Positions 1 through 64,000 of a DNA stretch of 64,000 bases are shown one piece after another. The stretch is from Bdellovibrionales bacterium (GTDB lineage Bacteria > Bdellovibrionota > Bdellovibrionia > Bdellovibrionales > JAUICD01): contig OZ253553.1 in the NCBI GenBank assembly GCA_965262715.1, positions 672,001 to 736,000 of the forward strand, in the 5' to 3' direction. How positions within the stretch are numbered: the stretch's first letter is position 1; each line of letters starts with the position of its first letter. The notes below the pieces were generated by a model, which saw nothing but the letters and a program-made list of their open reading frames with translations, did not search any database and was not told where the DNA came from. Position numbers and translations under genes: made by a program.

Positions 1-1
1 A

Positions 2-118
2 GCCAAAGCTATGGGGGTTTCGCGTAATACACTTTACCAAATGGTTACAGAAGAGGGAAATCCTACTCTTGATACAATTTTTAAACTTCTTGATGCTATT
101 GAGGGAGAAGTGGTTTAA
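2..118 (+). CDS. C-terminal part of Xre/HTH addiction-module antitoxin (runs off window start)
   Basis: Frame 2 reads AKAMGVSRNTLYQMVTEEGNPTLDTIFKLLDAIEGEVV*, a typical HTH antidote pattern (G-SR--LY...GNPTL-TI). Confidence 0.75.
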   Translation, partial: AKAMGVSRNTLYQMVTEEGNPTLDTIFKLLDAIEGEVV

Positions 119-180
119 ATATATATCTGAAGATTCATGACACCTTAAAGTGTTAGTTTTTCAATTGAAAATCCTTTTGA

Positions 181-335
181 GCCAAAAGTGTAACCTATGT
201 GTCCAGAATGGGCCATGTCCCTTGGTAGGATTCTGACCTCCGGGAATCAGGCAGTCTGGCAAACTGGCAATCCGTTCCCGGTAACTGTGTACCAGATTGC
301 GGGACTGCCAGATCCCGGATAAAAAACATTTCTTA
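181..335. repeat. IS481-like terminus relic plus CCGG/CTGGCA-rich dispersed repeat
   Basis: gccaaaagtgtaacctatgtgtccagaatg recurs as a near-identical reverse complement at ~11368-11397; ggactgccagatc.cggataaaa recurs at ~3626-3648; TGTAACCTATGT is typical of IS481-type ends. Confidence 0.5.
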
Positions 336-443
336 AGCAAAATAAAAATAGAAAACTGTTACTTCTGTGTTTGTATCCTTATGATTAAGAATATTGATAA
401 GCAAAACTAAAACATGAATTTTGAAATATTATTTTTCTATAGA

Positions 444-1166
444 TTAGTTTTTAGGTTTTTCTATGATTGTTTGTTCTCTTAGGTCTAATATTAAGTTATG
501 GAGTTGTTCTTGAGAAAGCCAGGATATTTGCTCATCAGAGAGCCATCTCCACCACCGGTAGAGATCGAATCTGTCTAGTACGTTTTGCACATTTTCTTGG
601 TTAATTCCCTGAACTTGATCTCTGGTTAAGTATGTCTTATGAGGTGGGGCAAGAGCACCTCGATTCAATCGATAGTTCAACTGCTCTACGGTCAACCAAG
701 AGACTTGTATGTTGGCCAAATTCCACCAGATACTGTGGATAACTTCTGGAGGTAGCTTTTGTAGCTGCTCTCTGGTCATTCTAGTTGGTTCTAAATATCC
801 AGGTATCCAATCTAAAGCCGACTGCACTCCTCCTCTCTGAGCAACTGGTGTCCATCTCTCTTCTGCAACCATGCAGTTATAGAGTTCAGAAAATCGAGAA
901 TAATAGCCTATTTGGTCATCATCAAGAGTTTCTTGATGTCGTTCAAGGTTCGCTTTTAGTTGAATGGCCACAGAACGCAGTTCATTCGAACTTAAAACAG
1001 CAAATTCAAAGGGGAGCTGATTTTGCAAGTTAGAACATGTCGAAGTGTTTTGCGCCCAGGTGAAGTGAGGAGAGATCACCTGAAAGAGGAGAATTAAAAA
1101 AATAATGGCATTGCTGGTATATTTATTCATCCATAGCAATATAAACTTCAAAATTATTTTTTTCAA
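444..1166 (-). CDS. Hypothetical secreted protein
   Basis: 240-aa ORF with hydrophobic signal peptide ending ..TWA|Q; short L(S/T)xEQ repeats. Confidence 0.7.
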   Translation of the reverse strand: MKKIILKFILLWMNKYTSNAIIFLILLFQVISPHFTWAQNTSTCSNLQNQLPFEFAVLSSNELRSVAIQLKANLERHQETLDDDQIGYYSRFSELYNCMVAEERWTPVAQRGGVQSALDWIPGYLEPTRMTREQLQKLPPEVIHSIWWNLANIQVSWLTVEQLNYRLNRGALAPPHKTYLTRDQVQGINQENVQNVLDRFDLYRWWRWLSDEQISWLSQEQLHNLILDLREQTIIEKPKN

Positions 1167-1219
1167 GGAAAAGTCATGAAAATGTAACTTTTACATAGTA
1201 GTTAAATTGATCTATAAGC

Positions 1220-1768
1220 TTAGACTGTAAAGCTTTCTAGCCCCAATTCTTCTAAATGGCTTGATAAACGGAGAGTATCCTGTGGCTCTATCCATGCGTC
1301 TCCAATACCAATATCTATTAAAAACTTGCTGAATGTTTTACCATCAACCATTGCCTCAACATGAAATCTGGTTCCACCATAAGGGGCATTATCTAAGGAT
1401 AAAACAGGTTGAGAGATTATAAATTCAAAGTAATCTCCTAAATCTATTTGAGATTTTTCTAAAAGCAATTCTCTAAGAGCAGAGGATGTCTCTTCTTTTT
1501 TGGAATGAATCCATTTTATATCTTTCATGGCTAAATCAACATCTTTTGTTGCTCTGGATTTTTTTAATCTTAATTCTAAAGCATGACCTCCTTTTAATAC
1601 CCAGGAAATGCTATTGTCTAAAAACAATCTTGCTAAAAATTGGGCATAAGCTACTTGACGATAAAGCCTTTGAACATCCTGCCCTGTTTTTTGACTTATT
1701 TCATTCAGCTTGCTTTTTACAGCCATGCGAAAACCGGCTGCGCTTTTATATTTATCAACAGGTTTCAA
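1220..1768 (-). pseudogene. abiEii: AbiEii-type nucleotidyltransferase toxin (type IV TA), C-terminally truncated
   Basis: WVLKGG..L..R..R.TKD.D motif; only 182 aa; stops before the conserved AEK-containing C-terminal helices, which I could not find in adjacent frames. Confidence 0.75.
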
Positions 1769-2331
1769 AGAGCATACCTCGCTAATTCTGAGTTTTTCTT
1801 AAGATCGGACTTTTTAATAAGACCTTTTTCTAGGGCTTCTTTCACAGCTTGTTCCATAAGACTATCAGTCAAGGCTTCTTTTTCATGTATATCAAGTAAT
1901 GTTCTCAAAGGTGTTGTAACCGGAAGCCCTTTAAATTGTTTAATATCTTTTTTTGACAGATCTTTTTTGCATATCCTTAGAGCTTTAAAAGGTCTAGATC
2001 GCTTTTGAAATTGTTTAGGAACTGTCATTGTTACTTTACTGGGATTAACATCAGATAGTTCATAAAAACTCAAAGCTGTTTTATGAGAAAAAACAGCTGT
2101 AGGTTCACTTTTCCGATTGCAACTCCACAACAGCAATTTCCAATAAGAAGTCATTTCATCCATTGGAATATGAGACATCCGATAAATTCCCCAACCCTCC
2201 TTAATCCAGTGTCCTGTTTTAATATGATAATGATGATTACTCCTTGCATATCCAGAGGATTCAGCCTGCTTGGCTGTAAAAAGCCCTCCTTGTAGAAAAG
2301 CTATTTGATGCAGTTTTTTGTATGCTTTCAT
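1765..2331 (-). CDS. abiEi: AbiEi-type antitoxin / transcriptional regulator (type IV TA)
   Basis: Q.G.FTAKQA wHTH start, GIYR, SH.TAL, GLPVTTPLRTLLD motifs; 4-bp overlap with the toxin gene. Confidence 0.9.
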   Translation of the reverse strand: MKAYKKLHQIAFLQGGLFTAKQAESSGYARSNHHYHIKTGHWIKEGWGIYRMSHIPMDEMTSYWKLLLWSCNRKSEPTAVFSHKTALSFYELSDVNPSKVTMTVPKQFQKRSRPFKALRICKKDLSKKDIKQFKGLPVTTPLRTLLDIHEKEALTDSLMEQAVKEALEKGLIKKSDLKKNSELARYAL

Positions 2332-2335
2332 GTCA

Positions 2336-2412
2336 AAATACCTTAATTTTTAATGTAATTATACATTATATTATATACATATCGTCAAAATACCTTAAAA
2401 ATTAAGGTATTT
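2336..2412. promoter_or_regulatory. Two tandem 25-bp inverted-repeat operators upstream of abiEi
   Basis: AAATACCTTAA-aaa-TTAAGGTATTT (2388-2412, perfect) and AAATACCTTAA-ttt-TTAATGTAATT (2336-2360, 2 mismatches); AbiEi autorepression through two inverted repeats is known. Confidence 0.75.
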
Positions 2413-2444
2413 CTACAAAAAAGAGCATTATTTTTGAGATGGTT

Positions 2445-3410
2445 TTAGTGCCTTTGAGAAGTACTTGTGTCCATGATCTTATCCAAAATAGCAAAGCGAT
2501 GGGGGTATACTTCTGCCGGTGATGTTTCTCTAATTGGATTATCATCATTAAGTGTATTTTGTGTTTGTAGGTAAATGGCTACTGCTTCAGCAAAATCTTG
2601 ATGAAAGAGATGATCATTGTATTCAGAAATATCTACACTTATATTAAGAATGGGTGAATTATCTGTTAAAACTGCTGTTTTCCAGTCTTGATCAGGGTAA
2701 GGTGATCCATAATAAATGTATGCAATAAGATGACCTAGTTCATGTTGCATTGCACTTTTGGCTCCTTCACGATAAGTCGGTATGTCGTTTGTATCTTCAG
2801 GATAGTGGAAGTAGATTTGAATTGCAAAGTAGACTTTATCTTCACCTTCAATCTTTGGTAGCAATTGAGGGAAATCTTGTTGGAGCTTTTGAAGTTTGTT
2901 TTTATGGTCAGGTGTATTTTGATAAACTATATGTTTAAATTCACCATGCTTAAATGTGAAGTGAGGCGCATTTCTTATAATTAGGAAATGCATTTGACTT
3001 AACCATATGGCTGGCATTTCAGCTAAAATGACCTTTATCTCTTGAAGCATTTCTAAAGAAGAGTAATTCTCACTTTCTTCAATCCCAAGCACTAAATGAT
3101 GTGTTCCATTTGCAAGGAAAGAGAGATCATAAATGTGATAAACAGGGCCTCCATGCTGTGGTCTTATAAAAGCTAATACAAAATTTCTAAGATTATGACT
3201 GTTATCTGTGGATATAGTGTATAAGTATCTTGTCTCTATATTTGATATACCAACATTTTGGAGCGGTTCTTGTTGAAGAGAGCTGTTTGAATTTAAGTTC
3301 CTTGTCTCTTGGGCAAAGGTAAGAGAAGTGAGAGTTATGATGGTGAGGGATAGCAAAGTTTTGGATAGTAGGTTGTAATGCATGGAGGAAGGAGTAAAAT
3401 TAAAATTCAT
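2445..3410 (-). CDS. Secreted zincin-like metallopeptidase
   Basis: Signal peptide (..TFA|Q), HELGH motif and downstream QDFAE third-ligand motif. Confidence 0.65.
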   Translation of the reverse strand: MNFNFTPSSMHYNLLSKTLLSLTIITLTSLTFAQETRNLNSNSSLQQEPLQNVGISNIETRYLYTISTDNSHNLRNFVLAFIRPQHGGPVYHIYDLSFLANGTHHLVLGIEESENYSSLEMLQEIKVILAEMPAIWLSQMHFLIIRNAPHFTFKHGEFKHIVYQNTPDHKNKLQKLQQDFPQLLPKIEGEDKVYFAIQIYFHYPEDTNDIPTYREGAKSAMQHELGHLIAYIYYGSPYPDQDWKTAVLTDNSPILNISVDISEYNDHLFHQDFAEAVAIYLQTQNTLNDDNPIRETSPAEVYPHRFAILDKIMDTSTSQRH

Positions 3411-3796
3411 TATATTTTTCCTTATAAATAAAAAGATAACTTAAGTTTTTTTTGTATACAATTCATCATATACACTTATAAAACATGAAATGAATGTTTG
3501 TATTATTATAAAACAGGTAAAGCACTTTGTTACAGCCTATACTAGTTTATTATGAATAAAAGAAACTTGAAGGAAATAAATAATATGTATGTACATACAT
3601 ATTGACATATAGGTTACAGTTTTTCGGACTGCCAGATCTCGGATAAAACAATTCTTTTTAATTAAAATAAAAAGTGTTAAGTCCTTGTACTTTTTTGTTA
3701 CCTATGTCCCTTGTAGTACATCATGGAAAGAGGTTTTCCTATTAATAAAGATATTCTAAGTTTTCCAAGGTCCGGTAAATAGTTACTTTTGCTATA

Positions 3797-4231
3797 TCAA
3801 TTTTTAGGCAGGACATCCCATTGAGTAATGCACTCACTAAGGTTTATGTTTGGAGCAGCTTCCATGATTGTTCCATGCCGACCCGAATTATACCTCTGAT
3901 AGGCTGTCAAGCGTTCTTCTGTATCAATTACGAGCGAGCGGAGTATTGCAAGTTGTTCAAATCTTGTTGGATAACTAGAAAACTCATATAAACATACAGC
4001 AAAACGTCCAAATGCCAGGGATACTTTCTCATCATCATCGTTAGAGAGAGTCTGTGATGCAAGCATTGCTTGTTGATAAATGTAAGCACCGTTTTTCAAG
4101 ATGACTCGAATGTTCGTATCACTATACAATTCATCAATGGCATCTTCAACAACTTCGCTTTGATGTTGTGCAAATACAACCGAGTGACAGATAAAAACCA
4201 TAAATATCCATTTAAAAATTCTCATCTTCAA
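3797..4231 (-). CDS. Hypothetical secreted protein
   Basis: 144-aa ORF, signal peptide ..VVFA|Q, two further Cys in the mature region. Confidence 0.65.
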   Translation of the reverse strand: MKMRIFKWIFMVFICHSVVFAQHQSEVVEDAIDELYSDTNIRVILKNGAYIYQQAMLASQTLSNDDDEKVSLAFGRFAVCLYEFSSYPTRFEQLAILRSLVIDTEERLTAYQRYNSGRHGTIMEAAPNINLSECITQWDVLPKN

Positions 4232-4823
4232 TAAAATCTCTTTTCGTTCATTTTAATTTCCAGTTATTTTATTTATAGGAAAAACGCCTGAGGTCAATAG
4301 TAATGGCACTGATTGCACTCATAAGTTTTAGATACCATTCCTTTACTGTATAATTTTTATGTAAGTGGTGCCCGCGGTGCTAAGCTACTCGAACACTCCC
4401 CCAGACTTCTGGATCATTCTCAAGACTTGTTTGGATGCCCCAAGACTGTTTCGAGGGTGTACTCAATAGCATAGCGATGACCTGATTTTACGGGAATTGG
4501 CACGACTTCGTTGTGTTCAGAAATGGTCGGCGGTGAGATTGGCGGCTCACTTTAGGCGACGGCTGGATACGATGTGGGGGTACCTTTGCCGGTGGGGCAT
4601 ATGGGGAGTTGAGGGTAAGTGTATAAGTGTAAATGTATTAGCTGTCATCAAAATGAATATTGAAAAGGTTTTTAGAGGTATTTAAATAAATAATTACCCT
4701 ACCTATTATCTGAGCAGTCAGGAGAAGCGAAGCTCTTATCTAGGCTCAACCTTTATAAGCATTACTTTAGAGGCACTTCTTAGTCCTCGTAAGCTATTGA
4801 TACTATAGGATTTAAAATATCCC

Positions 4824-4874
4824 TTGATAAGTTCCTTTATTGGGAACTATAATAAGTTTATATTTTGGGAACTT
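4824..4874 (+). promoter_or_regulatory. sigma70 promoter with overlapping palindromic operator of higB operon
   Basis: TTGATA(4824)-18 bp-TATAAT(4848); AGTTCC-N7-GGAACT palindrome in the spacer and a second TTGGGAACT half-site downstream. Confidence 0.65.
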
Positions 4875-4929
4875 TTGCCGATAGAGAGTTAGGAAATGAA
4901 AGTTGGAAGACAGCATAGAGCCAACGGGG

Positions 4930-5220
4930 ATGACCGTTATTAACAAAGAGCTCCTCAAAGAGTTTAAGCAAAAGCATGCGGATGCCATCGGTTGGATCGA
5001 TAAGTGGGTTGCCTTTGCTGAAAGTACTGTTTGGAGAACCCCACAAGACATCAAGGATGTCTACTCTAGTGCAAGCTTCTTAAGACACAACACTGTGATT
5101 TTTAATGTGAAAGGAAACAACTACAGACTGGAGGTCAAGGTTGCGTACAACACAGCAATTGTTAAAGCTATATGGGCAGGGACGCAACCAGAATACGATA
5201 AAAGAAATAAAACAAGGTAG
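4930..5220 (+). CDS. higB: HigB-family toxin (RelE superfamily)
   Basis: W..PQDIK..YSSAS...VIFNVKGNNYRL...GT..EYDK; likely start MTVIN at 4930. Confidence 0.9.
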   Translation: MTVINKELLKEFKQKHADAIGWIDKWVAFAESTVWRTPQDIKDVYSSASFLRHNTVIFNVKGNNYRLEVKVAYNTAIVKAIWAGTQPEYDKRNKTR

Positions 5221-5232
5221 AGGAGAAGTACT

Positions 5233-6438
5233 ATGATGACTCTAATTAAAAACAGAGACGACTATACAAGATATCTAGAAGAAGTCGAATTTCTTATGGA
5301 TAGCGATCCTGCTCCCACTTCTCCTGAGGGTGAACGCCTCTCCTTGCTTGCACTTGTAGTTAAAGATTATGAGAAGCAGCGTTTTCTTTTCAAGAAACCA
5401 TCCGCAATAGAAGCAATCAAATTTGTCATGGACGAAAAGGATTTGAAACAGATGGACCTTGTCCCCTATATTGGCAGCAAGAGTAAAGTTTCTGAGGTGC
5501 TGTCTGGAAAGAAAAAACTTACGGTATCTATGATTCGTGCTCTCAATAAGCACCTAAATATTCCAGCGGAATTTTTGATCCAAGAGGAAGAGTCTAATAA
5601 AACACGCATTTCTTTAGAAAATTTCAATGTTGAAATTTTTCCGCTTAGGAAAGTCTGTAAAGCTGGCTGGATTAAAGCCACAACGGAGGAAATTAAGAAC
5701 AAGTCAGAGAGGTTGATTCAGAAATTTCTGGAGCCTCTTGGAGAGCTTACGTCCCAAACCCCTCTATTTAGACGTAGCTTTCACACCAGAGTCTCGACTC
5801 AACAAATTACAGGGGAACTTTCCGCTTGGACAGCAAAGCTTCTCATTGAAGCAAAAGAAAAGGAGATTGCTAGCTACTCAAGAGAAAAAATATCCAAAAG
5901 TTTCTTAAAAGATGTAGCTAAGTTGAGTGTTTTTGATACAGGGCCTCTGCTTACGGTTGAATATTTAGCACGTCATGGAATTAAGCTAGTCATTTTACCT
6001 CCCCTAGAGAATATGGGCATTGATGGTGCTTGCTTGCTTGATGAAGAAGGGGTGCCAGTCATTGGGCTTACATTACGCTATGACAGATTAGACAACTTCT
6101 GGTTTACACTTCTGCATGAGTTAGCACATGTCTACAAACACCTCCATGAGTCGACAAGAGTTTATGTGGATGATACGGAGTCTTTTCAATCAGAAGATAT
6201 AGTAGAAAAGGAAGCTGACCGACTAGCTAGAGAATCTTTCATCCCTAGGAATATTTGGAAGAGAAGCGAAGCGTTCACTCTTCAAACAAAAGAAGCTGTT
6301 ATAGATTTTGCTAATTCTCTTAATATCCATCCTGCTATAGTTGCTGGCCGTATTAGATATGAGACTAGTGAATTTTCAATTTTAACGAATTTACTGAGGC
6401 AGGGAACACTTCGAAAGATGTTTGGAGTTGAGAAATGA
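5233..6438 (+). CDS. HigA-like Xre HTH antitoxin fused to ImmA/IrrE (M78) zinc metallopeptidase
   Basis: N-terminal HigA region (LKQ.DL.PYIGSKSKVSEVLSGK..LT..MIRAL); C-terminal IGLTLRYDRLDNFWFTLLHELAH...E.EAD. Confidence 0.92.
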   Translation: MMTLIKNRDDYTRYLEEVEFLMDSDPAPTSPEGERLSLLALVVKDYEKQRFLFKKPSAIEAIKFVMDEKDLKQMDLVPYIGSKSKVSEVLSGKKKLTVSMIRALNKHLNIPAEFLIQEEESNKTRISLENFNVEIFPLRKVCKAGWIKATTEEIKNKSERLIQKFLEPLGELTSQTPLFRRSFHTRVSTQQITGELSAWTAKLLIEAKEKEIASYSREKISKSFLKDVAKLSVFDTGPLLTVEYLARHGIKLVILPPLENMGIDGACLLDEEGVPVIGLTLRYDRLDNFWFTLLHELAHVYKHLHESTRVYVDDTESFQSEDIVEKEADRLARESFIPRNIWKRSEAFTLQTKEAVIDFANSLNIHPAIVAGRIRYETSEFSILTNLLRQGTLRKMFGVEK

Positions 6439-7544
6439 AGACACTAGGACCATACATACCAATACTAAGGACAAAAACAGGAGAGTTGCAGGCTCTGAAA
6501 GAGCTTGCAAAAACTACCATTGGCAAAATAAATCCTTTTTTTGATTTTCATAGACCTTCACTTGCAAAACGGAAAAAGAAAGAACCATTCAACAAGCATA
6601 TTGAAGACACTTGCCGGAAACTAATTAGGCACTGGCCAGTTGAGCAACTGCTATTTTTTGATCTCTATTTTATTGATCTTAAGGAAAGGATGAATGACTC
6701 TATCCATCCATTAACTTGGGTTTGCCAATTTCTCAGAAAAAATGGTTATAATTTCATTCCTACTATAGGTACTGAAAGAGACAAAGACTATGCTTGCTCA
6801 CTCAGGAATGAAGTTCAAGAAGGATTAGAAAATGGAGTTTGTATTAGACTCCTTAATGATGACTTAGAGACTCCTGGAGAAACATTCCAAGAAGTCCAAA
6901 AAACTCTTAACTATTTAAGAATAAGCGATGCGGAGTGCCATTTATTAGTTGATTTTAAATACATTGAAACTTCAGGCATAGAGTTGGCCATTAAATCACT
7001 TATAAAACTTAGAAATTATATTGATTTTTCCAACTGGAAGTCATTAATTATTTCAGGATCAGGGTTTCCCAAGGATATGTCTGGAGTTCCCTCTGATACA
7101 ACGGTAAAAATTCCCAGAACTGAATTGGAGCTATGGAAATTAGCTGTGCAACTGAAGCATCTTCTTGGAGCAAGGCCACTGTACTCTGATTACTGTATTG
7201 TTCATCCAGAGATTCCAGATGTTGACCCGGTGATAATGAGAGCCGTTGGTAAAATTAGATATACAACAGAGAGAAACTGGGTCGTGTTTCGAGGGCACAG
7301 TTTTCAAAAAAACGATGGTTACAAACAATATTTTAAGTTAGCAAAAAAAGTAGTGGATCATGAGTGCTACCTCGGGAGCGAAGCAGGATGGGGTGACAAT
7401 CAGTATAGGGAATGTTCCAAAGGCAATAAATACGACCTGTGGGAACTTAACAACCTGGATTACAGTCGATATAAATCATCACCTTACAATAGTGACCGAA
7501 CAAATCTCCAGTCTTGTCGATTTCTAAGGCAGTTGTTTACATAA
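6435..7544 (+). CDS. Beta-family protein (phage P4 beta / sce7725-like); conserved C-terminus is in the +1 frame after ~7430 (true end 7527)
   Basis: YIPILRTK.GE..AL, SGFP, YSDY, KIRYT, WGD motifs; the +1 frame gives GNLTTWITVDINHHL. Confidence 0.8.
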   Translation: MKTLGPYIPILRTKTGELQALKELAKTTIGKINPFFDFHRPSLAKRKKKEPFNKHIEDTCRKLIRHWPVEQLLFFDLYFIDLKERMNDSIHPLTWVCQFLRKNGYNFIPTIGTERDKDYACSLRNEVQEGLENGVCIRLLNDDLETPGETFQEVQKTLNYLRISDAECHLLVDFKYIETSGIELAIKSLIKLRNYIDFSNWKSLIISGSGFPKDMSGVPSDTTVKIPRTELELWKLAVQLKHLLGARPLYSDYCIVHPEIPDVDPVIMRAVGKIRYTTERNWVVFRGHSFQKNDGYKQYFKLAKKVVDHECYLGSEAGWGDNQYRECSKGNKYDLWELNNLDYSRYKSSPYNSDRTNLQSCRFLRQLFT

Positions 7545-8071
7545 TCATAAAACTCAGAATCCTCAGATAATTCGACTATTCTACTCCAAATTGCACTCCT
7601 GTTCTTTGAATTGAAGCCTTTTGAAGAGTAAAAGGAATCGAGAAATTTTAAAGACTCACATTTCCAAAGTAATTGAACGACCGCAGTCTTTTCCTTTAAT
7701 TTATTTTTGCTAGGCTGTCTTAATTGACTACAAGATATCTCAGACTCAGTTTGAGTCACGGATAAGATTCCCCAATGTTTTGGAATCATATTACTAACGG
7801 CTTTGAGATGATTGCTTGTGCAAGCAATTTCGATATAATCAAAGACCTTGTTATAAACTTGAATTTGATTCGAAAGTCTTCTCAGATTGTCAGTTTCCCC
7901 CTTAATCTCAATTCCCCAAGTTGATCCATTTATAATAGCAATGTCTATCCGGGCCGCTCCCTGACATAAGTCGAGCTCTTCAATCACCCTGTATTCAGAT
8001 GAAAAATTTCTTGTGGAAATTTGACTTGAAATTAAAACTTTTCTAATCGCTAAATCATCAATTTGGCTCAA
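7484..8071 (-). CDS. sce7726-family PD-(D/E)XK nuclease-like protein
   Basis: EELDL..G.ARIDIA.ING...GIEIKGETDNL.RL..Q...Y.KVFD...P.HWG, LLWK.E, R.DWR; convergent with and overlapping the beta gene. Confidence 0.85.
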   Translation of the reverse strand: MSQIDDLAIRKVLISSQISTRNFSSEYRVIEELDLCQGAARIDIAIINGSTWGIEIKGETDNLRRLSNQIQVYNKVFDYIEIACTSNHLKAVSNMIPKHWGILSVTQTESEISCSQLRQPSKNKLKEKTAVVQLLWKCESLKFLDSFYSSKGFNSKNRSAIWSRIVELSEDSEFYDYVNNCLRNRQDWRFVRSLL

Positions 8072-8170
8072 TGCTAAGCTCCTTTGGCTGGGTATGCTTT
8101 AACTATAAGGTATAGAAGAGTCCAGTCAATTTACTGTATAATCTTTGGAAGTATATAATTTTTACGTAAG

Positions 8171-8259
8171 TGGTGCGTCAGAGTGGACTCGAACCACCAC
8201 GGAAAATAAATTCCACCAGGCCCTCAACCTAGCCTGTCTACCAATTTCAGCACTGACGC
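8171..8259 (-). tRNA. tRNA-Leu(GAG)
   Basis: Cloverleaf with long variable arm, anticodon arm CTAGG-TTGAGGG-CCTGG, GGTTCGAGTCC, encoded CCA. Confidence 0.95.
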
Positions 8260-8593
8260 ACGCTTTATATAACCTTCACATTCTTCTTATAAAAACCCTT
8301 TAATAAGTCTACATTGAGAAATCATGAAAAATAAGCACTGTTTATTGTAAAAACTTCATGGTTCGCTTCTTTAAAGTGTATTTAATTTGTCTAATCTTGG
8401 AACAGAAATTGCTTAAGTAATATAACTACATGGAGCAATGATCTTATGTTAGTGAATTTAAGTTATTAAGGTATTGGATGCTTTTCCCCCTCGATGACAT
8501 CCGGTATCTTTTGTTTTACTCCTTGTCCCCTTTCCATATCTGTGCTTAATATGAGCATGTGTGGGAAGGGGTTTTTTTTACCATTTTATAAAT

Positions 8594-8680
8594 GCCTCTG
8601 TGGCGGAATTGGTAGACGCGGTGGACTCAAAATCCATTGGTGGCAACACCATGGGAGTTCGACTCTCTCCAGAGGCACCA
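8594..8680 (+). tRNA. tRNA-Leu(CAA)
   Basis: GCCTCTG...GTGGA-CTCAAAA-TCCAT...GTTCGACTC...CAGAGGCACCA. Confidence 0.95.
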
Positions 8681-8711
8681 AAAAAAGATAAAATCTTCTT
8701 ATTATAAATGT

Positions 8712-9272
8712 TCATATCTTTTCTGCATCAATTGTTTTTTCTAAAACATCTTTTTCTGTTTTTAAAGTCAGAGAATTTAAGTTGTTAAAGATAGTTGTGT
8801 CTTCTTTCAGAGAACTGGCAGCTAGTATTTTAGCAGCAAGTAAGCCCGCATTGTAGGCATTGCCTATACCTACAGTGGCTACAGGCACTCCTTTTGGCAT
8901 TTGAACAATAGATAGTAGGGCGTCTGCGCCTTTTAGCTCTCCCACAGGAACAGGTACGCCAATGACAGGCAGCTCAGTTAGAGATGCGACCATGCCGGGA
9001 AGGTGAGCGGCCTTTCCTGCACCAGCGATAATAACTTGAAAACCTTTTGCGCGAGCTGTGCTTGCAAATTCATACATCCACTTTGGGGTCCTATGGGCTG
9101 AGACTATATGAAATTCAAATTGGCATTTGAGCTTTTTAAGTGCTACTGCAGCTTCTTTCATTACAGGAAAGTCAGAGCTGCTACCCATAATAATAGCTAT
9201 TTTTCCAGAGGTTTTTTGTATGTCCTTTTTTATTTTTTCTTTTATCTTTTTTTTTACTTTACTCACATTCAT
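8712..9272 (-). CDS. purE: N5-carboxyaminoimidazole ribonucleotide mutase
   Basis: [39 protein letters not shown]. Confidence 0.97.
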
Positions 9273-9292
9273 ACCTTTTTTGTTTCTTTAAA

Positions 9293-10411
9293 TTAGTAAG
9301 CCAAGCGTTGGCTTGTCAAATAAGCCAGTCGATCAAGGCATTCAAATTCTTTTTTGTCATTAGAAGCAAAATTAATATGTCCTAATTTGCGTCCTTGCCT
9401 ACGTTGAGAGGAGTTTGTGTCTTTTTTTCCATACCAATATAGGCTGAGATGTCCATATATATCAAGAGGTGTTTTTTCATTATTTATATCTTTTTGACGG
9501 CTTAAAATATTGTGCATGCCAAAATACTTAGGGTATTCAACTTTTGGAAAAGGCCGTCCAAGGAGTGCTCTCCAATGAGCTTCAAATTGGCTTAAAGCTG
9601 TGTTTTGTGACCAGTGTCCTGAATTATGAACGCGTGGGGCTATCTCGTTGATAAGCAATTTGCTATCTTTTAAAAAAAACTCAATGGCAAATACTCCTAC
9701 AAGCCCAGAAGAGGCAAGAGCTAGTTTTTTTGCATAGGATTGCGCATCCTTAGAAATACCTAAATCATCTTCAAACCTGTAAACACTACGGCAAATACCT
9801 TTTGATTGAATGGTTTCAACCAGGGGAAAGTAGTAAAAATCTTTTTGATGGATAGAACAAGCTATTACTAAAGCAAGCTCTTTATCAAAGGCAATCATCT
9901 CTTCTGCATAAATAGGAATTTTTCTCTGATCGGCTTGATCTACGAAATCAATGGCATGAGAGATATTTCCCTCTTTTAAAAAATAAGTGCCCAGGCCATC
10001 ATAGCCCATCTTTCCCCATTTGAGCACAGCTCCTTGAGGAAATTCTAATTGCAGATGTTCTACCCAAGATTTTGATGATATATTTATAGGCTTTTCCCTG
10101 TACTGAGATGTAGGAAGCTTTAGTCGACTTAAGAGCCTTTTTTGTTCTAATTTATTGCTAAATATTTGAATAGCTTGAAGATTAGGCTTTAAAATTTTTG
10201 TGTCAGTTAGGTGTGTTGTTTCTAAGAACTCATTTTCTATGGTTAAAAGCTGGCTATGCTCAAGTAGTTGTTGAATATCCTCTGTTGTTTGAGAAGCATA
10301 ATGTGCTGGGCAATCAGGAGGTCCGAGGCAGAGCGGTTTAAGTCCAAGTTTCTTAGCTGAAGCAGATAACATCAGTGCTAGCTGTCCCCCTCCAAGAATC
10401 CCTACATTCAT
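9293..10411 (-). CDS. purK: N5-carboxyaminoimidazole ribonucleotide synthase
   Basis: GILGGGQLA.M, GYDG.G, NEIAPRVHNSGHWS, SQFE.H.RA, RKLGH. Confidence 0.96.
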   Translation of the reverse strand: MNVGILGGGQLALMLSASAKKLGLKPLCLGPPDCPAHYASQTTEDIQQLLEHSQLLTIENEFLETTHLTDTKILKPNLQAIQIFSNKLEQKRLLSRLKLPTSQYREKPINISSKSWVEHLQLEFPQGAVLKWGKMGYDGLGTYFLKEGNISHAIDFVDQADQRKIPIYAEEMIAFDKELALVIACSIHQKDFYYFPLVETIQSKGICRSVYRFEDDLGISKDAQSYAKKLALASSGLVGVFAIEFFLKDSKLLINEIAPRVHNSGHWSQNTALSQFEAHWRALLGRPFPKVEYPKYFGMHNILSRQKDINNEKTPLDIYGHLSLYWYGKKDTNSSQRRQGRKLGHINFASNDKKEFECLDRLAYLTSQRLAY

Positions 10412-10585
10412 TAAGCCTATCTCCTTAAACTTGTTTTTTATAATATATCTTTGATTTATCCACTCTTATCACAAGTAAAAGCAAGCTGTAAAGCGAGGCT
10501 AAAAAGTAGATGAAAATAACCCTCATCTTAAATTTAATTGTCTCATTTTTAGAAATAAGTCTAAAGGTTAAAGATTTTTTTTCCG

Positions 10586-11152
10586 ATGGTAAACATGGGT
10601 AGAAAGAAAGGGGAAAAAATGGATAATGTTATTCATATAGACTTTCAGTCAGGGTCTAAGAGTGCAAAACCAATAAAAGTTACTAAAAAGAAAAAGAAAA
10701 AAGCAGTATTAAAGTCATCAAGTCATAATAATGTTCATAATATTAGTTTCATACATGATAAAGCTTCTGAGGATAGGAGAAAAAAACGTCGTATTATTGT
10801 GTCAGGACTTATGAATGCAGCTATTGTTCATTCAAAAGGACTTATTCGTGATGTTTTTATTTATGATATTTCAAGAGAGGGTATGAGCTTTGATTTGCCT
10901 CAAGAATATAACATCAAGAAAGATGAGGAATTGAACATGAGATTGTACTTAAATTCAGTAGATTTTTTTGAATTTACTGTTTTAGTCAAAAATAAAAGAC
11001 CTGTGGATATAGAAGATTTCCATAGATACGGTACAATATTTCGAAATCTCAATACAGATAATAAGAAAGCTATTATAAACTTAGTGAGCTTTATAGAGTC
11101 TGCTAGTAGTGTTCTTAATAAAGATCGTGGTGAAGTCCTCTTCTCCATCTAG
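10586..11152 (+). CDS. PilZ-domain (c-di-GMP-binding) protein; probable start 10619
   Basis: RRKKRR (RxxxR) and DISREG (DxSxxG) motifs. Confidence 0.8.
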   Translation: MVNMGRKKGEKMDNVIHIDFQSGSKSAKPIKVTKKKKKKAVLKSSSHNNVHNISFIHDKASEDRRKKRRIIVSGLMNAAIVHSKGLIRDVFIYDISREGMSFDLPQEYNIKKDEELNMRLYLNSVDFFEFTVLVKNKRPVDIEDFHRYGTIFRNLNTDNKKAIINLVSFIESASSVLNKDRGEVLFSI

Positions 11153-11189
11153 TAATGGTTTATACATACAAGGGCATAGCATATTATTT

Positions 11190-11400
11190 CCCTGTTCCCG
11201 GAAACCGGTTTCCCGGAGGCTATATCCCGGAAAAATAGTTTCAACCAAGGGATATAAGTAGCATTATCATTATTACTTTTTAAGTTAGAATATTTTTTCC
11301 GGAAATCCGGAAAACTGGCAGTCCGGCAATCTGGCAATTAGGTTCCGGCAGCTGTTTGCCGTAGGTTCATTCTGGGCACATAGGTTACACTTTTGCCTAT
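11190..11400. repeat. CCGG-rich repeat / IS481-like end relic
   Basis: Clustered ccgg/ctggca motifs; inverted copy of 181-210. Confidence 0.45.
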
Positions 11401-11536
11401 AGAAGAAGTCTACCATAACTCTAGATTATTGAGAGAGGTTATCAAGTTAAATTCAAGAAGAGTAGGTCTAGTATTTTTGAGACTGCTTCTAAATTTTTTC
11501 CGGCAAATGTTCCCGGAAAGTTCGAATGCTGTAAAT

Positions 11537-12865
11537 TTATTTATCATCTTGGTTTTTACGAAGTTTTTCTAAATGGTCTATATAATTAAGGGATAGACGA
11601 TGATAAAGAAGTTGAGGACATACACTCTTGGAAGCGACACTTGCAATGATAGTGGCGATCATAAGAGGGATAATCATTGATTGATCTCTAACAAGTTCAG
11701 CAACAATTACAAATGATGTAATGGGAGCGCCTACAGTGCCTGCAAGATAGGCAGCCATTCCTAATGTAGCTGCTACAGGTCCAACCACATCAAGATAAAC
11801 TGATAAGTAATGTCCAATGGAAGCTCCTGTAGCCAGTGATGGAGCAAAAATACCCCCTGGAATACCACTCATATAAGATGCTAAAGTTGCCATCATTTTA
11901 GCAATAGGTAAGAAAAAAGAACCCTCTTGCATATTCCCAGCTAAAATATCGATTGTTTGACGGTACCCTGTACCAAAAACAAATCCATTAGTCATATGAC
12001 CTAAAACAGCTATCACCAAACCACAAAATAAGGCTAAAAATACATTTTGATTAAAAGAAAACTTTTGGGTTTGTGACTTGATATAAAGTAAAAGTTTTGA
12101 AAATAATCCTCCTAAAACACCACAAATAATACCGACAACAACTGCAACGTAAGAAGCCTGATTCCATGACATGGTGATATCAAATGTGCCAAAGTAAGAG
12201 TGATTTCCAAAAAGAGACATAGATACAAGTGCTGCAATCACCACAGTGATTAGTGTCAAATAGCTCATCCTCTCTTCAAACTTACGGCTTAGCTCTTCAA
12301 TAGCAAAGACAATACCAGCAAGAGGTGTATTAAAAGCTGCTGATAAACCTGCTGCGCCTCCAGCTACAATAATTCCCTGTTCGATATCTCTTTTGTTAAT
12401 CTTAGCATATTTGGCAAAAGAGCAAAGAATAGATGAGCTAATATGAACAGTAGGCCCCTCTCTACCAATAGATGCTCCTAAAAGATGCCCTAAAACTGTC
12501 ATGACAAACTTAGTGATAGCCAACTGCCAAGAAAGGAGTGCTGATTGAGAGGCCTTTGCAGCTGCAATCACCTGAGGGATACCACTACCAACACTCATAG
12601 GGTTGATCCAGTTAGTCAGAACATGTAAGAAAAGCAGGCCAAAAGGCAAAAATATATAAGGTAAATAAGGATTATCTTGGTACCATGAAGCATTAACACT
12701 GGAAGCCCAGTGACAAGATACTGCAAAAGCAGCAGAAACCACTCCAACCAGTATAGCCCCTAACCATAAGACAGCACGTGTTTTTAGTAAGTCCAGGTCA
12801 CTCCAGTCAGTCAGTGCCTTTGAAGTGTCTGTCCTAATGTCTTTAATCAGCTCCTTCATTACCAT
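11537..12865 (-). CDS. ClC-family H+/Cl- exchanger
   Basis: GSGIP, GREGP (gating Glu), GIFAP motifs; multiple TM helices. Confidence 0.93.
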   Translation of the reverse strand: MVMKELIKDIRTDTSKALTDWSDLDLLKTRAVLWLGAILVGVVSAAFAVSCHWASSVNASWYQDNPYLPYIFLPFGLLFLHVLTNWINPMSVGSGIPQVIAAAKASQSALLSWQLAITKFVMTVLGHLLGASIGREGPTVHISSSILCSFAKYAKINKRDIEQGIIVAGGAAGLSAAFNTPLAGIVFAIEELSRKFEERMSYLTLITVVIAALVSMSLFGNHSYFGTFDITMSWNQASYVAVVVGIICGVLGGLFSKLLLYIKSQTQKFSFNQNVFLALFCGLVIAVLGHMTNGFVFGTGYRQTIDILAGNMQEGSFFLPIAKMMATLASYMSGIPGGIFAPSLATGASIGHYLSVYLDVVGPVAATLGMAAYLAGTVGAPITSFVIVAELVRDQSMIIPLMIATIIASVASKSVCPQLLYHRLSLNYIDHLEKLRKNQDDK

Positions 12866-12981
12866 AATAGTTTCTTTTTTCTAAGGAAATTTTTGTTTAT
12901 ATTTGTTAAAAAAATAGGCTTAACTGATTGGTTTGGCAAATATTCTTTTCGTTTTTTTACAACATAGTCATTTTAATGGAA

Positions 12982-13680
12982 TTATTGAATTATAGGAAGA
13001 TTTAAATGAGGGCAAATACGATCTAAAAAGCAGTTTTTACAAAGTGGTTTTCTAGCTTTACAAAGACTTCTACCATGCTGAATCATCCAGTGAGAAAAGC
13101 CTATCCAGTCCTTTTTAGGAACAACTTTCTCTAAATCTTTTTCCAACTTTACAGCATCTTTTCCTCTAGCAAATCCTAGACGATTTGAGAGTCTAGTCAC
13201 ATGAGTGTCTACAACAATGCCTGGAATACTAAAAGCATTACCTAAGAGCACATTTGCTGTTTTTCTACCAACTCCAGGCAACTTTGTTAGTTCTTTCATA
13301 TTGCGAGGAACCTCTCCTTTATGTTCTCTAATAATTTGTTTTGCAGCAGCACAGATGTGCTTAGCCTTGTTTTTATAAAAACCAGTAGATTTGATCAACT
13401 CTTCTATTTGCTTTAAAGATGCTTGAGACATGCTTTGAGGGTCAGGATATTTTTTAAAAAGATGAGGTGTGACCTTATTGACACGTTCATCTGTGCACTG
13501 TGCAGAAAGAACTGTTGCTACAAGAAGCTGATAAGGTGTCTTATAAGATAAAGCACATAAACTACCTTGATACTGTTTTTTAAGTAGCTTTAGTATCTTT
13601 CGGCGATTTAGGATCTGACCCGTCAGGTCCTGACAAGTCAGAGTGCAAGTTAGGGTGTTTTTTTTAGCCTTCACCATCAT
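12982..13680 (-). CDS. nth: Endonuclease III
   Basis: LLVATVLSAQCTD.RVN, HhH LPGVGRKTAN, VDTHV, C-x6-C-x2-C-x5-C FeS motif; start trimmed to 13680. Confidence 0.96.
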   Translation of the reverse strand: MMVKAKKNTLTCTLTCQDLTGQILNRRKILKLLKKQYQGSLCALSYKTPYQLLVATVLSAQCTDERVNKVTPHLFKKYPDPQSMSQASLKQIEELIKSTGFYKNKAKHICAAAKQIIREHKGEVPRNMKELTKLPGVGRKTANVLLGNAFSIPGIVVDTHVTRLSNRLGFARGKDAVKLEKDLEKVVPKKDWIGFSHWMIQHGRSLCKARKPLCKNCFLDRICPHLNLPIIQ

Positions 13681-13900
13681 CTCCAATGGCTTCAACGGGA
13701 CAGCTTTCAAGTGCTTCTTTGCACTCGTCTTCTTCTTGTTTGGATATGGGTTGTTTAACAACGAAGGCATGATCTAAGTCTTCGTCGAGTTTAAAGTTTT
13801 CTGGGGCAGCTGCAGAACAAGCATCACAGGAAATACATGAACTATCCACATAATACTTTCCACGTACATTTTCTTCAAATTTTTCTTCTTTATCTGCCAT
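13664..13900 (-). CDS. Ferredoxin
   Basis: YYVDSSCISCDAC...CPVEAIG; start MADKEE at 13900. Confidence 0.92.
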   Translation of the reverse strand: MADKEEKFEENVRGKYYVDSSCISCDACSAAAPENFKLDEDLDHAFVVKQPISKQEEDECKEALESCPVEAIGDDGEG

Positions 13901-13982
13901 TTCTTCACCAGAAGCACCTTTTTTTTTAAATGCATGTGAGCCATTAAAGTTGCCTGCAATCTTGAAGTCAATTGCGCATATA

Positions 13983-16046
13983 TCAAACAATCAAAGGGGC
14001 AATGATGAGGCTGACGATGGACATCAGTTTGATCAAGATATTCATAGCTGGCCCAGTAGTGTCTTTAAAAGGATCTCCTACTGTATCTCCTGTTACAGCT
14101 GCTTTATGAGCATCTCCACCTTTAGCTTCTCCTTCTAAGCTACCTTTTTCAATATACTTTTTAGCATTATCCCAAGCTCCTCCTGCATTTGACATTAAAA
14201 GAGCAATCACTACGCCTACCAATAAGGCACCTACTAGCATACCACCTAAAGCGTCTGCTCCCAAGCTAAAACCAACAGCAACAGGAGCTAGTATAGCCAA
14301 CAGACCTGGAAGAATCATTTCTTGTAGAGCTACCTTCGTGGAAATTTCAATACATTTCTTTGTGTCAGGTTTACCCTCACCTTTCAATAATCCTGGGATT
14401 TCTTTAAACTGTCTTCGTATTTCAGAGACCATTTGAGAGGCAGCTTTTCCTACAGAGGTCATTGTCATGGCTCCTGCCAGTAGTGGAACAATAGCACCTA
14501 ACAGTAAGCCAGCAATCACTTTAGGATTAGAAATATCCATAACCATCGCGCCTAAGCTTTGCTCTGCAAGTGATGAGTTGACAGCTTGAGTATAAGCTAC
14601 AAAAAGAGCTAGTGCTGTTAAAGCAGCTGAGCCGATAGCAAAGCCTTTTCCAATAGCAGCAGTGGTGTTTCCTAGAGCGTCTAGTTCATCTGTGATTTTT
14701 CGCACATCAGGTCCTAAGCCTGCCATCACTGAAATACCTCCAGCATTGTCGGCAATGGGTCCATAAGCATCCACTGTCATTGTGACACCTACAGTTGCCA
14801 GCATACCCACAGCGGCCATAGCAATTCCATAAAGGCCTGCTAAATTATAAGATATTAAAATAGATGCAGAAATAAGAGCCAGCGGTATAGCGCAAGACTC
14901 TAAACCTACAGCCATTCCTGTAATGATATTTGTTGCAGGTCCTGTGCGGGAAGCTTCCATAATTCTGTAAACAGGCCGTGACGATGTGTAATATTCAGTG
15001 ACCTTACCAATACAAATTCCAGCGATTGTTCCTGTCATAATAGCAAAGTAAATATGGGGATTCATGTGAGCTGTTTGAACATAAATCCAAGTTAAAATTA
15101 AAAACAAAACTCCTGCTATCACAGAAGAAAGAGTTAATGCTGTCTGAGAGTTTAAACTTTTAAGAACCTTCATTCCAAAAATACCAAAGAGAGAGGAAAA
15201 CAAACCGATAATAGCTAAAATAAGAGGAAAAGAAAGTAACAGCCCTTGAGCAACTACATCATCTGAAATCATTACAAGCTGTCGTATCGTATCACTGCTC
15301 ATGGTAGCTGCAATAGCAATAGATGCTACGATAGCCCCTACATAAGATTCGAAGATGTCAGCTCCCATACCAGCTACATCGCCCACATTGTCTCCTACAT
15401 TATCTGCGATAACGCCAGGGTTTCTGGGATCATCTTCAGGGATACCAGCTTCTATCTTACCTACAAGGTCTGATCCCACATCTGCGGCTTTTGTGAAAAT
15501 ACCTCCACCTACACGTGAAAAAAGAGCGATAGAAGAAGCCCCTATAGAAAAGCCAGAAATAATACTTGCTGTTTCTGGGTCCCTACCAAAAAAGTAAAAT
15601 AAAATCCCTAAACCCAGCAAACCAAGGCTAGCAACAGAAAGTCCCATCACACTTCCACCTTGAAAGGCCATTAGTAAGCTTGCAGCCTGTCCATGGTCTT
15701 TTGCTGCTGCAGCTGTTCGCACATTTGCTTTTGTAGCTGCCATCATTCCTAAAAAGCCGGCAAGGCCAGATGCAATCGCTCCAGAAATAAAAGCTAAGGA
15801 TGTAGCAAGATTAAAGTTAAAAAATAAAAGACCAGCTACTATGACTACAAATATAGCTAAAATCGTGTACTCTGATTTTAAGAAGGTCATAGCTCCTGCA
15901 TGGATTTCATCTCCTATATCTTGCATTTTTTTTGTGCCTGGCGAAGCCTTTAAGATGGTCTGGTATAATATGCCAGCAACCAATAAACCAATAAGGCCAG
16001 CTAAAGGTGCTAGCACACCTACTCCAAATAAATATGTCTGTTGCAT
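13983..16046 (-). CDS. hppA: K+-stimulated (likely Na+-translocating) membrane pyrophosphatase
   Basis: [34 protein letters not shown] (Ala = K+-dependent clade), [11 protein letters not shown]. Confidence 0.96.
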
Positions 16047-16385
16047 AAACTATCTCCTCTTGTTTATTCAAACCACTTTAATCAACTTATTTTGAAGTGT
16101 CTATATCTATAAGCCTATAAAATTCTTAGGCCTTTAATGTCAATTAATGCAGCCCTGTTCCAAACATATTGGTATGTGAAGTATCAATACGGCAAATAAT
16201 TGCATATTTTACATCTCTTGTTAAATCTTCACTGAGTTGAACCTTCTTTAAGATGGCTTCTTGAATCATAAAGCTGCCATGGTCACCTTCTCTTTCATCT
16301 AATTTACCAAGTTGAAATGAAGTGTATAGGACAAGATCCATAAATCTATGGATTATAATTTCTTGTTAGGATGTAATGCAGATTG

Positions 16386-17714
16386 TCATTTACTATATGT
16401 GTTCTTATATGCAGGGTCAAAATAGGATTTTACCAGTGGGCCTTGGCGAATCCTATAACATAAAAATCGACAATCTATTTGTCCATTTTTAACAGAGTAT
16501 CTATTAGAGGTTTTCAATTGTGTAAAGCTAGAGGGCCTGCCACTTAATATCCACGCCACCCAACCTTGAAATTGCGTCTTTAGGATATAAGACAATGCCT
16601 TACAACAATCTAAATCATCTGGGGCAGATGGGCCATCTGGGGTAGATGGGCTGTTGTTTTCTAAATGGCTTAACCGGTTATTTGATGAAGTGTTTTGATT
16701 TGTCTGAAAGCTAGTTCTTATACCATAAGGTGGATTTGTGATGACAAGTCCAGCCAGGCTATTTACTTGAGCTTTATCTTGTAACCTGCTTACTTCATTA
16801 GGCATTCTTACAGCTGATAAGGTTAGCTCATTGATTTCTTTTTTTTGAAAACATATAAGTGAATCTACTCCTGCAGCTGAAGCATTTGACCTTGCGCATT
16901 TAATAGCAAAAGAACTTCTATCAAAGCCACAAATAGGGAAGGGTAATTGGCTTTCATGAACTTCACTGGCCACAGCTTGATTGACAATTTCTTGCCAAGT
17001 GTCGGCCTGAAAGGTTTTCCATTTTTGAAAAGCAAAAGATTTTCTTAATAATCCAGGAGCTATATTCAATGCCATCATAGCCCCTTCAATCAAAAAAGTG
17101 CCAGAACCACACATAGGGTCTACAAGAGCAGATTTCTTATCCCACCTGGACATCAGTAAAAGCCCAGCAGCTAAGTGTTCTCTTAAAGCTGATGTGATAG
17201 AGTTTTTACGATAACCTCTTTTTGAAAGACTCTGACCAGAGGTATCAAGGGCTACAAAGATATCTTTCCCATCCACTCTTACAAAAACAGGCAGGTCACA
17301 AAGTTTTTTATCAACATTAGGACGTGCTTCGTATTTCTCTTGAAATTGATCTGCAATAGCATCTTTCACTTGAAGGTTAATAAAACGGGTATCTTTAAAT
17401 ATGGGATACTTTTGTTCTTTGACAATATCTGAAGAGACTTTAAATGTTTGATGAATAGATATCCAATCTGTAAATTGAATCTCTTTTATGCCTTGGTAGA
17501 GTTGTGTATTATCTTTAGCAGTGAATTGACTGATAGGATAGAGAATGCGAGTTGCAGATCGCAACCAAAGATTAGCTTTATAACAACCTTTCCAATCAGA
17601 GTAAAAATAAACTCCCTCAAGTGCTTTTCTTGTTTGAAAGCCAAGACTTCTAAGTTCTGATTCTAAAACATCAAAAAGTCCTCTTGATGTGAGAGCTAAA
17701 AATTTTAAGTCCAT
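16386..17714 (-). CDS. rlmL: THUMP-domain 23S rRNA methyltransferase (RlmL-like)
   Basis: ANLWLRSATRI, SL.KRGYR, LRE.LAA, DPMCGSGT, NPPYG. Confidence 0.88.
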   Translation of the reverse strand: MDLKFLALTSRGLFDVLESELRSLGFQTRKALEGVYFYSDWKGCYKANLWLRSATRILYPISQFTAKDNTQLYQGIKEIQFTDWISIHQTFKVSSDIVKEQKYPIFKDTRFINLQVKDAIADQFQEKYEARPNVDKKLCDLPVFVRVDGKDIFVALDTSGQSLSKRGYRKNSITSALREHLAAGLLLMSRWDKKSALVDPMCGSGTFLIEGAMMALNIAPGLLRKSFAFQKWKTFQADTWQEIVNQAVASEVHESQLPFPICGFDRSSFAIKCARSNASAAGVDSLICFQKKEINELTLSAVRMPNEVSRLQDKAQVNSLAGLVITNPPYGIRTSFQTNQNTSSNNRLSHLENNSPSTPDGPSAPDDLDCCKALSYILKTQFQGWVAWILSGRPSSFTQLKTSNRYSVKNGQIDCRFLCYRIRQGPLVKSYFDPAYKNTYSK

Positions 17715-17861
17715 TTTTATGATCCTTACAGGCTTACATAAAGTGATAAAACCTACTTTTTTGTTTGAAGCAAGCTATCTTTAAATAAGGTATGAAAAAC
17801 ATTGGTATTTTGTATTTATGTAAATTAGAAACCAAATTCTAATTTACATATCTTAAGTTTA

Positions 17862-18758
17862 TTATTTATGACTGCTAATTTGGCGGAGGGAGTCAGTCAA
17901 AGATGTTTTTTTATCTGTACTTTCTGACCTTTTACCAATAATCAAAGCGCATGGAAGATAATACTGGCCTGCGGGAAACTTTTTAGGGCGCATTCCAGGG
18001 ATCACTATGGAGTTTTTAGGTATACGTTTCTTAAGTGTTTGAGGAGTTGATGTTGTCACATCAATAATAGGAGTGCTAGCTGTGATCACTAAACCTGCGC
18101 CTAAAACAGCCCCTTCTTCTACATGGGCTCCTTCTACGATCACGCACCGGCTACCTACAAAGACATTATCTTCTATAATAACAGGGGTGGCTTGTAGTGG
18201 CTCTAAAACGCCTCCAATACCCACACCACCTGAAAGGTGGACACACTCTCCAATTTGAGCGCAACTACCTACTGTGGCCCATGTATCTACCATAGTAGAT
18301 CTTCCTACAAAGGCTCCTATATTGACAAAGCTTGGCATAAGGACAACATGAGGTCCAATATAAGCTCCAATTCTAACAGATGCAGGAGGTACCACTCGTA
18401 TGCCCTCTTCGTGATCTGCTTTGTCATTCCAATCTCTTATAAGGCATTTATCGCGGTAGCTTAAATGTGTTACTCCTGATGTGTGATTTTGTTTAGACTT
18501 GTGAGGCTCGTGTGACGTGCCAAATGAATGCATTTGGGTATTTTGAAAGTAAAGTAAGATAGCTTTTTTAATCCATTGATGCATGACCCATCCTTTTGAG
18601 GTCTTTTCGCAAACTCTTAATTTTCCTGAAGTCAAATGATTGAGGACTTGATGGATGGTATCTAGTAATTGAGATTGATTCTTTCTGCAAAACTCTTTGT
18701 TATCAAAAGCATTTTCTATGATTTCTTCTAAATGTTTTATACTTTTGTTTTCTGACAT
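17862..18758 (-). CDS. dapD: Tetrahydrodipicolinate N-succinyltransferase
   Basis: WIKKAILLYF, RVVPP, MVDTWATVGSCAQIG..VHLSGGVGIGGVLEP. Confidence 0.96.
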   Translation of the reverse strand: MSENKSIKHLEEIIENAFDNKEFCRKNQSQLLDTIHQVLNHLTSGKLRVCEKTSKGWVMHQWIKKAILLYFQNTQMHSFGTSHEPHKSKQNHTSGVTHLSYRDKCLIRDWNDKADHEEGIRVVPPASVRIGAYIGPHVVLMPSFVNIGAFVGRSTMVDTWATVGSCAQIGECVHLSGGVGIGGVLEPLQATPVIIEDNVFVGSRCVIVEGAHVEEGAVLGAGLVITASTPIIDVTTSTPQTLKKRIPKNSIVIPGMRPKKFPAGQYYLPCALIIGKRSESTDKKTSLTDSLRQISSHK

Positions 18759-18970
18759 AATATAGTTTCCTAGCTTAATTTAATGGGTATAAGTAGAGTA
18801 TATCCGGTCTCCTATTTTCCGGCCGCTTTGTCTTTGAGTAGACATTATGCCCATAATTGTTGCCTTAGCTTAAACAATTAACTTACCCATAATTTAGCCA
18901 ATTATGGTTGGAGGACGGATTCACCAAAAGAACCTAGCATATTAAAAAGGGATTTGGCAAAGAATAAATA

Positions 18971-20245
18971 TCAATTGACTCGAAACGAAATGTTATTTTC
19001 AGAAACTCTTGGAGATGTTAAGTGAAGCTCATTAAAGTCTGTTTGAGAAAGCTGTTCTGCTAGAGATTTTGACTCTATGTCAGATTCCATCTCAAATACA
19101 ACCTGATCTCTATCAAACCGTCGTTCTCTTAAGTTCTTAATAGAAGGCAGCTTTTTTTGAATAGTTTGCTTAAAGGATTCTAATTGCTGAAAAGTGAATC
19201 TTCCTAAAAGAGTTAACTTCTTGTGTTTGAGACGAAAATATCCACTTTGCCAGGCTGTTAGAGTTTGTGAAGTGAGCGTATCTATCACATGAGTATAAAA
19301 TTCATCAAGTGAAGTGTACGTCGTTTTTGATTCTTGCTGTGTAGGGTCTTTTTTTATAGAGTTTTTATTAGGTGTTTTTTTAGAGTTTTGACCTATAAGG
19401 TCTATTGTGGGATGTTGCTTTTTCACTTCGGTAATCACTTTTCCACTTGCGCAATCAAAAGCAGATAGCTTGATTTCTAACATATTTTGCCGAAATTTCG
19501 AAGTATCTTGTTCTGGTTGTCCTTGATAAAAACGCAGTCGGCCTATCAATAATACTTGAGCTTTTAATTGATCACCTAACTTTATTAATTCTTTTCTCTT
19601 GTAGCGAGTTTTTTGGAATTTCTTTGAAATAAGATCTAAAGATTTTTGTTTTATAGGGTCAATAAAGAGAAATTGATTTGTTGGAAATTTTTTTTGCAGT
19701 GTTTTTATTAATTTAAGAGATTGATCTTTTATAAATTTAAGCTTTTTTGGGTCAGCTTCTTCATTGATTTCTGAAGGTAGCCACCATCCATAAATAATAT
19801 CTTGAATATCATCTGATGCTACAAATAAGGGTAGAATTGTGACAGGACCTGATTGTGATTTTAAAAGACCTTCTTGAGTGAGTATCGTTTTCAGATCAGG
19901 TAAAGATAGCTTAAAGGTGACAGACATATGTGTAACGCCATTTTTAGTATTGGGTTTTGAGTTTTTTGAAAAGAGAATAAAATGGTCTTTTTTAGATATC
20001 ACATTTTCTAAAATAAGCTTTTGATTTTTAGAAAATTCTTTTTGACCAAGTAAGTCTTCAATAATCTCTAATGTTTTTGCTGTTGTAACTTGCTTGTATA
20101 TTTCTCTTCTGGCACTTGCGGGATCAGGTAACTTGCTTGTTCCTTCTGCAACAATAAGGCCTTCATCACTAGAAAGAACAGGTACGACAAGTGTACAGAT
20201 AATTATTACAAAAAATAATTGTTTCATTTCACTTTTACTCTTCAT
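18971..20245 (-). CDS. Conserved hypothetical exported protein
   Basis: 424-aa ORF with signal peptide; possible FlgT/DUF2066-like architecture, not confirmed. Confidence 0.7.
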   Translation of the reverse strand: MKSKSEMKQLFFVIIICTLVVPVLSSDEGLIVAEGTSKLPDPASARREIYKQVTTAKTLEIIEDLLGQKEFSKNQKLILENVISKKDHFILFSKNSKPNTKNGVTHMSVTFKLSLPDLKTILTQEGLLKSQSGPVTILPLFVASDDIQDIIYGWWLPSEINEEADPKKLKFIKDQSLKLIKTLQKKFPTNQFLFIDPIKQKSLDLISKKFQKTRYKRKELIKLGDQLKAQVLLIGRLRFYQGQPEQDTSKFRQNMLEIKLSAFDCASGKVITEVKKQHPTIDLIGQNSKKTPNKNSIKKDPTQQESKTTYTSLDEFYTHVIDTLTSQTLTAWQSGYFRLKHKKLTLLGRFTFQQLESFKQTIQKKLPSIKNLRERRFDRDQVVFEMESDIESKSLAEQLSQTDFNELHLTSPRVSENNISFRVN

Positions 20246-20325
20246 ATCATCTTTTATCTTTCATGTATTATACCATAAAGTCAAGGCACATCATTGAAAT
20301 TACATAAGTTATCATTGACAGATAC

Positions 20326-20910
20326 ATGAATTTATATAAAGTAGGCGTGATGTTTGATAGAGATACAGCCTTTTTACTTATAGATATCCAAAAAGCTTTT
20401 ACCCATAAATCTTGGGGGAAACGTAATAATCCAGAGGCAGAAGATAATATCACAGCTTTGCTTACTGAATTTCGCGAAAAAAAGTTTCTAGTTGCTCATG
20501 TTCAACATATTTCAAAAAATCTAACCTCACTATTCCATCTGAATCAATATGGAGCTGAGTTTATGGATTTTGCATTGCCTAAGGTTGGTGAACAAGTTTT
20601 TCAAAAGGAAGTCAATAGTGCCTTTATTGGAACTAACCTTAATGAATTTTTAAAATCAAAGAAAATCAAAAGTCTTGTTGTAGTAGGCTTTACCTCTGAT
20701 CACTGTGTTTCTACATCTGTGAGAATGGCCTCCAACATGGGGTTTCAAGTTTTTGTAGTGAGTGATGCAACAGCAACATTTGATAGAATGAAGGCTAATG
20801 TTAATTATAAGGCCGAGGTTATCCATGAAATAAACTTGGTAAGTTTACATAATGAATTTGCCACTGTCTTAACTACAAAAGACATAATTGAACAGCTTGA
20901 AAAGCTATAA
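20326..20910 (+). CDS. Isochorismatase-family cysteine hydrolase
   Basis: LLIDIQ, K.VNSAFIGT.L, G..SDHCVSTSVR, DATATF. Confidence 0.93.
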   Translation: MNLYKVGVMFDRDTAFLLIDIQKAFTHKSWGKRNNPEAEDNITALLTEFREKKFLVAHVQHISKNLTSLFHLNQYGAEFMDFALPKVGEQVFQKEVNSAFIGTNLNEFLKSKKIKSLVVVGFTSDHCVSTSVRMASNMGFQVFVVSDATATFDRMKANVNYKAEVIHEINLVSLHNEFATVLTTKDIIEQLEKL

Positions 20911-21065
20911 AAGATTTTGAGTTTTGTATCCTTATGGCTTTATTGCATAAATATTTTTAGAGCATTATAAAGATGTGTATAAGAATTTTAGTAGGCTTTT
21001 TCTTTGGCCATAGGCAACCTCTGTACCTTGCATCTTTATGAATTTATAATTTTATTACAGAATAA

Positions 21066-21121
21066 GGCCTTGTTGCACAAGTGTTGACTCTATTACATAT
21101 AAATATTTGTGTAACAAGGCC
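21066..21121. mobile_element. 56-bp mini-MITE made of two IS5/IS903-like ends
   Basis: GGCCTTGTTGCACAA ... TTGTGTAACAAGGCC inverted repeats matching the IS at 24407-25728. Confidence 0.6.
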
Positions 21122-21968
21122 GAGTAGGATTATTCTTTCCTGATTCAATATATTGATAAGGTAACTCGCTTATATAATGCAGTAGGTACAATTGCTTGAC
21201 AAACATGTTTGTATGTAACATAACTGGCTCATTATGTTTATACGTATGCTTTTGATTTTATTTCTTTGTATAGCTTTTATTAAGGTTGAAGCTATGGAAG
21301 AAGTGGTTTGTGCAGATGCCTTTCAACCATTACCTTCAAATTTGAAAGTACAATCAAATAAACTTATTTATACGAACATGTTCATTACTCCTTTTGTTTT
21401 TCCTTTTATAAACTTTTATAATGTTGAAGGTATAGTTCATAGCATTTCTTTTGAAGTGGATGAATTGAGTTATACCATTAAAGTGAAAGTTAAAGATCCT
21501 AGAAAAGATCAGGTTTCACATCAAGTTCTCTTTGAAAGACTGCTAGATATTCTAGGTAAGGTGCCAAGGGATCTTTTAAAAAATATTAGAACTATTACGG
21601 CCTTGTTGCACAAAGATTTAAATAGTTTTTATTTTATTTATTTTTTAAGTAAGATTGTCATTTAATATTTTTTTATCAAGCTGAAAGAGAAGAAGGCACA
21701 ATCATCTGATTAAGGATTTTACATTTAATAAACACTTCATTTGCTTGACGATGAAATTCTCTAGAAGATAATTTATCACCTAATAAAGTTTTAAATCTAT
21801 ACATAGCTGTTTCTGATATAGACCTCCTGTGATATTTATGTTTTTTTTTCCACTTCTTTCTACCCATCTTCTTGATTTCTCTAATATAAGTATCTCTAAG
21901 AAGCGGCGATCCCCGACAATTTCCATGCCTCTTAATCACAGCATTCTTTCTAGGTGGAGCAACCAATT
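21114..21968 (+). repeat. 855-bp direct duplication, copy 1 (5' half of a secreted-protein gene plus the IS5 3' end)
   Basis: Appears identical to 23922-24776 (offset 2808); ORF 21234-21665 equals ORF 24042-24473. Confidence 0.9.
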
Positions 21969-23921
21969 CCTGAGTTTGACACTTAATTTGAATTTTCGTG
22001 ATATTTTTTTCAAGGAATGTTGTATTTATAGTCATTAGCGGTTATTGTGTTTGTATTTTGGTCAAAAAGTGTAGTGTACTTATTTATCATACACTACGCG
22101 TCATATACCTTATTTTCTTTTATTTTTTATATTTTTCTTGTAATGTATTTTTATGTTCATAAGGTCTACAAGAAATCCGAGAGGAGACATATATTATCAT
22201 CTTGTTGAGAGCTACAGATTAGGTTCTCAAGTGAAGCAAAGGATTCTAATGTCTTTAGGTAAAGCCGCGGATAAGGAAGTTAACTTGAAGAAGCTTCTAG
22301 ACGTATTATCTAAAGAGTTAGAGATAATTCCTGCTAGTAAGTTATTAAAAGAGATTGATGTAAAAGACACTTTTATTTTAGGTCCTTTGCTTATAATAGA
22401 TACTATTTTTAAACAATTAAATCTCTATAGATTATTAACAGATTTAAAACAGAAGCATCGTAAAGTGCAATTTGATTTTGTTAAGATTATTTTTACATTG
22501 GTTATAAGTCGTTTTGTAGAGCCTTGTTCTAAGCTTAAAGTATTTTCACACTGGCAGAAGTTATTTTATCCTGATTTTTTAGAAGGGGAGCTTCATCTTC
22601 AAGACATTTATCGTTCTTTAGATATTCTAAGTAAGCATAAAGAAGATATAGAGAAGACTCTTTATATGCGAGGTAAGTCTCAATTAAGTTTTTTCAATGA
22701 GTGTGATGTTATTTTGTATGATTTAACGACATTGAGATTTGAGAGTACCCGTGAGGATTTAGATAATCTTCGAAGGTTTGGTTATAGCAAAGAGAAGAGG
22801 AGTGATTGCACACAAGTGGTATTTGGACTTTTAGTAGATACAGAAGGTATGCCCTTAGGCTTTGATGTTTATCCTGGGAATACATTTGAAGGTAAAACAA
22901 TACCTTCAGTTATGACGAAGCTAAAAAAGAAGTTTAAGATCAGAAGATTTATATTAGTAGGAGATAGAGGTTTATTTTCTAATGAGAATCTCCAATCATT
23001 AAAAGCAAAGGGAGATGAATTTATAGTAGGATTAAAGCTAGGTTTATTAAAGGATCGTCATGCAGAGATATACAATTTAAAGAATTTTAAATTTATAAAT
23101 GAAGATTTAGCTATATACGAGACAAGCTATAATAATGATCGTTGTATAATTACCTGGTCGAGAAAGAGAGCAGAACGAGATAAGAAAGTAAGAGAAGATA
23201 TTCTATCTAAGATAGAAGCTCAATTATCAAAGAAGTCCATAAGCACAAGATCTTTTTTATCTAATAGTAATTATAAGAAGTATATTGTTCATCCTAAGAG
23301 TAAAGGCAAGCCTACTTTAAATAAGTCAGCTATAGAACAATCAGAGAGGACAGATGGTTTTTTTGGAATAATTACAAACACAGATTTAAGCTCTGAAGAG
23401 ATTATAATGAACTATAAGCAATTATGGAAGGTAGAGAATTCATTTAGAGAGTTGAAGGGTACATTAAAGACACGTCCTATGTTCCACTGGACAGATAAGA
23501 GGATATTAGGTCATTTAGTTGTGTGTTTTTTATCTTACTTATGTGAGGCTTATTTTGCAAAGAAGTTACATCAAAGAAACATCACATTAAAAGATAAAGC
23601 GATCACAGACAAGAGAATAAAGTCAAGGCCATTGAGTGTAGCGGAAGCTATGTCAAAGCTGAAAGAAGTACGAGCTATACCTGTCAGATATAAAAACAAA
23701 ACTATTTGGATAAGAACAGATATTTATGGCAATAACGCTGATGTATTTAAAGCTATAGGAGTTAAGATCCCATCAAAACAACTTAAAATTGAATCTACTT
23801 AAACCTACAAACAATCTCTTAAATCTCTACCACAAAATCAAAATGTAGTGGTACAAAATCACACATCCACTGTAACTAACTAAAATAACTCAACTTTATT
23901 TTCGCAACTGTCAAACTCAGG
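21969..23921 (+). mobile_element. IS1634-family element (transposase 22153-23802)
   Basis: TIRs CCTGAGTTTGACA / TGTCAAACTCAGG; DDE motifs YDLTT, GDRG, VE..FR.LK...RP.FHW. Confidence 0.93.
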
Positions 23922-24776
23922 ACAAGGCCGAGTAGGATTATTCTTTCCTGATTCAATATATTGATAAGGTAACTCGCTTATATAATGCAGTAGGTACAAT
24001 TGCTTGACAAACATGTTTGTATGTAACATAACTGGCTCATTATGTTTATACGTATGCTTTTGATTTTATTTCTTTGTATAGCTTTTATTAAGGTTGAAGC
24101 TATGGAAGAAGTGGTTTGTGCAGATGCCTTTCAACCATTACCTTCAAATTTGAAAGTACAATCAAATAAACTTATTTATACGAACATGTTCATTACTCCT
24201 TTTGTTTTTCCTTTTATAAACTTTTATAATGTTGAAGGTATAGTTCATAGCATTTCTTTTGAAGTGGATGAATTGAGTTATACCATTAAAGTGAAAGTTA
24301 AAGATCCTAGAAAAGATCAGGTTTCACATCAAGTTCTCTTTGAAAGACTGCTAGATATTCTAGGTAAGGTGCCAAGGGATCTTTTAAAAAATATTAGAAC
24401 TATTACGGCCTTGTTGCACAAAGATTTAAATAGTTTTTATTTTATTTATTTTTTAAGTAAGATTGTCATTTAATATTTTTTTATCAAGCTGAAAGAGAAG
24501 AAGGCACAATCATCTGATTAAGGATTTTACATTTAATAAACACTTCATTTGCTTGACGATGAAATTCTCTAGAAGATAATTTATCACCTAATAAAGTTTT
24601 AAATCTATACATAGCTGTTTCTGATATAGACCTCCTGTGATATTTATGTTTTTTTTTCCACTTCTTTCTACCCATCTTCTTGATTTCTCTAATATAAGTA
24701 TCTCTAAGAAGCGGCGATCCCCGACAATTTCCATGCCTCTTAATCACAGCATTCTTTCTAGGTGGAGCAACCAATT
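23922..24776 (+). repeat. 855-bp direct duplication, copy 2
   Basis: Appears identical to 21114-21968. Confidence 0.9.
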
Positions 24777-25941
24777 TTATACTTCTATCACTTGTAAACT
24801 GATAACAATTCTTACAGTCATAAGCCCCATCAACTGAAACTTGGCCTATCTCATCTTCATATCCTGTCAATAACTCTTCAAAAACCTCATTATCCTTTAC
24901 AGAATTATCACTTAAAACAGATGCCTTAATCTGGGAATTTGACTCATCTACCGCTAAATGTAGCTTCTTCCATGTCCTTCTCTTAGAATACCCATGCTGA
25001 CGGACTTTCCACTCTCCCTCCCCATAAACTTTAAGACCTGTGGAATCAATGACAATATGAGGATTCTTGTGAGAAGATAGCTTTCTTTCTAGTTTTACTG
25101 ATAACTTCTGTAATCTTCTGCAAAGAGTTGTATAATTAGGTATTTCTATATCAAGACCCATAAGTTCAACTAGGGATTTAGCAAAACCTTCTGTAGATCG
25201 CAATTTTAAACCAAATATGAATCTTAATATATTAAGAGTTTCAATAGCTTTATCAGAGTAAACTTGTTGACCCCCTTGCTTTGAAGAACATTTTGCATAC
25301 CAAGATTTGACGATATCTGCTGAAAACCAAAAAGTGATTTGACCTCTATTGACTAGAGACTTATTATAAAGACTCCAGTTTATTTTTTTATTTTTACCCA
25401 TCTCTAGCTCCTTCTGATTTAGTGATTGTGAAAGTTGGGGATGGGTAAATTTTATAATCATTAAAAACAAAAAATCAAAGTAATAGATATATCAAACTCA
25501 GGAAAGATCTTATTGCATAAAAATTTAAGAATGAGATTTGTGAAAGACTTCTGAAATAGGACTAGGCTAGCGGCTTAGGGTAAATATCTCTTAAACTATT
25601 TTATTCTATAATAAAATCTTAAAATAATAGCAATACAAGGCGCGGGGGTTGCCTAGAGCCTATGGAAGATGCCTGACTTAATTCTCTAATCTTTTATATA
25701 CTTCCTTAAATCTTTGTGCAACAAAGCCACTATTACAATTTATAATTATGATAACTATGATAGTCATGATGATGAAGATAATGAAGATAATGAAGAGGTT
25801 TATATTGATCGTTTAAAGAAGAGTAGCGATATTAGTATATCCTCTTATGAAAGTGGGTTGTATTCATTTTCTTATAATCCTATCATGTTTGAATCTTATT
25901 TATTAAGATTAATAGAAAATTATATTCAGAGGAATATATAA
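24042..25941 (+). pseudogene. Secreted hypothetical protein interrupted by IS5
   Basis: Removing the IS and one TSD rejoins ...KNIRTIT|IYNYDNY... in frame with ORF 25714-25941. Confidence 0.85.
24407..25728 (-). mobile_element. IS5-family (IS903 group) element, transposase 24484-25470
   Basis: TIRs GGCCTTGTTGCACAAAGATTT / AAATCTTTGTGCAACAAAGCC; 8-bp TSD ACTATTAC; NW..YN.SLVNRG, DSTGLKVYGEGEW, DGAYD, YHRRS.SET. Confidence 0.95.
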
Positions 25942-26321
25942 TAAACTAAATTTATTTCTTGAATCGTTTCACTCAAGATGAACCTGTCTTTGGTAGTTTT
26001 CTAGCAATAAACCCGACAATGGCTCTTTAAAGCTATAAAGATTAAGTAGGATAAGTTACATATTAAAATGTATTATGTTAATTATCATTTTTTTTATCTT
26101 TAGATCTATTGACTTTTAAGAAGAATAGAGATAAATATTATTTTAATAAAGAAAAGAGGTTTATGATGAAGCCACTTATAATAAAATCAATTTTTGCTAA
26201 AGGTATATCATTTGTCTGTGTTGTCCATTGCCATCAAACAAGGCAGCATCCTCATTTAATCTAAAAATTTATTTTAATAGCTAAAATTTTATAATTACTC
26301 AAAACTAACGGGTGGTGTATT

Positions 26322-27020
26322 ATGTGTGTATCCAAATCTTTGATAAAACTAAAAGTATTATTTTTTAATTTAACAAGTATGTTCATTTTCTCTTTGGTTC
26401 TTGTTGTGTCATTAGAGAAGGCAAATGCAAATTGTCCTTGGATGTTTTTGTACGGAATTATGAACAATGATGAGAAGCTTATAAATCTTCTTTTAGATTA
26501 TAAAGTGGATGTTAATGCTTCTTTAAAAGACTGTGGAGAGCTTCCTGAAATAATAGAATTTAATACTGCCGTACATAATCTGTTTTTATTGCCTCCTGGC
26601 ACTCAATTATATGACAGATTTATACCAATTGATCCAGCATATAGATACACATCTGTTATTGTGGATGGACTTCTTAATTATGGTCCGAAAATAAAAATAA
26701 GAATACCATTACCTGAGGATACTACAATACTCCACGTTGCTGCTTATAATAATAGTCGTTATAATGGCCGTTATATTTTTGAAAGGTTACGGGCAAATGG
26801 GGCAAATGATCAAGCAATTGATGCAAATGGAAAAACGCCGATTGATGTTTACTGCTTAAATGGATATCCTAATTTTCTTGAATATGATATTGTAATTGGC
26901 TGTTGTCATGTAGAAGGTATAAGAGAATATCCACCACTAAGCTGCTTAGTGAATGGAAGGTTAGAGTGTAGAGTACCCAATCCTCCAAATTCATGTTGGA
27001 GGTTGAAGAATATTAATTGA
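26322..27020 (+). CDS. Secreted ankyrin-repeat-containing protein with Cys-rich tail
   Basis: LLLDYKVDVNA, TILHVAAY, GANDQAIDANGKTPID; signal peptide. Confidence 0.7.
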   Translation: MCVSKSLIKLKVLFFNLTSMFIFSLVLVVSLEKANANCPWMFLYGIMNNDEKLINLLLDYKVDVNASLKDCGELPEIIEFNTAVHNLFLLPPGTQLYDRFIPIDPAYRYTSVIVDGLLNYGPKIKIRIPLPEDTTILHVAAYNNSRYNGRYIFERLRANGANDQAIDANGKTPIDVYCLNGYPNFLEYDIVIGCCHVEGIREYPPLSCLVNGRLECRVPNPPNSCWRLKNIN

Positions 27021-27095
27021 TAAACGTTGAGTCATTTTTGAATCAAAGTTATATTGTGCTAGGGGCTGTTTATTTTTGTAATAAGTTCTTGAAAC

Positions 27096-27747
27096 TAAAA
27101 CCGGTCTCAAAAATAAAATTTGATGAACATTGCTAGCGGTTCATAACTTTATCTAATTACTGATGTATATCAGTGTTCATCTTTTTTCACTAAAATACAT
27201 CTCGCCGCTGGCGACTTTCTAGTAGTCAGCTTGACGATTCACATCGTCAGTAAATAGCTGACTACCTAGAAAGCCTGAAGCATTTTAGTAAACGAGATAC
27301 TCCTCATTGATTAATATCATGTTAAGGGAATCGTCGTCTATTAAACGTTTGTACCTATTACCTCTAATTTCTTGTATAAAAGGGCTGTCTTCCTCAAAAT
27401 GAATCAGCTTTTTTTTCACTAAAATGCATCTGACCTCTGGTCACTTTCTGGCAGTAAGCCCGACGGCTTTTACGGCCGTCGGCGAATAGCTTACTGCCTA
27501 GAAAGGCTAATGCATTTTAGTAGGGAGGATCTTCTTGTTTCTTAACACAATGTTAGGGAAACTTTATTCTTGCCATCGGATCAGTACCTAGATTTATTTC
27601 ATGGACAATCCTCAAAAAGGCTAGCCTTGAGAGGCTTGTCTTCTATTCATTTTGAGTAAAGGCCATCTCATGGAATTCTTTGTATAATATAAAACCGGTC
27701 TTTTTCTAAAACTGTTATCTCTAGTAGCATTTTTGAGATGGCTTCTA
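27096..27747. mobile_element. Putative non-autonomous IS5-type MITE carrying two structured repeats
   Basis: Ends TAAAACCGGTCTCAAAAAT / TTTTTGAGATGGCTTCTA match the dispersed TAGAAGCCATCTCAAAAAT motif; no ORF inside. Confidence 0.45.
27189..27521. other. Two tandem ~100-nt multi-stem structured elements (27189-27289, 27418-27521)
   Basis: Same four-helix layout with compensatory substitutions between the copies. Confidence 0.65.
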
Positions 27748-28181
27748 AAAAAGCATACAGCAGGTTTTTGAAATAGTCCTTCAGCCAATGCCTTAGGATG
27801 TAAGATTTGTATAAAATATTTTATTCTATCATAAAATCAAAAAATGAAAGCAGCAGAAGGCACGAGGATACTCTGCTGCTAGTGAAGATGCCTACCATAA
27901 CTCTCATACATGTTTGTGCAACAAGACCAATCCTTATTATTAAATTTAATCGAGGAGCACTATTCAGAAACAATAAGTAACTCACATGGTGAACCAACAT
28001 ACGATAAAGCGAAACGTAGGATACACTTTGGAATACACATTTAAGAATCATTTATGTGTTTAAGTTTTAACCACTCTTAAGTCTTGTCTATCCTATATCA
28101 ATCAAGATGTTTGCTTTAAAACACAACATCAGTCCTTTGTCATTTGGTATAGTTAATTCCGTCTATCTATCAAAAATGTAG

Positions 28182-29522
28182 ATGGTTGAGATGGTATATA
28201 ACATAATAATGATTATCTATAATATTTATAATTTATATTATTTAGGAGTGGAATACAAAATGAGATTTTGTAAGTTATATCGGATAAAATTTTTTGTTTT
28301 TCTGTGTTTATTGATGTTGTTTTGCAGTTGCACGCGTGACCCATTTGGTCGTTATCCTGATGAAGTCAAAGATGCCTCTCCTTACCCAAAAAATGTTTAT
28401 TACTTAGGTCATAATTTTGAAAATCAGATTGTGTTTGAAAGTATTGCAACAATAGAAGCCAGTGATATCTGGCAAACCTTTGTAGGTGATAAGTTTAATA
28501 TGGTGGTCACAGGTCATGTCTTGTTAAAAGATGAAAACTTCGATGATTTTCATATTGAATTGGTATCACCACCTCTTGATAATGAAATCTATGGATTTAG
28601 TGAAGTGGATACAGAAGAAGATGGTTCTAAAAAGAAACAATATATTTTTCGATGGCAGCCAAGCAGGTCTTTTCTTGGAGAGGAATCTCCAAAGGTTATC
28701 GATTTAAGATTTCGACTGACAATTGTGCGTGAAAACAGGGCCAGTATAAGTAGATTTGATAACTTTCCTGTTTTTGTTTATGAAAAACCAATACTGACTG
28801 AACCTACTATTCTTTCCATTGAACACCCATCAATGGTTTCTAGTGAAAGTATTTGTAAAATAAAAGTTAGAGTTTTTGATGTAAACTCTAGTGAAGATTA
28901 CCCTCCGGTTATTGATTTTGTTGATGTGGATAGAAGATACGATGCTTCTGATCTAATTACTTTTTCTAATAAGTCTCAGTTAGATGATCATACTTGGGAA
29001 TTTGAATATAATTTTAAGCCGAAGCCTTTAGGAGGAGAAAGTCAGATATCTTACGAGCTTGAAGCACTTGCCATATCAAAATTTGGAGCATCTTCTCCTT
29101 CTAAAAGCTCACAATTGATTATTTTTGAAGATATGGATAGCTTGCCTCAAGTTATAGGGCCAGAAAACATAACAGTTTATACAGGTACAACTTCTTTTAT
29201 GGAGTTGCAAGTTCAAGATCCTTTTAATGGAGATTTATCATTGGATAGAATTTTAAATTCTGAGAATATTCCAGGTCATCTTACTGCTGAAACAAGGAAA
29301 GGAAATAATGGTTTTGGTATTTCTATTACTTGGGATATGCCTGCAAATACTGAAGAAGCTGATATATCAGGTGAATATGAACTTTATGTGAAGATGACAT
29401 ATCGATGGGAGCATAATGGTAGTAGGCTTACAAAAAAAATCTCTCATAAAATCAAAATAAGTATTATATTTGTTGAAGATATTGAGCATCCTGATAATAC
29501 CCAAGAAATAGCTATACAATAA
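28182..29522 (+). CDS. Lipoprotein with beta-sandwich (Ig/cadherin-like) domains
   Basis: Lipobox FCSC after hydrophobic stretch (probable start ~28260); beta-rich repeats; first gene of the cluster. Confidence 0.65.
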   Translation: MVEMVYNIIMIIYNIYNLYYLGVEYKMRFCKLYRIKFFVFLCLLMLFCSCTRDPFGRYPDEVKDASPYPKNVYYLGHNFENQIVFESIATIEASDIWQTFVGDKFNMVVTGHVLLKDENFDDFHIELVSPPLDNEIYGFSEVDTEEDGSKKKQYIFRWQPSRSFLGEESPKVIDLRFRLTIVRENRASISRFDNFPVFVYEKPILTEPTILSIEHPSMVSSESICKIKVRVFDVNSSEDYPPVIDFVDVDRRYDASDLITFSNKSQLDDHTWEFEYNFKPKPLGGESQISYELEALAISKFGASSPSKSSQLIIFEDMDSLPQVIGPENITVYTGTTSFMELQVQDPFNGDLSLDRILNSENIPGHLTAETRKGNNGFGISITWDMPANTEEADISGEYELYVKMTYRWEHNGSRLTKKISHKIKISIIFVEDIEHPDNTQEIAIQ

Positions 29523-29562
29523 GAAGAAGTGCTATAATAACTTAAGGTAGAAGAAGAGATTA

Positions 29563-30279
29563 ATGTTGATAAAAATTTTCTGTTTTATTTCTATTTTTTG
29601 TTTTGCCTCTATAGGACAATCAGATATTTTAAGTGACTTAAGATCTTTAGGTGGTAATGAAATTCTATTTAAAAAAGCTAAGATATTAACTCCTGAAAAG
29701 AAAATCACAATTGTTCAATCAAGGATAGTAGATCGCACTTTAAGACATGAGTTCAATCTTGAAACTAGTTATGTTATAGGAGGTGACGCTTTCTTAAAAA
29801 CTATAAGGTTTGGAATGAATTATCAATTCCATATTATGCCTTATTTGTCTGTAGGCCTTAAAGGGCATGTCGCTTTTAATAAATTGTCTACAGAAGGAGA
29901 TGCTTTTATTCAAAGAGCTATGACTTTATATAATGAATTTGATCAAATTGAACCTCTTATTCCTGATATAGATTATGAAAGATATGCATCTTACTTAGTA
30001 TTAAACTGGTATCCTATTTATGGAAAATTTAACCTCTATGATTTAGGTATTGCTCATTATGATCTTTACTTACTTGCTGGAGGAGGAGGAGTTTGGCTTA
30101 AAAGGGGTGCTTCAATGAGTGTGCTTGTTGGAGGAGGCCTTGCTTTTTGGCTTGCAAATAAAATTTCTCTTCGCTTAGAAGCTAAATATGAAACATATAA
30201 AGCTACGAGATTAAATAATGTTCAAGGTCAAAGGCTGCATATTACAACGCTTGGTTTATCTTTAGGTTATATCCTATGA
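29563..30279 (+). CDS. Outer-membrane beta-barrel protein, myxobacterial/Bdellovibrio GltA/B/H-like family
   Basis: IVQ.R.V.R..RHE and WYPIYGK.N......HYD.Y...GGG signature. Confidence 0.85.
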   Translation: MLIKIFCFISIFCFASIGQSDILSDLRSLGGNEILFKKAKILTPEKKITIVQSRIVDRTLRHEFNLETSYVIGGDAFLKTIRFGMNYQFHIMPYLSVGLKGHVAFNKLSTEGDAFIQRAMTLYNEFDQIEPLIPDIDYERYASYLVLNWYPIYGKFNLYDLGIAHYDLYLLAGGGGVWLKRGASMSVLVGGGLAFWLANKISLRLEAKYETYKATRLNNVQGQRLHITTLGLSLGYIL

Positions 30280-32078
30280 AAATAAAATTACTAGCAGGTT
30301 CACTCATCTTTATATCTTTTTTTTTCTTTATTTACCCATCTTATGGAGTAGGTGAGGTATCTACTAATGAGGTATCTACTAATGAGGTATCTACTAATGA
30401 GGTATCTACTAATGAGGTATCTACTAATGAGGTATCTACTAATGAGGTATCTATTGTTAAAAGGTTTTCTCATGATAGGTCAATGAGAGTAAAATCTGTT
30501 CGTAGAAGACCGGCTTCTTTAGAAGGAGGTTTTGTAGAGGCTTTAAAAAGCGAATGGGCACAATCAGAAGAATCTAAAATTTTTCTAAATCTTTTTGCCA
30601 AACGCAAATGGGGAAGCGCATTGCTCCGATGGGATAAAAGTTTTAGGGGTAGTTCTTTTAGCGCATCTTCAACAGGTAAAGCTCTTTATGCTTATCTTCT
30701 TTTTAAAAATAATATAAAAATTATGGGGCTTGATATGCTCTTTGGAATTGAATCTCCTATGGAAATTCCACAAGAACTACAAGCTTTATGGCGTAAGGCA
30801 GCTGACTATAAAAATAAGGTATGGAACTCTGTAAATACTCAATGGAATAATAGCTGGAGAGATGTATTTGATCCTGAAGCAGAAATTATTACTTTATTAA
30901 ATAATGCATTTTCTTTTGAAGAAATAGAATCTATAAGTAAAGAGCATGAATTAAAAGATTTACACCTGCGATCTCAATTGCAATGGAATCTTATTTTACT
31001 TCTAGCATCACAAAATTTTTTGATAGAAGCGCTTAATCAACTTCGAAGTTTAATGAGATTAAAAAGACCTCCTGTAAGTCGCGAACTTATGCATTTAACA
31101 GTAGGCCGTATTCTTTTTCAGCTAAAGTCTTTTAATCCAGCTTTATCTTACTATAAATTAATACCTAAAAAGTCTGACTATTGGTTGATCGCTCAAGAAG
31201 AAATAGCATGGATTCATATACAGAATAACGAACCTCAAAAAGCTCTAGGCTATACGCACACTTTGATGCACCCTGTTTTAGCTAATCAGGTTGGCCCTGA
31301 ACCAAGCTATCTTCACGCGCTGGCTTCTGTTAAAGTATGTGACTATGAAGAAGTCTTAAGAACAATCAATTCATTTCAAATAAACTTTGAGCCAAGAATT
31401 AAATCGTTGTTACTTATAACAGGAGAGAAAGGACGCGCAAAACCTGTTAAACATTTAATGCAAGTGATGCAAGGGCTTACTCGAAGTCAAATGCCGTTAA
31501 GTATAATTAGACTGGGGGCAGTAGCAAGGGAGCTACCTTATTTGATCAATCATGATAAGTTTCTTTTTGATCTATCACATAAAAAACGCATGTTAATATT
31601 GGAATCAAGAAGGATTAGAAGATTATCTTCTATGATTTCATCACGATTACAAAAAGAAATGATAAAAGATAGCACTATAAGCAGTGATAGTTATTCTTTA
31701 GATGTTCTGCGGAGACTAAGAGAAATTATAGATATAAGACTAGAAAAGTATAATGAAAATTTTGATCGTAGGATTAAAGGATTGGCCAGTAAGGATTTAG
31801 AAGATATCCATCAGATAATAAAAAAATTACATGTTGTAAAGTCAGAGGTTTTCCACTTTATTACAGAAAAGTTTTTATCTAAGAAAGTTCAAGAAGCTTA
31901 TAATAGAGGAAAAAACCTACCTCAATCTACTTTAGAAATGGAAAGCAACCTTTATCGTGAAGCTCCTTATAAACTTGTGTTTGCAGATAAGGTAAGAGAG
32001 CTTTGGTTTGATGAATTAGGTAATTACCGCGTACATACAAATGGCTGTGAGAATAAAGCTAAAGATAATAAAATGTGA
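30276..32078 (+). CDS. TPR protein, GltC-like (gliding-associated)
   Basis: GRILFQ...AL.YY..IPK.S.YW..AQEE.AW, C.YEEV, ELWFDELGNY..C C-terminus; operon context. Confidence 0.75.
   Translation: MKIKLLAGSLIFISFFFFIYPSYGVGEVSTNEVSTNEVSTNEVSTNEVSTNEVSTNEVSIVKRFSHDRSMRVKSVRRRPASLEGGFVEALKSEWAQSEESKIFLNLFAKRKWGSALLRWDKSFRGSSFSASSTGKALYAYLLFKNNIKIMGLDMLFGIESPMEIPQELQALWRKAADYKNKVWNSVNTQWNNSWRDVFDPEAEIITLLNNAFSFEEIESISKEHELKDLHLRSQLQWNLILLLASQNFLIEALNQLRSLMRLKRPPVSRELMHLTVGRILFQLKSFNPALSYYKLIPKKSDYWLIAQEEIAWIHIQNNEPQKALGYTHTLMHPVLANQVGPEPSYLHALASVKVCDYEEVLRTINSFQINFEPRIKSLLLITGEKGRAKPVKHLMQVMQGLTRSQMPLSIIRLGAVARELPYLINHDKFLFDLSHKKRMLILESRRIRRLSSMISSRLQKEMIKDSTISSDSYSLDVLRRLREIIDIRLEKYNENFDRRIKGLASKDLEDIHQIIKKLHVVKSEVFHFITEKFLSKKVQEAYNRGKNLPQSTLEMESNLYREAPYKLVFADKVRELWFDELGNYRVHTNGCENKAKDNKM
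30354..30453 (+). repeat. 15-bp perfect tandem repeat (GAGGTATCTACTAAT, 6 full copies plus partial) encoding EVSTN
   Basis: Directly visible, immediately after the signal peptide. Confidence 0.97.
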
Positions 32079-32153
32079 TTCTATAAAACTTTATTTAATT
32101 AAGAGTTAAAGTTTTTACCTAGTTTTTGTAAAAAAGATATTTATGGAGGTAAT

Positions 32154-33317
32154 ATGAAAGGTCTCATAGATGATATAGAATTTATGAGTAGTTATCATAT
32201 TGCTATTATACTTTTAAGTATTTGTATAAGCGCGTGCACGCCGCGATCTGAAATGTTATTTTTAGATCCTTATAATGCTATTATTTCCGCCACTTCAGTT
32301 CATCAACAAAAGAGCTTTGCCTTAGATGTTCTTTTTGTTGTTGAAAGTTCAAATAATAATTTTTCAAATAAGAAGATTTTAAATGAACATATAGGATATT
32401 TTCTAAGAGTTTTACTCTCTCAGAAAAAAGTGATTGATTTTCATGTGGGATTTACTCTGGCATCTGCAAGTCTAGATTTTAGAAATCGGGCAGGTGGTTT
32501 TGAGTTTTTTATGAATGAAAATTTAGATGAGATGTTTCCTTCTGATATATTTTATGTAGAAACTGTTCAAAATGTTTTAGAAACAGATGGTATTAATAAT
32601 CAAAGTTTTTTTGATGGGGTTTTAAGAGTATTGAGTTCTAACAACGCTATAGAAAATGGATTTTACAGGGATGAAGCAGACTTGCTGCTTGTGTTTATAG
32701 GAGAAGACGATCAAAGTGATAATATGAATGCAAAGAGTTTAAGTCAAGAACTCTTAGAATTAAAAAAATATGAAAAAGATAAAGTGAATGTTTTGTCTAT
32801 TTACCCTATTGTGAACAAATGTCCTTCATCAGAAAATTTAAGTGTAAGGAATATCAAAGAACTTACAAGAATACTTAATGGTCATGTCCTTCATCTATGT
32901 GCTCCAATATTCGATAAATTACTGCAAGCTGCTCAAATAATCTATCAAAATGTAGCTTCTATACCTTTAACAAGAATACCTCTTTTGGAAACAGTAGCTC
33001 TTTGTCATGGTTCTAACACGATTTCTCAAGGCACTTTTGAAGGCTGGGTTTATTTACCACAAAGCAATAAAATTGCTTTAGCCTGGGATGTTTATTTTAA
33101 TTCTTCTTTTGATGATTCAGACGATCGACTTAATCTCCAAAGCACAAGGGACTCTAATTTTAGATTGTCTTGTAAGTCAAATAGATCATCAATAGATACC
33201 TCACCTCATTTATTTGACTTAACCTATATGTCGGCTTCTCCTTCTCACATCGCTAAAAACCTTTTATCTCTTAAAGAAAAGCCTGCCTCTGTTCCTTCAG
33301 AAGAAGGAAAAAAATAG
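32154..33317 (+). CDS. vWA-domain lipoprotein (CglB-like), degenerate MIDAS
   Basis: Lipobox ISAC; DVLFVVESS, DFHVG, GFYRDEA.L..VF...EDDQS, GW.Y....N.I. Confidence 0.7.
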   Translation: MKGLIDDIEFMSSYHIAIILLSICISACTPRSEMLFLDPYNAIISATSVHQQKSFALDVLFVVESSNNNFSNKKILNEHIGYFLRVLLSQKKVIDFHVGFTLASASLDFRNRAGGFEFFMNENLDEMFPSDIFYVETVQNVLETDGINNQSFFDGVLRVLSSNNAIENGFYRDEADLLLVFIGEDDQSDNMNAKSLSQELLELKKYEKDKVNVLSIYPIVNKCPSSENLSVRNIKELTRILNGHVLHLCAPIFDKLLQAAQIIYQNVASIPLTRIPLLETVALCHGSNTISQGTFEGWVYLPQSNKIALAWDVYFNSSFDDSDDRLNLQSTRDSNFRLSCKSNRSSIDTSPHLFDLTYMSASPSHIAKNLLSLKEKPASVPSEEGKK

Positions 33318-33377
33318 AAGATAATAAGTATTGTCAATAGAAGCAATAAAGAGTATGAATGGTAATAATAATAATAA

Positions 33378-33463
33378 GGAGAGATACCTAAGTGGCCAAC
33401 GGGGGCAGACTGTAAATCTGCTGGCTTTTGCCTTCGGAGGTTCGAATCCTCCTCTCTCCACCA
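33378..33463 (+). tRNA. tRNA-Tyr(GTA)
   Basis: GCAGA-CTGTAAA-TCTGC anticodon arm, GGTTCGAATCC, encoded CCA. Confidence 0.96.
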
Positions 33464-33492
33464 TTTTTACTGTTAAAACAATAAAGGCATAT

Positions 33493-34257
33493 ATGGATCA
33501 GGAAGTTAACACAGGTTATAGAAATCAAAAAAGAGGTGATAGAACACAAAGTCAAATTTTAAAATCCGTTTTGAAGGAGGCAAGTCAGGCAGATGCAGGG
33601 CTTGCTATTTTTGATTTAGATTCAACCCTTATAGATGTTCGACATCGAATGCTCCAGATTTTCAAAGATTTTGTGAATTTAGAGAGAATAAAAAAACTCT
33701 TTCCAAAGGCATTTGATGTGATTTCCAGCACATCATCTTTACTTCCTAGTAATTATTTTATTGAAGATCATATGAAGGATTTAAATTTAGATGGTTTAGG
33801 GGATGTTTTTATTGAGGAGCTTTTAAAGTTTTGGAAACAAAGTTTTTTTAATAACGATTATTTGAAACATGATCTTCCTTATCCTGGAGCTTTAGATTTT
33901 GTAAAGAAGATGCAAGATTATCCTATTAAAATTGTTTACTTAACAGGAAGAGATAAGCCAAGAATGGAAGAAGGAACTTACAAAAGTTTATTAAATCTAG
34001 GTTTTCCTATAGATGATACGCAGTTAATTCTTAAACCTCACAAGTCGATGGATGATGCTCTTTATAAAAAAGAAGTGATTTTTGAGTTTGATAAAAAACA
34101 TCAGCCTATTTGGTTTTTTGAAAATGAACCTTTTGTTGTCAATCCTGTTTTTGAAGAAGCTCCACATATCAATGTGATTTTTTTTGATAGCAATCACTCT
34201 CAAAGAGAAAAAGCTGCTAATTGCAAAATACCTTCTATCAAGTCTTTTTTATATTAG
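33493..34257 (+). CDS. HAD-superfamily acid phosphatase
   Basis: FDLDSTL, YLTGR, LKP, FENEP; start moved to 33493 because the longer ORF overlaps tRNA-Tyr. Confidence 0.85.
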   Translation: MDQEVNTGYRNQKRGDRTQSQILKSVLKEASQADAGLAIFDLDSTLIDVRHRMLQIFKDFVNLERIKKLFPKAFDVISSTSSLLPSNYFIEDHMKDLNLDGLGDVFIEELLKFWKQSFFNNDYLKHDLPYPGALDFVKKMQDYPIKIVYLTGRDKPRMEEGTYKSLLNLGFPIDDTQLILKPHKSMDDALYKKEVIFEFDKKHQPIWFFENEPFVVNPVFEEAPHINVIFFDSNHSQREKAANCKIPSIKSFLY

Positions 34258-34392
34258 AGATTGATTATTTATGTAATAAGTTCATTTTTAGGAATATCTA
34301 TGCATATTTTAAAGAGAATTTAAAAGAGTATGAGAAAAATACTTGACCAATGTTTATACACTGTATATACTTTATTTAGAAGAGGTATCGGC

Positions 34393-34632
34393 ATGGCTTT
34401 GAAGAAGTTACAAAAATGGGGAAATTCCATAGGTGTTCGAATTTCTAAATCTGTTATTCAAAAATTGAATTTAGAGGTTGGCTCTGAAATTGAAATAGAA
34501 CCTAAAAATGGAAGAATCATTATTACTCCATTGCAGAAAAAGCTTGTTCTTAATGACTTACTTTCTCAGGTCAATAAAGATAACCTTCACTCAGAGGAAG
34601 ACTTTGTTGCAGAAGGTCGAGAGATATGGTAA
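34393..34632 (+). CDS. mazE: MazE/AbrB antitoxin
   Basis: LQKWGNSIGVRI...L.DLL......NLH...G.EIW; upstream palindrome TATACActgTATA. Confidence 0.93.
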   Translation: MALKKLQKWGNSIGVRISKSVIQKLNLEVGSEIEIEPKNGRIIITPLQKKLVLNDLLSQVNKDNLHSEEDFVAEGREIW

Positions 34633-34961
34633 TGTCTTATATTCCAGCTAGAGGTGATTTAGTTTGGTTGAATTTTTCTCCACAAGTTGGATATGAGCAG
34701 AGGGGTAAGAGGCCAGCTATTGTGATTTCACCTAAGGTGTACAATCAAAAAACAGGTCTGGCATTATGTTGCCCTATATCTTCTCATAAAAAAGGTTATC
34801 CATTTGAAGTTCAGGTTTCTGCTAAAAAGATAAATGGTGTGATATTAGCTGACCATTTGAAAAACTTAGATTGGAAGGCAAGGAAAATAAAATTTATAGA
34901 AAGGGTTAGCTCTAAAGTCATTAGAGAGTGTATTGAAAAAATATTAGTCTTATTAAATTAA
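34626..34961 (+). CDS. mazF: MazF endoribonuclease toxin
   Basis: YIP.RGD.VWLNFSPQ.G.EQ.G.RPA.VISP..YN, KGYPFEV, LDWKAR. Confidence 0.95.
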   Translation: MVMSYIPARGDLVWLNFSPQVGYEQRGKRPAIVISPKVYNQKTGLALCCPISSHKKGYPFEVQVSAKKINGVILADHLKNLDWKARKIKFIERVSSKVIRECIEKILVLLN

Positions 34962-35084
34962 AGGCCTTATTGAAAAGGGTTAAAATATATATTTTATCTT
35001 GTTGCATAGAAGATATTCTATAGAGCCGACAGTAGGTTCTTAAAGCCTGTTACAAATCCTATATAGTTCTATAATGACATTTTC

Positions 35085-35528
35085 TGTCTTGAAATTTTGA
35101 GTTTAGTTCATAATACCTTAAGTTTTATTAAAACTAAGTTTCTAATGTATGGAGTTATCAAGGATTCCTTTGGTATGATATTTGCTAAGATTTAATAGTG
35201 CGTAACTTCAAATCAAGTTATAAACGGACCTATAAAATCATGTATATCTATAGATGCTTTAGGTATATTCAGAGAAGCGGTTGCAGAAATATCTGATCAG
35301 GTATCGCTTGGTAGAAATTATATTGAAGAGAATCTTGAGAAGCTTTATACAGAACTTTTTTCAAAAAACAAATTTTATGATTATGATGAGTTACACTATG
35401 AGGATGGTCATACACAATACACAGAAGTAGAGGATTTAAGTGAGTTTACTACTGTTGTAAATAATGATTTAATAGCTATTAAGCAAAAACTTCAACAACT
35501 TGCCAGAGATCAACAACAAAATCTTTAA
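35085..35528 (+). pseudogene. Internally deleted copy of the 37328-40065 metallopeptidase gene
   Basis: Upstream region resembles 37185-37310; 14 bp identical to the IS30 end (35201-35214) joined to the C-terminal coding part ending ARDQQQNL*. Confidence 0.75.
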
Positions 35529-35648
35529 TGATGCTTAGGCTTTGTTGCACAAACATTACCTTAGTTTATGTATTAGAGATTTGTGATAGGTGTCTTGAAG
35601 CAGCGGGCATGTACCTCTTGTGCCTTCTATTGCTTTCATTTTATGATT

Positions 35649-36515
35649 TCATTTTTTTACTTCTTCTGTGAGTTTATAAACTTGTGAGCGAGTTAATGTG
35701 CTTTGAGGAGATAGCTGTTGAGCAATCTCTTTAGAAGACTTATTTTGTTCTATCAATTGATGGATGTATTTTTTGATTTCTTCTTCGTTAAGTTTTTTTA
35801 GTTGAGGTGGACTATAAATAATAACAAACTCTCCTTTTGACTTTTGATTTAAAAACCCATCTTCAAAGTTGTCATAGAGATTTATCTCTTCAAAAGGTTT
35901 TGTTAGTTCTCTTTGAATACAGACAGACCGATTGGAAAAATACTTTTGGGCAGATTTTAAATGCTCTAATAATCTATGAGGTGATTCAAAAGCAACTAAA
36001 CTACAATTGTATGAGCTAATAGTTTGAAAAAGTTCATCGCGTTGTTTAGCTTTTTTAAGTGGAAAACCCATAAAATAATGATGATTGGATTGAAAAGGGG
36101 ATATAGACAGGGCTGCTGTTAAGGCAGAGGCTCCTGGGATAGGAATAACAGAGATGTTGTTTTGATAACATTGCATGATGATTTTGTATCCAGGGTCACT
36201 GATCTGGGGTGTTCCGGCCTCTGACACAAGAGCAACATCTTTTTTTGATTGCAGAGTTTGAAGCAGAAATGGAGCTTGACGAGCCTCATTGTATTTATGA
36301 TAGCTAATAATTTTTTGATGAGATGAGTTAGGCTTTGTTTGAGATTTAAAAGAATTTACAATTGACTGATGCTGGTTATAAAGTTTTTGAAAGCTTCTTG
36401 TATCTTCTGCCGCAATGATATCTACTTGACTTAAAATACGTAAAGCCCTTAAAGAGATATCTTCAATATGCCCTATAGGCAGTCCTACTACAAAGAGGTT
36501 TCCATTTGTGTCCAT
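35649..36515 (-). CDS. rsmI: 16S rRNA C1402 2'-O-methyltransferase
   Basis: PIG.IEDISLRAL, AAEDTR, VSEAGTPQISDPG, FESPHRL, RELTK.FEE. Confidence 0.95.
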   Translation of the reverse strand: MDTNGNLFVVGLPIGHIEDISLRALRILSQVDIIAAEDTRSFQKLYNQHQSIVNSFKSQTKPNSSHQKIISYHKYNEARQAPFLLQTLQSKKDVALVSEAGTPQISDPGYKIIMQCYQNNISVIPIPGASALTAALSISPFQSNHHYFMGFPLKKAKQRDELFQTISSYNCSLVAFESPHRLLEHLKSAQKYFSNRSVCIQRELTKPFEEINLYDNFEDGFLNQKSKGEFVIIYSPPQLKKLNEEEIKKYIHQLIEQNKSSKEIAQQLSPQSTLTRSQVYKLTEEVKK

Positions 36516-36786
36516 AGGGTGGAACTTATAACAGTATTTATTCTATTATACAAGGAAAGTTGATTTAAGAGCTAAGTCATGGTCTTTTCGACTTCACTCT
36601 TGTGATTCACTATTAATATGATATAGATCATCATTTGGCTTTTTCTAATAATAAACCGAGCTTTTTATTTGTCTCTTTTATGTCATTTCTCAAGTCGTCA
36701 ATCTTCTTATCTGTATCAGTGACATGATAAATTGATTTCTCTCTCTTTAGATTTATTGATAGCTTGCAGATATATAGTCGTTTTGT

Positions 36787-37057
36787 GCCTTGTTGTATAA
36801 ATATTTGGATGTGTTAGTTTAGAGGCTTGCCATAAGTGGCTTTTGACAGGCTTCTTCACTAGCAGCAGGCACCCCCCGAGCATTGAGTTTTCATTATTTT
36901 TATAATTGATTATAGAATAAAATTTCTTTTAAAATCTTTGTCTCATAATGCTCTGGCCTGAGCTAGTTCACAAGCCTGCCAAAAGCCACTTACTTATGAC
37001 ACCCTATGGTAACTTTCATACATTTACTTCTAAGATCAATATTTATGCAATAGTGCC
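36787..37057. repeat. Nested inverted-repeat MITE-like relic
   Basis: TAAGTGGCTTTTGACAGGCTT (36833) / AAGCCTGCCAAAAGCCACTTA (36972-36992) inside IS903-like end relics. Confidence 0.5.
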
Positions 37058-37327
37058 GTTGTTTTGTGGATGTTGGAGCTAATCAATATAATTGGCAACA
37101 CCAAGTCCCATAACAAACAAACTGGGAATGACATATAGATTTAGAAATAGAATATTTAAAAAAATAGTTTTTTAGGGATGTTTTTTGTCTTGAAATTTTG
37201 AGTTTATTATTATTATTCTTATAAAGGATTAGATGTTATCAAAAATTAGGGACTTGATGTGTAAATTTATTGAATATTCCCTGGAATTATATTTGCTTAG
37301 ATTCAATAATATTTATTTAGGGTAAGG

Positions 37328-40065
37328 ATGTGTATTATGTTAAAATATCTACCAGTTTTATTTACATTAATTTTATTGTCAAACACAGCTCTGAGCATTG
37401 AGGTAACTGAGCAGGAACTTGACCAATTTGTTCATAGATACTTAAATAATCATCTTAAAGATCATGACCAACATTGCCATGATGGGTACTGTTATCTTAG
37501 TACTTCACGTGGAAATATAGATGTATATTGGCGTAACTATGGGGATGAAGAAGATATAAGCAATCAAGAAGATACGAATGATAAAGAAGATATGAACGAT
37601 AAAGAAGATGTAAGCAATCATAATAGAATTAAAATAGAAATAGATAGAGCGCAAGAAATTGTCAAAGTGTTATTAAGGCAACATTTAGATTTGTTTGATT
37701 ATTTATCGGAGATTACAACACATCCTGAACTCCTACCTTATCTTGAAAAATATAAAGCTTTAAAAATGAGATTTACCTCAAAGCTTTTACCAACAAGTCT
37801 TAAAATAATTCTTGTTGGAAATCAGCATATTCCTCCTCATATTATTGAAAAGGGTGCCGGTGTAGCTCGCTGTGATTTTACAGAAGGTATAGTGTTAATT
37901 ACCTGACTTCGTGATTAAAGATATACACTACATTGCTTTTTTTTGATAAGCCTTGATATTTATCTTACAAAGCCCTTATATTTTAATAAGTTAAGCTATT
38001 TTAAAAAAAAAGTATATTTTTTAAAAAAGCTTGATTTTATGTTTGTAGTGTATAATATATACACTATGAGTTTTATAAGGAAAATTAAAAAAGGAAAAAA
38101 GATTTATCTAGCTGAGGTTGAAAACGAAAGAGTCAAAGGTAAGATTGTGCAAAGACACCTTCGTTATGTTGGAAAGATGGTGGATGATCAAACAGTGATA
38201 TCTACTTCTTCCAAAGACTTGCAAGTTGATAGTGTCAAGGTCTATGGACCTTTACTGGTTTTAAACAGGATTGCCAATAAAATACAGCTTTCAAAAATCT
38301 TAGGAAAATACTCAAATGAGATATTAAGCATGGTTTATGCTCATTGTTTAAACTATAAAAGCGTCAATAATATGCCTGATTGGTTTGCTAGAACAGACTT
38401 AAATGCTCTCTTAAACTTAGAAAATCTAACAGAAAGCCGACTACTTTCAGCATTTGACAGCTTGACTGAGGAAAAAATAGAAGCTCATCAAAGAAATATA
38501 TTTAATAGTGTTAAGAAAAAGTACAAATTATCTTCACGCGGGATTGTTTATGATGTGACCAACACATACCTTTATGGCACAAAATGTCAAATAGCCAAAT
38601 TAGGAAAAAGCAAAGATGGCAAAAAAGAAAGGCCATTGATTCAAATAGGTTTAGCTATAACACAGAAAGAGGGTATTCCTGTTTTCCATAAGACGTTCGA
38701 TGGCAATATCCATGATAGTAAGACTTTATTGGCTCTTGTGAAGCATTTTTCTGATTATGATCTTCATTCAGGGATTTTTATTTATGATCGTGGAGTGACG
38801 TCTGCAAAGAACTTGAAGTACATAGGAGGTTTAGGTTGGCAAACACTGTGTGGTCTTCCTATTAAATCAAAAGAGAAGGCTATCATCAAAAAGCTTTTGA
38901 AAGGTCATTCATTAGCAAAGATGTCAAATAGAGTTGTCATCAATAAAAGCAGTTTTTATGTGGAAACTGTCAATTATGAGTTTAGTGGTATAAAAGGGAA
39001 ATTGGCAATATGTTACAATGAGCGTAGGAAAGTAGATTTAAAGGAGTCTCGATATGATGAGATTTCACATGCTCAGAATTTACTTTCTCAAAACAAAGTC
39101 ATAAAAAGAGGACTGAAAAAATACCTAACCCCATCTGGTAGGATCCGACATGAAGAATTAGCAAAAGCAGAAGAGTTTGATGGCTATTCCTGTATCTTTT
39201 CCACAAAACATATTCCAAAGCAAGAGATGATAAGCTTATATTTTGACAAGGATATAGTGGAAAGGGCTTTTAAAACTCTCAAAGGGATCACTCATTTACG
39301 TCCTATTCGTCATTGGCTTTACAATAGAGTCATAGGCCATGTCTTCATTTGTTATCTCTCTTATCTTTTACTGTCCATTTTAAAGTTGAGTTTAAAAAAA
39401 CTTAATATCTCATCTGAAAAAGCTCTGACTGACTTAGAAAGTATGCATAAAGTTTATTTGTATGACAAAAGAAAAAAATATAAATTTGTTAAAACTGTTG
39501 CATTAACAAAACATCAAGAGAAACTCCTCAAAACAATAGACCCTAAATTAATTGCAGATGTGTAGTGTATACTTATGACCACGAAATCAGGTTAATTAAT
39601 GTGAATAGCTGGAATAGTTGTATGAAATTTGATGATGTATTTAGTGAATTTCTTATTTTTCATGAAATAGCACATTGTGATTTAAAAAGAGTACATAATG
39701 ATGATGGAGGGGATAATGTTCTTTCTTTTATGGACCAATTTTTAATAGGACATTCTTTAAAGCAAGTTATAAACGGACCTATAGAATTGTGTGAGTCTAT
39801 AGATGCCTTGGATGTATTCAAAAAAATGTCTGATCCAGCATCTTTTAATAGAGATTATATTGAAGACAACTTTGAAGAGCTTTATACAGAACTTTTTTCA
39901 AAAGATAAGTTTTATGATTATGATGAGTCACATTATGAAGATGATCATACACAATATACAGAAGTAGAAGATTTAAGTGAATTTACCACTGTTGTAAATA
40001 ATGATTTAATAGCTATTAAGCAAAAACTTCAACGACTTGCCAGAGACCAACAACAAAATCTTTGA
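37328..40065 (+). pseudogene. Secreted HExxH metallopeptidase-like gene interrupted by IS1634
   Basis: Rejoined GIVLI|NVNSW matches paralog GIVLINTNSW; IFHEIAHCDL.R.H. Confidence 0.85.
37902..39591 (+). mobile_element. Second, divergent IS1634-family element (transposase likely 38066-39565)
   Basis: Ends CCTGACTTCGTG / CACGAAATCAGG, subterminal TGTAGTGTATA repeats, 7-bp TSD TTAATTA; YDVT, YDRG, VERAFK.LKG...RPIRHW. Confidence 0.92.
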
Positions 40066-40359
40066 TGAGGTTTATATTAGAAGCCATCTCACAAATAAAT
40101 ATTTGCATTTTACAACATTCCTATTCCGGGATCTGGCAGTCAGGTAATCTGACATCAATATCAGACATTATTATTCGCGTTCCACCTTTGTGTTTGAAAG
40201 CGCTTTATGCTGACTACCCAAAAACTGCTAGAAGCTCGCCTCGAGAGGTAGGTTTATTTTTAGGGAAATGAAGGGGATTGTGAAACAAGCAATCTGAAAA
40301 TCAAAATTACATCACTATGCTTTGGTAACATATATTCTGAGGTAATTCGAGATATATGG

Positions 40360-41148
40360 AACAATCATAATGGAATTAAAATAAAAATAAAAACAGATAA
40401 AGCGCAAGAAATTGTCAAAACCTCTTTAAGACAACATTTAGATTTATTTGATCATTTATCAGAGATATCAACACATCCTGAAGTTTTGCCATACCTTGAA
40501 AGATATGAAACCTTAAAAATGAGGTTTGCCTTAAAGCCTTTGTCACTGGATCTTAAAATAATTCTTGTTGGGAATCAGCATATCTCTCCTCATTTTCTTG
40601 AAAGTAGCTATGGTGTAGCTCGGTGTGATTTTACAGAAGGTATAGTCCTCATCAATACAAACAGTTGGAATAGCTGTATAAAACATGATGATATTTTCAG
40701 TGAAATTCTTATTTTTCATGAAATGGCACATTGTGATTTAAGAAGAATGCATGATGATAAGAATGATGAAAATATCCCCTCTTTTATGGACCAACTTTTA
40801 GTAAATGATTTTATGAATCAAAGTTTAAATGGGCCTATAGAGTCATGTAAGTCTATGGATGCCTTAAATTTATTCGAAATGTTTGAGCAACAACCATATT
40901 TTGATAGAAATTATATCTTTGATAGAAATTATATTGAAGACAACCTTGAACAACTTTATGCAGAAATTTTTTCAAGAGATGACTTTTATTCTTATAAGGA
41001 AACGGAAGTGATGAGTAATGGTGATATTCATGATACTTATACAGAAGTAGAAGATTTAAGTGAATTCACCACAGTTGTAAATAATGATTTAATAGCTATT
41101 AAGCAAAAACTTCAACGACTTGCCAGAGATCAACAACAAAATCTTTGA
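40360..41148 (+). pseudogene. 5'-truncated tandem paralog of the metallopeptidase
   Basis: Frame homologous from ~40360 but lacks the signal peptide; IFHEMAHCDL; 3' end and downstream ~400 bp duplicated from ~39955-40348. Confidence 0.7.
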
Positions 41149-41566
41149 TGAGGTTTATATTAGAAGCCATCTCACAAATAAATATTTGCATTTTACAACA
41201 TCTCTATTCCGGGATTTAGCAGCCAGGTAATCTGACATCAGTATCAGGCATTATCATTCGCGTTCCACCTTTGTGTTTGAAAGCACTTTATGCTGAATGC
41301 CAAATAATATAAGAAGTGTAAAAGCCAATGATAAGAATGAGAAGAGACACGTCTCGAGAGGCTCGCCTCGAGAGGCAGGTTCATTTTTAGGGAAATGAAG
41401 GGGATTGTGAAACAAGCAATCTGAAAATCAAAATTATATCACTACGCTTTGGTAACATATATTCTGAGGTAATTCGTGAGATAATTCGCATTATATTACT
41501 TGACTTTAGTTAAGAAAAGTGTTGCTATCCTATTTTTAATCTCAAATCAAATTCAAAGGGATTTTT

Positions 41567-42118
41567 ATGAAACAATCGACTTTTAATTTAATAATAATGA
41601 TAGGATTTTTAGCAGTGATTACAGTTGCTTGTAATTTTAATTTTCAAAGACTTGAACCTACTCAAGTGGATTATACTTTAGATGAGGAATGTGATCGTAA
41701 TACTGTATCTTACCTTAGTAATGAAGAATTACCAGTACTTCAATATAACCTAGATCAACCATCTAATTATAGACTCACTGTTATAGAAGAGGGTTTTTAT
41801 CTTTTTCATAATGAATTTGTAGAACTTATAAACATAAATTTAGAAATAAATATAGGACATGGTACTCAAATTAGTGTTACTCAGTATAAGGAAGACTTTA
41901 TAAATAATCGTCCTAATGCATTAGTGAAATTTCAAAGAATAGATGAGGTTGAAGATGATAGTGATGTGGAGGTACGCCTAGTTCATCAAGAATTAAGTGA
42001 TGATGTAATTGCTGCAGCATTTATGATTTCTGATAGGAAAAATAATTGCGAAGATTCTTTGGACGTTTCTATCTCAAGAGATACTCTTCTTTTAAGAAAT
42101 GTTTTTATGGTAAGATAA
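41567..42118 (+). CDS. Hypothetical lipoprotein
   Basis: Lipobox TVAC. Confidence 0.7.
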   Translation: MKQSTFNLIIMIGFLAVITVACNFNFQRLEPTQVDYTLDEECDRNTVSYLSNEELPVLQYNLDQPSNYRLTVIEEGFYLFHNEFVELININLEINIGHGTQISVTQYKEDFINNRPNALVKFQRIDEVEDDSDVEVRLVHQELSDDVIAAAFMISDRKNNCEDSLDVSISRDTLLLRNVFMVR

Positions 42119-42350
42119 TCTTTAAAAAACAAATCAATATAAATTTGTAGCTCCTATTACACTTTATCAAAGTATAAGGAAGCCTTAAAACCATGTTGAA
42201 TTAGAACTTTAAATGTTTTTATATAAAAAAAATATGAAGATGTTCTTGAGAGCAATTTTTATCGGTGAAGTTTAGCATTGTGGACAAAACTTGACCATGG
42301 CATCTTATTTGTCTTTAATTAAGTGAATTTTTTATTATAGGGGATTTGTC

Positions 42351-44050
42351 ATGAAATTTAAATTGATATTACTCACATTTTTATTTATTTTTATTTCTCA
42401 ACCTGTATTTGCTCAAAATTATGATCATGAATTAGCAATGGCTAGTGAGAAACTTGATGCATGTTATTCTTCGTAACTTCAAATCGCAAGTGCAACTCTT
42501 TTGTGTTTATAGATATTTTTAAAAGTTGTATCACTTTAGGATTAATATTCCAACAAAGTTTTAATTATCATGAAAGATTATAGTAAATTATTTAATTTGA
42601 ATGAATGTATTTTGATGTTTATGGCAAAGTCTCGTAGTCCTCGAGCTAAAGCTCTGCGGAAGAACGATCCTTTGCCATAAACATCAAGCTGTCAAATAAG
42701 CATCTTCAGAAGTTATTATATATAAGTAAAATTAAATGGATAAACTATGAATAACTTCAGCAAACCATCTTTTGTCTATGAAACTCATTAGGGGTTAGAA
42801 AACCTAAACTCTTTCGAGGGCGATGGTTTAAAAGAGACTCAACCTTTTTTACATCCTTAGAGGTGACTTCTCTAAAATCTGTCTTCTTTGGAAAATACTG
42901 ACGGATTAAACCATTCGTGTTCTCATTTAAACCTCTCTGATATGAACTGTAAGGATGTGCAAAATAAACTTTACATCCAGTATATTCACTGATCTTCTCA
43001 TGACACGAAAACTCTTTACCATTATCCAAAGTCATTGTATGAACAACCTCTCCTTTAAGAGCTTTAGAAATAGCATGAAAAACTGCCTCAGATCTCTTAG
43101 ATTCTATTTTGACAATCCTCGTCTTCTTAGAACATCTATCTACCAGTGTGACTAAAGCTCCTTTATGATGTCTACCTATCATTAGATCACCTTCCCAGTC
43201 TCCTATCCGACTCTTCTTATCTACTATCTTAGGCCTTTTATCAATGCTCACTCTATTCTTTATCTGACCCCTTTTATCAAATCTACTTGTACCATATCGC
43301 TTCTTGCGTTGCCTCTGACATCTTAAAAATTTGTAGAGATCTCCTCCTGATTGCTTATCTCCAAGAATATGCTGATAAATACTCTCATGACTTATAGACA
43401 AACCTTTTGGTTTAAGAAAACCGGATATTTGTTCCGGACTCAAACGTTCACAAAGAAACCTCTCAAGCTTATTAATGACTTTTTGTGTTATCTTTATATG
43501 TCTATGAGAGTTTTGAAGACGATCGACTGCTTTTTCATGGGCTTGTTGAGGACGATAACCTCGCAAACCTTTGTTGCGATTCAATTCCCTATATATGGTG
43601 CTTTTATCTCGACCTACCTGAGTAGCAATTGAACTTATTGATTTTCCACTTTGCAAAAAAGCTAAAATCTGGTATCTCTCATGTTGGGTTAGATGAGTGT
43701 AATTGCTCATGGCATACTCCTTTCATTATTTAAAGAATTGATTAGAGTATTCCTCTAACCCGCTTTAAATAACTATGCAAGGAGTTGCACTTGCAACTTG
43801 AATCCACCCTTTGTCAATATCGCAACTTGGGTTTCACAAAGATTTGACAAATGCTTTTATCAATAGATATATTGATATGGCAATTCAAATGCATCGTGAA
43901 ATAATGAGTAAGTTTGGAAATAACAAAGATGAGGGAGCTATTGAGGCTTATACAAATAGTAGGCGTGTAATGTTAGTATTTGTTAATAGATTGCAAGATA
44001 GTATAGACGGCGTTAAAGAAATTTATGCTGAGGAAAGAAACGGTCCTTAA
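42351..44050 (+). pseudogene. Small secreted protein (~120 aa) interrupted by IS30
   Basis: MKFKLILLTFLFIFISQPVFAQ...ACYS rejoins in frame to LSISQLGF... after removing the IS and one CTT. Confidence 0.8.
42472..43808 (-). mobile_element. IS30-family element (transposase 42757-43710)
   Basis: 27-bp imperfect TIRs sharing GCAAGTGCAACTC, 3-bp TSD CTT; GDWEGD, DNGKEF, QRGLNENTNGLIRQYFPK. Confidence 0.95.
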
Positions 44051-44134
44051 TGATGGCTTTACATAAACATATATAATAGCTTTTTCTAAGCTGCTTACAT
44101 CAGTGAACATTACTAGCTTTTTCTAAGGTTAGTT

Positions 44135-46531
44135 TTATGTTTTGTATATAGGTTCTATATATTTCCTTAATTCTGCTTTCCAATCATCTGAAGGACTAGG
44201 TTGCCATGCTTCTGGTTTTGAAAAATGTGGCATCAGTTTTTTTATCTTATTTAAAGTTGGGTGCTCAGGGGCAACTCCTCTATGAATATACATCATAGAG
44301 GACATGATAAAGTAATATCTTCCTATAAATAGGATAAACTCTTCTAAAATAACTTCTATTTCTTTTATTGTATGTACTTTAGGGTCATATTTTTCAGAAA
44401 AGCTTTTTATTTTACCTGCTAGGGTTATGATTTTTTCTTCAATAAACTCCTTAAAGTATTCAGTTAAGGTGTCAACTTGGATGTGCAACTGGTGTTCTTC
44501 AAGTTCATAAAAAAATTCTTTTAAGTTACTTTTAGATTTTGAAAGAACAATTAAGTTAAACAAGTTGAATAAAACATCTAGTCTTTCAGTCAATTTTTTT
44601 GAAGTCTCTGGAGGAGTTTCTTTGTTGAGTATTTTTTTAATGAGATATGAATGAGGTGTGATGAGGTATTGATTAAGGCAAGAAAGCCAAGGCTCTATTA
44701 AATGAAGAAGCGGACGATGTTCTTCCAAATGATTTTGAAATATCTTAAAACCTAGGCTGTATGAAGGTGTATCACTTTGTAGTTTAATTTCTCCTTTTTC
44801 CACCATCTCAGATCTTTTAATATCTTTATATATCTTCCAGTATTTGAAAATTTTCTGTTCTTGAAAGTTTTTTTCAAGTTTATCTTCAACATCGTAGGGG
44901 TTTGTTGAAGGTTTTATAAGAGGGACGATTCTATGAAAGCTAGAATTTTTTTGATCAAAAAGATAATAACCTAATCTTTCAAATTGGACAGGTTCTTTTT
45001 GAGGTTCTAAAATGGCACTTTGTTCAATTTTAGCTTCTGATATTGTAATAAGAGATTTTTTGTTCAAAAAACTTTTATGGTTTCCGCTTAAAAGCTCTTC
45101 ATTACCTTTCCACCAATAAAACAAATAGTCATAATGATGTGCTTGTATCTTATGAGATGTATTTTGACAGACCCAGTGGATAATAGGGGGTTTCTTTTTA
45201 GGTTCTAAACCTCTTTCTTGTGATGGAGGTTTTCCTCCTTTTGTCTCTTCATAATAAGAACATTCTACAACTCCATCTTTATTGATTTTATTATGTTTGA
45301 TAACATACCCATATTTTAAACGGACATGATCTCCTTCTTTATTGAATTTATTTTCAAAATCATTTTTTTCAATGAGGATGTCTTTGGAAAAAGGAATCTC
45401 TCTTTTACCAAGTTCTGGGTTTTTGGGGTGTTTTTTGGCTGTGAGCATTTCAGTTTTTTGATCATAATTGGTAATGGCGATTTTGACAGGATCCAATACA
45501 GCCAGAAGACGGGATGAAGTCACATCAAGCTCTTTTCGTGTAAGGTCTTCTAGGGTAGAGATACGTATTGTGGATTTATCTCTTGTAACGCCTATAAGAT
45601 CACATAGCTTACAAATGGCTGATTTAGGGTAGCCTCGATGTCGCATACCTTTTAATGTGGGTATACGTTGATCATCCCATCCTTTTACATCCTCATTTTT
45701 AACCATATCCAAGAGGTGACGTTTGCTTAAAATAGTATGGTCTAAATTTAGGCGATCAAATTCGAATTGTCTTGGAGGATTTGGAACTTCTAATTTTTCT
45801 AAAAACCAGTCATACAAAGGCCCATGGTCTGCGAATTCTAATGTACAAAGGGAATGTGTGATTTTCTCAATAGCATCTGATTGACCATGAGCAAAGTCAT
45901 AAGTCGGGTAAATGCTCCAAGTGTGACCTGTTCTGTGATGAGGAGCTTTTTTAATGATTCGATATAAGATAGGGTCGCGCAGGTTCATATTACCAGATGA
46001 CATATCTATCTTAGCGCGTAGAACCTTACTACCATCTTCAAATTTGCCATTTTTCATTTTTTCAAAGAGTTCTAGGTTTTCTTCAACACTTCTATTCTTA
46101 AAAGGGCTATTTTGGCCAGGGGTTGTAAAAGAGCCTCGCATTTTTTGAATATCTGAAGGACTGCTGTCATCGACAAAAGCCAAGTTTTTTTTAATCAAAA
46201 AAACAGCCCATTCATAAAGCTTTGGAAAATAATCAGAGGCATAGTAGAGGTGCTCTCCCCAATCAAAACCAAGCCATTTGATGTCTTCTTGAATAGCATT
46301 GAGGTACTCATCCTTAACTGTTTCAGGATTTGTATCATCAAACCGCAGATGACATTGTCCATTAAACTGTTTAGCCAGTCCAAAGTTTAAACAGATAGCT
46401 TTAGCATGGCCAATATGAAGGTAACCGTTAGGCTCTGGAGGAAAGCGTGTGACAACCTGAGGTGTCTTTCCTGAGGCGATGTCATCTTTAATGATTTTTT
46501 GAATAAAGTGATCTGGTTTTTCTTTATTCAT
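44135..46531 (-). CDS. glnS: Glutaminyl-tRNA synthetase with ~260-aa C-terminal extension
   Basis: TRFPPEPNGYLHIGHAK, YPTYDFAH, HSLCTLEF, LSKR, QFERLGY. Confidence 0.93.
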   Translation of the reverse strand: MNKEKPDHFIQKIIKDDIASGKTPQVVTRFPPEPNGYLHIGHAKAICLNFGLAKQFNGQCHLRFDDTNPETVKDEYLNAIQEDIKWLGFDWGEHLYYASDYFPKLYEWAVFLIKKNLAFVDDSSPSDIQKMRGSFTTPGQNSPFKNRSVEENLELFEKMKNGKFEDGSKVLRAKIDMSSGNMNLRDPILYRIIKKAPHHRTGHTWSIYPTYDFAHGQSDAIEKITHSLCTLEFADHGPLYDWFLEKLEVPNPPRQFEFDRLNLDHTILSKRHLLDMVKNEDVKGWDDQRIPTLKGMRHRGYPKSAICKLCDLIGVTRDKSTIRISTLEDLTRKELDVTSSRLLAVLDPVKIAITNYDQKTEMLTAKKHPKNPELGKREIPFSKDILIEKNDFENKFNKEGDHVRLKYGYVIKHNKINKDGVVECSYYEETKGGKPPSQERGLEPKKKPPIIHWVCQNTSHKIQAHHYDYLFYWWKGNEELLSGNHKSFLNKKSLITISEAKIEQSAILEPQKEPVQFERLGYYLFDQKNSSFHRIVPLIKPSTNPYDVEDKLEKNFQEQKIFKYWKIYKDIKRSEMVEKGEIKLQSDTPSYSLGFKIFQNHLEEHRPLLHLIEPWLSCLNQYLITPHSYLIKKILNKETPPETSKKLTERLDVLFNLFNLIVLSKSKSNLKEFFYELEEHQLHIQVDTLTEYFKEFIEEKIITLAGKIKSFSEKYDPKVHTIKEIEVILEEFILFIGRYYFIMSSMMYIHRGVAPEHPTLNKIKKLMPHFSKPEAWQPSPSDDWKAELRKYIEPIYKT

Positions 46532-46555
46532 TTTTAATGGACCTAATTTTTTATA

Positions 46556-46630
46556 TGGCGACCCCTACGGGACTCGAACCCGTGTCCTCACCGTGAAAGG
46601 GTGATATCCTAACCACTAGACGAAGGGGTC
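46556..46630 (-). tRNA. tRNA-Glu(TTC)
   Basis: TCACC-CTTTCAC-GGTGA anticodon arm, GGTTCGAGTCC, encoded CCA. Confidence 0.96.
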
Positions 46631-46648
46631 TATTTTAATTTAAAAACT

Positions 46649-46888
46649 GTGGTAAGCGCTAAATCTTTACATGCAGAAAATGCGCTCAATCCACAGTTTG
46701 CAGCGAAATCATATATTTATATGACTTCTTTACCTATTTCTGAAGATATATTCAAACAGCAATACTTCAAAAACTACCTCTCAATAGGAGAAATTGCAAA
46801 GGAATTTTCATACTCAAAAACTAAAGTCAGAAATTTACTTCTAAAATGCAATATTCAATTAAGAAAAACTTCAAAACATCATCGTTAA
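46649..46888 (+). pseudogene. HTH fragment, probably a mobile-element remnant next to the tRNA
   Basis: QQY....LSIGEIAKEFSYSKTKVRNLL...I.LR helix-turn-helix pattern. Confidence 0.45.
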
Positions 46889-46896
46889 AAATAGTC

Positions 46897-46943
46897 AGGC
46901 TTGCCTCGAGAGGCTTGCCTTGAGAGGCTTGCCTTGAGAGGCT
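46897..46943. repeat. 14-bp tandem repeat AGGCTTGCCT(C/T)GAG x3
   Basis: Directly visible; related units near 27618, 40232 and 41350. Confidence 0.85.
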
Positions 46944-47283
46944 GGTCTATTTTTAGGGAAACTGATGGGTATTGTCGCAACGCACTTGAACTCTTTGAAG
47001 TGGATTAATTTTTGTTGTCAAAGCAAAGAATTTTAAAATTATGAATTATTTCGATAACTTATAACTATAAAAATCTTTTATGTATAAGTTTAAGAAGAAA
47101 AAACTTAAATAAGTCCTTGTTAATGGCTAAAGTTAGATTTTATAAAAGAAGTTAAGCTTTGGCTTTAAAGGGTTTAAGAAATTAGTTTTGCTTTAAAAAG
47201 CATAAGATATAAACAAGGGGTGATTTTTTGAAAGGATAGATTAGAAAAGACATTCAAGATACTTTAAAAAGAGGTATAGAAGG

Positions 47284-49500
47284 ATGAAGTTAATGATGAA
47301 CCTCAATCCAATCAAAATATATTTTCCGATTATCTTACTGACTTGTTATTTTATTATAATGACAAATTATGCATATTCTGAACAAGAGCAGGAACAAGCG
47401 CAAAATAATAATTTATACACAGAGATCCTTTTAGGGGATGAACAACTTCCTTTTATTTTATTAGGAAGAGAAGCTTTATCTAGCAATGATATTTTAGAAT
47501 GCTCTGCCAATCATAATCAAGACACTCATAGTATTTTGCAGGGGATTATTGAAATTGAAAATAATCCAGAGCAAATATCTACTACAAATGATGATAAATC
47601 AGAACAAGAACCTACAACAAGGTCATTTGATAATCTGTTATTAGGATTTCCATTTACAGCTTTAAATAAGCCTCTTTTAATTGGAGCTTCTTTGACTAAA
47701 TTTTCAGATCAGGATAATGCACATTACCAAACAAAACATTACAAAGATATATTTAGAGATCATAGATTTGCATTTTTAAATGCAAAAGAGATACAGGCTC
47801 ATCTTGCAGGCTCTGATGACGGCGGTTGTTTTTTGAACTTAGTTTTGTGTGATAACAGAGATGACTGCAAAGATAAAAATGATCAACTTGTATTTTATGC
47901 ACAGATACCTGTTCTTGGTATTTCTCAAAAACATCAAGCTGTGATTATTGATCCGGCTTTTCTAGGAAACTCTTTAAGTGATATAATAGATCTATTCAGA
48001 CCAAATAATAACTCTAGGTCAATGCGACAAGAAACTTTAATTCCTACGAAGGATCATCGATCATCTGTTGTAGATTTTTCTCAGTCAACCTTAATTTTTG
48101 ATGTGGTTTCAACACTTGATTGGGAGGAGCCTCCTCCTTTTGCTGAAATGACTTCACGTTGGTTTATAAGACCAGGATTAGATCAAGAGGATTTTATAAA
48201 TAGACCTCCTACTCAAAGGGTAGAATATTTCGTTGTAGATTCTTTTTTGCAGAATAAACCTGTTATTGTCACCAGAAATATCTCAAGAGATAAACCTGTG
48301 AAGTATTATGTTAAGAATATGCCTGAGGAATATCAAGATGCTGTTCGAGAAGGTTTTGAACATTGGAATTCTATTTCCATTAATTTGATGGGTTATCCTA
48401 TTGTTTCCTATACATTTATTCAAGGTGATTATGATGGTTAACAGGAAATTGTAACAGGAGATATAAGGTACAATGTTATAGAATGGGATTTTCAAGATAA
48501 ATATTCATACAATGGGAAATCTTTTTCTTTTTTTGATGAAAATGCAGGAAGACTTTTGTCAACTAATATCTTTCTACAAGGACCTAGGTTAATAGAGAAA
48601 TATTCAAGATGGTTTCAATATAGCGAGACAATCAGAGCGGGTGAAATTATTATAGATGATAATTTACCAGAGGCTTTAGAAAATGATGATTTAATCTCTT
48701 CAATTCTTATTCCTAATTTTCCACCTCACTTACAGGTTTTAACACTAGCGCCTCAAACAGAAACTTTTGAAAGTTATATGCAGGGTCTTATAAGAACATT
48801 GATTGCTCATGAAGTAGGACATAGCTTAGGTTTAAATCATTATTTAGGAGGGAATATTTTTGCGCAAGGTGAATATGCCAGCCATTCTGCCATGGATGAT
48901 CTTTCATTTCATACAAATCATAAACCATTTTCACAAGCTTATGATGAGAGGGCATTTGCTTATGGTTACTTAGATAGATTACCTGATAGCCAAGATATAC
49001 CTTGTCCTTTATATAATCCTTCAGATAATCAAGATCAATCTCCAGAATGCTCTCAAGATGATGAAACAGCCTTTCCACTTGAAAACTTCGCTATAAGATT
49101 AAGAGAGGTTCTTGATTTATTAACGAGTAGAAGGGATGACCAATCTTTTCCTTATCTTATGTGGAATCGTCAAGTTAATGAATACTTTTTAAGACTGACT
49201 TTTGGTCTCTTAGCTTATTATTCTTCTGCTGATACTCATTATGATAATCTTCAAAGTGTTTTAATAGAAGGTCGAAAGCCAGAAAATCCTCAAGAGGTAA
49301 AAGAGCTAGTTATGGATTATGTTTATCCCCTTGCTTGTGATACAAACTTAAACAGTCTTCTTCGAGAATACATTGGAAGCAATCCAGATGATAGTATTTT
49401 TGATGAGGCTCTTCAATTCAACGGTTATGCTTTTTTACACAGCCTACGAAGCGCAATTTTTAATGAGACAGATATAAAAATAATTTCATGTATTAACTAG
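47284..49500 (+). pseudogene. Secreted metzincin (EcxA/DUF4953-like) split by an in-frame TAA at 48439-48441
   Basis: Both ORFs share a frame; read-through gives QEIVTGDIRYNVIEWD, then HEVGHSLGLNH and Met-turn SAMD. Confidence 0.85.
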
Positions 49501-49863
49501 GGCTATCAATTATTTTTCAGGAGATTTAACAGTTCAACAAATAGCCTATTTCTCCAGTGTTGAGTAGAAATTGTATTAACAGAGTCTTAAAAAAAATAAG
49601 ATTAGAGTTAGTTGATAATCTATTTACCATTTAAAAAAACTAGAAGCCATCTCAAAAATAAAATTTCATAGTATTTCAAAGATGAATTGATATACAGTCT
49701 TTTTTCTCAAAGGGCTTTATTGAAGTAGACCTATTTGGTCATAGGATTGGTAGTAATAAAACAAGCTGATAAGTCAAGAAAGTCCTTAAACTCAAATTAA
49801 AAGAATTTTGTTAAGATAAATATTTATGCCTTACTTTTATAAGGGTAATTTCTAAAAGGTGTT

Positions 49864-50940
49864 TTATCTGTGGAGTGAAGTCAGAGAATCAGCGCAAGAA
49901 TTAAATTGACGTCGTAAAAAGTTATATACAGTCGCAGTTAACTGTCTTCTATTAAAACCTGTACTAGCTTGCAAAGCCATTACTCTTCTTATTTGTCCTT
50001 GAGAAGAAGCTAGATCTAATGGTTTATTGCCGTTTTTATTTACTGCATCAAGATCTGCTCCTGCTCTTATTAGAGCTCTTATCGTTGATGCGTTACTATA
50101 CGGAGAGCCTGCTGCTACATGTAGAGGTGTATTACCATTAATTGGATTTCTTGTATTGACATCTGCTCCTTTATCTATCAAAAGCCTTACAGTTTTTACT
50201 CCTCCAAGAGCAGCAGCTATATGCAAAGGTTTATCGCCGTCTTTATTTACTGCTTCGAGGTCTGCTCCTGCATCTATTAGGGCTATTATTATTTCTTTTC
50301 GTTTTTTAAAAGGAGGAGGCTGTAATCGATAATCAAGTAGCTGTTGTGTGCTATAATTGTACTGAGATCTTGCTGCTATATGTAGAGGTGTATCATCAGC
50401 ATTATTTGTTGTATTGACATCTGCCTTTTTATCTATCAAAAGTCTTATAGCTTCTACTCGTCCATAAATAACAGCTATATGCAAAAGCTTATCACCTCTG
50501 TATTCATTTTCTACTTTCTCGAGATCTGCTCCTGCATCTATTAAAACTTTTACTATTTCTGAATACCCATTCACAACAGCCGCAAATAATGGTCTATTTT
50601 CCTTTCCATTAGGATTTACTTCTAATGCTATTAAAGCTCTTACTGTTTTTACAGCTCCATATTCAGAAGCTATACCTAATAATTCTTCACCATCTACATC
50701 TGAGTTTAATAAACGTCCCACCTCATTAGCAAGTAGTTCATCAATGATAGAGATGATAAAGGTATCTGGAGCCGAGCTGAGTAAACGGTTCAGTTCAGTT
50801 ATATTATTCTTGTTAATAGCATTAATAAAATCTTGTATAGAAGCTATACTATACGAGCCTATGATGACAGATAAAATAAGAATTACCGCTTTTAAATGAT
50901 TTATCATCTTTTTTTTTATAAATAAGAGAATAGCCTTCAT
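49864..50940 (-). CDS. Secreted ankyrin-repeat protein
   Basis: Several TPLH.AA / LI.AGAD.. repeats; signal peptide. Confidence 0.93.
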   Translation of the reverse strand: MKAILLFIKKKMINHLKAVILILSVIIGSYSIASIQDFINAINKNNITELNRLLSSAPDTFIISIIDELLANEVGRLLNSDVDGEELLGIASEYGAVKTVRALIALEVNPNGKENRPLFAAVVNGYSEIVKVLIDAGADLEKVENEYRGDKLLHIAVIYGRVEAIRLLIDKKADVNTTNNADDTPLHIAARSQYNYSTQQLLDYRLQPPPFKKRKEIIIALIDAGADLEAVNKDGDKPLHIAAALGGVKTVRLLIDKGADVNTRNPINGNTPLHVAAGSPYSNASTIRALIRAGADLDAVNKNGNKPLDLASSQGQIRRVMALQASTGFNRRQLTATVYNFLRRQFNSCADSLTSLHR

Positions 50941-51034
50941 ATTTTAATATTCCATATTTTAATATGGTGAGTAGTACTAGCATAAACTTAAAAATGTCAA
51001 TGAAGAATCAAGGCTTTGTAAATATTACAGGCTT

Positions 51035-51064
51035 CCTGAGTTTAGCAGTTGAAAAAATAAGGTG
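51035..51064. repeat. Isolated IS1634 end relic
   Basis: CCTGAGTTTAGCAGTTGAAAAAATAAGGTG resembles the reverse complement of 23891-23921. Confidence 0.55.
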
Positions 51065-51399
51065 ACAAAACATTAAAATCATTAATTTTATAAGCTTTTT
51101 AAGCTAAGTGTTTATTATGAAATGATGAAGTGAACTTATACTTTAAAAAGGGTTAAAACAGTTTAAAGAAGGTTAAAAAAGGTGTATAAGGCTTTATTAA
51201 AAATAGACAATGATTTTAATGACTTATAAAATATTTCATCATGAATATCTATAAAGTTTAAGAAGATAGAGTAAAAAGTTTGCCACATACAAACTCGCTG
51301 GAGGTTACAGGATGCGTGTTTTCAGTTAGTTTTTTACTTAAACTTAAACATATTATGTAAACTCAAATCATAAGCGCGATATTTTGGATTTATAGATAG

Positions 51400-51459
51400 C
51401 GTAACTTCAAATCGCAAGTGCAACTCTTTTGTGTTTATAGATATTTTTAAAAGTTGTAT
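51400..51459. repeat. Isolated IS30 end copy
   Basis: Matches 42472-42530; a degenerate inverted copy lies at ~56700-56772. Confidence 0.8.
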
Positions 51460-51517
51460 TCGGGGTTTATTTTCATTATCATGATAGGGTCTTTGATAAA
51501 AATTCTAGAGGATTATT

Positions 51518-52477
51518 ATGAGAAATTTAAAATTAAGTATTGTGGCAGTGATTTTAGGTTTTATTATTACAGGGTGTAATTCAAATAGAGAGCAACCAGC
51601 TTTATCTGGAAATTGGAGTGCAGATGTAAGCAATGATGCTTTTATAGAATTTATAAATCAGCTTGATAGAGCTGCTAATGTTAATAATGAAGAAGAATTT
51701 TTTTTTGACGATGTCAACAGTGAAGTTAATGTAGAGGGCACAAACCGTATACTTTTGGTTCCTAACAAATATCTCAACATGAGTTCTGCGAGTCTACCTG
51801 AAACCTTAGCTATTCAATGGTTTTCTCGAAGACAAAATGATAGCAGTAAGAATTCTTTTATATCTTCATTGATTCGATGGATTACTTGGAAAAGAAACAC
51901 TGATAATGATATCCTTTTTGAAGGTAGGGATATTCATGTAGAAAGATCTTTAATTGCTGATATTAAGGCAGCAATTGCATCTCAATCTAACGAGATAACA
52001 CAATCGGTTTTAGATGCGAAGACGACTTCTGAAAACTTTTCTTTCACATTTACATTTCATCATTTTGACAATGGCTACTGGAAGTCGCCAATAGAGGAAG
52101 ATGGCGATAAATTTGATGAACGGAGGGTTGTTAAACTTCGAGGAGGAAAAGGTGAGTATTTATTTAGCCTTAAAAGTAATTTGAATGCTGGAGCAGAGCT
52201 TCCAGATAGAGTTCAAGTTATACAGGCTAGTATTAAAACTTTATCTGATAGATTTCAGGCAGCTTTATCTTTGCGAAAAACCCTAAGGTCTATTAGAGGT
52301 CTACCTGATAAATCAGAGGTTTATGCTGAACTTCTTATGGTCCCTAAATCTGTGATTGCAGAGATGAAAGGACCTCTTCTTCGTCGCATGGGAGGATTGA
52401 AGAGGGACGATAACGAATGGTTTTCTTTAGTTTCTATACATATTGCTCTTGAAATGTCTTCAACAGAGGTCAAATAG
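51518..52477 (+). CDS. Hypothetical lipoprotein
   Basis: Lipobox ITGC, SD AGAGG upstream. Confidence 0.75.
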   Translation: MRNLKLSIVAVILGFIITGCNSNREQPALSGNWSADVSNDAFIEFINQLDRAANVNNEEEFFFDDVNSEVNVEGTNRILLVPNKYLNMSSASLPETLAIQWFSRRQNDSSKNSFISSLIRWITWKRNTDNDILFEGRDIHVERSLIADIKAAIASQSNEITQSVLDAKTTSENFSFTFTFHHFDNGYWKSPIEEDGDKFDERRVVKLRGGKGEYLFSLKSNLNAGAELPDRVQVIQASIKTLSDRFQAALSLRKTLRSIRGLPDKSEVYAELLMVPKSVIAEMKGPLLRRMGGLKRDDNEWFSLVSIHIALEMSSTEVK

Positions 52478-52586
52478 GTCATTATTTTGACCTTCGAAAA
52501 GAGGTAACTGGGGTTTGGATATTGGAATATATTAAACTATATTTTATATAATTTATAGAGATCAGCTCTAAGTTGGCCCACTCTTT

Positions 52587-54673
52587 TTATTCATCTTTAT
52601 CCTTTTTCTCTTCTTCTTCACTATCAATAAAGTGGTGTCCGCCAAGTAGGTATAGGCCATTACCAAGTATATTTTTTAAAAACATTAATGAAAAATTTAC
52701 TGTTTTCTCTCCAATAAGAGATGCTTTCTTTTCCAACCAATTAGAAAAAGGATCAACCATATAGAGAAGTGCAACCCTAGTTGTTGTTAAGCTAATAAGC
52801 GAGCTAAATGTCACTTCAAAAAATGCAAGTCTATAATTTATATCATTAAAATCTTTGTTGTTTATTATATTCAAAATAACTTGTGTGCTTAACGAAATGC
52901 CAAATACAATTCTTGCTGTGCTTTGCATAACTTTTATATGTTCCATGGAGAAGAAGTTCCATTTACCTAGAGATTTGAATACAAATACGAATTCTGATAT
53001 AAAGGTGGTGGTAAATAAAAGCACGAATTCCTGATCCCACATTTCATGACATTCTCGTATATCCCACATTTCATCACATCTTTGGAAACGTTCGATAGTG
53101 TAAAGAGCAACTAAAGAAGCCATTGCTGCTGGAAGTGCTTTGATATCGAATATTTTTTCTTTTACTTCCGCTAAAATCTGCTGGGTACTTAATTTAGTAT
53201 TAGAAAATGACCTTATAGTTTTTGATAAATGATTTATACTAAGTGGCGGTGATTTTGTCGAACACATTAAAGCTGCAGCTCCAACTGATAATAAAAACTC
53301 TGAAAGACCAGGGTTGTTGTATAGATCATATTGCAAGTAACTATTTAAACCAAAGGTCGCGCCTTTTAAGAGTGCTTGTTTGAAGGACATCTTGTTTAGA
53401 ATATCTAGAATTGAAAACAAAGCAGCTATTGGTATGGCCACCAATGCACCTGTCCGGCATATTAAAAGCTTGCCAGCATCTATAGCTATATTACTTGAGA
53501 GATGAATGTTTGACTGATTGATCCATTCATCATAAGCAGTTAAAGCATTATTATCTTGTACATCCTTCAAGTGGTTTAAAGTTTGTTGTTGAATCACATC
53601 ATGAACAAATAAAGCTTTTATATCACCTCTGTAACGATTGACTCTATGTGGAATTTTTTTAAGTAACTGTGTGGCAGCTTGAGTGAGAAGAGGTTGTATC
53701 TCTGTATAAATATGATCTTCTGCACTTCTTATCTCTATTGAATTATCATGGAGTTGAGAGTTTATTAATGAGGAGTGATTTGTATATATCGTCATTATGA
53801 GGTCTTTTAAAGGTGAAGGATTTTTTCTATGATCTAAAACCTGTTCAAAGAGAATCATTGTCCATGGTTGCTTTGCAAAGATTTGGTTCTTGTCTTGCAT
53901 AATTTGTTTTATTTGTTGTGATAAAAACTGGAGAGTCTCATCATCCTCTGCTTCTGATATCTCTTCTTTGATTGTTTTTTCTCTTTGTTCAATCAAAGAA
54001 AATTCTATAGCAGTAGCTATCAATATGGCTGTCATTATTTGTCTTGTATCAGAAGAGCTTTGATTTAAAACTTGTTGTAAATAGTTATGATATCGTATGA
54101 CTCCTCTGTAGGGGCTGAGGTATTCCACTCCTTTTCTATAAAGATTTGGATGTATAATTTCAGAAGATATACGTTCAAAACTTGTATGTCCTGAGATGAG
54201 CGCTAAGTAAAATTCTGTCTCCATAATATTCACAAGCGCTTCTCTAAAAAAAGACAATTCCAATCTCTTATAAGGATCATTAGGATGAATAGATTTGATC
54301 ACCTGATAGTCTAAAAGAAAAATTTCTTTTAGAAAAACAGACTTCTGTTCTTCTCCAACTACAGTTATAGATTCTTCAGATCCAAGCTGTGGAGGAGCTT
54401 GTCTCTCAAGAGGGTTGCCAAGTGTCTTGACTTCAGGATTGCTTATTAGCCCTTCCATGAAGTCTTTAGACTCTAAGATATCTTCTTCAGAGGCATTGGT
54501 TACATCTGGATTTAGGCCAGTTGGTACATCTTCCTTTAAAATTGGTGATCTAGTTATTGAAGGATGAGGAGCTTGACAGGACGTATTAAGCACCAGATCG
54601 AAATATAAAGAACCATATACGCAACGGATTGAGTATTTAAATTTGATGTCATATATACTGCTTTCATGCTCAT
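52587..54673 (-). CDS. Large hypothetical lipoprotein/membrane protein, probable 1-bp frameshift in the signal peptide
   Basis: Strong SD GAGGAGGT before ATG 54673, which is out of frame with ORF 52587-54593; adding one A gives ...WCLITSC lipobox; hydrophobic C-terminal half. Confidence 0.6.
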
Positions 54674-55120
54674 TTTAACCTCCTCAAAATCATTTTATTA
54701 TTTGATTTCTGGATTCATATAAATGAAACAGAATGTTCATTTCATAAAATAAAAAATGTAAAAAAATAAATTGAAAAACTAAAGATTACGCCAGCGTTGG
54801 CTGCGCTCATACGATAGAAAGGCAGAGCGGTGTTTGATTTTATTCCTAAGAAATTTAATATTTTTAGAAAAAACCATAATTGCAGATCCTTTATTGTTCT
54901 TAATAAGAGCTTTTTTTAAAACTCTAATCTACATATAGAGTATGTTTAATATAAAAAATTCCAAAAGTCAATAAAAGAATCGAAGATTAATTGGAGGAAT
55001 GTTTTTTTACTTGTTTTACAAAAATTATAAGATTAATTGTCGTTTAAAAAGCAAGTTAAAGGCAGATTACTAATCGTAAAAATTAACTTCTTAAAGTGTC
55101 ATGAACTGTGAAGTAAATAT

Positions 55121-56107
55121 CTACCTATTTTGACAAGCTTTTATTAAACCTTCTTGAATTTCTTTTTTGTGCCAAATTCCTAATAAAACAAGACCGTGAC
55201 CTGATGAATTCAATATAGACGCTAAAATATGTTGATCCCGTCTTATAAAAGCAGAAAGAATGTGATTGATTGTGTCTATATAAGCTCTTATATGTGTTTG
55301 AACTTCTGTATTTGTAATCTCAAATTTGTTAAAAAAGGCTTTAACATCATCATCAGAAATAGGTTGTTGGTCATTGACTATAGTTGCTATCCCTATAGCT
55401 ATTATTTCTTCAACTTGATGTCTTGTCATCAGGCCTCTATTTAAAAGATCTAAAAAAACATTTTCTAATAAATGTTTTTCTTCTTGCAGTCTGTTTTTAA
55501 ATTCTATTTTCAAATTTTCATTTTCAAGAGGAATTTGTTCAATTTCATGACAAGCTTTTTGATAAGTTCCACAAGCAAGGGTACTTGCAGGAAATAAAAG
55601 AGTAAGTATTTGATCTGTTTTGTTTATATTCCACCTCATAGAAAGTGTATCTAAATTTGTAAAAAATGATTGATCAAGTCTTAATTGTCTATAGCTTTCA
55701 ACTTGATAATCAAAAAAAGATTCCATCTCTTCTGGTGAAGATTCTAAGCCTATCCAGCTGAGTTGTTCAGATCTGATTAAGTGTGTTATTTGTTGAACAT
55801 CGTTTTGTTCACTTTGAATTATGTCTCTATTTTGTGTAATAATTACATCGAGTCTTCTTATTTTGTTTTCTACACTTCCTCCAGTTGTGATGATAGGTAT
55901 AATATCATCAGCTTGATCTCTTAGATGTCTAGTAAAAAGAGTATATATGCGATGATGACCCATATCGACTTGCTCAATATCACCAAAATAAGGACTAAAA
56001 ACACAATTTGCCTGATAATTAGACAATGTTTGTGCAGAGGCTCCTGTCATCATTGTTACAATAATCCAGAAGAATAACAGAAACAGAATAGGTTGAAACA
56101 TTTTCAT
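55121..56107 (-). CDS. Hypothetical secreted protein
   Basis: Signal peptide ..ASA|Q; H, WIGLE, RD and G..H pattern reminiscent of the TraB/Tiki/ChaN superfamily. Confidence 0.65.
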   Translation of the reverse strand: MKMFQPILFLLFFWIIVTMMTGASAQTLSNYQANCVFSPYFGDIEQVDMGHHRIYTLFTRHLRDQADDIIPIITTGGSVENKIRRLDVIITQNRDIIQSEQNDVQQITHLIRSEQLSWIGLESSPEEMESFFDYQVESYRQLRLDQSFFTNLDTLSMRWNINKTDQILTLLFPASTLACGTYQKACHEIEQIPLENENLKIEFKNRLQEEKHLLENVFLDLLNRGLMTRHQVEEIIAIGIATIVNDQQPISDDDVKAFFNKFEITNTEVQTHIRAYIDTINHILSAFIRRDQHILASILNSSGHGLVLLGIWHKKEIQEGLIKACQNR

Positions 56108-56785
56108 GCCATAATTTCCAAGCCATTTATATAGTCTAAAACATATCTTAAAATATCAACAACAAAGCCTTGTACAAAATCTACCTATTTTTTTCAAAAA
56201 AAGCATACTGCTAAATAGGAAGTTACACTAATTATAGAGCCGACTGCTAAAAGTCAAGAAAAAATGAAGAACTTAACGCTTATACTCAACTTTTCAGTAA
56301 CAACTTATTATGAGTTAGCATGAACAGCACTTATTTTTAATGGAATTCACACGGATTAAATGTTTCTTGTTTAACTAGTAAAAAACTAACATGATCTTAA
56401 TTGGTTTCTTTCATTATAATAGCATCTTATTTAGAGATTAAAGCATCAATTCTTATTAAGATAATTAGAAGCCATCTCAAAAGTAAAATTTCATAACACT
56501 TGAGAGTTCGAATTGCAAAATGCAAAACATTATTACTTTAAAGAATTCTTCAATAAGCTTGCAATAAATTGTACTGAAGAAGGTTTTTATTCTAAAGTAT
56601 GCTTTGAAAAAACAGAATTAAATACTTCTCATATCAAATAACTTATAACAATCTTTCATAACAACTCATGTTTCTATTGAAATGATGAATCTCATATTAT
56701 ATAACTTTTAAAAATATCTATAATCATAGAAAAGTTGCACTTGCAATTTATATTAAAATAATTGAAGCTATGCTACAGATAAAAG

Positions 56786-56818
56786 GCTCTTTGCAGGTGT
56801 AGTGTCCCTGCAAAGAGC
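56786..56818 (-). terminator. Rho-independent terminator of pilin cassette 1
   Basis: GCTCTTTGCAGG-N9-CCTGCAAAGAGC 12-bp stem followed by a T-run on the minus strand; same hairpin at 61353-61385. Confidence 0.8.
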
Positions 56819-56856
56819 TGGAGATAAAAAATAAAAATTATCAAGTTATGTGATCA

Positions 56857-57468
56857 TTAAAGGCCGCTTTTTATATTCATCATGTATTTTCCAGTAGGTT
56901 TAGGTGCAACTTGCCCTACACCCATCTCCCAATGGTCTTCTTGAGCTCCTCCTAAATTACCTACAGCGATGACGATAAATTTAGGAGAAAACTTCTCAGT
57001 GTTATCTATTATTGCATCAGTAGGGATTGTTAATGTTCCAGTAGGTAAATAAGCGCACTCACCTGAATTATTACAAAAATCTTCTGTGTCAATTCTTGTT
57101 TTGCTAGCATTGTCTGGGACTGGCGGGCCATCATAATCTGATAGGGTTGGTGTAGTACCCGCCACCCAATCACCTGGATCCGTTGAAGCTAAAGCATTAA
57201 ACCCTGTTTTATAATGAATATCACCACTTGGTGAAAAGCCTAATTGTATAAAGTTGGATGTAGAGTATCCCCATTCAGAATTAAAAGCTATATTCGAAGT
57301 GTATATACCACCTAATATTAACTTAGGCTCAAGTTGCCTGGCTTTCCTTTGATACTTTTGATAGTTAGGTATAGCAATCGCGGACAATACACCAATAATA
57401 GCAACTACAACCATCACCTCAACAAGTGAAAATCCCTTTTGATGAAATCTCTTTTTTATCTGTTTCAT
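56857..57468 (-). CDS. Type IV pilin (second pilin of cassette 1)
   Basis: [25 protein letters not shown] class III signal peptide. Confidence 0.93.
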   Translation of the reverse strand: MKQIKKRFHQKGFSLVEVMVVVAIIGVLSAIAIPNYQKYQRKARQLEPKLILGGIYTSNIAFNSEWGYSTSNFIQLGFSPSGDIHYKTGFNALASTDPGDWVAGTTPTLSDYDGPPVPDNASKTRIDTEDFCNNSGECAYLPTGTLTIPTDAIIDNTEKFSPKFIVIAVGNLGGAQEDHWEMGVGQVAPKPTGKYMMNIKSGL

Positions 57469-57481
57469 AAATATCTACCTT

Positions 57482-57946
57482 TTATAAAGAAGCTATCATT
57501 TTGCCACAAAATATATTAAATAGCTGTTTATCTATTGCTTCACATCTTAAGGGTTGATCGTTTTCTAAACTGACTTTTAAAGAGCAGTTATAAACTCTAT
57601 ACTGATTAAATTGATATTCACTGGATAGCTGGCCACACACTTCTAAAATCTCTTTGCCTTTAAATAAGTCACATTGAGTCTGACAAACATTGATAAAGGT
57701 GGCATTGCTACCTGTATTATTAACTCTTTCTATATAATCCGTATTAGGCCTGTATTTAGCATAAAAGACATACTGTGCAGCTTCAGTATCTTGCTTTAAA
57801 TGTGTGGATAAAAACTTTTGATCTGCTATATCCATATCCTTGTACATTTTAAGCCTTGCATTGTTGCAGATTAACCCTAGAAGGCCAATAATTACAATGG
57901 CTAGCAAGTAAAGTAATCTTCTAGAGCTTGTTTTTCTAAGTTTCAT
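57482..57946 (-). CDS. Pilin-cassette accessory protein, N-terminal TM, Cys-rich
   Basis: Conserved in both cassettes; six conserved Cys in the soluble domain. Confidence 0.8.
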   Translation of the reverse strand: MKLRKTSSRRLLYLLAIVIIGLLGLICNNARLKMYKDMDIADQKFLSTHLKQDTEAAQYVFYAKYRPNTDYIERVNNTGSNATFINVCQTQCDLFKGKEILEVCGQLSSEYQFNQYRVYNCSLKVSLENDQPLRCEAIDKQLFNIFCGKMIASL

Positions 57947-58088
57947 TTTTTATTTCCTAATTAATATGTTTTAATCTTTTTTATGTAAGAAACCCACCTT
58001 ACAAGAAAGGGATTGGTTTACCCTGTTTACTTAGTTACTTTATTAAACAAGTAAACCCACATTACCTTTAAATATGGGTTTATTTACT

Positions 58089-58322
58089 TCATAAAGAGAC
58101 TGGTTTTACAGCTTTTTGTTTTGACTGATTGTCTTTCACTCTCTTTTCTAGAAGATCAATTCTTTTGTTTATATGCATGACTGATTTGCTATTGATACCT
58201 GAAAGCATATATAAATGTGAAAAGACTTTCATACCTAAAATACAGCCTATGCTTAAAGAAATAGTGACAGCAATAGCAAGTTCTAATAAATAAAATCTTT
58301 TATTAAGCTTTATATTTTTCAT
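58089..58322 (-). CDS. Small pilin-like membrane protein (degenerate prepilin motif)
   Basis: KR|FYLLELAIAVTI keeps F1/E5 but has Arg at -1; conserved in cassette 2. Confidence 0.7.
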   Translation of the reverse strand: MKNIKLNKRFYLLELAIAVTISLSIGCILGMKVFSHLYMLSGINSKSVMHINKRIDLLEKRVKDNQSKQKAVKPVSL

Positions 58323-58406
58323 AAAACTCTCTTTTGTTTTTGGTAAATGAATAAAACCCACATTATAGCAATGTGGGTTATTCTTTAATTTAAGATTTTA
58401 TGAAAA

Positions 58407-59108
58407 TTAAAGCCCACTTTTTATATTTATAATTTCTTTTCCATAAGTTATAAGCCATTGATCGGCCTCATCTCCTCCTATATCACCACTTGCGCCTATA
58501 ACAAAACGTCGCTGTATTTTGTTCAGCTCACCATTATTCCAAAGGCCACCACAAGTACCACACGCCCCAGTTCCTGTACAAACTAATGCACCAGTGGCAC
58601 ATGAACATGTTCCGCAAGTACCAGGTTGAGGAGATGCAGGAGTATGACTATATGTATTAGCTACATAAACCTGTAATAAAGCAGCATTATCACAAAAAGT
58701 TGCTTCTCTGCAACCGTCAGGGTCATTTGTATTTACTGTACTATTTAAAACTGTTACTATTGGGCCTCTATAGCCTGCATCGGTACGGTTTGGTATGCTA
58801 GGATTAGCTTTGCTGGCATCAGTCCAGCCTACAGCATATTTAGGAACATCTCCAATGCTTTCAAATCCTATTTGTTGAAAAGATGCTGATAAAAAATTCC
58901 ATTCGTTTTGAAAGGTTATTTGGCTTGCATATAAGCCACTTAACATTGTTTTAGATTCTACCTGCTGTGCTTTTCTTTGAAACTTCTGATAATTAGGTAT
59001 AGCGATGGCAGCTAATATACCAATGATCGCGACCACCACCATTAACTCCACTAGTGAAAAACCTTTTTGATTTTTCATTTTATTATATTTTCTTAAGAAC
59101 TTTTTCAT
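58407..59108 (-). CDS. pilA: Type IV major pilin, Cys-rich variable C-terminal domain
   Basis: [25 protein letters not shown]; first gene of the cassette, followed by hairpin AACCCACATT/AATGTGGGTT. Confidence 0.9.
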
Positions 59109-59294
59109 GATAAAGACCCCCTATTTCATAAAAAATAAATAAATAATGTTTAAAGTAATAAATTTAAATCTCCTCTATCATTTTTCTTTTATGTGTCTTT
59201 TCAAGCTGCTTAATTTGAAAGGAAATATGACCAAGAATATCAAAAATGAAAGCCTTAAAAGCCAAGTCAAAAGGCTAGCTTTTAACGTAACTGG

Positions 59295-59457
59295 ACTGTA
59301 ACTTACGTACAAAAGTTACAGTATCAAGTTATTAAAATAACTGCCGATATAATAAATTGAAAGACTTTAGACAGTGATGGTAATTGGTCTGGAAATGGCC
59401 AAAAACATCAATGATTTTAAGGTTGCAGGACTGTAACTTATGTACGTAAGTTACAGT
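59295..59457. promoter_or_regulatory. Two 28-bp 11-6-11 palindromic sites flanking a 107-bp segment with a sigma28-like promoter
   Basis: ACTGTAACTTA-CGTACA-AAAGTTACAGT (59295-59322), ACTGTAACTTA-TGTACG-TAAGTTACAGT (59430-59457); TCAA-N15-GCCGATAT at 59324-59350 on the + strand. Confidence 0.6.
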
Positions 59458-60049
59458 GCTAAGTAGTTGAAATTATTGGAATCCTAGACTATCTAGTCTA
59501 GCATTGAGACAACATTTAAGTTTAGAAAATTATAAACTTGTTGCATATTGATAAATAGTTTGTATTTGAATAAAACAACTTCTTATATTTTGATTTTAGC
59601 GAGAAAAAAACTCAAGAAAAGATTTCCTTAAAATGACGTAAAAAAATGAAGATATCCTTATTACTAAAAAATAAACATGCTTTTGAGGTAGTCAGCTTTT
59701 TTCTGAAGATGTAAATCTTCAGGCTGACTACCCAAAAGTGGTCAGAGACCAGTTTATTTTTAGTGAGAGCAATGAATAATGATTTAGATGATTTCGGTGT
59801 TGTTGAAAAATTATAGCAGGCTTTACGAAATAGGCGTAAGACAAGTAGCCAACAAGAGATAAAATAAGTATAAGGCACATAGGTTCTATAGAATCTATGG
59901 AAAAAGCCTGCTATACGCTTTTAAATCTGAATATCTATTTTATGTAACACTAAGATAATCCCACAAAAGGTAACCAGCCTCTAAGAAATAATATCTGTCA
60001 GTTACAGGTATTAACTTTAATTTTAAATTTAATGTTATTGTTCTTAGAT

Positions 60050-60988
60050 TTATTTTAGAAAATCTGTTGCTTCATAAGAGTAAAGTATTTGCCAGCATAT
60101 CGTTTCAATAAATTTAAATAGCTGCCCTTTCTTTGAAAAATCTGCTGGGATAATGATGTTAGCTCTACTATCTAAGCTTAGGTTTTCAAGTTTTTTCTGA
60201 ATATATTTTCTATCACTTTTGAAAACATCTTTGTCATAAACAATAACACCATATCCGCCACGGTCTTTGACTACAGATAGAGCAGGGATATCAGTATCTC
60301 CATCACCTATATAGACTATGTCAGAATATTGTGACCAGAGGTCGGTTTTTAATAAACGTTTATTTACTTTTCTACTTGAATCTTGAAATGTTCCCTTTGC
60401 TATTTCAAATACAGATCTAGTTTTCATAGTTTCATCCATGCAAAAAATAGGTACATTTATAAATTCATTATCAACAGATTGTTCAACTATATATTTACAT
60501 CCAAATGTGTAGGTTATTAAATCCTTTGGGAAAATTTCTACAATTAAATCTTTTAGGCCAGCAGATACAATAAAATGATGAATGTTGATTTTACGTTTTT
60601 TAAATCTAGAGTTATTTTCTAGATTTTTTATCTCTTGCAAAAACTTTTGAACTTTATCATATACATTGATTTTAGGAACGATAAATTTTTTAAAAAATTC
60701 TCTATTTAGAGGAGTTTGTCTTTGATTAGCTATTTGACCAAGTGCATGCATCCAAACAGGAGATTCAGAGGCTAATATTTGTTCTGTAGACATTGTCCCG
60801 TCAGAAGACGCACCTTCTTCTTTTGATTCTTTGATTAATAATTTAACTCGATCCCAAAACTTTGCAGGATCATCTTTTAAGATGTCTCCTATAACTATAC
60901 TTGTTGAATCGGTATAGGTTTTTTGAGAACTTCTATTAGGAATAAGTGTTCCATCAAAGTCCCATATAATTGAAATATTACGGTTCAT
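60050..60988 (-). CDS. HAD-like hydrolase
   Basis: WDFDGTL, IVSAG, K, YIGDGDTDIP. Confidence 0.88.
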   Translation of the reverse strand: MNRNISIIWDFDGTLIPNRSSQKTYTDSTSIVIGDILKDDPAKFWDRVKLLIKESKEEGASSDGTMSTEQILASESPVWMHALGQIANQRQTPLNREFFKKFIVPKINVYDKVQKFLQEIKNLENNSRFKKRKINIHHFIVSAGLKDLIVEIFPKDLITYTFGCKYIVEQSVDNEFINVPIFCMDETMKTRSVFEIAKGTFQDSSRKVNKRLLKTDLWSQYSDIVYIGDGDTDIPALSVVKDRGGYGVIVYDKDVFKSDRKYIQKKLENLSLDSRANIIIPADFSKKGQLFKFIETICWQILYSYEATDFLK

Positions 60989-61018
60989 AAAATATTTTTC
61001 TTTTAATGAAATCTTATA

Positions 61019-61171
61019 TTATTTTAAGAGAGATTTGTAATCAAATGGTTCTAAAAACTGAGAAGTATCCCATTTATAATTGTCTAATGATTTTTCCTTT
61101 TTTACTTGCTTTTTTTTAGGGGATTCTTTTTTTCTTATAGTCTTATTATATGATTTTTTAGAATTTGTCAT
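61019..61171 (-). CDS. Small basic hypothetical protein (50 aa)
   Basis: ATG preceded by AGGAGA; MTNSKKSYNKTIRKKE...KSLLK*; lies just upstream of the HAD gene. Confidence 0.35.
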   Translation of the reverse strand: MTNSKKSYNKTIRKKESPKKKQVKKEKSLDNYKWDTSQFLEPFDYKSLLK

Positions 61172-61423
61172 AAAAGTATCTCCTTTTTAAAATGACTTTT
61201 ATAATCAGTGAATTCGGAAGAAAAAGCAAGAACTTTAACTCACACTGTTAATTATTAATAGCTTTGTAAGAAATGTTCTATTCTTTATCAGTATAACACA
61301 TTATTTAGAAATTAAAACACTTTACAATAACTTCCTTTATGTTTAATAAAAAGCTCTTTGCAGGTGTAGTGTCCCTGCAAAGAGCTGGAGATAAAAAATA
61401 AAAATTATCAAATCATGTGATCA

Positions 61424-62041
61424 TTAAAGACCGTTTTTTATATTCATCATGTATTTTCCAGTAGGTTTAGGCGCAGCTTGACCTATACCCATCTCCCAAT
61501 GATCTTCTTGAGTTCCTCCTAAATCACCTACAGCGATGACGATAAAGTTAGGAGAAAACTTCTCAGTGTTATCTATCTTTGCATCAGTAGGAATTGTGAG
61601 AGTTGTTTGAGGCAGATAAGTGCAGTCTCCTGAATTATTACAAAAATCTTCTGTGTCAATTCTTGTTTTGCTAGCATTGTCCGGAACTGGTGGGCCATCA
61701 TAATCTAATAGGGTTGATGTAGTACCCGCCACCCAATCACCCGGATCCACTGTACCTAACACATTAAAACCTGTTTTATAATGAATATCACCGCTTGGTG
61801 AAAAGCCTAATTGTATAAAGTTGGATGTAGAGTATCCCCATTCAGAATTAAAAGCTATATTCGAAGTGTATATACCACCTAATATTAACTTAGGTTCAAG
61901 TTGCCTGGCTTTCCTTTGATACTTTTGATAGTTAGGTATCGCAATCGCGGACAATACACCAATAATAGCAACTACAACCATCAACTCAACAAGTGAAAAT
62001 CCCTTTTGATTTAATATTAATATCTCTTTTATCTGTTTCAT
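61424..62041 (-). CDS. Type IV pilin (second pilin of cassette 2)
   Basis: Class III signal peptide; about 18 substitutions versus the mature 56857-57468 protein by manual comparison. Confidence 0.93.
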   Translation of the reverse strand: MKQIKEILILNQKGFSLVELMVVVAIIGVLSAIAIPNYQKYQRKARQLEPKLILGGIYTSNIAFNSEWGYSTSNFIQLGFSPSGDIHYKTGFNVLGTVDPGDWVAGTTSTLLDYDGPPVPDNASKTRIDTEDFCNNSGDCTYLPQTTLTIPTDAKIDNTEKFSPNFIVIAVGDLGGTQEDHWEMGIGQAAPKPTGKYMMNIKNGL

Positions 62042-62054
62042 AAATATCTACCTT

Positions 62055-62519
62055 TTATAAAGAAGCTATCACTTTGCCACAAAATATATTAAACAGCTCT
62101 TTATCTATTGCTTCACATCTTAAGGGTTGGTCGTTTTCTAAAGTGACTTTTAAAGAGCAGTTGTAAACTCTATACTGATTAAATTGATATTCACTGGATA
62201 ACTGATTACAAACTTCTAATATCTCTTTACCTTTAAATAAGTCACATTGAGTCTGACAAACATTGATAAAGGTGGCATTGCTACCTGTATTATTAACTCT
62301 TTCTATATAATCCGTATTAGGCCTATATTTAGCGTAAAAGGCATATTGTGCAGCTTCAGTATCTTGCTTTAAATGTGTGGATAAAAACTTTTGATCTGCT
62401 ATATCCATATCGCTATACATTTTAAGCCTTGCATTGTTTACAAATAGACCTAGTAGGCCAATAATTACAATGGCTAGCAAGTAAAGTAATCTTCTAGAGC
62501 TTATTTTTCTAAGTTTCAT
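62055..62519 (-). CDS. Pilin-cassette accessory protein, copy 2
   Basis: Near-identical to 57482-57946. Confidence 0.8.
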   Translation of the reverse strand: MKLRKISSRRLLYLLAIVIIGLLGLFVNNARLKMYSDMDIADQKFLSTHLKQDTEAAQYAFYAKYRPNTDYIERVNNTGSNATFINVCQTQCDLFKGKEILEVCNQLSSEYQFNQYRVYNCSLKVTLENDQPLRCEAIDKELFNIFCGKVIASL

Positions 62520-62661
62520 TTTTTATTTCCTAATTAATATGTTTTAATCTTTTTTATGTAAGAAACCCACGTTACAAGGAAGGGATTGGTTTACCCTGTT
62601 TACTTAGTTACTTTATTAAACAAGTAAACCCACATTACCTTTAAATATGGGTTTATTTACT

Positions 62662-62892
62662 TCATAAAGAGACTGGTTTTACAGCTTTTTGGTTTGACTG
62701 ATTGTCTTTCACTCTCTTTTCTAGAAGATCAATTCTTTTGTTTATATGCATTACTGATTTGCTATTGATGCCTGATAAGAGATATAAATGTGAAAAGACT
62801 TTCATACCTGCAATACAACCTATGCCTAAAGAGATTGTGACAGCGATAGCTAGCTCTAATAAATAAAATCTTTTAAGCTTTATATTATTCAT
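62662..62892 (-). CDS. Small pilin-like membrane protein, copy 2
   Basis: Near-identical to 58089-58322. Confidence 0.7.
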   Translation of the reverse strand: MNNIKLKRFYLLELAIAVTISLGIGCIAGMKVFSHLYLLSGINSKSVMHINKRIDLLEKRVKDNQSNQKAVKPVSL

Positions 62893-63014
62893 AAAATCCT
62901 CTTTTGTCTTTGGTAAATGAATAAAACCCACATTATAGAATAGAAATGTGGGTTATTCTTAATTTAAGATTTTATGAAACCTAAAGACCACTTTTAAATT
63001 TATAGTTTTTCATA

Positions 63015-63743
63015 TCAATCAACTCCATTTTTTACATTTTGAATTATTTTATCATAATCCATATACCACTGATCAGAGTTCTTTCCTCCTATATCTCCGG
63101 CTGCGCCGATCACAAACCTTCTTTCTAATCTATTTAAAACGCCAGTATTCCACATTCCACAAGATCCTAAACAAGTACCAGTAGTACTACAAGATTTAAC
63201 ACCAGCAGAAGAACATAAACACGTTCCTGTACAAGTACCTGCAGCAGCATTAACTGCAAGAAAATAAGATTTATTACTTGCAAAAGCTTGAATTAAAGCA
63301 GCGTTATTACAGTGAATGTTCTTTCTGCAACCGGCTGGAGTACTTCCTTCACCTGTATTTACTATCTGAGCAGCAATAGCAGCACCGGTAATTTTTGGCC
63401 CTCTATAAGTTGCATCAGCAGCTGTAGGAATACTAGTGGCAGTTCTACTGGCGTTGGCCCATCCTACATTATATTTAGGAGCATCTCCAATAGCCTCAAA
63501 ACCAATTTGTTGAAAAGATGCTGACATAAAGTTCCATTCATTCATAAAAGTGATTTGATTGGCATATAACCCACTCATCATTGTCTTTGCTTCTACTTGT
63601 TGTGATTTTCTTTGAAACTTCTGATAGTTAGGTATAGCGATCGCCGCTAAAATACCAATAATGGCAACTACCACCATTAACTCCACTAGTGAAAAACCTT
63701 TTTGATTTTTCACTTTATTATATTTTCTTAAGAACTTTTTCAT
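63015..63743 (-). CDS. pilA: Type IV major pilin variant 2
   Basis: N-terminal ~90 aa close to copy 1, strongly divergent C-terminal half, eight Cys retained. Confidence 0.9.
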
Positions 63744-63929
63744 GATAAAGACCCCCTATTTCATAAAAAATAAATAAATATTGTTTAAAGTAATAAATTT
63801 AAATTTTCTATATCCTTTTTCTTTTATGTGTCTTCTTAAGCTGCTTAATTTGAAAGAAAAGATGACCAAAAATATCAAAAATGAGAGCCTTAAAAGCCAA
63901 GTCAAAAGACTAGATTTTAACGTAACTGG

Positions 63930-63985
63930 ACTGTAACTTACGTACATAAGTTACAGTATCAAGTTCCTAAGATTATTACCGATAT
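63930..63985. promoter_or_regulatory. Third 11-6-11 palindromic site plus sigma28-like boxes upstream of pilA copy 2
   Basis: ACTGTAACTTA-CGTACA-TAAGTTACAGT (63930-63957), the exact reverse complement of the 59430 site; TCAA-N15-ACCGATAT at 63959-63985. Confidence 0.6.
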
Positions 63986-64000
63986 AGTTAATTGAAAGGA

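Follow-up and report, generated by a model that had tools for sequence, protein, structure and literature searches.

Switches of the kind reported here are already known from fimS, Mpi and RecV. As described in a preprint (bioRxiv 10.1101/2022.09.20.508701), fimS, for which IHF is essential, is a single locus of 314 bp in which a short promoter segment ahead of an operon for a pilus subunit can be inverted; its repeats have 9 bp, and the recombinase genes are next to it. IHF sites lie beside and inside that switch, a bias toward OFF is possible, and its recombinases, FimB and FimE, are small tyrosine enzymes without the amino-terminal domain. Mpi of Bacteroides fragilis and RecV of Clostridioides difficile are each described as one trans-acting enzyme that serves many scattered switches of surface structures: at least 13 regions for Mpi, a serine enzyme, and several for RecV, whose sites are mostly unrelated repeats (PMC5903667). 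In XerS/difSL and XerH/difH, one recombinase gene is paired with one palindromic site (PMC5357621, PMC2731167). Finally, inversion in Moraxella chooses a type IV pilin gene (PMC11868660).

Here we describe a locus in a window of 64,000 nucleotides (the whole stretch of DNA that was analysed) from the genome of an uncultured member of the Bdellovibrionales, where an initial annotation had proposed an invertible sigma28-promoter switch upstream of the pilin gene pilA. The switch was borne out and its extent had been underestimated, since there are really 18 loci and three gene classes. A family of 18 near-identical flip switches appears to govern whether genes for pili and other surface proteins are on or off. 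By analogy, each locus would work like fimS and the whole set like the Mpi and RecV regulons, as these are described in the sources at hand (PMC5903667, PMC11868660).

There are also clear differences from each precedent. Compared with the one fimS locus, the switches number 18-22 per genome and are scattered; they have 11-6-11 sites and a FliA-like promoter, lie ahead of type IV pilin genes, and their candidate enzyme is encoded at a distance. Unlike the switches of Mpi and RecV, they all use a common site of 28 bp, and the gene of the candidate enzyme belongs to the core of the order and has a single site in the other genera examined. The enzyme has about 180 aa rather than the approximately 356 aa of XerS and XerH (PMC5357621), and it coexists with a canonical dif. 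The switch arms are unlike the XerCD dif core, and the genome of the window and that of its sister species carry only one Xer-size recombinase each. In contrast to Moraxella, it is the promoter that is switched here and not the coding sequence, and no IS110/Piv-type gene was found in either genome. We take the Moraxella pilin inversion to proceed by the Piv mechanism. What is apparently new is the lineage, the control of all major pilins and the co-option of an undescribed core recombinase module. In the openly accessible literature covered, which takes in the inverton catalogues (PhaseFinder, PhaVa) through a review that cites them, we found no report of inversion phase variation in Bdellovibrionales or of the short recombinase.

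An inverted-repeat element upstream of pilA

The features of the element and its surroundings are collected in Table 1. Below, G000 denotes the genome of the window, G001 that of the sister species and C1 the coordinates on the G000 contig; both genomes are single contigs. The 28-mers beginning at 59295 and 59430 are 96% complementary across a gap of 107 bp. Their 11-6-11 layout was initially annotated with correct positions and spacers, but site 1 has AAAGTTACAGT as its right arm, which differs at one position from the TAAGTTACAGT that had been given. The promoter-like string TCAA-N15-GCCGATAT does point away from pilA, whose start at 59108 lies 187 bp from site 1. Cassette 2 likewise keeps its site and TCAA-N15-ACCGATAT, with a diverged 15-bp spacer, and the predicted partner of that site, bearing a TGTACG spacer, was found exactly 135 bp on, just past the window end.

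Table 1. Coordinates of the features discussed in the text (window positions unless prefixed G000:C1)
Feature	Position	Strand	Remarks
Recombination site 1, gene-proximal	59295..59322	.	ACTGTAACTTA CGTACA AAAGTTACAGT; 11-6-11, one arm mismatch
Recombination site 2, gene-distal	59430..59457	.	ACTGTAACTTA TGTACG TAAGTTACAGT; spacer is the reverse complement of the site 1 spacer
Core, 107 bp, almost certainly invertible	59323..59429	.	majority orientation (17/18 copies); putatively OFF
FliA/sigma28-like promoter TCAAG-N15-CCGATA, away from pilA	59324..59350	+	-10 box 59343-59350; putative function
IHF-like motif in core, abuts site 1, overlaps -35 box	59325..59337	-	2 mismatches here; 1-3 across copies
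Second IHF-like motif in core, 11 bp offset from site 2	59406..59418	+	2 mismatches; weak
IHF-like motif outside core, abuts site 2	59460..59472	-	0-2 mismatches in 18/18
Cassette 1, first gene: major type IV pilin of 233 aa	58407..59108	-	TIGR02532 above cut-off; PF07963
90-aa ORF, cassette 1	58089..58361	-	no family match
154-aa ORF, cassette 1	57482..57946	-	no family match; similar ORFs in other pilin cassettes
Second pilin, cassette 1, 203 aa	56857..57468	-	
Site 1 of cassette-2 switch	63930..63957	.	partner at window-equivalent 64065 (G000:C1:736065)
FliA-like promoter, cassette-2 switch, away from its pilin	63959..63985	+	
Major pilin, cassette 2, 242 aa	63015..63743	-	mature part 60% identical to cassette-1 pilin
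Remainder of cassette 2: 89-aa ORF, 154-aa ORF, second pilin (205 aa)	61424..62931	-	
Short tyrosine recombinase, 185 aa	G000:C1:892897-893454		
Ancestral-type module	G000:C1:892719-893454		relatives L022-L051, L072-L086
Eight lipoprotein-like genes behind switches	G000:C1:54661-86108, 873085, 1453021, 1629833, 2736758		

The two cassettes have almost the same sequence in their intergenic and small-ORF parts (57980-58400 and 62550-62980) but differ in the pilin bodies, a pattern that suggests recent duplication. Between the cassettes lies a gene for a HAD-family hydrolase (60050-60988), with a look-alike ORF at C1:997845. Palindrome-rich short repeats with TGGTCAGAGACCA- and GTTAAGGA-type motifs flank many switches, for example at 59600-59790 in the window and in the flanks of G001 switches. 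A terminator-like match at 59739-59751 stands in the path of the transcript that the OFF orientation would produce.

A family of paired sites in two genomes

A scan of G000 found 38 sites within two mismatches of the arm consensus, compared with none in each of five local shuffles; the sites are therefore not a product of chance. All but two form 18 pairs with a pitch of 135-136 bp, and the two singles have a TATATA spacer. In every pair (18/18) the spacers are reverse complements of each other, and a gene starts 154-352 bp away, always on the same side. The genes behind the pairs comprise eight major-pilin cassettes, eight large lipoprotein-like genes and two giant prepilin-type genes. Among the 22 prepilin-motif ORFs found in G000, all 10 major-type pilins are directly behind a site, eight of them behind pairs and two behind the TATATA sites; their pairwise identity is 36-86%. 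The eight switch-associated lipoprotein-like proteins have 717-1082 aa of varying length, about 5% Cys and a near-identical N-terminal 200 aa, and we give them this putative label from a QNC motif. No Pfam match was obtained for the giant prepilin-type proteins tested or for the one lipoprotein-like protein tested.

The TATATA sites (C1:1006325 and 1012447; L095) form an inverted pair, 6.1 kb apart, between two divergent major pilins that are 53% identical. Their spacer is palindromic, and TTAAG-N16-ACGATA occurs at one inner end only of the segment, which also holds toxin-antitoxin-like and ankyrin-like genes (labels given from reading the sequences). To judge by this arrangement, inversion of the segment would swap expression between its two pilins, an either/or logic similar to that reported for Moraxella (PMC11868660). 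A separate repeat with ACTGTAACTAA, five mismatches from the site consensus, occurs at C1:134040, 294236, 477488, 631343, 815592, 872454, 1486793 and 1820129. One copy, that at 872454, immediately follows a transposase-like gene, so the repeat is probably an IS end.

Among 40 relatives searched, G001 alone gave a match. It carries 51 sites, namely 22 pairs with TGTATA/TATACA spacers and seven singles, and its cores of 316-318 bp are of a design unlike that of G000. The pairs lie ahead of a pilin gene in 19 of the 22 cases and of a lipoprotein-like gene in two, and one has no ORF of at least 110 aa close downstream. Within each species, the spacers are invariant over all pairs. At five of the G001 single sites (L067, L068, L070, L071 and L091), about 60 bp of core A end are kept, followed by genes starting MKKYIFILF, some of them ankyrin-like and at least one with its own sigma70-like promoter. 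These single sites are possibly decayed switches or long-range partners.

Both orientations of the core occur. In G000, 17 of the 18 pairs are oriented as in the window, and only the core at C1:1186612 is flipped. This core matches the core at C1:1719672 at 107/107 positions as the reverse complement, compared with 38/107 in the same orientation, while the flanks of these twins are identical upstream (184/184) and downstream (50/50). In G001, where orientation was called from the outer flanks, two of the 22 pairs (L013 and L062) are flipped. The breakpoints are at the sites in each case, and the comparison is between paralogous copies, the window copy itself being seen one way. Among the matches listed from Logan contigs (4/13 runs), none shows a strand-change joint at the window switches; these contigs break at repeats and paralogues co-map. 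On the evidence of the flipped copies, the element in the window is almost certainly invertible, as had been proposed.

A candidate recombinase and its companion site

No tyrosine recombinase is encoded beside any of the 18 pairs in G000, and an orphan enzyme had been suggested as something to seek elsewhere in the genome. One was found. The PF00589 proteins encoded in G000 and in G001 are only two each: an XerD-like protein and a short one with 185-187 aa. The catalytic residues R-K-H-R-H-Y are invariant in 45 aligned homologues of the short protein, from a total of at least 120, and its predicted fold consists of the tyrosine-recombinase catalytic domain only (pLDDT 88), with XerH, XerA and HP1 integrase as the best structural matches. 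It resembles FimB and FimE in this reduced architecture. Membership of their family was rejected, as the protein scored 35.7 and 43.5 bits against FimB/FimE-type models whose cut-offs are 221 and 222. The other recombinases of G000 are the XerD-like protein (320 aa) and two serine resolvases. In G003, no PF00589 match was found at all.

A single copy of the short recombinase is present in 115 of 151 Bdellovibrionales genomes, with identities mostly of 55-70%, and at the same threshold it was found in no other order among 201 genomes of the phylum. A search for related loci with the recombinase protein alone returned two distant matches only. We found a site of the same 11-6-11 design beside its gene at 37 of 44 loci, compared with 1 of 40 random 3.5-kb stretches of G000; these loci represent 44 of the 115 genomes (the 30 best matches and 14 chosen mostly for complete assemblies), and the score was tuned on them. 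The other seven loci scored above the threshold, on its failing side, three of them only slightly so. The ancestral site has the form (A/C)CTnnnnCTT(A/T) TAGTTA TAAGnnnnAGT, followed by an IHF-like flank as at the switches, and usually lies 150-700 bp upstream of the gene. In G000 it is found 153 bp downstream and combines the ancestral TAGTTA spacer with switch-like arms. Single sites with nearly the switch arms also occur in G023, G009 and a metagenome locus (L119). In G001, no site adjoins the short-recombinase gene; the orthologous site, known by its flanks, is separated from it and carries the switch sequence itself.

Elsewhere the site is not multiplied. The module site was single-copy in 5/5 and 4/5 genomes searched, and a loose site pattern gave 27 and 54 matches in the two genomes of the genus and at most five, the control level, in the other 169. 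To judge from these counts, it would be this genus only that multiplied the site. In metagenomes, the exact 28-mer of G000 was not found, and a looser scan returned 29 loci, all single-site and none with a pilin, of which L119 adjoins a recombinase homologue of 63% identity.

Among 13 genomes in a single contig, 10 have the module about half-way along the record, at 0.487-0.525 of its length, a record coordinate rather than a distance from the origin, and in G000 it is 125 kb from the skew peak. In all five genomes tested, it lies 11-13 kb from a canonical dif core, and this core, GATAAGTTATATTATGTAA, is identical to the Bdellovibrio entry of Carnoy & Roten (PMC2731167). One of these genomes also has two Xer-size recombinases. 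With a separate canonical core so close by, we rejected an identification of the recombinase-linked site with the dif of XerCD; the Xer-like architecture that had been recognized in the switch sites is real as a layout, but they are not dif sites. A dif candidate in G000 near C1:1134071 was also set aside, given that the pattern had been fitted to it and had no exact match in the four relatives searched. In the text available from a 2023 review of the Bdellovibrio chromosome, xerCD/dif is mentioned alone (PMC11318664). The chances that the ancestral module serves chromosome dimer resolution are about even, a guess prompted by the fact that a solitary site has no recombination partner other than its sister copy; in a rival reading, the site would be an autoregulatory operator instead.

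Because of the likeness between the switch sites and its companion site, we regard the 185-aa recombinase as the likely enzyme of the switches. It is unlikely that they are real and flipped by another enzyme, the XerD-like recombinase or a serine resolvase. Several observations are compatible with such an enzyme: one XerD-like gene is kept in each of the two genomes, in G001 with the single ancestral-type site at a distance of about 3 kb; TGTATA, the spacer of G001, is also the dif spacer of E. coli in the table of Carnoy & Roten (PMC2731167); about 2.5 kb separate a serine resolvase gene from the C1:1843713 switch; and Mpi provides a precedent for a serine enzyme as master invertase (PMC5903667). 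However, the switch arms match the companion site of the short recombinase across the order and not the dif core, and in the XerD-like protein Q replaces the H of H-x-x-R. Furthermore, the switch sites have symmetric arms and, between them, a 6-bp spacer that is conserved and asymmetric, as suits a single tyrosine enzyme.

Promoter motifs and the orientation of the cores

FliA promoters of Bdellovibrio attack-phase genes have been reported as TTAAG-N16-CCGATA (Karunker et al. 2013, PMC3627812). G000 has 22 matches to T(T/C)AAG-N15-CCGATA, with a match in each of the 18 cores, and the flipped copy is the only one in which the motif faces the gene. Similarly, TA(A/T)AG-N16-(A/C)CGATA occurs on a single strand in 22/22 cores of G001, with ACGATA as the -10 box in 20, and faces the gene only in the two flipped copies. 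The spacing in the G000 switches is one base under the published N16, which is the spacing in G001 and in the TATATA switch; among non-switch matches in G000, N16 occurs 11 times versus four for N15, with about 2.8 expected for each. Since the -35 box overlaps an IHF-like motif in the G000 cores, only the -10 box (CCGATA in 18/18) counts as independent evidence, and this in cores of which 55 of 108 columns are invariant in any case. Upstream of genes, CCGATA occurs 50 times in sense and 40 times in antisense, the latter including some switch copies, and so shows little strand bias.

G000 encodes FliA (TIGR02479, 268 bits with a cut-off of 189.6), and no flagellin was found in this genome, which is 93% complete, or in G001. 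The fliA gene is also retained in G001 and G003 and is split in G004; flagellin was found in none of these genomes, while G002 has eight flagellin-domain matches.

With three core designs in agreement (G000, G001 and TATATA), it is likely that the majority orientation is OFF with respect to a FliA-type promoter. That the segment inverts with the reverse polarity or with a promoter of another kind, so that the majority would be ON through an unrecognized promoter or a removed block, is somewhat less probable still than the involvement of a different enzyme. Such a reading could appeal to the imperfect spacing and the overlapped -35 box in G000, and to a weak sigma70-like match (9/12) that faces pilA from outside the core at 59204-59177. 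But sigma70-like matches are at the level of chance (three found versus 3.8 expected), and in all three designs the single FliA-like motif is either directed at the gene in the rare state alone or confined to one end. Moreover, the co-expression of 17 variant surface genes with one silenced would be hard to rationalize.

Motifs were named IHF-like by comparison with WATCAANNNNTTR, which we take to be the IHF consensus; about 5% of random 30-mers come within one mismatch of it at any offset. Such motifs are found at fixed offsets in all G000 copies, 2 bp inside from site 1 and 2 bp outside site 2. Three genes of the HU/IHF family are present in G000, and IHF may have a role at these switches.

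Distribution of orientations

The skew toward one orientation departs from 50:50 with p ~1e-4 in G000 and in G001 alike. Among paired pilin loci, one of eight is flipped in G000 and one of 19 in G001. A rule of one pilin ON is suggestive only, as independent switching at the overall rate of 3/40 would give this pattern about one time in eight by a hand estimate. We also considered inversions between switch loci, which are not supported: GC-skew breakpoints show no clear coincidence with switch loci, and no chimeric flanks were seen when the G000 copies were aligned.

These counts come from consensus assemblies with 3/40 pairs flipped, and one could imagine that recombination is rare and that the flipped copies are historical one-offs rather than signs of ongoing phase variation. 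We consider this very unlikely, because the flipped core is identical to its twin over 107/107 positions when the pilins behind them are only 86% identical, because spacers have stayed invariant in all pairs of each species, and because a promoter facing away from the gene at 37 loci would be useless without flipping. We infer that switching is live in cells. The duplicated repressor operator without inversion that had been raised as an alternative, or an assembly artefact, is scarcely credible: the flanks of the two sites are indeed alike in direct orientation (64 nt, 77%) and the copies are repetitive, but the IHF-like motif beside each site accounts for that likeness, G000 and G001 are each one contig, and the operator is ruled out by the three flipped copies, found in two genomes, whose breakpoints all coincide with the sites and whose spacers are intact.

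Proposed mechanism

Taken as a whole, the following account of the element as one of 18 phase-variation switches is probably correct. A tyrosine recombinase acting in trans would bind the four 11-bp arms and exchange strands in the 6-bp spacers, as is typical of its family, and with spacers that are reverse complements the 107-bp core would be inverted. Each core would carry one FliA-type promoter, which in 17 of 18 copies, including that of the window, would fire away from the gene and leave it OFF; in a flipped core, its transcript would pass over the proximal site and continue into the operon of the pilin or lipoprotein. The enzyme would be the 185-aa recombinase, a core gene of the order that is normally found beside one site of the same design. 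The genus would have multiplied this ancestral site into switches whose spacers, CGTACA and TATATA, differ from the ancestral TAGTTA, and such differences should stop the classes of sites from recombining with each other.

The IHF-like motifs would bend the short loop. In the OFF orientation, one of them abuts each site, whereas in the ON orientation both would be at the distal site, and this rearrangement could, speculatively, give a strong OFF bias. The net effect would be a cell that displays one or a few of about 10 divergent pilins.

Biological implications

A wider interpretation is tentative. The approximately 180-aa recombinase and its one site may be an undescribed second terminus-linked module for chromosome upkeep beside XerCD/dif, which one non-flagellated genus might have domesticated into genome-wide antigenic variation: 18-22 switches with new spacers that place every major pilin behind a FliA-type promoter and are biased to OFF, so that about one pilin is made per cell, for prey or host choice or for phage evasion. 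A core single-site recombinase whose site was multiplied is a plausible origin for a master invertase. The small enzyme and its spacer-coded sites may also serve as a genetic tool. The ancestral module is common in the order, including in large-genome, fully assembled members, and its role should thus be open to direct tests in a cultured relative. Bdellovibrio-like predators depend centrally on type IV pili for attachment to prey. A major-pilin repertoire that is switchable as a whole would offer these organisms a concrete mechanism for varying surface recognition.
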